Virus record (IMG/VR): IMGVR_UViG_3300017766_000977
Span: 1 to 29,835 of that record
Direction: 5' to 3' (one strand)
Source of the DNA: a virus
Taxonomy: Duplodnaviria; Caudoviricetes
Length of the DNA stretch: 29,835 nt
The translations under genes and the position numbers were made by a program. How positions within the stretch are numbered: the first letter of the stretch is position 1; every line of letters starts with the position of its first letter. The notes below the pieces were generated by a model, which saw nothing but the letters and a program-made list of their open reading frames with translations, was not told the origin of the DNA and made no database searches. Positions 1-29,835 of this stretch are shown here, one piece after another.

Positions 1-123
1 AGAAGGTTATCAATTCTATGTAGGCCCAGTTACAATGAAAGCTTATCAAGCTGCTTTGTCTGCTGGTAACTACAACTTCCAATTCTATGTTGGTGAGAAG
101 CCAATGAACTTCCAAGGTATTCC
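1..123. repeat. Direct terminal repeat, left copy (assembly overlap of a circular/permuted genome)
   Basis: 1-123 is identical to 29713-29835, and the capsid reading frame continues across the junction. Confidence 0.97.
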
Positions 124-340
124 TGTTACTATGTGCCCAGGTTTAAATGATTCTGATTGTGTATTAGGTTTGAAATCTGATCTACACTTCGGTACTGGAT
201 TATTAAGTGATTTCAACGAAGTTAAAGTTTTAGATATGAGCAACCTTGACGGATCTCAGAATGTTAGAACTATCATGAGATTCACTGGCGGTATCATTGC
301 TACTAATCCAACTCAACAAGTTGTATTGAATATTAGCTAA
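1..340 (+). CDS. Major capsid protein, C-terminal part (gene starts at 29135 and wraps; ~305 aa)
   Basis: In frame with the ORF from 29135 after removing the 123-bp overlap. Follows protease and scaffold genes and is followed by a terminator. The ATG at 35 is internal. Confidence 0.88.
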   Translation, partial: EGYQFYVGPVTMKAYQAALSAGNYNFQFYVGEKPMNFQGIPVTMCPGLNDSDCVLGLKSDLHFGTGLLSDFNEVKVLDMSNLDGSQNVRTIMRFTGGIIATNPTQQVVLNIS

Positions 341-364
341 TCAATAGTAAAATAATAAATGTAT

Positions 365-393
365 AAAGGGTGGGTAATGCCCACCTTTTTTTT
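365..393 (+). terminator. Intrinsic terminator after the capsid gene
   Basis: Stem-loop GGTGGGT-AAT-GCCCACC followed by T8. Confidence 0.9.
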
Positions 394-415
394 AAACTTT
401 TAAATAAATAATAAA

Positions 416-973
416 ATGGCTTGTAATACAATAGACGCTCGTTTAGAGCCTTGCAAAGAATATCTTGGTGGGATCCAAGGTATGTTTTTAATTCCATTCG
501 TTTGGAGTGATGTAATAACAATTGACGGCACTGGTGCGGTTACTAAAATTGCACAATCTGGTGGCGTTACTTTAGATACTGGATACTTTTGGGAGTTAAA
601 AGGTGCAAACAGTTTTACCGACACCATCACTTCTTCAAGAGATAACGGCACAACTTTCCACGAATCAAACTTAACCGTTAAATTTAAACCAAAATCACAA
701 GCAACTCCTTGGTTAGATACTAAAGATGTTGAAACTTTAGCAACTGGCCGTTAGAGAGTGGTTGTTTGGGATAGAAACGACAATTTCTGGTTATTAGGTG
801 AGGAATTTGGTTGTGATGTAACAACTGGTTCTGAAGATTGGGGAACTTTACTTGGTGATGCTCGTACTTATACTTTAAGCTTTATTGCTTCAGAAAAGTA
901 TGGCCCAAGACCGTTGGCTGCAGTAACTTACGCTGGCTTGTCAACTATCTTTACTCCAGATGTAACTCCATAA
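416..973 (+). CDS. Probable major tail (tube) protein, 185 codons, interrupted by one in-frame TAG at 752-754
   Basis: ORFs 416-754 and 758-973 share a frame (GGC CGT TAG AGA GTG). The joined protein (MAC...EPCK...GGI...GTTF...GR*RVVVWDRNDNFWLLG...YTLSF..SE) resembles a single structural protein that follows the capsid in Bacteroidota phages. Flanked by terminators. Confidence 0.7.
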
Positions 974-995
974 TTAATAAGTGTACATAGGTGAG

Positions 996-1020
996 AAGGG
1001 GGCAGAGATGCCCCTTTTTT
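996..1020 (+). terminator. Intrinsic terminator
   Basis: GGGGCA-GAGA-TGCCCC followed by T6. Confidence 0.9.
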
Positions 1021-1023
1021 ATT

Positions 1024-1052
1024 GTAACAAAATGAGGCATTTAGGTTTTATT
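1024..1052 (+). promoter_or_regulatory. Putative phage late (ECF-like) promoter
   Basis: GTAACAA-N14-GTTTTATT, 33 nt before ATG 1057. The same motif precedes several structural genes. Confidence 0.7.
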
Positions 1053-1056
1053 AAAT

Positions 1057-1401
1057 ATGGTTATCAATTCAAGCTCGACAAGTATATCATTTCATCCGCT
1101 TATTGCGTTTGATGGTTTGCCAGTAACACTTGAAATTGAACATAAAGCCACCAAGACATTAGTAACTGCAACTGTAACGCCTACAATAGTGGGTACTAAA
1201 GTTACATTGACACTTCCATCACTTGCCACCATCAACGCAGTGGCTAATCAATTAGACGAATTAAACATCAGAGTAATTCAATCAAGCAAAATGTATTTTG
1301 AATACCTGGCTTATTGGATAGTTGGTTCTATTGATGAGTACAGACAATGGAAGTCTTGGTCAACTACAAACACAAACAGTAAAAACTGGATCACATTATA
1401 A
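1057..1401 (+). CDS. Hypothetical, probably virion-associated protein
   Basis: 114 aa, between a late promoter and the portal gene; its stop overlaps the portal ATG. Confidence 0.7.
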   Translation: MVINSSSTSISFHPLIAFDGLPVTLEIEHKATKTLVTATVTPTIVGTKVTLTLPSLATINAVANQLDELNIRVIQSSKMYFEYLAYWIVGSIDEYRQWKSWSTTNTNSKNWITL

Positions 1402-3320
1402 TGGCTACACGCAAAAAAAATATTCCAAGTTACCACATCATCAATATGGCTGGTTATACAAGCCCATCAATTGTTGAGCAAACAAATAAAGATTGGGTTG
1501 AGTACGGTGCTGATAATAACTACTATCAATATTTAATTGATTTGTATTATAGCTCACCTACAAACAACGCTTGTATCAAGGGTAAATCTGATATGATTTA
1601 TGGCTATGGCCCAGAGGTTGTAAAAGCTGATCGTCATTTAAAAGGTTATTTAGATTTCAAAACCATCTTCCAAAACGAAGAGGTTAAAAAGTGCGTAATG
1701 GATTTGACAATGCTTGGTATGTGTGCATTCCAAATTGTAAAGTCTAAAGACGGCAAAAAGTATGTGAGGGCTTACCACTTCCCAATGCAAACTTTAAGGC
1801 CACAAAAAGCCAATGATAAAGGCGAAATTGAAAAATGGTACTATTGTGCGGATTGGTCAAAATTAAAGAAGGGCCAAAAGCCAAAAGAGTTCGCAGCGTT
1901 TGGATATGATGAAAGTGCTAAAGAATGTATGCTTGTAATCAAGCCTTATTCAACTGGCAATTTCTATTTTGCACCACCAGACTATCAAGGCGGTACTCAA
2001 TATTGTGAGCTTGAAGGTGAGATAAGTAACTACCATCTAAACAATATTAAAAATGGCCTGGCTCCAAGTATGTTGATTAACTTTAACAATGGGGAACCAA
2101 GTGAGGAGATTAAAGATGCAATTGAAGCTCAAATCAATGCTAAATTCGGTGGAAGTTCAAATACTGGCCGTGCAATCGTATCTTTTAACGAGAGCAAAGA
2201 TTCTGCGGCGGATATTACTCCAGTTGCTTTAAGTGATGCTGCGGACCAGTATCAATTTTTAAGCACAGAATGTATTGATAAAATTTTATTGGCTCATAGA
2301 ATCACCAGTCCTTTATTATTCGGTGTTAAAAATAGTGGTAACGGATTCTCAAGCAATGCTGAGGAGTTAAAAACCGCAAGTATCTTATTTGACAATATTG
2401 TTATCAGACCATTCCAGAATCTATTGATTGATGCTTTTAATAAGGTGCTTTTGAAGAACGAAGTAATGGTTGATATATACTTTAAGACTTTACAACCATT
2501 GGAGTTCGTTGATTTAAGCGGAGTGGCTATTGACACTACAACTAAGGAGAAGGAATACGGCTTTTCTAAAGTTGAAATGGTTCAAAAAAAAAGTGGTGAG
2601 AGCAAAGAGGATTTTTTAGGAAGATGTATTCCTATTGTTATTGCTGAAGGTAAAGACAAAGAACAAGCAGCGGCAATTTGTTATTCTTATTTTGAGGGAA
2701 GTGATAAACCAAAGATGACTGAGGAAGATGAGAATGCCTGGTTAGCTTTCTTGCAAGATAAAGGCGAAGAGATTGACCTAAACGAATGGGAGGTTATAGA
2801 CATCCAAGAGGCAAACGATGAGGATGATCATTTCGAATTTGGATACGATAATCCAGATATGAAGTCTAAAGACGATACTGGTATTTTTAAGATAAGATAC
2901 CGTTACGGCCCAGACAGAGTGAGTAAAAACTCAAGAAAGTTCTGCAAAGAAATGACCAACCTATCAAAAAAAGGGGTTGTTTATCGTCGTGAAGATATCA
3001 ATATAATGAGTTTTAACGGTGTTAACGGTCAATTTGCCCCAGAGGGATCAAGCAATTATAGTATCTGGAAGTTCAAAGGCGGTGTTTATTGCCATCACGC
3101 TTGGTATAGAGTAACATACAGACGCAAAACTGAAGGCGGTAAAATAAAGCCACTTACTCCAAGTGAGAAAAATAGCGACGAAAGGGATATGCGTAACTAT
3201 GAGAAGGTATCTGATGCAACTGCAAATAGAGAAGGTGTGCCATTTGCTCCACCAAGCTGGGATACGGCAAGCACAAAAACGATTGATTTACCCAACAGAG
3301 GAAGTTTAAAGAATAAATAA
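1401..3320 (+). CDS. Portal protein with a C-terminal extension
   Basis: The first ~390 aa have portal-like motifs (WVEYGADNNY, SPTNNACI, NNIKNGLAPS, AHRITSPLLFG, IRPFQ). The C-terminal part has FC and CHH motifs reminiscent of head-morphogenesis (MuF/SPP1 gp7-like) domains. Confidence 0.82.
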   Translation: MATRKKNIPSYHIINMAGYTSPSIVEQTNKDWVEYGADNNYYQYLIDLYYSSPTNNACIKGKSDMIYGYGPEVVKADRHLKGYLDFKTIFQNEEVKKCVMDLTMLGMCAFQIVKSKDGKKYVRAYHFPMQTLRPQKANDKGEIEKWYYCADWSKLKKGQKPKEFAAFGYDESAKECMLVIKPYSTGNFYFAPPDYQGGTQYCELEGEISNYHLNNIKNGLAPSMLINFNNGEPSEEIKDAIEAQINAKFGGSSNTGRAIVSFNESKDSAADITPVALSDAADQYQFLSTECIDKILLAHRITSPLLFGVKNSGNGFSSNAEELKTASILFDNIVIRPFQNLLIDAFNKVLLKNEVMVDIYFKTLQPLEFVDLSGVAIDTTTKEKEYGFSKVEMVQKKSGESKEDFLGRCIPIVIAEGKDKEQAAAICYSYFEGSDKPKMTEEDENAWLAFLQDKGEEIDLNEWEVIDIQEANDEDDHFEFGYDNPDMKSKDDTGIFKIRYRYGPDRVSKNSRKFCKEMTNLSKKGVVYRREDINIMSFNGVNGQFAPEGSSNYSIWKFKGGVYCHHAWYRVTYRRKTEGGKIKPLTPSEKNSDERDMRNYEKVSDATANREGVPFAPPSWDTASTKTIDLPNRGSLKNK

Positions 3321-3322
3321 CG

Positions 3323-3835
3323 ATGCAAACGAATGATAATGTTTTACTGGTAACTAAAGAGGATATTTACAAGTATACTCAATTAAAAGGCAATGTCGAT
3401 ATTGACAACATTAGCCCTTTTATTAAGGTCGCTCAGGATATTGAAATCCAAGGTGTACTTGGTACTGTGCTTTATAGGAAGATTTTGACCGATGTAATGA
3501 ATAACACATTAGCTGGTAACTATCTAACCTTGACAAGTTATTACATCCAGCCTATGTTGATCCATTATGCAATGGCGGACTTCGTGCAATTCCATAACTA
3601 TGAGGTGAGCAACGCTGGTATCTTAAAAAACAATCCAGAAAATACGGTTGTATTGGATCGTTTTGAGGTTGAAGCATTGGTTAAAAGATACAGACAGATT
3701 GCTGAAACATATAGGAAGCGTTTAGTGGATTATATCACTTTGAATGTAGGCTTATATCCTGAATATGTGGCCTATCAAAATGGCGGAGAATATCCTTATA
3801 GCACACCAACTAATTACACTACCTGGAATCTATGA
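3323..3835 (+). CDS. Probable head-tail adaptor/connector protein
   Basis: 170 aa directly after the portal; helical; motifs AQD..IQ.VLGT.LY and YPEY typical of this position. Confidence 0.65.
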   Translation: MQTNDNVLLVTKEDIYKYTQLKGNVDIDNISPFIKVAQDIEIQGVLGTVLYRKILTDVMNNTLAGNYLTLTSYYIQPMLIHYAMADFVQFHNYEVSNAGILKNNPENTVVLDRFEVEALVKRYRQIAETYRKRLVDYITLNVGLYPEYVAYQNGGEYPYSTPTNYTTWNL

Positions 3836-3951
3836 AGAAACAGTATAAGCCAAAGGCGGATAATATTGCAAAATTAAAAGACTATTTTTTAAACTTAAAG
3901 AAAAATGAAAATGCGAAAAATATCAAAGGTTTACTTACACTATGTAAGTGA
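3832..3951 (+). CDS. Small basic protein (39 aa, MKKQYKPKADNIAKLKDYFL...)
   Basis: Read manually; ATGA overlap with the upstream stop; below the ORF-track cutoff. Confidence 0.55.
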   Translation: MKKQYKPKADNIAKLKDYFLNLKKNENAKNIKGLLTLCK

Positions 3952-4174
3952 TTTGACAAACACAAAAGACTATCACTTTGTAATTGATGAGCTACCAAGC
4001 CAACCATTGAGCTTGATGAGTGCATCGGCTATTGATGGCGACATCGAGGCTTTACATATTGCATCTTTGACAAGTGAATCTATGCCAATGTATGTTGGCG
4101 AGATTATGGAAGCGTTGCAATTAACTTGCGATATTACCATCGTTGAGGAAACACCAAAGAAAAAGAAAAAATGA
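3905..4174 (+). CDS. Hypothetical protein, possibly a degenerate amidase
   Basis: MRKISKVYLH...YHFVID resembles the N-terminus of Amidase_2/T7-lysozyme-like endolysins, but it is only 89 aa. Confidence 0.5.
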   Translation: MKMRKISKVYLHYVSDLTNTKDYHFVIDELPSQPLSLMSASAIDGDIEALHIASLTSESMPMYVGEIMEALQLTCDITIVEETPKKKKK

Positions 4175-4572
4175 GGGCTTTAATCCTTATATTGTTTTTT
4201 AGCAGTTGCTCGGCTTCTTGGCATTTACAAAGGGCCTTAATTAAAGATCCATCATTGTTTAGACCAAGAAATTGGGTAATTGATACAGTATTGATGACTG
4301 ATTCATTTCATAGCGTTGATACATTCACGCTTAATGAGGTTGACACTTTTATCACAGATACTGGCAAGGTCCGATTAACAATTTACAGAAACAGAAACTT
4401 TTTTAAAACTGATATAAAGGTTAAACAAGACACGATAAGATTAACCAAAACGATTGAAATGCCTCCACAAATCATTTATAAAAAAGGTGATTTGGGATTG
4501 AATTTAAAACTATTGATTTTGGGAATTGTTATCGGCTTATTTTTAAGATTATTATGGAAAAGAAATTCGTAA
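4171..4572 (+). CDS. Lipoprotein with a C-terminal TM helix, u-spanin-like
   Basis: Signal peptide and lipobox MRALILILFFSS-C, beta-rich DT-repeat middle, then hydrophobic LKLLILGIVIGLFL followed by basic residues. Confidence 0.65.
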   Translation: MRALILILFFSSCSASWHLQRALIKDPSLFRPRNWVIDTVLMTDSFHSVDTFTLNEVDTFITDTGKVRLTIYRNRNFFKTDIKVKQDTIRLTKTIEMPPQIIYKKGDLGLNLKLLILGIVIGLFLRLLWKRNS

Positions 4573-4709
4573 CCCCATCGAGAGTGAACCCAAAGCCTGG
4601 TTCATCCAGAGCTTGTTTGTGCAAGGACAAAAATACCTACGACAAAAAGTGTTGTGATGGATCAATGTGGGCGCAAGGAATTGGACAGATTACAAGGACT
4701 TTGCCTTAG
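4554..4709 (+). CDS. Small Cys-rich protein (51 aa, ...RACLCKDKNTYDKKCCDGSMWAQGIG...)
   Basis: Read manually; fills the gap between genes; CxC and CC motifs. Confidence 0.7.
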   Translation: MEKKFVTPSRVNPKPGSSRACLCKDKNTYDKKCCDGSMWAQGIGQITRTLP

Positions 4710-4710
4710 T

Positions 4711-4740
4711 GTAACAATTTACAATTTAAAAGTATTATAT
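4711..4740 (+). promoter_or_regulatory. Putative phage late (ECF-like) promoter
   Basis: GTAACAA-N14-GTATTATAT, 32 nt before ATG 4743. Confidence 0.7.
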
Positions 4741-4742
4741 AT

Positions 4743-5015
4743 ATGAGTATAAGTGCAACATCATTCTCGGCTGGATACACTGGTTGTAAAGTCGTTTCAA
4801 ATACAAGTGCAAACACTGGTACATTTAGAGGTTTTGTGGTTAACGCTGATGCGGTTGTTTCAGCAATTCTTGATCAAGCAAGTGCATCTTTGATGACATC
4901 TTTAGGATTGAGTGGCGTAACTTTGAAGCAAGGAGCGTTTATTTGTGTGCCAGATGGTACATACATAAGCTCAATTACCTTGACAAGTGGTTCAGTAATA
5001 ATGTACAATATCTAA
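4743..5015 (+). CDS. Small beta-rich structural protein (possible fibre/spike base)
   Basis: 90 aa, Ser/Thr/Gly-rich, ends ITLTSGSVIMY; precedes the fibre-like gene. Confidence 0.65.
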   Translation: MSISATSFSAGYTGCKVVSNTSANTGTFRGFVVNADAVVSAILDQASASLMTSLGLSGVTLKQGAFICVPDGTYISSITLTSGSVIMYNI

Positions 5016-5017
5016 GG

Positions 5018-6376
5018 ATGTATTTTGGCCCATCAATAAGTGTAGGAAGGCGAGGTGTCAGCTATGGGGATAGTGATGCCCAGGCTTTTATTGCTGCAAC
5101 TGGACTAACTGGAACAACGGAGGTTAATGCAGTTAATAATCTTGTAGCAAATCTTAAATCTTACGGCCTATGGTCTAAGATGAAAGCTATTTATCCTTTT
5201 GTTTCTGATACTTACAACATGTTTTCATATACTGAAGATTTTACAAATGGGTACTATGGCAAAACTTCATTATCTGTAACGGCTAATACCACGACTGCAC
5301 CAAATGGTACTACAACTGCGGATACTGTAACCGTTACAGGAACTTCAGATAATTTATTAAGGGCTGGATATGGGGCATCAAGCTTTGATTCTAATGTATA
5401 TCAAACAACATCTATTTATGTAAAAAAAGGCAACGCCAGATGGTTTAAAATTAGAAACATTTATGCTTCTGATGGTGTAGGTAATGCTTGGTTTGATTTG
5501 GATAATGGGACATTAGGGACTATTGGAAGTGGACAAACTGCAACTATTACAAGTGTTGGAAACGGATGGTATAGATTAACTTTGACGGCTTATAAACCTA
5601 CTGGGGCGACTAATATAGTTGATTTTAGTGTAACTGCAAACAACGGGTCAAATCAAGGGAATGTAAATGATTTCACATATATTTGGGGGTCTCAAGTACA
5701 AGTAAGTGCAACTGCTACTGATTACCAACCAATAGCCACAACTCCAGCAAACAGATTTGTAAGCCAATTCAAATATAACCTTAAAGACGCAAGAGACCTT
5801 GACGCAGCGTTTAGATTAGCGTTTAACGGTACTTGGACATATAGTAAACAAGGTGCAACGCCTAATGGGGTGAATGGATATGCAGACACTTTTTTTAATC
5901 CAAGTGTAAATGCAATAACAAATAGTAATTCATTAGGTATGTATGTGAATGTAGGGAATACTGCATTTACTACAATGACAGACCCTGTAAATATGGGATG
6001 TTTAAATACTTCAGGGCCTATCGCATCAACGCTTGTAGTATCTCAAACTTCTTACACTTCAAGATTAAATAGTGCTTTAATTAGTGCAACCATCACAGAT
6101 TCTGTTGGTATGTACACTTCAACAAAGCAAAGTGCAACGGTAACAAAATTATTTAAATATGGGTCGAGTTTAAACTCTGGAAATTCTGGAGGGACTTTGC
6201 CAAATTTAAAGGCATTTATTGGGACTTGTAATTTGAACGGTTCGCCTTATTCAAGTGGTTATGTAAATAATAGATTTGCATTTGCTCATTTATCTGACGG
6301 TTTAACAGACACAGAGGCAACAAACCTATATACTTCGGTTCAGGCGTTCCAAACTGCGTTGGCTCGCCAAGTTTAA
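5018..6376 (+). CDS. Fibre/spike-like virion protein with a probable carbohydrate-binding insert
   Basis: Likely start is ATG 5018, right after the upstream stop. Thr/Gly/Asn-rich, with motifs DAQAFI, WSKMKAIYPF, TAPNGTTTAD, VGNGWYR, IWGSQ and NLKDARDLDAAFRL. Confidence 0.7.
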   Translation: MYFGPSISVGRRGVSYGDSDAQAFIAATGLTGTTEVNAVNNLVANLKSYGLWSKMKAIYPFVSDTYNMFSYTEDFTNGYYGKTSLSVTANTTTAPNGTTTADTVTVTGTSDNLLRAGYGASSFDSNVYQTTSIYVKKGNARWFKIRNIYASDGVGNAWFDLDNGTLGTIGSGQTATITSVGNGWYRLTLTAYKPTGATNIVDFSVTANNGSNQGNVNDFTYIWGSQVQVSATATDYQPIATTPANRFVSQFKYNLKDARDLDAAFRLAFNGTWTYSKQGATPNGVNGYADTFFNPSVNAITNSNSLGMYVNVGNTAFTTMTDPVNMGCLNTSGPIASTLVVSQTSYTSRLNSALISATITDSVGMYTSTKQSATVTKLFKYGSSLNSGNSGGTLPNLKAFIGTCNLNGSPYSSGYVNNRFAFAHLSDGLTDTEATNLYTSVQAFQTALARQV

Positions 6377-6389
6377 ATAATATAATAAA

Positions 6390-6614
6390 ATGGAAGGTTA
6401 CCTTTTAGACATATCACAAAAAGAATCAATTCAAGGCGTAATGTACGCCCCTGACCAATACTTCAACTGTGTGCAAGACATCAACGCAGATTGGTTCACA
6501 TTCTTGTCAGCTGATGACATCGTAATAATAACTAATTCAGAATGGGCGTGGATTTTAGACTGTCCATTTGTTGAGTACATACCACCAATTCCACCGACTC
6601 CAATCAATGAATAA
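6390..6614 (+). CDS. Small acidic protein, possible fibre chaperone
   Basis: 74 aa right after the fibre gene, with a Pro-rich C-terminus. Confidence 0.6.
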   Translation: MEGYLLDISQKESIQGVMYAPDQYFNCVQDINADWFTFLSADDIVIITNSEWAWILDCPFVEYIPPIPPTPINE

Positions 6615-6798
6615 CAACGATAACATAGCCGACGCATTAACAACTACAACTTTCGTTGGGGGTATAGCTCATTTTATGACAAGCGTACAACCCATCGTTT
6701 CTTTTATCTGGGGTTTAGTGGCTATTGTATCGGGTATCTTTGCTATTCGTTATTATTACTTTAAAACAAAAAACATCAATGGCAAAGAAGGGGAGTAA
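6607..6798 (+). CDS. Holin-like membrane protein
   Basis: ATG 6607 overlaps the upstream end. Hydrophobic IVSFIWGLVAIVSGIFAI is followed by a basic tail; near the endolysin. Confidence 0.6.
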   Translation: MNNNDNIADALTTTTFVGGIAHFMTSVQPIVSFIWGLVAIVSGIFAIRYYYFKTKNINGKEGE

Positions 6799-6910
6799 GG
6801 TTGATGTATTAAAGATGTTTAAAGTGAAGCCTAAAAAGAATAATAAGGGCGTTCACAGTAAAAACTCAAAGCCAGATAAAAAATACAGAGGCCAGGGACG
6901 ATGCAGATAA
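6779..6910 (+). CDS. Small highly basic protein ending KKYRGQGRCR (43 aa)
   Basis: Likely start ATG 6779; Lys-rich; overlaps both neighbours. Confidence 0.6.
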   Translation: MAKKGSKVDVLKMFKVKPKKNNKGVHSKNSKPDKKYRGQGRCR

Positions 6911-7095
6911 AATTTAAACCATATTTCAGCCCAACACAAAAGCAAGTCCGTATGTTCGGCGACGCAATCGCTGGGGCAACTATATTTGTAGCTTCATTTA
7001 ATTTGAATGATCCAGAGCTTATGAGATGGTGTGCAATTATTGGTGGTTGTGGTAAATTCTTAAGTAATTTTATTCAAGTCGATGGTATCAAGTAA
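6901..7095 (+). CDS. Small membrane-associated protein (second holin/antiholin candidate)
   Basis: 64 aa, two weakly hydrophobic segments, directly before the endolysin. Confidence 0.5.
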   Translation: MQIKFKPYFSPTQKQVRMFGDAIAGATIFVASFNLNDPELMRWCAIIGGCGKFLSNFIQVDGIK

Positions 7096-7501
7096 ACAGT
7101 GTTTAGCAAAATTTGGTGAGCCGTCAGCATCTAATAAGTGTATGACACTTTGGGATGTGCCAACAGAATTGGAAATTGGGATCATACCTAAAAGAATATT
7201 TTGCAATCGTTTGATGGTTGAGCCACTTAAAAAAGCGTTTAAGAATCTTATTGATACTGGGGCGGTAAAAGAGCTTAAGACCTGGGATGGATGTTTTAAC
7301 ATTAGAAAAAAAAGAGGCCTATCAACTATGAGCTTACATTCTTGGGGATTGGCTATTGATGTAAACGCCTTTGAAAACGGATTATACCAAACGCCTAAAC
7401 TATCACCTACATTCGCCAAATGCTTTACTGACGCTGGGTTTGATTGGGGTGGTACCTGGCTTCGCTGCGATGCGATGCATTTTCAGTTATCCTCCATTTA
7501 A
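7082..7501 (+). CDS. Endolysin, M15 family Zn peptidase (L-Ala-D-Glu peptidase-like)
   Basis: SLHSWGLAID (H..D Zn ligands), WGGTW and DAMHFQ. Confidence 0.88.
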   Translation: MVSSKQCLAKFGEPSASNKCMTLWDVPTELEIGIIPKRIFCNRLMVEPLKKAFKNLIDTGAVKELKTWDGCFNIRKKRGLSTMSLHSWGLAIDVNAFENGLYQTPKLSPTFAKCFTDAGFDWGGTWLRCDAMHFQLSSI

Positions 7502-7520
7502 AAAATTTTATCATATTTAT

Positions 7521-7551
7521 TTTGTTTTTACAATTCTAAATAGTACCTTTG
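7521..7551 (+). promoter_or_regulatory. Host-type (Bacteroidota primary sigma) early promoter
   Basis: TTTG-N19-TACCTTTG matches the -33/-7 consensus TTTG...TAnnTTTG. Confidence 0.8.
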
Positions 7552-7561
7552 TACCATCAAT

Positions 7562-7795
7562 ATGAAAACAATAGAACTTTTTAGACTTGCCAAGAGATTT
7601 GAGCAACTCTACAGAATCAAGACACGCTTACCTATTGAGGCCGTTGGTAATGTGGTTACCATTTCAATGCACTATGAACACCTATTTGTATGGGCTTTAC
7701 AACAAAAGAAGCATTACAAATTTGAAATCATTATGGGTATGTTGGTTGCACAAAAAAAGTATGGGGATTCAATTTTAAAAATAAACCTATGGTAA
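7562..7795 (+). CDS. Early hypothetical protein
   Basis: 77 aa directly after an early promoter. Confidence 0.65.
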   Translation: MKTIELFRLAKRFEQLYRIKTRLPIEAVGNVVTISMHYEHLFVWALQQKKHYKFEIIMGMLVAQKKYGDSILKINLW

Positions 7796-8073
7796 TCACA
7801 GAACACTTGCCGAGCATTATGCAATACTCAGAAGACGATGTTATTGAGTTTATGAAACTTAAAAAAGGAGATTATCTTTTTTGGTGGAGTGAGTTTGGTG
7901 ATGGCCCTCGCTTTGTAAACAAGTTTGAGGAGATGCGTATGCGTAATGGCATCCCAATCATCTATTCACAGAAACAATATGGTGGCTTGGTTTGGGGTTA
8001 CCTTGGCCAATACAAAACAATCAAGAAAAATATGAACTATCCGCCAACTATGTTTTGGAAAATTACAAAATAA
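7789..8073 (+). CDS. Early hypothetical protein
   Basis: 94 aa, overlapping the upstream ORF. Confidence 0.65.
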   Translation: MVITEHLPSIMQYSEDDVIEFMKLKKGDYLFWWSEFGDGPRFVNKFEEMRMRNGIPIIYSQKQYGGLVWGYLGQYKTIKKNMNYPPTMFWKITK

Positions 8074-8085
8074 AATATAAATTCG
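8054..8085 (+). promoter_or_regulatory. Host-type promoter variant
   Basis: TTTG-N20-TAAATTCG; its spacer start (GAAAATTACAAAA) is nearly identical to that of the promoter at 9514. Confidence 0.55.
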
Positions 8086-8096
8086 CAATGTCAAAT

Positions 8097-8390
8097 ATGA
8101 AATACAACACAGATTTAGGGGTTGGGAATTACCCTACCTATCAAATGATTGAGAACCTTGACGGTATCATCAACATCGAACAATTTTTATTATCTAATCC
8201 AAGCTTTGATGCACAAACACTTTACCTTTATGTATACAAAGCTATCAGAGGCAAAATAGTGGAGTATTCTGGCGATAACCCAGAACCACTTTACAAAATG
8301 CTTATGATACTATTGGATGAGATTGAATGGGACATTATTATCAAACAAATAGAATATGGAAGAACAAACAATGCAAGTGGCCTTGAGTGA
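8097..8390 (+). CDS. Early hypothetical protein
   Basis: Same frame as the 7992-8390 track ORF; start is likely ATG 8097 (or 8088) given the promoter position. Confidence 0.6.
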   Translation: MKYNTDLGVGNYPTYQMIENLDGIINIEQFLLSNPSFDAQTLYLYVYKAIRGKIVEYSGDNPEPLYKMLMILLDEIEWDIIIKQIEYGRTNNASGLE

Positions 8391-8571
8391 GGTGTTTGCT
8401 AAAAGCAATGAGGAGTTAGCCGACGCAATGGGCATTAATTACAACACAATAGCAAGTTGGAGGTTTAACTTTCGCCACAACGCTATGAGCCAAGAAAAGA
8501 AAATCGAAATTTTAACAAGAATGAATTACACTTTAATTACAGAATCAAAATGGAAAAAACAAGCACAGTAA
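8356..8571 (+). CDS. Small HTH (Cro/XRE-like) DNA-binding protein
   Basis: SNEELADAMGINYNTIASWR fits a helix-turn-helix pattern. Confidence 0.65.
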   Translation: MEEQTMQVALSEVFAKSNEELADAMGINYNTIASWRFNFRHNAMSQEKKIEILTRMNYTLITESKWKKQAQ

Positions 8572-9032
8572 ACCACATCCAAGCCTCTGGGACTTGGGAA
8601 TCAAAGTACGGTACAATGTACAGATTTGAAATCGGCTTCACAAATGGTGATGTCGGAGACTACAACAGTAAGTCTAAAGACCAAACATCATTTAAATTGG
8701 GTGAAGAATCAACCTACGACATTACAAGCAAAGATGTCAATGGTAAATTATTCCATACCGTAAAGCCAGTCAAAGCACCTTTTGTGCCTTTCTCATCTAA
8801 ACCAAGCGATCCTGACAAGGACAAAAAGATTGCTCGTATGTCAGTCCTTAAATGCGTAACTGATTTAGTGGTAAGTGGCCATATCAAATTTGAAAGCTTA
8901 TTTGAACACGCCAAATACTTTGAAGCTTATGTTGAATCTGGAGTTAATCCTTACTTTGAAATGTTGGGCGAGAAGTTTGACTTAAAAGCAAAGAAGATAT
9001 CTAAAGACAATAGGGAAGATTTGCCATTTTAA
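8550..9032 (+). CDS. Probable single-stranded DNA-binding protein
   Basis: Beta-rich N-terminus and acidic C-terminal REDLPF tail. Confidence 0.6.
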   Translation: MEKTSTVNHIQASGTWESKYGTMYRFEIGFTNGDVGDYNSKSKDQTSFKLGEESTYDITSKDVNGKLFHTVKPVKAPFVPFSSKPSDPDKDKKIARMSVLKCVTDLVVSGHIKFESLFEHAKYFEAYVESGVNPYFEMLGEKFDLKAKKISKDNREDLPF

Positions 9033-9033
9033 T

Positions 9034-9462
9034 ATGCTAAAAAAGAAAATATCCCCTATAAGTGTATTGTCTGAATTGAGGATGATGCACAATGATGTCA
9101 ATTTAGGCTATTCAGAGCCTTTAGAATTGCTTATCGCACTTAAACAGATACAAGATACCATTGATAAGATTTCAAGCGATTTAAACGAAGATTTTTTAAA
9201 GTCTGCAAATCAGTACAATAAGCAAGAGTTTAATGGATATGTGGTGGAAGTTAGAACTGGAGGCGGGAGATACGAATACGACCATATTCCAGAATATGTT
9301 GAACTATCTGCCAGGCTTAAAGCTATCCAAGATGTTGCAAAACAGTCTTATAGGTTGTCATTAACAAACAACGGAATGATCAGCGAGGAGGGTGAAATAA
9401 TGATGTCTGCTAAATTTGTCCCTTATAAAGATTCGATTGTATTAAAGAAAAAGGGGCAATAG
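9034..9462 (+). CDS. Hypothetical protein (recombination/replication region)
   Basis: 142 aa, helical N-terminus, immediately after the SSB-like gene. Confidence 0.7.
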   Translation: MLKKKISPISVLSELRMMHNDVNLGYSEPLELLIALKQIQDTIDKISSDLNEDFLKSANQYNKQEFNGYVVEVRTGGGRYEYDHIPEYVELSARLKAIQDVAKQSYRLSLTNNGMISEEGEIMMSAKFVPYKDSIVLKKKGQ

Positions 9463-9513
9463 CCCCCTAATCCTGTCAGATATGAAAAAAGTATTGCGAA
9501 AATACTATTAATA

Positions 9514-9544
9514 TTTGGAAATTACAAAACAAACTTTATATTTG
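9514..9544 (+). promoter_or_regulatory. Host-type promoter for the replication operon
   Basis: TTTG-N19-TATATTTG. Confidence 0.82.
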
Positions 9545-9550
9545 CAATAG

Positions 9551-9661
9551 GATTCGCACCCCTAATCAGTATGAAACTAATTTTAAATAGAGCAATAGCA
9601 AGTAAAAGACTGGGTAATACTGAACCCGTGCGAAAGTCTTTGAAAGTTATTGCTCTTTTTT
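9551..9661 (+). ncRNA. Structured leader RNA or riboregulator (C4/CI-RNA-like architecture)
   Basis: Stems 9589-9599/9646-9656, 9605-9611/9635-9641 and 9612-9615/9624-9627, then a T-run. Loop and bulge are complementary to 9566-9572 and 9553-9559. Confidence 0.7.
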
Positions 9662-9669
9662 ATTTATGA
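9571..9669 (+). CDS. Leader peptide (32 aa, MKLILNRAIASKRLGNTEPVRKSLKVIALFYL)
   Basis: Open frame through the whole hairpin; its TGA overlaps the ATG at 9666 (ATGA coupling). Confidence 0.5.
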   Translation: MKLILNRAIASKRLGNTEPVRKSLKVIALFYL

Positions 9670-10151
9670 ATATTATTGAAAAAAATTTAGAAAACATTAT
9701 TCTAACAACACCAAATGAGGTGTTAAATCAAAAAGGGTTACCAATTTATGGTAAAAAGAAAAGCCAAGTTAATTTAGGTAGGTATGGTAGAGCTGATTTA
9801 ATTACATTTGAAAAATCATACGATTATTCTCATTTAGGTAATTTTACTCCAGCTTTACATATAACTATTTATGAATTAAAACAAAGAGAATTAGATTTAA
9901 ATACTTTTGGCCAAGTATCAAGTTATTTAAAAGGCCTTCAAAGATATTTAGATAAACGAGGTAAGTTTAAAAACTTTGAGATTAATTATGAAATTGTTTT
10001 AGTTGGTTATTCGGTAAAGAAAAACCCACAAATTTATTTTATAAATGATTTATTTATAAATGCAAATATTTATTTATATAATGTAGATATAAATGGGTTG
10101 TCTTTTGAATATTGGGATACAAATATTAAATATGAAAATGAGGGATTTTAA
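9666..10151 (+). CDS. PD-(D/E)XK family nuclease (NucS C-terminal/RecB-like motifs)
   Basis: GRADLI...IYELK...GQVSSYL fits D, ExK and QxxxY; the gene is conspicuously AT-rich. Confidence 0.72.
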   Translation: MNIIEKNLENIILTTPNEVLNQKGLPIYGKKKSQVNLGRYGRADLITFEKSYDYSHLGNFTPALHITIYELKQRELDLNTFGQVSSYLKGLQRYLDKRGKFKNFEINYEIVLVGYSVKKNPQIYFINDLFINANIYLYNVDINGLSFEYWDTNIKYENEGF

Positions 10152-10153
10152 TT

Positions 10154-10813
10154 ATGGCAAAAAGATTTACTGACACAACAAAATGGAATAAGCCCTTTAT
10201 AAGAGGCTTACAAGCACCTTACAAGCTCCTTTGGTTTTATATTTTAGATGATTGCGATCACGCAGGAATATGGCAAGTTGATGAGGATGTTGCTAAAATT
10301 AGAATTGGATGCGAAATTGATTTTAATGATGCAATAAAAATTTTCGGCAACCATATCCAGGTATTTGATGACGGTCAAAAATGGTTTATTAAGGATTTTA
10401 TAGATTTTCAATATGGAGAATTAAATCCTTTAAATAGAGTGCATTTATCAATTATATCAATTCATAAAAAATATAAAATTAAGCCCCTTACAAGCCCCTT
10501 GCAAGGTGCTAAGGATAAAGATAAAGATAAGGATATGGATAAAGAACAAGATAAAGATAAAGAAACTGTATTTAGTTTTGAAGAATTTTGGGAAGCTTAT
10601 CCAAATAAAGTTGCTAAAGAAAAATGTAAGGATAAATTTAAAAACCTTTCTGAAGAGAAAAGACAAAAAATTAAAGAAACAATTTTTACATTTGCAAAAT
10701 ACAAACCATTTGAAACTTATTCTCATCCGCATCCAATGACTTATCTAAATCAAGAAAGATGGGATGATGAGATTAAGCCTAAACAAGAATATAAAGAAAT
10801 AATCTGGGAATAA
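10154..10813 (+). CDS. Phage replication initiator (replisome organizer-like)
   Basis: N-terminal MAKRFTDT.KW...KLLWFYILDDCDHAGIW, DKDKDK linker, C-terminal FEEFWEAYPNK...P.TYLNQERWDDE. Confidence 0.8.
   Translation: MAKRFTDTTKWNKPFIRGLQAPYKLLWFYILDDCDHAGIWQVDEDVAKIRIGCEIDFNDAIKIFGNHIQVFDDGQKWFIKDFIDFQYGELNPLNRVHLSIISIHKKYKIKPLTSPLQGAKDKDKDKDMDKEQDKDKETVFSFEEFWEAYPNKVAKEKCKDKFKNLSEEKRQKIKETIFTFAKYKPFETYSHPHPMTYLNQERWDDEIKPKQEYKEIIWE
10190..10233. repeat. Four tandem 11-bp units (AAGnnnCTTAC-like), iteron candidates
   Basis: aagccctttat, aagaggcttac, aagcaccttac, aagctcctttg. Confidence 0.6.
10481..10563. repeat. 11-bp iteron-like units followed by a GATAAA hexamer array
   Basis: aagccccttac, aagccccttgc, aaggtgctaag, then (GATAAA/GATAAG)n; preceded by AT-rich 10441-10480. 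Confidence 0.65.
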
Positions 10814-10814
10814 T

Positions 10815-11471
10815 ATGTACATTAAAGACGCACAAAATAAAGAATTAGGCAAGATACTCGAGAATGTTTGTATGCTTGCCGACCTGGACATACCCAAATA
10901 TCCAGCAGAGATTGTTGAGTTTATCAAACAAAACTACGGCAAATACAATATCAATGTCATTAAGGATTCAATGGACAAATGGATTATGGGTATAATTGAT
11001 GTAAAGAAGCCAGAACGCTTAAATGCTCAATTTGTGGCAACAGTAATTTATAAGGCAATCAATAGTGGGTTGCTTGGCGAAATTGATATCCAAAAGCCAA
11101 TAGTAAAAAAGACTGAAAACTTTGTTAAGCTTACTCCAGAGGAGGAACGCCAAGGGTATGAAGATATGAGGAAGGTTTGGTATGAATATGAAGAGACTAA
11201 AAAATTTGATTCGTTTCCAATGTTTTTCAGCTCGAAATATGAGTTTATCCGCACATTTGATGATATGCAATATCCAGAGTTTGTACTTGAAATAATGATC
11301 AGCGAATTGAAACTGGCTTTGGAGGATAAGTACAAAAGAGACCAAACGAAAAATAACCCATTTATGACATTTATAAATAACTTCTCCTTGCCAAATATCA
11401 ATTGGAGAATGTTTGCTTGTGTTTGTTTACATTATAGAACTTGTTATGCCAACAGAAATATTCAGAGCTAA
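10815..11471 (+). CDS. Hypothetical protein (position typical of a helicase loader/adaptor)
   Basis: 218 aa right after the initiator; no Walker motif seen. Confidence 0.65.
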   Translation: MYIKDAQNKELGKILENVCMLADLDIPKYPAEIVEFIKQNYGKYNINVIKDSMDKWIMGIIDVKKPERLNAQFVATVIYKAINSGLLGEIDIQKPIVKKTENFVKLTPEEERQGYEDMRKVWYEYEETKKFDSFPMFFSSKYEFIRTFDDMQYPEFVLEIMISELKLALEDKYKRDQTKNNPFMTFINNFSLPNINWRMFACVCLHYRTCYANRNIQS

Positions 11472-11691
11472 TTTATTAGTCCAAACAGATAAAGGGCCAA
11501 AGTGGGTTAAAGATGTGGTATATAAACATACTGACGGGTATTTCCATCGCAAACGCTATTTTAAAGAACCAGTGAAGGTTTTACAAGTTGAAGTTATTAA
11601 AAGTTTGGGATTCAGTTTTGAAGGCTTGACGCATACTGAAGTACAGAAATCTGAAGAGATAAGAAATAATAAAACAGGATCTTATGAATAA
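11446..11691 (+). CDS. Hypothetical protein
   Basis: Likely start ATG 11446; overlaps both neighbours. Confidence 0.6.
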   Translation: MPTEIFRANLLVQTDKGPKWVKDVVYKHTDGYFHRKRYFKEPVKVLQVEVIKSLGFSFEGLTHTEVQKSEEIRNNKTGSYE

Positions 11692-12475
11692 CACAATAAA
11701 TATAATTAATTTTAGCGGAGGTAGAACATCTGCATATATGGCAAAAAGACTTATTGACGAAGGATTAAATGATTATATAGTTGTTTTTACTAATACAGGT
11801 AAAGAAATGCCACAAACATTAGACTTTATAAATGAATGCGACAAAAGATGGAATTTAAATTTAATATGGATAGAATATAGATATGGCAATAATTTTGAAG
11901 TTGTTAATTATGAATCAGCATCAAGGGATGGTCGGCCTTATTCTGAATTAATTGAATTTAGAAAAGGAGTTTTACCAACTAGTATGCGTAGATTTTGTAC
12001 GCACGAATTAAAAATTGATACATCAAGAAGGTATTTAAAGTCAATTGGTTTATCTGATTGGATTTATTATAATGGTATAAGATATGACGAGCCAAGAAGA
12101 TGGGGTAAAATGAAAAATTTGCCAAGTTATATTGATATTGAAATGCCCCTTGTTAAATGGAAAATAACAAAAAAAGATGTTTTAAACTTTTGGTCAAAAC
12201 AAGATTTTAATTTGATGTTAAATGAACCATATGGCAATTGCGACTGTTGTTTTTTAAAAGGCAAAGGTAAACTTGCTATTATAGCAAAAGAAAAACCAGA
12301 ACTTTTTGATTGGTGGATTGAAAAGGAAAACAATCAATTAGAAAAAAATAATAGAAAAACAGGTGGAATATTTAAACAGGATATTTCTTATAAACAGATC
12401 AGAGATAAGGCACAAAATCAAATTGGACTTTGGGATGATGATCCATCTTTTGAATGCTTTTGTAATGTAGATTGA
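11684..12475 (+). CDS. PAPS reductase family protein (adenine nucleotide alpha hydrolase fold)
   Basis: PP-loop-like NFSGGRTSA, FTNTGKE, RFCTHELK, GIRYDEPRR, GNCDCCFLK and terminal CFC. Confidence 0.85.
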   Translation: MNNTINIINFSGGRTSAYMAKRLIDEGLNDYIVVFTNTGKEMPQTLDFINECDKRWNLNLIWIEYRYGNNFEVVNYESASRDGRPYSELIEFRKGVLPTSMRRFCTHELKIDTSRRYLKSIGLSDWIYYNGIRYDEPRRWGKMKNLPSYIDIEMPLVKWKITKKDVLNFWSKQDFNLMLNEPYGNCDCCFLKGKGKLAIIAKEKPELFDWWIEKENNQLEKNNRKTGGIFKQDISYKQIRDKAQNQIGLWDDDPSFECFCNVD

Positions 12476-12502
12476 AAACAAAATCGTAAAGATGCGTTCT
12501 AT
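12475..12502 (+). promoter_or_regulatory. Putative late-type promoter (variant)
   Basis: AAAACAA-N14-GTTCTAT, 33 nt before ATG 12508. Confidence 0.5.
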
Positions 12503-12507
12503 GTTTA

Positions 12508-13503
12508 ATGGGGCAAATCAGCAAAAAAGGATTAATAGTCAGAGAGTATTTGGCTAAATATCCTCAATCATCCATTCGTACACTTGCACAGTTACTAATG
12601 GAGCACTATCCGACACTATTTACTAATTATAGTGCAGCTCGAACAATCTTAAGCCAACATTCAGGCAGATGGTCAAAGCTTAAAAACCCGATCAAAACAG
12701 AAAGGATACAATCAAGAGAGAATCCATTTGGCTTACCAGAATCAAGAGCCAATGTCCGCAAGTTTGTAAAGATTGAAGGGTCCACAAGAGTGCTTTGGCT
12801 TTCGGATATACACTTCCCAAACCAAGACAATGAAGCTTTAACGGCTGCTTTGCAGTTTGGATTAGATAATCAGATTGACTGTATCGTTTTAGGAGGTGAT
12901 ATATTGGACAATGAACCATTCACCAGCCACGATGCTCCCCCACCATTGTACTCCGAGATTCGCCAATGGTTTGAAATGGTTTCTGAATTTTTGGATATGC
13001 TTAATGACCGTTTCAAATGCCCGATACATTGGATCGAAGGCAATCACGACAACTGGTATAAGCGTTATTTAATGAAAAAAGCCCCAGCATTGTTTCACGA
13101 TGAGTATTACACGCTATCTTCAAGGCTTAAATTAAGAGAAAAAAACATAATCTGGCACGACCAAAATGTAATCTTGATGGCTGGTAAGCTTCCAATGACG
13201 CACGGCCATATGATTGTCAAAGGATTTTTTAGTCCAGTGAACCCAGCAAGAGGTGTATACAACCGTATTAAGTCATCAATGCTAATTGGGCATTGCCATA
13301 CCACATCTGAACACTCAGAAAGCATACTAAACCACGAGCTTTCAACCACTTATTCAACTGGATGCCTTTGCGAACTTGCCCCCGATTATGATCCGTTTAA
13401 TACCAAACATAACCAGGGCTTTGCAATGATTGAAATTAAAGAAAACGGAAACTACCGAGTACACAATAAGCGTATTGACTATTTTACTAAAGAAATATAC
13501 TAA
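12508..13503 (+). CDS. Calcineurin-like metallophosphoesterase with an N-terminal extension
   Basis: SDIH, GDILD, GNHD, THGH and GHCH motifs in canonical order. Confidence 0.88.
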   Translation: MGQISKKGLIVREYLAKYPQSSIRTLAQLLMEHYPTLFTNYSAARTILSQHSGRWSKLKNPIKTERIQSRENPFGLPESRANVRKFVKIEGSTRVLWLSDIHFPNQDNEALTAALQFGLDNQIDCIVLGGDILDNEPFTSHDAPPPLYSEIRQWFEMVSEFLDMLNDRFKCPIHWIEGNHDNWYKRYLMKKAPALFHDEYYTLSSRLKLREKNIIWHDQNVILMAGKLPMTHGHMIVKGFFSPVNPARGVYNRIKSSMLIGHCHTTSEHSESILNHELSTTYSTGCLCELAPDYDPFNTKHNQGFAMIEIKENGNYRVHNKRIDYFTKEIY

Positions 13504-13745
13504 TGCTTGAGCTTGACATATTTCAGCTAACCGATGCCCAGCTTGAAAACGAAGACGAGGGGTATGTTATGTCTGAATGTGATATTGCTCCACGACTGTT
13601 TATTCATATTGATTCCTTTGGCAAGTATATTGACTACGATGGCCTGGAGTACACCAGCATTTATTCTGGAGGTATGGAGTTTATAAGTATGTTATCTTAT
13701 GAGGAATTTAAGGTAATGTACTTTAAACACTACAGAATCACATAA
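13503..13745 (+). CDS. Acidic hypothetical protein
   Basis: 80 aa, TAATG coupling to the upstream gene. Confidence 0.7.
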   Translation: MLELDIFQLTDAQLENEDEGYVMSECDIAPRLFIHIDSFGKYIDYDGLEYTSIYSGGMEFISMLSYEEFKVMYFKHYRIT

Positions 13746-13771
13746 ATTGTGAATATTTTTTAAGTAACCCT

Positions 13772-13802
13772 TTTTAAATTTAAAATTTTAAATGTACATT
13801 TG
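13772..13802 (+). promoter_or_regulatory. Host-type promoter
   Basis: -7 box TACATTTG at 13795-13802 in an intergenic gap; the -33 box is imperfect. Confidence 0.6.
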
Positions 13803-13810
13803 TTTCAGAT

Positions 13811-14095
13811 ATGAAAATAAACGAAACAATTGAAGACATTTTGATGTATCAAAAGCACACAAGGGACTGCGATTATTACCTTTATAATCAAATCTTAAAG
13901 CTTTACGATGCCCAAAACATCACGGCACTTGAATTACTCAAGGCAATGAAGAGCAAAACCATTCCGTCTTTTGAATCAGTAAGCCGAGCAAGGCGACAAC
14001 TTCAACAAATGAGGCCTGACTTAAGGGGTTCTAATTGGATGAATAGACAAACATCGGCACAAGACAAACGCAAAAAAGAATTAGGCTATGTATAA
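13811..14095 (+). CDS. Hypothetical protein, possibly DNA-binding
   Basis: 94 aa with ESVSRARRQLQ...PDLRG. Confidence 0.7.
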   Translation: MKINETIEDILMYQKHTRDCDYYLYNQILKLYDAQNITALELLKAMKSKTIPSFESVSRARRQLQQMRPDLRGSNWMNRQTSAQDKRKKELGYV

Positions 14096-14189
14096 CGATG
14101 ACCAAAAATATCAATTAATACAAGCCATCGTTTTTTTTATACTTGGAATGCTTGGATTACTCGCACTTATTGTTTGGGCAAGTTTATGA
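14088..14189 (+). CDS. Small membrane peptide (33 aa)
   Basis: MYNDDQKYQLIQAIVFFILGMLGLLALIVWASL; overlaps both neighbours; read manually. Confidence 0.6.
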   Translation: MYNDDQKYQLIQAIVFFILGMLGLLALIVWASL

Positions 14190-14533
14190 AACACGAGGAA
14201 AGCAAATTGCAAATAATGTGCGTCAAATGGTTTAGGTTTAACTATCCTAAACTTGCACGATTGCTTTTTGCAGTGCCTAATGGTGGTCGTAGGTCTTTAA
14301 TAACTGCTAAAATATTAAAAGCCGAGGGCGTTTTGTCTGGGGTGGCTGACCTTGTCTTGCTAAAACCAACAGAAAACTATCACGGTTTGTGCATTGAGAT
14401 GAAAATCAAGCCAAATAAACAAACAGATACTCAAAAGGAATGGCAAAAGGATGTTGAGGATAACGGATTTAAATACATAGTATGCTATTCATTTGAAGAC
14501 TTTGAGGCTAAAATAAAAGAATACCTATGCTGA
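14186..14533 (+). CDS. VRR-NUC domain nuclease (Holliday junction resolvase-like)
   Basis: ESKLQ, FAVPNGG, GVLSGVADL, IEMK, Q...QKEW; likely start ATG 14186. Confidence 0.88.
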   Translation: MKHEESKLQIMCVKWFRFNYPKLARLLFAVPNGGRRSLITAKILKAEGVLSGVADLVLLKPTENYHGLCIEMKIKPNKQTDTQKEWQKDVEDNGFKYIVCYSFEDFEAKIKEYLC

Positions 14534-15117
14534 CACTTCAAGACTTTGCCAATAAGCATAAAGAATGGCTTAAAATAGCTAACTATTTGGGGGCGGATTC
14601 AGCGACGGCAAAGGAAATTGTGCAACAGATGTATCTAAAAATAGGTGAATTGCAGATAAAAGAAGGAAATCTTGAGAAGTTAGTCAACTATTCTGGGGGT
14701 ATCAATACGGTATATGTTTTTAAAGTCATTCAGAACCTATACTACGACTTCCACAAACGCAAGGAATACGGTGCGGATTTCACAAATTTTGAATACGAAC
14801 TTGAGCCAATTGATGATCAAGAGCAAAAATATCAGGTATTGATTCATAAACTTAAACGAATCATCCAAGGTTTCGGGGAATATGAGCAAATGCTTCTTGA
14901 ATTGTATTTTGTAAATGGTTGCAGCTTAAGAGATATAGCCAAAAGCACTGGGATTGGAGTACATTCAATATTTAATACTATAAAAAATGCCAAAGAAAAA
15001 CTTAAAAAACAAACAAAAAACGATTATCGAGCATATCGAGAATCAAGAAACAAAAGAACAACCATCATTAGGTTTGGGGGACACGATTGCGAAGGTAACC
15101 AAAGCGACTGGGATTGA
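14527..15117 (+). CDS. Phage-encoded sigma-70/ECF-like sigma factor
   Basis: Region-2-like AKEIVQQMYLKI...YVFKVIQNLYYDFHKR and region-4 HTH LYFVNGCSLRDIAKSTGIGVHSIFNTIKNAK. Confidence 0.8.
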   Translation: MLTLQDFANKHKEWLKIANYLGADSATAKEIVQQMYLKIGELQIKEGNLEKLVNYSGGINTVYVFKVIQNLYYDFHKRKEYGADFTNFEYELEPIDDQEQKYQVLIHKLKRIIQGFGEYEQMLLELYFVNGCSLRDIAKSTGIGVHSIFNTIKNAKEKLKKQTKNDYRAYRESRNKRTTIIRFGGHDCEGNQSDWD

Positions 15118-15421
15118 TAAGCTTGTCAAGTTTATTGCTGGTGAGGATTGTGGATGCGAAGAGCGTAAAGAGAAGCTTAATAAGTTATTCCGTTACAAGC
15201 AACCATTGTGCTTGACAGAGAATGAGTTTAACTATTTAACAGAGTTTCAAAAGGTGAACAATACAACCTTGACAAAACAAGAGGGCGATGAAATTGCGAC
15301 AATATGGAATAGAGTATTTCAATCAAGGAAGTTTTATAGACCTTGCACTTGTAACCCTAAAGCCTGGCAAGATATGATCAATGACTTATTAATTATACAT
15401 AAAGAATATGGCATCAATTAG
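14987..15421 (+). CDS. Cys-motif hypothetical protein (GLGDTI...DCGC...CTC)
   Basis: 144 aa, probably metal-binding; overlaps the sigma gene 3' end by up to 131 nt. Confidence 0.75.
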   Translation: MPKKNLKNKQKTIIEHIENQETKEQPSLGLGDTIAKVTKATGIDKLVKFIAGEDCGCEERKEKLNKLFRYKQPLCLTENEFNYLTEFQKVNNTTLTKQEGDEIATIWNRVFQSRKFYRPCTCNPKAWQDMINDLLIIHKEYGIN

Positions 15422-15608
15422 CATAAGTTATTTATATGACCTTAATCCCGATCCAAAGAAATACTTTCGTGTTTGGCACGATGGTCTTATAGTTGGACAA
15501 TTTGAAAATAGACAAGATGCGGAACTTTTAAAAAATTATTATAATGAAATCAAAAATCAAACTTATTCCGATCAAGGAAATCAAAGAGAACCCAAACAAT
15601 CCTCGTAA
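15408..15608 (+). CDS. Hypothetical protein
   Basis: 66 aa filling the gap and overlapping both neighbours. Confidence 0.55.
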   Translation: MASISISYLYDLNPDPKKYFRVWHDGLIVGQFENRQDAELLKNYYNEIKNQTYSDQGNQREPKQSS

Positions 15609-16779
15609 GCTAGACAAGGATAAGTATCAAAAGCTTTTAAAATCTATTCAAGATTTACCACAAATGCTTGAATATAGGCCTATTGTGGTCAATTCGGATA
15701 TGGTTGTACTTGGCGGCAATATGAGACTAAAGGCATTAAAGGAATTGAAATACAAAGAAGTGCCTATTATTATAGCTGATGAGTTAAGCGAGGATCAGCA
15801 AAAGGAATTTTTGATTAAAGACAACCTTGGGTATGGGGTATGGGACTGGGATATGATTGCAAATGAATGGGATTTGCCTTTGCTTGAGGATTGGGGTATG
15901 GATTTGCCGACAGACTTTACAACTCAAGAAGAGTTAGAAGCCGTTGAAGATAATTTTGATGTACCAGATGAGGTTCAAACGGATATTGTACCTGGCGACT
16001 TATTTGAAATTGGTAAACATAGATTGTTATGTGGGGATTCAACTGACAGTGATGCAATAGCAAAATTAATGAATGGCAAAATAGCAAATTTATCATTTAC
16101 GAGTCCTCCATATAATGCAGGTAAAAGCGAAGCTTTGAGTGGGAATACACATACAACAGACAATAAATATAATGAATACAATGACAATCAAACTCAATCT
16201 GATTATTTAGACTTGCTTATTGGGTTTACAAATAATGCTTTAATGAACTCTGAATATTTAATTTGTAATATACAAAGTTTAGCAGGGAATAAAATAGCTT
16301 TGATTGAATATTTGTATCAATATAAAAATCAGTTTATAGATGTTGCAATCTGGGATAAAGGACACGGCGCTCCAGCAATGGCGGAGAATGTAATGACAAG
16401 CGCTTGGGAGTATATGTTTTTTATATCATCAAAAGAAAATGCGTCAAGAGCAATACCAAATGGTAATTTTAGAGGGACTGTGCCAAATATATATAGAGGT
16501 AAACCGCAACGCAACAATGAATTTTCAAATGTACACGCTGCAACATTCCCAATAGATTTACCAGAATGGGCATTGCAATTTACAACTGAAGGGGATATTA
16601 TACTTGATCAATTTTTGGGGACTGGGACTACAATGGTAGCTGCTCATCAAATGAAACGAAATTGCTATGGGATGGAACTTGATCCGAAATATTGCCAAGT
16701 AATAATTGACCGAATGATTAAACTTGATCCAAGCATTAAGATTACAAAGAACGGAAAACCATATGCGAAACCACACTAA
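15544..16779 (+). CDS. ParB-N domain fused to an N6-A/N4-C DNA methyltransferase (beta-class motif order)
   Basis: NPNNPR...RPIVV...GGNMRLKAL; then HRLLCGDS, catalytic TSPPY, H.ATFP, DQFLGTGTT and GMELDPKY. Confidence 0.9.
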   Translation: MKSKIKLIPIKEIKENPNNPRKLDKDKYQKLLKSIQDLPQMLEYRPIVVNSDMVVLGGNMRLKALKELKYKEVPIIIADELSEDQQKEFLIKDNLGYGVWDWDMIANEWDLPLLEDWGMDLPTDFTTQEELEAVEDNFDVPDEVQTDIVPGDLFEIGKHRLLCGDSTDSDAIAKLMNGKIANLSFTSPPYNAGKSEALSGNTHTTDNKYNEYNDNQTQSDYLDLLIGFTNNALMNSEYLICNIQSLAGNKIALIEYLYQYKNQFIDVAIWDKGHGAPAMAENVMTSAWEYMFFISSKENASRAIPNGNFRGTVPNIYRGKPQRNNEFSNVHAATFPIDLPEWALQFTTEGDIILDQFLGTGTTMVAAHQMKRNCYGMELDPKYCQVIIDRMIKLDPSIKITKNGKPYAKPH

Positions 16780-17023
16780 AATTTATATGGATTATTTTGG
16801 GTATGATACATCGGACTTCATACCCTGCGAAGTCTGTGAAGCCAGAGCAACTGACATCCATCATATTGAAGCCAGGGGAATGGGGGGAAGAACTTCAAAG
16901 GATAATATATTTAACTTGATGGCACTTTGTAGGCCTTGCCATATTGAGTACGGTGATATAACAGACTGCAAAGAAGACTTACAAAAGATACACAAACTCC
17001 GAATGGATATAGGCAAGATTTGA
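16763..17023 (+). CDS. HNH endonuclease
   Basis: CEVC...DIHHI...NLMALCRPCH; likely start ATG 16763. Confidence 0.85.
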   Translation: MRNHTKIYMDYFGYDTSDFIPCEVCEARATDIHHIEARGMGGRTSKDNIFNLMALCRPCHIEYGDITDCKEDLQKIHKLRMDIGKI

Positions 17024-17050
17024 AATTGTAAAAATAAAATGATACATTTG
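17019..17050 (+). promoter_or_regulatory. Host-type promoter
   Basis: TTTG-N20-TACATTTG. Confidence 0.78.
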
Positions 17051-17057
17051 CATCAAT

Positions 17058-17213
17058 ATGAAAAAATTAACACCACTAACCACAAGAACCTTGGACTATC
17101 TCCAAGAGAAAAACATTAACCCAATCAAATTTTCAGAATGGCTGAACTACATCAAGACAGAGAACAAGGCGAGGTATATGACTACATTAACCCAAACCAC
17201 TATAAAACACTAA
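17058..17213 (+). CDS. Small hypothetical protein (51 aa, MKKLTPLTTRTLDYLQEK...)
   Basis: First ATG after the promoter; read manually. Confidence 0.5.
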   Translation: MKKLTPLTTRTLDYLQEKNINPIKFSEWLNYIKTENKARYMTTLTQTTIKH

Positions 17214-17386
17214 ACAAAGAAGTCTGGGAAATGATGGTTGATATCTGGGGCAAAGATGCGTTTAAATTACACTGCCAAATGTGTGCGTTTAAATATCGTA
17301 TGCGATTAGGCAATAAACCAAATCAACCTATTGACCAAGATTTAAAAAAAGCTCAATGGTATGAACAAAAAATAAAAGAGTTATGA
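17138..17386 (+). CDS. DUF3310/SaV-like protein (T7 gp1.7-related)
   Basis: DYINPNHYK...FKYRMRLGNK...DLKKAQWY. Confidence 0.75.
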   Translation: MAELHQDREQGEVYDYINPNHYKTLNKEVWEMMVDIWGKDAFKLHCQMCAFKYRMRLGNKPNQPIDQDLKKAQWYEQKIKEL

Positions 17387-17676
17387 AAAAACAACAAACA
17401 AACCATACTGGTAACACCAACAAAATGGTTACGGCAGTAGATTGGCTAATTAATGAGTTAGAAGAACAAAACATAATTAAATTAGATAAAAATAAAACTG
17501 TATTGTTTAGTAAAAACTTTGCAACTCGTTATGAATTAATAATACACGAAGCCAAAGAAATGGAAAAAGAGCAGATTAAAGATGCGTATTTTAATTGTGC
17601 TTGTGATATACTTTGTAATCCAATTGGTAGAGAAGAAAAGGCAGAAAAATATTACAACGAAACTTATGAAAATTAA
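17383..17676 (+). CDS. Hypothetical protein
   Basis: TAVDWL...AKEMEKEQIKDAY...AEKYYNETY; ATGA-coupled to the upstream gene. Confidence 0.7.
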   Translation: MKKQQTNHTGNTNKMVTAVDWLINELEEQNIIKLDKNKTVLFSKNFATRYELIIHEAKEMEKEQIKDAYFNCACDILCNPIGREEKAEKYYNETYEN

Positions 17677-17803
17677 AACTGGCAAGTGGTATACTTGTAT
17701 TTATATATGGCCGTCTCTTATATTAGACTATGAGGAAAACGAAGTAATAATCAACTTGTCATTCCTTATTTATTGGATTGAACTAACCATAAAGCTAAAA
17801 TGA
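17666..17803 (+). CDS. Small hydrophobic hypothetical protein (45 aa)
   Basis: Likely start ATG 17666; its stop overlaps the terS ATG. Confidence 0.5.
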   Translation: MKIKTGKWYTCIYIWPSLILDYEENEVIINLSFLIYWIELTIKLK

Positions 17804-18162
17804 ACGCACTACAAAAACAACAAGAAGATAGAAAAGAGGCATTCCTAAAAATACTTGAAGGTCAACTTGGTATAATAAGCCAGGCTGCCAAAAAAATGGA
17901 TTTGGATAGAACAACGCCTTACCGATGGATGAGGGAAGATGAGTTGTTTGCAGAGAAGGTTCACGAGATACAAAACTTGGTTTTAGACTTTACCGAATCA
18001 AAATTGCTTGAGCTTATCAGGGATGGTAATCCAACGGCTATTATCTTTATGCTCAAAACAAAGGGTAAGGACAGAGGCTATATTGAACGCAAGGAGATTA
18101 CTGGAATGAACGGCAAAGCTTTAGATATTAATATTGAAGTTATCAATAAACTTGAAGAGTAA
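17800..18162 (+). CDS. terS: Terminase small subunit
   Basis: HTH (ISQAAKKMDLDRTTPYRW), AIIFMLKTKGKDRGYIER; directly before terL. Confidence 0.82.
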   Translation: MNALQKQQEDRKEAFLKILEGQLGIISQAAKKMDLDRTTPYRWMREDELFAEKVHEIQNLVLDFTESKLLELIRDGNPTAIIFMLKTKGKDRGYIERKEITGMNGKALDINIEVINKLEE

Positions 18163-19303
18163 TTGTGTATTTGCCCATTTAGAGCAAAGCACAAAGCGTT
18201 TTACAGTCGAGCAAGGAGGTACTCGTTCTGGGAAGACTTACAACATCCTTATTTGGATAATATTCAAGTATTGCTTAACAAATCAGAACAAAATAATATC
18301 AATAGTAAGAAAGCACGGTCCAGCTTTGCGAGGATCAGTGATGAGGGATTTTTTTGAGTTACTCCGCAAATATGATTTATACAATGAAGAGGATCACTAT
18401 AAGTCTGTAAACGAATACCACTTAAATTCCAATGTAATTGAGTTTGTCAGCTTGGATGAACCGCAAAAGATTAGAGGTCGCAAAAGGCACTTACTGTTTG
18501 TCAATGAGGGCAACGAGCTTAAATATGAAGACTTCTTCCAACTAAACATAAGAACAACGGACAAGGTTATTATTGACTTCAATCCGTCTGAAGAATATCA
18601 CTGGCTTTATGATAATATCATCCCAAGGCCCGATTCGGAGTTCTTTGTAACCACATATAAGGACAATCCATTCCTTGATGCTAACTTGGTAGCTGAGATT
18701 GAACGCTTAAAAGATGTCGACGAAACATACTGGAGAATCTATGGACTTGGCCAAAAGGCACAATCTAAACTATTGGTATTTAATTATGAGGAGATTGCCA
18801 ATATCCCACAAGAAGCTCGATTCATTGCCTATGGTTTAGACTTTGGGTATACTCAAGATCCTACGGCATTGGTTTCTGTTTACCTTTATGACGACAAGAT
18901 TTACCTTGATGAGCATATATACCAGAATGGAATGACCAATAAAGACATAGTGGATGTGATGAGGTCGCTCAATATAGATAGGCGAGTAAACATATTCGCC
19001 GATAGCTCTGAACCGAAGTCCATTAATGAGATTCATTCGTTTGGATTTAATGTAAAGCCAACGGCTAAAGGCCCAGACAGTATAAATATTGGCATTGATA
19101 TGATGCGAAGGTATAAGATACACATCACTACACGATCAACCAATCTTATTAAGGAGTTTAGAAACTACAAGTACATTCAGGACAAGGATGGCAAGGCAAC
19201 TAATAGGCCAGTTGATGCTTTTAACCACGGCATTGATGCTTCAAGGTATGCTATATTTAATTCATTTAACCGTCCTAACTACGGCAAATATTCAATCAGA
19301 TAA
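18134..19303 (+). CDS. terL: Terminase large subunit, PBSX/SPP1-like
   Basis: Walker A QGGTRSGKT, Walker B LFVNE, DFNP, nuclease GLDFGY..DP, ADSSEP and NHGIDASRY. Start is TTG at 18134 or 18152. Confidence 0.95.
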   Translation: MKLSINLKSNCVFAHLEQSTKRFTVEQGGTRSGKTYNILIWIIFKYCLTNQNKIISIVRKHGPALRGSVMRDFFELLRKYDLYNEEDHYKSVNEYHLNSNVIEFVSLDEPQKIRGRKRHLLFVNEGNELKYEDFFQLNIRTTDKVIIDFNPSEEYHWLYDNIIPRPDSEFFVTTYKDNPFLDANLVAEIERLKDVDETYWRIYGLGQKAQSKLLVFNYEEIANIPQEARFIAYGLDFGYTQDPTALVSVYLYDDKIYLDEHIYQNGMTNKDIVDVMRSLNIDRRVNIFADSSEPKSINEIHSFGFNVKPTAKGPDSINIGIDMMRRYKIHITTRSTNLIKEFRNYKYIQDKDGKATNRPVDAFNHGIDASRYAIFNSFNRPNYGKYSIR

Positions 19304-19352
19304 AAATTATTAGCCTAAAAATCAAACAGTTACAAAAAATATCATTATTTGT

Positions 19353-19383
19353 ATTGTAAATTCAAAATACAACTGTATCTTTG
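19353..19383 (+). promoter_or_regulatory. Host-type promoter of a moron-like cassette
   Basis: ATTG-N19-TATCTTTG in an intergenic gap. Confidence 0.7.
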
Positions 19384-19405
19384 TGCTATCAAATAAGAAA
19401 AAAGT

Positions 19406-19648
19406 ATGAAAAAATTTGCATTAACAAACGAAACTAAAAAAGACAATCAAAGCGTTTACACTTATGTGTGCGAGAATGACACCATCACTTTTATGATGCA
19501 CCCAACTGAAGCTTTTAAATTTATCATTGAGGCCTCTAATATGACTAAAAAAGCCTACAATAACTTTTTAGAATCTTGGATGGTTCACGCAATGGATGAA
19601 TCAACCAAAACTTTTGCAGAGAAAATCCAATCAATCACAGTAATATGA
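19406..19648 (+). CDS. Hypothetical protein (cassette gene 1)
   Basis: 80 aa after a promoter. Confidence 0.7.
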   Translation: MKKFALTNETKKDNQSVYTYVCENDTITFMMHPTEAFKFIIEASNMTKKAYNNFLESWMVHAMDESTKTFAEKIQSITVI

Positions 19649-19746
19649 AAAACCTATTAAAAAACATCGCATTACACCTATTTAACGCCATTATGATTAC
19701 GGCATTAGCACTTGGCACTTTAATCGCTATTATTGAAAGATTATGA
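19645..19746 (+). CDS. Small membrane peptide (33 aa, cassette gene 2)
   Basis: MKNLLKNIALHLFNAIMITALALGTLIAIIERL; ATGA overlaps at both ends. Confidence 0.65.
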   Translation: MKNLLKNIALHLFNAIMITALALGTLIAIIERL

Positions 19747-19994
19747 AACTAAACGAAGACAATTGCCCATCGCACGATTTATACGAACTCGAGGACTTTG
19801 TTGAAAGCCATTTCAATGACTGCGACGAGAAAATTAGAGAAGAGGCTATATATATCCTTGAGACATTAAAGGAAGATATTTACTACGGCACTGGGAATGC
19901 CCATAGGGTTATAATTGAGGCCCACAATAAAATAGTTGACTTATTCAACAAGTATGTCGACACAGATAGTTTCGGAGACCATTCAATATTCTAA
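19743..19994 (+). CDS. Acidic hypothetical protein (cassette gene 3)
   Basis: 83 aa, very D/E-rich; followed by a terminator. Confidence 0.7.
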   Translation: MKLNEDNCPSHDLYELEDFVESHFNDCDEKIREEAIYILETLKEDIYYGTGNAHRVIIEAHNKIVDLFNKYVDTDSFGDHSIF

Positions 19995-20017
19995 GGGGGC
20001 ATTAAAGCCCCTTTTTT
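19993..20017 (+). terminator. Intrinsic terminator
   Basis: GGGGC-ATTAAA-GCCCC followed by T6. Confidence 0.85.
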
Positions 20018-20018
20018 C

Positions 20019-20047
20019 GTAACAAAAGGCTATTTTTAGGTTTTATT
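20019..20047 (+). promoter_or_regulatory. Putative phage late (ECF-like) promoter
   Basis: GTAACAA-N14-GTTTTATT, 35 nt before ATG 20054. Confidence 0.7.
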
Positions 20048-20053
20048 TCCTAT

Positions 20054-20776
20054 ATGGAGAGAAGCCTAATCGTACCAACAAGTTTAAAAGATATTAAGTT
20101 GCATCAGTATTTGGAGTTTGAAAAGCTCCCAGAGACATTGAGCGACTTTGACCGTGCAATCCAAACCATTTCTATATTCTGCGAGATTAATACGCACGAA
20201 ATCAAAAAGATTCCTTACAAGACACTTGAGGAAATCCTAAACAACATTAAAGAAGCTTTGTCGGATGATCCTGGTTTGATAAGGACATTTGAGCTTAATG
20301 GTATTAAATACGGATTTATTCCAAATCTTGATGAGATAACAACTGCTGAATTTATTGACATAGACAATTACCAAAAAGAAAGGGACAATCTATACAAGAT
20401 AATGTCGGTTTTGTATAGGCCAATCAAACAAGATGATGGCAAACACTATACAATTGAAGCTTACAATGGTAAAATAAACGAGGATTTTCAAGAAATTCCA
20501 ATGGCATATGTAAAAGGTGCGATGCTTTTTTTTTGCAATTTAGGAAGCGACTTAGTGAGCTATATTCTGAAGTCTTTAGCGGAGGAGAATCCGAAGGACT
20601 CGCAAATGCGGGAGTTTCAGCGTTCAGTAAAAAATGGGGATGGTACGGCTTTGTTTACGGACTTACTAACGGAGACATACTCAAAACTGATGCTGTGGTA
20701 TGCCTCCCTATACACAAGACATTACTGTGGCAAAGTTATGTACTCGATCTTCAAGAAGTTCAAAAATCAGAATTAA
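20054..20776 (+). CDS. Probable tail assembly chaperone, 0-frame product (240 aa)
   Basis: First gene of the tail operon; contains a T9 slippery run at 20526-20534. Confidence 0.65.
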   Translation: MERSLIVPTSLKDIKLHQYLEFEKLPETLSDFDRAIQTISIFCEINTHEIKKIPYKTLEEILNNIKEALSDDPGLIRTFELNGIKYGFIPNLDEITTAEFIDIDNYQKERDNLYKIMSVLYRPIKQDDGKHYTIEAYNGKINEDFQEIPMAYVKGAMLFFCNLGSDLVSYILKSLAEENPKDSQMREFQRSVKNGDGTALFTDLLTETYSKLMLWYASLYTRHYCGKVMYSIFKKFKNQN

Positions 20777-20799
20777 ATAAAACAAATGCAAAAAGATAA
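20527..20799 (+). CDS. -1 frameshift extension of the tail assembly chaperone (fusion ~248 aa)
   Basis: T TTT TTT heptamer at 20527-20533; the -1 frame (LQFRKRL...KKWGWY...) is open for 88 codons with no ATG and overlaps the next gene's start. Confidence 0.72.
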   Translation, partial: FFLQFRKRLSELYSEVFSGGESEGLANAGVSAFSKKWGWYGFVYGLTNGDILKTDAVVCLPIHKTLLWQSYVLDLQEVQKSELNKTNAKR

Positions 20800-21280
20800 A
20801 AATCATATTGGTACTGCACTGGCGTTCTGTAAAGATGTGGCAAACGAAATGGGTGCAAGATATTCCCACGGTAATATTACCGAAATGAATATGCGTTCAA
20901 TGTTGGTTTATCCTTATATGCACACTAATGTAAGCCAAGTTAGTCTTGATGAGGTTATGGCAACCGTCCAGGTAAACATTATGATTGCTGATCGTGTAAA
21001 TACTATTACAACCGAAAATCAAGGCTTAAACCAAGAAACGCTTTATTCAGAAATAGGGTATACAGAAAATAACAACTATGCAATGGTGCTTCAACAGTTA
21101 TATGTTGACTTCGCAATTGCTTGTCGCAAATATGAAGAGCTTTACTACAATGCTCTGGAGATTCAAAAGCCTATTCAATTAACTGCATTTGAGGAGACTT
21201 ACGACGATGTAATAGCTGGATATACAATCACATTAAATATAGATGTAGCAAACCCAATTGTAACTGATGGATACTGTTAA
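20786..21280 (+). CDS. Probable tail terminator/neck protein
   Basis: 164 aa acidic alpha/beta protein with a YP motif and terminal GYTITLNI strand; tail-operon position. Confidence 0.55.
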   Translation: MQKDKNHIGTALAFCKDVANEMGARYSHGNITEMNMRSMLVYPYMHTNVSQVSLDEVMATVQVNIMIADRVNTITTENQGLNQETLYSEIGYTENNNYAMVLQQLYVDFAIACRKYEELYYNALEIQKPIQLTAFEETYDDVIAGYTITLNIDVANPIVTDGYC

Positions 21281-21809
21281 CACCAATAAAGTTTTAAGGG
21301 AAGTTGTAACATTCCAGGCTAACCAAATGAAAATCAATTTGGGGGCTAAAGTATTAAGAAAAACTTATAGAGCTGAATGGCAAAATGGGAGACCTAAAAA
21401 TATTAGTATAAAATCAATCAGAGCTAACCATACCGCATCTGGTCAATTAGTAAATAGCATCAAGCCAGTCTATGTGCAAGGGAAATATTTTGTTGAGATG
21501 GCGGACTATGGTAATTATGTTAATGACGGCAGAAAGCCAGGCAAGGGCATACCAGTTGATCAGATGGACAAATGGATTGGTCAAAAAAGACTAAAGCCAA
21601 GAAATACAAAGAGCGGTGAATTTTTAAAGAACACAAAAAACAATAGGAAGGCAATGGCTTTTTGTATGAATCGAAAAATCAAATTTTTTGGTATTGAAGC
21701 TTACCCATTTATTGATATGAGCGTTGATATAACAGAGGATAGATTTGCCAATAAATTAAAAGAGGCAATTGAGCAAGATGTTGCAGATAATTTAAATAAA
21801 ATACTATAA
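21267..21809 (+). CDS. Probable tail completion protein (HK97 gp10/lambda Z-like role)
   Basis: Basic; ASGQLVNSI, DYGNYVNDGRKPG, GI...PFI. Confidence 0.6.
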   Translation: MDTVNTNKVLREVVTFQANQMKINLGAKVLRKTYRAEWQNGRPKNISIKSIRANHTASGQLVNSIKPVYVQGKYFVEMADYGNYVNDGRKPGKGIPVDQMDKWIGQKRLKPRNTKSGEFLKNTKNNRKAMAFCMNRKIKFFGIEAYPFIDMSVDITEDRFANKLKEAIEQDVADNLNKIL

Positions 21810-21810
21810 A

Positions 21811-22920
21811 ATGGCTATAAGCTTAACCGTACAACCGAGCAGTATAAAAGGGGCATTGTCATCAATGCTATATCAAGCGTATGATACTGACTACGCTCAA
21901 CCTAATTTCATTTATCAATACAAAATCTATGTTTGGAGTGGCACGACTACCATACCAGCTTCACCAATAGCGGAAATAAATAGGCTTCCAGACACTTATG
22001 CTGGCAATAGAAGTTGGATTGATATTTCTAAAATTGTAACTCAATATATAAGCGACAATTTTTTAACCATTGGAGCATCCACATCAACCATCGGAAGTGC
22101 TGCGGTTTATTGTGCAGTAAAGGTTAACGGATTTTGGGGCGGTGGTTCATCGTCTCCAGTAACAAGTAATGTCATTTTAGCCACTAAAGGATACGAGTAT
22201 ACACTTGAAGGGTTTAATCAGGCGACAACAAAGAGAGTTTTGACTGACAGAACAACAGTATACCTTACCACAGAAACTCAATACGATTATATTTGGTACG
22301 ATGCGACTAAAATAACAAGCATAGTTTGTGGCACAAGCACCATAACTCCAACTGCGGTTACCAATTCAAGCACTTACATTCAAGCGGTTGAGCTAAAACA
22401 ACTAATTACGGCTGGAGGAATCTGGGGGAATGATATCAATATCGTATTCAATTACTCAACTGGATCGGAAACCATAAGCGTCAAGTTTGATTGCCCTAAT
22501 AAATACGGCACTACAACCATCTTATTCAAAAATAGATACGGAGTTATTGAGGGGTATTCATTTAATGCAGTGAGCAAGGTTGCAATGACAACCACAAAAG
22601 AGGAATATTACAAAGGCATTTACGCACAAACTAATATGGCAGAGGCCTGGACTTATGGCGTTGGGATCAAAACACATTACAATATTCAAGGGGTATATAA
22701 GCAACTTGCAAATACTAACTGGGTGCCAGAGGCTTATGTTGATTATTTCCAACAGTTGCTTTTAAGCTCTGCGGTTTATGTTTATTACAATGCTAAAACC
22801 TACGCTTGTCAGATCGTGGATTCGGCCTTTGATAAAAAGACGGCTAAAAACGACAAGCTTATTATGTATACATTTAATTTTGAATACGCTCAACCACTAA
22901 TCAATAGCATAGTAAGATAA
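21811..22920 (+). CDS. Tail structural protein (distal tail-like)
   Basis: 369 aa, beta-rich, F.NRYG..E.Y.F; precedes the hub-like gene. Confidence 0.55.
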   Translation: MAISLTVQPSSIKGALSSMLYQAYDTDYAQPNFIYQYKIYVWSGTTTIPASPIAEINRLPDTYAGNRSWIDISKIVTQYISDNFLTIGASTSTIGSAAVYCAVKVNGFWGGGSSSPVTSNVILATKGYEYTLEGFNQATTKRVLTDRTTVYLTTETQYDYIWYDATKITSIVCGTSTITPTAVTNSSTYIQAVELKQLITAGGIWGNDINIVFNYSTGSETISVKFDCPNKYGTTTILFKNRYGVIEGYSFNAVSKVAMTTTKEEYYKGIYAQTNMAEAWTYGVGIKTHYNIQGVYKQLANTNWVPEAYVDYFQQLLLSSAVYVYYNAKTYACQIVDSAFDKKTAKNDKLIMYTFNFEYAQPLINSIVR

Positions 22921-25604
22921 TGTTGTATTTTTCGCTTATTATAGATGGCAAACTGGTTGACTTGTTTCAAGATGAATCAATCGAGCTGAACAGACAGATA
23001 AAAGACTATTCAAAGATTGATACGGTCTTTACGGACTTCTCGCAGAACTTTACCATACCAGCTACAGAATCAAACAATAAGATATTTCAAAACTATTTTG
23101 ATGAGAATGTATTGTTGCAAAGCTGGAATCAGAACTTTGCCTTAACTGGTGAAATTTACATCCACGGCTTGCCAGTCTTTACTGGTGAGATTGAATTGCT
23201 TGAGGTTAAATTTATTGATGGACTACCAAGCAGTTATAATATAGTTTTCTACGGAACAACTAAGAAGCTTTTAGTAAATTGGGGCGAGAAGACATTGCCC
23301 GAAATTGATTGGTCAAATTACTTACATACAATCAGCAATGCTTTAGTCGTTTCGTCTTGGACTGGGGGTATTTTAGGCGGTGCTATTATTTGGGATTTAA
23401 AGGATTATGGGTATGGATACAGATACTGCAAAAAGAGTGGTGGGGTAAGCTACGACATAGGTGTACAAAACACAATCAACTATAAAGGATTAAGGCCATC
23501 AATTTTGCTTAAAGATATGATTGAAAATATCTTTACGGCTGAAGGTTTTAGTTTAAGTGGGAGTTTATTATCAAGACCAGAGTTTGAATACCTTTATGTA
23601 ACGCCACAAGAAGCACCTGGAAGTTATTTTGATCGTATCAACGGCAATAATTATGGTAACTTTGAGGCTAATGATTCAGCTCCGCAAAGTATTTTTAAAC
23701 CAACAAGCACTTTAAATACTTGGTTTGCTTTGCCAGTTGGAAATACAGTTGTAACTGGTAATACAAGTGGGGCTTGGAATAATACAACATACACTTATAC
23801 TTGCCCTGAAACTGGTCAATATACTTTTGGTTTAACGATTACAAATTACACTCCATTAGTTGCTCCTACATTCACACCAACGCTTGGCGTTAAAGTAACT
23901 GTTAACGGCAAAACAAAAGGCTTTTATCAAAACAAAACGGCAGCTCAATGGGTTAGCAGTGGTCAGCAATTTTGCAACTTTTTAAGATTGAGCAAAGGTG
24001 ATGTGGTTCAATTTATTTACAATACACCAGTAAATGCGGTGGTTGATGGTAGCATTGCTTGTTTATTGTCTCCGCCTACAAGCCAAGTTTTAGTTGATAT
24101 GGCACGAGTGATGCCAGAGATTAAAGTTTCAGAGTTTTTCAATTCTGTTCTTCAGATGTTTAATGCGGTGCTTGTGCCGTCAAATACTATTGATGGTTTT
24201 GAATTGCATAACATTGAAGATTGGTATGCTTTAGGTCAGAATGTCGAGTACACTGAGTTTATAGATTTTAAGAATCTAACTCATAGAAAAATGAATGTGC
24301 CGTCATCAATTACGATGAAGCACAAAGAGGGCGAAGCTTTGCCTCAAACATTCTTTAAAACAACCTATAAGCGAAACTTTGGGGATGTTACCTTTAGACC
24401 TGATGTTGACTTTAGCGACGAGCCAATCGAGTTTGAGACTGTATTCCAGGTTAACCCAATCACATTAATCCAAGAGGTTGACACAAGTGGGAATATGATC
24501 AGCAATACGGATATTGAAATGCCGTTTATAATCAATTCAGAATCTCAAGGGGTTGACCAAAAGTTGATTCTATTCTATAATGGGCGAAACACAAATCTGA
24601 AAACGGTTGTAAATAGTTTCTATGTAGGGACTTCTTTAATCACTCAATATCCGCCATCATCTCCTTTTAGCAATTATACATCTGGGGCTTATTCAACTGC
24701 ATTTGGGCTTGAAGCACCACTTAAAGGCAATATGCCAATCAATTCTATGTATTGGATGTATTGGAATAAATATCTGTCAAGGCTTTATTCATCAAGAAGC
24801 CGAATCGTTGTAGTTGATGCAGTGCTTCCAGTTGGCGTTTGGCTTAATATGAAGCTAAATGATAATGTGGCAATAAGTGGTAATTACTATAAGATTCAAA
24901 AAATCCAATACGATTTGTTAAGCCAAAAGGCCGTAATTGAGTTGATCACCTATCCGAATGTAAACTATTTACAAGTTACTTCAACAACTGGCAAAAAACC
25001 TACATTTAATACAGTGGTCGCAACGGATAATGGTAAGACTTTTATTGATGGGAATCCTATCCGTAAAGCTTTAGCCAATGCGATTGAAGGTGGTGGCATT
25101 TATACTACGGATGCGGTTGATATTGAAACATTCAACATATCAGCTCAATCAATGATGACTCCAATAATTGATAATATACTTCCATTGGTTTCACTTAACA
25201 AAGTAACTATGTGGAATTATAGCAATTTACCTATAACAGTTAACCCAACGCCACAAGTTATAACATTGACTGATGTCGGGTTTGACGGTGATCAAAGATT
25301 TTATACTTATGATTTAGCCAATAGCCAGGTAACAATCAATACTTCAGGGCAGTATAGAATCAATGTCAATATGGTAATTCATAATACTTCAAATGCAAAG
25401 GTTGGTTGGGAAGTTAATATTGATGATGTGCAAACGGAAGCTTATCAAGAAACACACGGCAATACAATTTTGTCCATAAATCTTATTGCAAGTGCGACAA
25501 TAGGCGAGAATCAAGTTGTTAAGTTAAGAGCTTACACTCTTGACGGATCGACTAAAAACATAGACATTCATAGGACATCATTTACAATCGAGCGAATAAT
25601 ATGA
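22920..25604 (+). CDS. Large tail tip/baseplate hub-like protein
   Basis: 894 aa; N-terminal VDLFQDESI...FSQNFTIPAT..NNKIF; two C1q/BclA-like segments (YTCPETGQYTF, INTSGQYRI). Confidence 0.68.
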   Translation: MLYFSLIIDGKLVDLFQDESIELNRQIKDYSKIDTVFTDFSQNFTIPATESNNKIFQNYFDENVLLQSWNQNFALTGEIYIHGLPVFTGEIELLEVKFIDGLPSSYNIVFYGTTKKLLVNWGEKTLPEIDWSNYLHTISNALVVSSWTGGILGGAIIWDLKDYGYGYRYCKKSGGVSYDIGVQNTINYKGLRPSILLKDMIENIFTAEGFSLSGSLLSRPEFEYLYVTPQEAPGSYFDRINGNNYGNFEANDSAPQSIFKPTSTLNTWFALPVGNTVVTGNTSGAWNNTTYTYTCPETGQYTFGLTITNYTPLVAPTFTPTLGVKVTVNGKTKGFYQNKTAAQWVSSGQQFCNFLRLSKGDVVQFIYNTPVNAVVDGSIACLLSPPTSQVLVDMARVMPEIKVSEFFNSVLQMFNAVLVPSNTIDGFELHNIEDWYALGQNVEYTEFIDFKNLTHRKMNVPSSITMKHKEGEALPQTFFKTTYKRNFGDVTFRPDVDFSDEPIEFETVFQVNPITLIQEVDTSGNMISNTDIEMPFIINSESQGVDQKLILFYNGRNTNLKTVVNSFYVGTSLITQYPPSSPFSNYTSGAYSTAFGLEAPLKGNMPINSMYWMYWNKYLSRLYSSRSRIVVVDAVLPVGVWLNMKLNDNVAISGNYYKIQKIQYDLLSQKAVIELITYPNVNYLQVTSTTGKKPTFNTVVATDNGKTFIDGNPIRKALANAIEGGGIYTTDAVDIETFNISAQSMMTPIIDNILPLVSLNKVTMWNYSNLPITVNPTPQVITLTDVGFDGDQRFYTYDLANSQVTINTSGQYRINVNMVIHNTSNAKVGWEVNIDDVQTEAYQETHGNTILSINLIASATIGENQVVKLRAYTLDGSTKNIDIHRTSFTIERII

Positions 25605-25771
25605 TAAACGAAATAATAAAATTGGCACAATCACACGAATGGATTGGAGTATCTGAGAATGTAGAAATTGCCAAAGGTAAATATAAGTTAAAGACCAGAA
25701 AAGACAAAGTAAAATTTAAAATTAAAAGAGGGATAATAAGATTATGGCTAAGAAAATTAAGTTTGGGTTAG
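25601..25771 (+). CDS. Small basic protein (56 aa, MINEIIKL...VEIAKGKY...)
   Basis: Read manually; ATGA-coupled to the hub gene; fills the gap before the tape measure gene. Confidence 0.65.
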   Translation: MINEIIKLAQSHEWIGVSENVEIAKGKYKLKTRKDKVKFKIKRGIIRLWLRKLSLG

Positions 25772-27576
25772 ACCTTGACGGTTTCGATGAGAAGCTTGAC
25801 AATATAGGCAAAAGCTTTGGTAGTTTACCAGGGCCAGTTGGTAATGCTGCAAATGCCGTATCTGGATTAGGTAAACAATTCTTACAATTAATTAAAAACC
25901 CAATTATTTTAGTTATATCTGGTATTGCTATTGCATTAAAAACGCTTTATGAGGCTTTGCAGTCAACTGATGAAGGTATGGGCAAACTTGCCAAAATTAC
26001 TGCAATATTTAAAGGCATTATAAGTCCAGTTGTAAAGGTTGTTCAAGACTTTGCTATATTTTTAGCTGATAAATTTATTGGAGTATTAGAGGCCGTTGCT
26101 GGATGGTTTGGCGTAACTGGTGATCAAGCATCGGATTTAGCGGATAGCATTAAGGAAGTTGAAGACGCTGAAGAATCACTTGCCCTTAAAAGAGCAAAAC
26201 AAAATAAAGATTTAGCAGAGGCAAAAGAGATTTTAAGTGATACTAATAAAACGCTTGAAGAAAGGAAAGCAGCACTAAAAAAGATATCCGATGCAGAAAC
26301 AAGTTTGGCTGCTGAAGAATTAAAGAACGCTAAAAAGAAAGCCGAGAATATCAGAAAGGAAATTGCTTTAAATGGAGAATCAAAAGACCGTAAAAAGCAA
26401 CTACAAGAAGCTGAAATACAAATCCTAAACACCGAAACCAATCTTGCAAATAAGAGAAAAGAATTTGCTAAAGAAAACCAAAAGATTGAAAAGGAAGATG
26501 CTGACGCTAAAAAAGCTAAAGCCGAGGAAGAAAAGAAACAAGCAGAGGATAGGAAGAAAAGAATTGAAGATTATAATAAACAAAGGCAAGAATCAGCTGA
26601 TAAAATTAGAGCTTTAGAACAGAAACTTGCCGTTGATTCAATCCAGACCGAAAGGGAGAAGGCTTTAAAACAAGCCGAGATTGACAATGAAAACGCCAAA
26701 CTTGATATTCAGCGATCAACAATGAACGCTAAAGAGAAGGCCAAGGCATTAGAGTTAATCAATAAACAATATCAGAATAATGTCGCTAAAATAAATGCGG
26801 ATGCTGATAAGAAAGCACAAGAGGAAGCTGAAAAGGCAAAACAAGCTAAAGACGCACAGTTAAAAGAGCAATATGCTCAGGAAGAGAAAACCATTGCTGA
26901 TCAATACGAGCGTAAAAAACTTGTGGCGATGCAAACTATTGAAGATGAGAAAGTATTGCAACAAACTTTACTTGATTTAGAACTTGCCAAGAATCAAGAA
27001 ATTTATAATAGCAGAGTAAAAAATGGCCTGGATACATTAGATATTGAAAAAACCATTGCTCAACAAAAATTAGATTTAACTAAAAAGCAACAAGAAGAGA
27101 CTAAAGCTTTACAAGACGCAGAACAAGCTCAAATTCAAAGCAAACTTGACGCTACAAAACAAGTATTGGGATCTATTCAAGGTTTACTAAAAGAAAACTC
27201 CAAAGGTGCAACAGTTTTGGCTATTGGTCAAGCGGTTATTGATACATATGTTGCAGCAAATAAGGCCTTGGCATCAGCTCCACCACCAATGAACTTTTTA
27301 TTAATGGCCTCTGTAATTGCAACTGGTATCGCAAACATAAAAAAGATATCAGAACAAGCGAGTAAAATGGGGGTTGAAACTGGTGGGGTAAGTGGTGGAA
27401 CTGGTGGCCCATCAATAGGCGTTGTTGGAGGGCAAGTTGATTCATCAACACAAATGGCAAGAAGCTTACAAGGTGCGGTTGGTGGCCCTCAAAAAGCGTA
27501 TGTAGTGGGTAATGATGTAACAAGCCGTCAAAGTCTTGATCGTCGTATAAGCCAAAATGCAACATTAGGGGGCTAA
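25744..27576 (+). CDS. Tape measure protein-like
   Basis: 610 aa; hydrophobic N- and C-proximal segments flank a long A/E/K/Q coiled coil; ends AYVV..DVTS.Q.LDR. Confidence 0.75.
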   Translation: MAKKIKFGLDLDGFDEKLDNIGKSFGSLPGPVGNAANAVSGLGKQFLQLIKNPIILVISGIAIALKTLYEALQSTDEGMGKLAKITAIFKGIISPVVKVVQDFAIFLADKFIGVLEAVAGWFGVTGDQASDLADSIKEVEDAEESLALKRAKQNKDLAEAKEILSDTNKTLEERKAALKKISDAETSLAAEELKNAKKKAENIRKEIALNGESKDRKKQLQEAEIQILNTETNLANKRKEFAKENQKIEKEDADAKKAKAEEEKKQAEDRKKRIEDYNKQRQESADKIRALEQKLAVDSIQTEREKALKQAEIDNENAKLDIQRSTMNAKEKAKALELINKQYQNNVAKINADADKKAQEEAEKAKQAKDAQLKEQYAQEEKTIADQYERKKLVAMQTIEDEKVLQQTLLDLELAKNQEIYNSRVKNGLDTLDIEKTIAQQKLDLTKKQQEETKALQDAEQAQIQSKLDATKQVLGSIQGLLKENSKGATVLAIGQAVIDTYVAANKALASAPPPMNFLLMASVIATGIANIKKISEQASKMGVETGGVSGGTGGPSIGVVGGQVDSSTQMARSLQGAVGGPQKAYVVGNDVTSRQSLDRRISQNATLGG

Positions 27577-27588
27577 ACAATTTTATAT
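27559..27588 (+). promoter_or_regulatory. Putative late promoter (degenerate)
   Basis: GCAACAT-N14-ATTTTATAT, 32 nt before ATG 27591. Confidence 0.5.
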
Positions 27589-27590
27589 AT

Positions 27591-27881
27591 ATGCAAAAGA
27601 AAGGTTTTAAAATTGATTTGGGTAAAATAGATGCAATCGAAACATCTATAAACGACTTGGCAATGCAAATGCCACAGTTGGAAGCTAAATTAAATGAAGT
27701 GCAAAATAAAATCAAAGGCAATATGGATTCATTAAACAATATGATTCCAGAGTTTGAATTGATGGATAAACTATCAAAGCAAATTGGTGATACTCCTTTG
27801 ATGGATAGAATCACTAAAGGCAAAAAGATGTTGCAAGAAAAACTTGCAGTTTGTACTAAACTTTATAGTCGTATAAAATAA
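27591..27881 (+). CDS. Coiled-coil protein, possibly an internal head protein
   Basis: 96 aa, helical; TAATG-coupled to the protease gene. Confidence 0.65.
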   Translation: MQKKGFKIDLGKIDAIETSINDLAMQMPQLEAKLNEVQNKIKGNMDSLNNMIPEFELMDKLSKQIGDTPLMDRITKGKKMLQEKLAVCTKLYSRIK

Positions 27882-28489
27882 TGCAGATTCTGGAGTTATT
27901 ACTGGATGAGGATCAAATGGCGAGTGGTATCGATGCAATCAGTATCGTAAAATCACCAGCCATTGAATCTAACTTCGTGGCACTTAATAACCATAAGGTA
28001 AAATTTGCCACTGTTGATGCTGAAAAAAGAATCTTATTAGGCCCAGCATTGATTCCAAACAAACCTATTTACAGAAACCAGGATGGAATGGAGTTTTATT
28101 GCTATTTTTCAAGAGCAACAGTTAAGAAGGCTTCAGAACTTTATTTGCAAAGAGGTAATCAAGGCCAAGCGACTTTAGAACACGCCGTTAAAATTCAAGG
28201 CTTATGCCTGGTTGAATCTTGGGTGAAGGAAGATATGGAGAAGGACAAGTCTGCCTTATACGGAATGGCTGATCCAATCGGCACTTGGATGGTTGCTATG
28301 AAAGTTGAAAATGACGAGGTATGGAATGACTATGTAAAAACTGGGCTTGTTCAAGGCTTTAGTATTGAGGGTTATTTCGTTGATAAAGGACAAAAGTTAT
28401 CTAAAGAGTTAACCGATGAAGAGGCCAAATTGCAAGAGGTAATAAGCATCTTGACTGAATGGCAAAATTGTAACAATAAAAAAAAATAA
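27881..28489 (+). CDS. Prohead protease, XkdF-like serine peptidase
   Basis: AISIV..PAIE, GPALIPNKPIYR, TLEH, ESW, GTW and GFSIEG. Confidence 0.82.
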   Translation: MQILELLLDEDQMASGIDAISIVKSPAIESNFVALNNHKVKFATVDAEKRILLGPALIPNKPIYRNQDGMEFYCYFSRATVKKASELYLQRGNQGQATLEHAVKIQGLCLVESWVKEDMEKDKSALYGMADPIGTWMVAMKVENDEVWNDYVKTGLVQGFSIEGYFVDKGQKLSKELTDEEAKLQEVISILTEWQNCNNKKK

Positions 28490-28499
28490 GTTATATATA
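28470..28499 (+). promoter_or_regulatory. Putative late promoter for scaffold and capsid
   Basis: GTAACAA-N13-GTTATATAT, 32 nt before ATG 28502. Confidence 0.68.
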
Positions 28500-28501
28500 A
28501 T

Positions 28502-29119
28502 ATGAACGCAAACGAAACATTAAACAGAGTGATGGTTGCTTTAGGCATTAAAGCCGAAGCTCCAGCCGTTGAAGTTAACCTTGCATCAATGAAAACAATG
28601 GATGGTCAAGCTACATTTGACGCTGAATCTTTTGAAGTTGGAAGTGCTATCTTTGTAGTTACTGAAGATGGCAAAATCCCAGCTCCACAAGGTGAATACG
28701 CAATGGAAGATGGCACTATTGTAAAAGTTGACGACAAAGGTTACATCGTGGAAATTTCCACTAAAGAAGAGGAAGTAATGGAAGAGCCAATCATTGAGGA
28801 AGTAATGCAAGATGAACCAATGAAAGAACAAATCATTGAAGAGATGGCTAAGCCTAAAAAGTTAACTGAAACTACAACCAAAGTAAGCGAATTTTCTGCT
28901 GAGATTTCTGAAATTAGAGAAGAGTTAAATGCTCTTAAAATGAAATTGTCAAGTGTAACTGAAGAGAGAGACGAGTTAGTATCTCGTTTAGCATCTGAGG
29001 AAGCTCCAAGATCATTCCACTCTCCAGAAGCAAATCCAGTAAATTCAATCAAATTTAAAATCGGTGAAAACAGAAACCAAACTGTAACTGACCGAGTATT
29101 TAACCAATTATTCAAATAA
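28502..29119 (+). CDS. Probable capsid scaffolding protein
   Basis: 205 aa, Glu-rich with a coiled coil, between protease and capsid genes. Confidence 0.7.
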   Translation: MNANETLNRVMVALGIKAEAPAVEVNLASMKTMDGQATFDAESFEVGSAIFVVTEDGKIPAPQGEYAMEDGTIVKVDDKGYIVEISTKEEEVMEEPIIEEVMQDEPMKEQIIEEMAKPKKLTETTTKVSEFSAEISEIREELNALKMKLSSVTEERDELVSRLASEEAPRSFHSPEANPVNSIKFKIGENRNQTVTDRVFNQLFK

Positions 29120-29134
29120 AAAAAACCAAATAAA

Positions 29135-29835
29135 ATGAAAGATTTAAAAAACATCAAATTGTCTGGCCCGACTGTAAGTCCAAATACTTATGCTGGTCAG
29201 TTTGGCAACGAATATATCGCTGCTGCCCTTTTGAGTGGTGAAACTTTATCAAAAGAGTTAATCACTTTACACCCTAATGTTGCTTACAAGCAAGTTATCC
29301 GTAACTGGCAACAATCAATCAGCGTAACTGATGCTACTTGTGATTACACTGATTCATCTTCTATCACTTTAGGTGAGTATGTGTTAACTACCGTTGAGAA
29401 GCAAGTAAACTTAACTTTGTGTAAAAACAATTTGAGAACAACTTGGGAAGCTGCTCAAGCTGGTTACTCTGCTTTCGAATCTTTGCCAGCTACTTTCGAA
29501 CAATTCTTATTGGCTCAAGTTGCTGCTGAGGTTGCTCAAACAGTTGAATTAGGTATCTGGAAATCAAATACTTTCTACACTGGTGGTATGGTTCAATACT
29601 TGATCGATAACTCTGCTATCGTAAGCGCTGGTTCAGGTGCTACAACTTCAGCGAATGTTGTTGCTCGTTTACAATCAATGTTAGATGCTTCTCCAGCTGC
29701 ATTGTATGGTAAAGAAGGTTATCAATTCTATGTAGGCCCAGTTACAATGAAAGCTTATCAAGCTGCTTTGTCTGCTGGTAACTACAACTTCCAATTCTAT
29801 GTTGGTGAGAAGCCAATGAACTTCCAAGGTATTCC
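29135..29835 (+). CDS. Major capsid protein, N-terminal part (absent from the ORF track because it runs off the end)
   Basis: ATG 29135: MKDLKNIKLSGPTVSPNTYAGQFGNEYIAAALLSG...; open to the window end and continues into 1-340. Confidence 0.88.
   Translation, partial: MKDLKNIKLSGPTVSPNTYAGQFGNEYIAAALLSGETLSKELITLHPNVAYKQVIRNWQQSISVTDATCDYTDSSSITLGEYVLTTVEKQVNLTLCKNNLRTTWEAAQAGYSAFESLPATFEQFLLAQVAAEVAQTVELGIWKSNTFYTGGMVQYLIDNSAIVSAGSGATTSANVVARLQSMLDASPAALYGKEGYQFYVGPVTMKAYQAALSAGNYNFQFYVGEKPMNFQGI
29713..29835. repeat. Direct terminal repeat, right copy
   Basis: Identical to 1-123. Confidence 0.97.

Follow-up and report, generated by a model that had tools for sequence, protein, structure and literature searches.

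The leader that precedes the replication genes of the phage described here is, on the evidence of its sequence, a member of a widespread and uncatalogued class of Bacteroidota-phage leaders in which a short 5' box and the loop of a downstream hairpin covary. It is likely that this element turns replication of the phage DNA on and off by means of RNA alone, in a strain-specific manner. The whole stretch of DNA analysed, 29,835 nt in length, is called the window, and positions given without a locus name refer to it.

Genome and probable host

The window amounts to a complete genome, circular and with a 123-nt direct terminal repeat (completeness class 100%), and this phage genome is present in freshwater (lake) sequencing runs. 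Genes for portal, terminase, tail and endolysin were found; a capsid-like ORF is split by the contig ends (29131-29835 and 1-340) and continues across the 123-nt terminal repeat. Other recognizable genes are one with a PAPS-reductase domain (11684-12475), a metallophosphoesterase gene (12508-13503) and one for a fusion of a ParB-like domain with a DNA methyltransferase (15544-16779). By pattern matching, the motif TTTG..TAnnTTTG, which we take to be the Bacteroidota-type promoter consensus, occurs seven times against 2.9 expected, and Flavobacterium phages are among the top terminase matches (38.5% identity). From these two observations we infer that the host is a member of the Bacteroidota. 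The N-terminal half of the replication initiator (10154-10510) has a 54.6% match to Pseudanabaena phage Pan5 (H36), the recorded host of which is cyanobacterial.

The first-pass annotation had described a phage without an integrase, and this is borne out for the window genome: a search for the tyrosine integrase family PF00589 was negative in the complete circular genome (0/1; control 14/14) and no integrase PHROG was matched among the 54 plus-strand ORFs scanned. The integrase-free setting does not extend to the class as a whole. An integrase was found in none of five initiator relatives (one of them complete) and in one of five other members; two of these five are proviruses (L367 and L374), and the integrase belongs to one of the two.

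Anatomy of the leader

A short G+C hairpin (9451-9468), called terminator-like on the minus strand, closes the upstream operon and appears to insulate the leader. A leftward promoter-like motif at 9497 (minus strand) overlaps the leader promoter region and faces this hairpin; together the two would yield a divergent RNA of about 45 nt. The leader promoter itself (9514-9544, plus strand) matches the Bacteroidota-type consensus, TTTG..TATATTTG, and places the predicted transcription start near 9549-9551. In the minimum free energy (MFE) folds it is followed by a weak 5' hairpin, H1 (9548-9564; stem 9548-9551/9561-9564), the loop of which holds box a (TTCGCAC, 9553-9559). Box b (TCAGTAT) lies just downstream at 9566-9572.

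The second hairpin, H2 (9589-9656, plus strand), comprises stems of 11, 7 and 4 bp (9589-9599/9646-9656, with one G-U pair at 9598-9647; 9605-9611/9635-9641; and 9612-9615/9624-9627) and has a predicted stability of about -25 kcal/mol. It carries both antisense segments: anti-box b (9617-9623) in the apical loop of 8 nt (9616-9623), and anti-box a (9628-9634) in a 3' bulge, each the exact reverse complement of its box. A U-rich tail, T6-A-T3 (9656-9665), stands directly 5' of the next ATG, and the -25 kcal/mol hairpin with this tail is predicted to be an intrinsic terminator. H2 was not called by a sigma-70 terminator scan; the base of its stem is A/U-rich.

Re-inspection of the sequence bore out every element and coordinate of the leader in the first-pass annotation. 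The UCAGUAU site does lie at the start of a small upstream ORF (uORF), with box b covering the AU of its AUG, and the targeting is indeed bipartite rather than a plain inverted repeat, the spacer between the boxes being unmatched in the hairpin. The folding z-score of the leader is -2.5, and the loop and bulge have an unpaired probability of 0.76-1.0 in the predicted fold of H2. When the 5' part was shuffled 20,000 times with dinucleotides preserved, 0.125% of the shuffles gave two separate 7-mer matches and 7.5% gave one. No promoter motif was found by motif search on the opposite strand between 9560 and 9860. Three other promoter leaders of the window (after 7551, 8085 and 17050) begin with (A)TCAA(A)TATG, which differs by a single mismatch from the sequence of box b and AUG; since other loop alleles do not match these leaders, a shared target is unlikely.

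Downstream genes and the exchangeable cassette

The leader is followed by a gene for a 161-amino acid protein (9666-10151, plus strand) without a Pfam or PHROG match and with three homologs. As a lead only, it may have a PD-(D/E)XK / NucS_C-like fold: its Atlas neighbours include proteins with NucS_C, below the naming threshold. Next comes the gene for a 219-amino acid replication initiation protein (10154-10813, plus strand), the C-terminal half of which matches phrog_270 (E=1e-12) and phrog_9474 (E=4e-10); a PDB search with this protein gave no match. The proposal of a nuclease-initiator operon holds insofar as the leader heads a replication operon, but the gene of nuclease-like type is a passenger that can be exchanged. 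In L014, L017, L120 and L132, too, a gene separates the leader from the initiator.

Leader and passenger gene form a cassette (9550-10141) which in a relative, L089, is replaced by a different leader of 85 nt. The initiator of L089 is 99% identical to that of the window and the promoter is the same up to 9549, after which a different leader stands directly before the initiator, without a passenger gene; L089 aligns to the window only at 7165-9549 and 10142-11456. The cassette junction at 9549 was seen in lake runs X3, X4, X5 and X7, and both the window type and the L089 type of cassette occur in X3, with different boxes behind one promoter. Run X16 has an insert of 596 letters at the cassette site; it is not counted as a third cassette, since it fits the size of an L001-type cassette.

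The predicted uORF is present as first described, 32 codons (9571-9669) running through the hairpin, with an ATGA overlap with the ATG at 9666. The ATGA overlap stands for the window, but it is not fixed: in the close relative L001 the uORF encodes 36 amino acids and its stop is shifted, and most class members lack the uORF. In X3 a 1-nt deletion shifts the frame of the uORF of the L089-type leader. Among initiator lineages (16 hand-picked leaders, less two unparsed and three dropped as non-independent, giving 11) an ORF runs through the hairpin in seven, against 1.9 expected, and its stop lies within 4 nt of the ATG in five, against 0.32 expected. There was no enrichment in the two unbiased samples described below, where such an ORF was present in 3/23 leaders of the first and in 4/26 positives versus 10/41 negatives of the second. 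By these sequence counts the uORF is a lineage add-on and not the core of the element. In hairpin H1 of two leaders (L188:735-835 and L199:735-837) an ATG-TAG start-stop pair lies at the 5' edge of the box.

Covariation of box and loop

The first-pass annotation had suggested a search of homologous loci for conserved pairing between the boxes and the loop and bulge. Such pairing is conserved, with covariation, in L001, in the lake contigs, in the leader of L089 and in the L188 family. L001 is 93% identical to the window, with a 98% identical initiator and an unchanged promoter. It differs from the window at 11 positions between 9514 and 9656, eight of which fall within the boxes and anti-boxes (28 bases) and make up four two-sided pairs (two of them in box a), while the other three lie outside the stem pairs. 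Two-sided changes therefore affect 4/14 box:loop/bulge pairs versus 0/22 stem pairs (Fisher p=0.017), in a comparison of two sequences for which the shuffle control is weak (40/500).

Further alleles were read by eye from tables of differences between lake contigs and the window. In X3 record 6 changes at 9569 and 9570 are accompanied by changes at 9620 and 9619, and box a is kept. Both boxes have changed together with bulge and loop in X4 record 11, each still matched 7/7; its stem shows two-sided changes at 9595/9650, 9605/9641 and 9606/9640 and has lost one pair. X3 record 8 has a fourth allele of box b, with a loop match of 7/7, and one mismatch in box a. X3 record 7 was left out, as 7 of its 21 differences are absent from the table. 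Box b thus occurs as four alleles, and in every case the loop of the same leader matches at 7/7 positions; among the X3 and X4 contigs boxes a and b reassort, and the H2 stem of the lake contigs has compensatory and G-U changes.

The replacement leader in L089 has its box, GGTCAAG, in the 7-nt loop of a 5' hairpin, and this matches CTTGACC in the terminator loop. One change in this box was first seen at the end of a contig match in X3; the change that it required in the partner loop was predicted before L089 was compared with X3, and was then found. The differences listed are the predicted pair of substitutions (2415 A>G and 2468 T>C) and the 1-nt deletion, a third difference being absent from the list. 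Among the four related leaders of the L188 family, which were chosen for having a match, 6/7 box pairs show two-sided changes, 28/28 cells are paired, and 0/500 shuffles reach the score. The L003 family, though missed by the initiator-leader filter, contributes one compensated change.

The stems have changed at 0/44 positions, versus 42/239 at fourfold (silent) sites (p=0.0008). The boxes changed at 8/28 positions, a rate not significantly above that of the fourfold sites (p=0.20), which gives no support for diversifying selection on them. That the pairing of boxes and anti-boxes is functional we regard as nearly certain.

Recurrence among phages

In 43 of 164 initiator loci a promoter motif lies less than 60 nt from the ATG, which leaves no room for such a leader, and these were set aside. 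A large initiator clade (roughly half of L022-L080, together with many of L134-L170) has its promoter some 30 nt before the ATG and no leader. Non-redundant initiator leaders with a terminator have a perfect match of at least 7 nt in 8/11 cases, against 0.5 expected from cross-pairing.

Two samples of viral loci were drawn without bias, by promoter and GGGYTTTTT terminator only, patterns estimated to occur in about 1,600 and 1,300 viral stretches. They contained 120 and 121 loci, 107 each after the redundancy filter and 76 each once a hairpin was required. A box/loop match of at least 7 nt was found in 23/76 (2.1 expected) and 26/76 (4.1 expected), or 49/152 against about 6 in total. All 23/23 positives of the first sample have their box in the loop of a 5' hairpin and their anti-box at the apex of the terminator. 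Leaders with two boxes number seven against 1.8 expected, and L307, L346 and L378 repeat the layout of the window without a uORF. The 49 boxes have 46 distinct cores. The order promoter, box, hairpin, U-run, ATG is fixed, an ORF following within 30 nt in 20/23 positives versus 21/97 other loci; the genes behind 20 positives include initiators and ParB-like, Erf and HNH/GIY-YIG proteins. Like the passenger gene of the window, a gene resembling HNH or GIY-YIG homing endonucleases stands directly behind the leader in L290, L295 and L192.

A pattern search of cell genomes matched 35/401, control matches being similar in number by eye, and a box match of at least 6 nt was present in 0/16 of the cellular loci (p=0.009). 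A motif search for promoters on the opposite strand was positive in 0/23 and 1/25 class members (1/48 positives versus 7/137 others). The YUNR motif occurs in 14/49 boxes and 14/49 anti-boxes, without bias. The sequence of the anti-box loop is UUGCCG or UUGGCG in L090:165-323 and the L003 family; UUGGCG is also the loop motif named in the title of a paper on ColIb-P9, possibly by coincidence. Pattern searches of viral contigs with the stem returned six loci, of which only L083 (on the same contig as L001) was genuine, and with the box region four loci, all of which lacked the architecture. When the leader and three others of the class were compared with named phages by blastn there was no full match, hence no cultured member was found. 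A literature search, conducted mostly outside subscription journals, found no description of the class.

A model for control of the initiator

Pairing of boxes and anti-boxes crosses the terminator stem. In prefix folds of the window this pairing is the MFE structure from 9624 to 9651 (-18.3 kcal/mol), the terminator not replacing it until 9654; it is also the MFE structure over the same stretch in L001 and, more briefly, in L089. With the boxes blocked in folding, H2 forms directly. It had been proposed that pairing in cis favours termination. Because the pairing is incompatible with the terminator stem that it crosses, and has the lowest energy of all folds up to about 9651, anti-termination is the more likely outcome according to the folding model, and pairing in trans would then be the OFF signal. 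At equilibrium the terminator lies below the cis fold by about 6-7 kcal/mol, so the ON state would depend on kinetics. The nested folding model cannot represent kissing, and cofolding gave no trans duplex, as expected from such a model.

Our preferred reading is that the leader may be a self-silencing attenuator, ON when the boxes pair in cis and OFF when the short leader RNA acts in trans; on present modelling its chances are evenly balanced. It starts from the complementarity, covariation, position and recurrence across phages. As the RNA emerges, loop and bulge are predicted to pair in cis with the boxes and to trap the 5' arm of the terminator, so that the first transcripts after infection would read through. 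Some transcripts would end near 9660-9665, and an RNA of about 110 nt, or a trimmed hairpin of about 70 nt, would accumulate. The loop and bulge of this short RNA could then seize the boxes of nascent leaders, with loss of the cis anti-terminator and covering of the uORF AUG; the hairpin would form, transcription would stop and the downstream start would stay blocked. OFF would in this manner act at both termination and uORF initiation. Synthesis of the initiator would be capped and co-infecting phages with the same boxes silenced, which, we propose, would reward lock-step changes of box and loop and the swapping of cassettes. In the lineage of the window a second ON input would come from a ribosome on the uORF. 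Action in trans is favoured by box sites that change at silent-site rates while the stems are frozen, by the diversity of cores and by the swapped cassettes; against it, the short RNA contains the boxes as well as the anti-boxes, and might therefore be self-silencing.

Targets elsewhere were also sought. Box a occurs once in the window and box b does not recur near the leader, and a duplex scan of the window gave no target beyond chance-level matches. Across 16 loci, with L317, L331 (likely chance) and loci of less than 4 kb dropped, the scan for second targets matched one promoter (0.8 expected) and one start region (0.47 expected), the promoter match being the opposite strand of the leader itself. 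A third box at the start codon was not found among the class members examined, nor did the predicted folds contain an RNase P-type fold, a processing site or a tRNA-like fold. Run X20 was set aside as evidence of expression, being flagged as probably DNA.

A purely cis switch, in which the box:anti-box structure is a co-transcriptional anti-terminator or a kissing fold that sets the read-through ratio, the uORF ribosome or a phage protein toggles it, and the short RNA is a by-product, we consider unlikely, yet deserving of serious weight. It fits the covariation and folding data equally well and accords with the lack of a target outside the leader, with a box change rate not above that of silent sites, with the frequent uORF and closely placed stop in the initiator lineages, and with a linker long enough for cis kissing in 17/23 leaders (it is too short in 6/23). 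A structural pair should nevertheless change as slowly as the stems, whereas the boxes change at silent-site rates and only two-sidedly; moreover, with the uORF missing from most class members no common toggle is visible, and a single run contains two leaders that share a promoter but differ in their boxes. Cis pairing might also be the OFF state, the intact hairpin forming a pseudoknot with the boxes, so that the uORF AUG is hidden and termination stabilised. In its favour, the hairpin leaves loop and bulge unpaired, the AUG is covered by box b, the 16-nt linker could span the 22-bp hairpin, and the hairpin is the final MFE structure. What makes this improbable is the order of synthesis, the anti-boxes being made before the 3' arm of the terminator and box pairing coming first in the prefix folds; in addition the stem would presumably need to wind through a closed ring, and in many members an AUG at the box is lacking.

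Two further explanations rank lower still. Activation of the IsrK kind, with the short RNA binding the long message in trans and turning translation on, has a precedent in IsrK itself, a short terminated RNA that acts on its own read-through message via an upstream ORF (PMC4825925, in part). It is nonetheless very improbable here, for binding of the anti-boxes would cover the uORF AUG instead of freeing it, and blocked boxes let the terminator form. A DNA-level feature, be it a cruciform, an origin element or a quasi-palindrome matched by template switching, which can copy changes across the arms of an inverted repeat, would suit inverted repeats that adjoin an initiator gene. It is scarcely credible in view of stems that hold or gain G-U pairs specific to the plus strand (9598-9647; changes at 9606 and 9597; seven one-sided pairs in the L188 family), a box spacer that is unmatched, and the fixed order of promoter, box, hairpin, U-run and ATG.

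Implications

About a third of the leaders with a Bacteroidota-type promoter and GGGYTTTTT in the two samples carry the pairing, and Rfam has no entry for it. If the trans model is true, it would account for the way in which circular phages of this phylum that lack an integrase limit their replication and exclude close kin, and the 7-nt code could be read to predict which phages can co-infect. More broadly, and tentatively, since we lean somewhat against it, Bacteroidota phages may widely use a switch for immunity and replication that needs no protein, in which the repressor is the terminated leader, its loop kisses a 7-nt 5' box that serves as a fast-changing address code, and cassette swaps behind one promoter create mutually compatible immunity groups in one lake phage population, with neither repressor, integrase nor counter-transcript. 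The window, L001 and L089 form natural pairs of cognate and non-cognate alleles for the cis-versus-trans question. Such leaders, if they work as proposed, would also be small orthogonal RNA switches for Bacteroidota, for which to our knowledge few RNA switch parts exist.

Relation to known systems

The first-pass annotation had likened the leader to the CI RNA of phage P4 and the C4 RNA of P1 and P7. P4 CI RNA recognizes its target by loop plus bulge, while C4 controls an antirepressor operon and has a second copy of its target, a2-b2, downstream. The common feature is that two short unpaired antisense segments match a split upstream target in the same transcript. These RNAs are the closest working analogues, but the leader fails membership, having neither the three-stem fold nor a downstream target, and it precedes an initiator rather than an antirepressor operon. 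There was no Rfam match at gathering score in the window or in 15 class loci. The search for C4-like families was likewise negative: among the 13 weak matches listed (E<=10), a list that omits two overlapping same-clan matches, none is C4 or isrK, and the weak Plastid-psbA matches reflect the outer stem alone.

In P4 the CI/seqA system brings about early termination, which translation of eta prevents (PMC10111431, in part). The leader resembles it in having an upstream target (seqA in P4), antisense segments in the same transcript and predicted early termination ahead of replication genes, as well as a constitutive promoter and, in the window and most initiator lineages rather than across the class, an ORF through the RNA, translation of which prevents termination in P4 (PMC10111431 and PMC4825925, excerpts). 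It differs in lacking a downstream seqC-like copy, the best downstream match being 4 nt in 23/23 members; its antisense hairpin is itself the predicted terminator and its promoter is of the Bacteroidota type.

C4 is described as three stem-loops, with loops a' and b', that are cut by RNase P (PMC5320573, in part), whereas the window has one long interrupted hairpin with a U-tail. Like C4 (RF01695), the leader has two short antisense segments on one RNA, one of them covering a start region, and few paired changes separate the window from L001, as the 4-nt change that sets specificity separates P1 from P7 (PMC5320573, in part). C4 is given for Proteobacteria only in a table of PMC2864571, and bioRxiv 10.64898/2026.09.22.753630, in the portion available, concerns other elements.

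With IsrK of Gifsy-1 (isrK-orf45-anrP) the leader would share one promoter that gives a short terminated RNA and a read-through message, and possibly translational coupling through an upstream ORF (PMC4825925, in part). IsrK is an activator that pairs over about 30 nt with a downstream region, unlike the window, where the boxes are upstream and 7 nt long and one of them holds the start of the uORF. The I-complex plasmids (the repZ pseudoknot and RNAI of ColIb-P9) and pT181 rely on a counter-transcript from an opposite promoter, a motif absent from the window and found in a single class member. They nevertheless resemble the leader as modelled here in the control of a replication initiator by kissing loops (PMC10724649, in part) and, going by the title of a reference, in cis pairing that is ON and is competed by an RNA in trans; in the I-complex plasmids a few loop changes set incompatibility (PMC10724649, in part).
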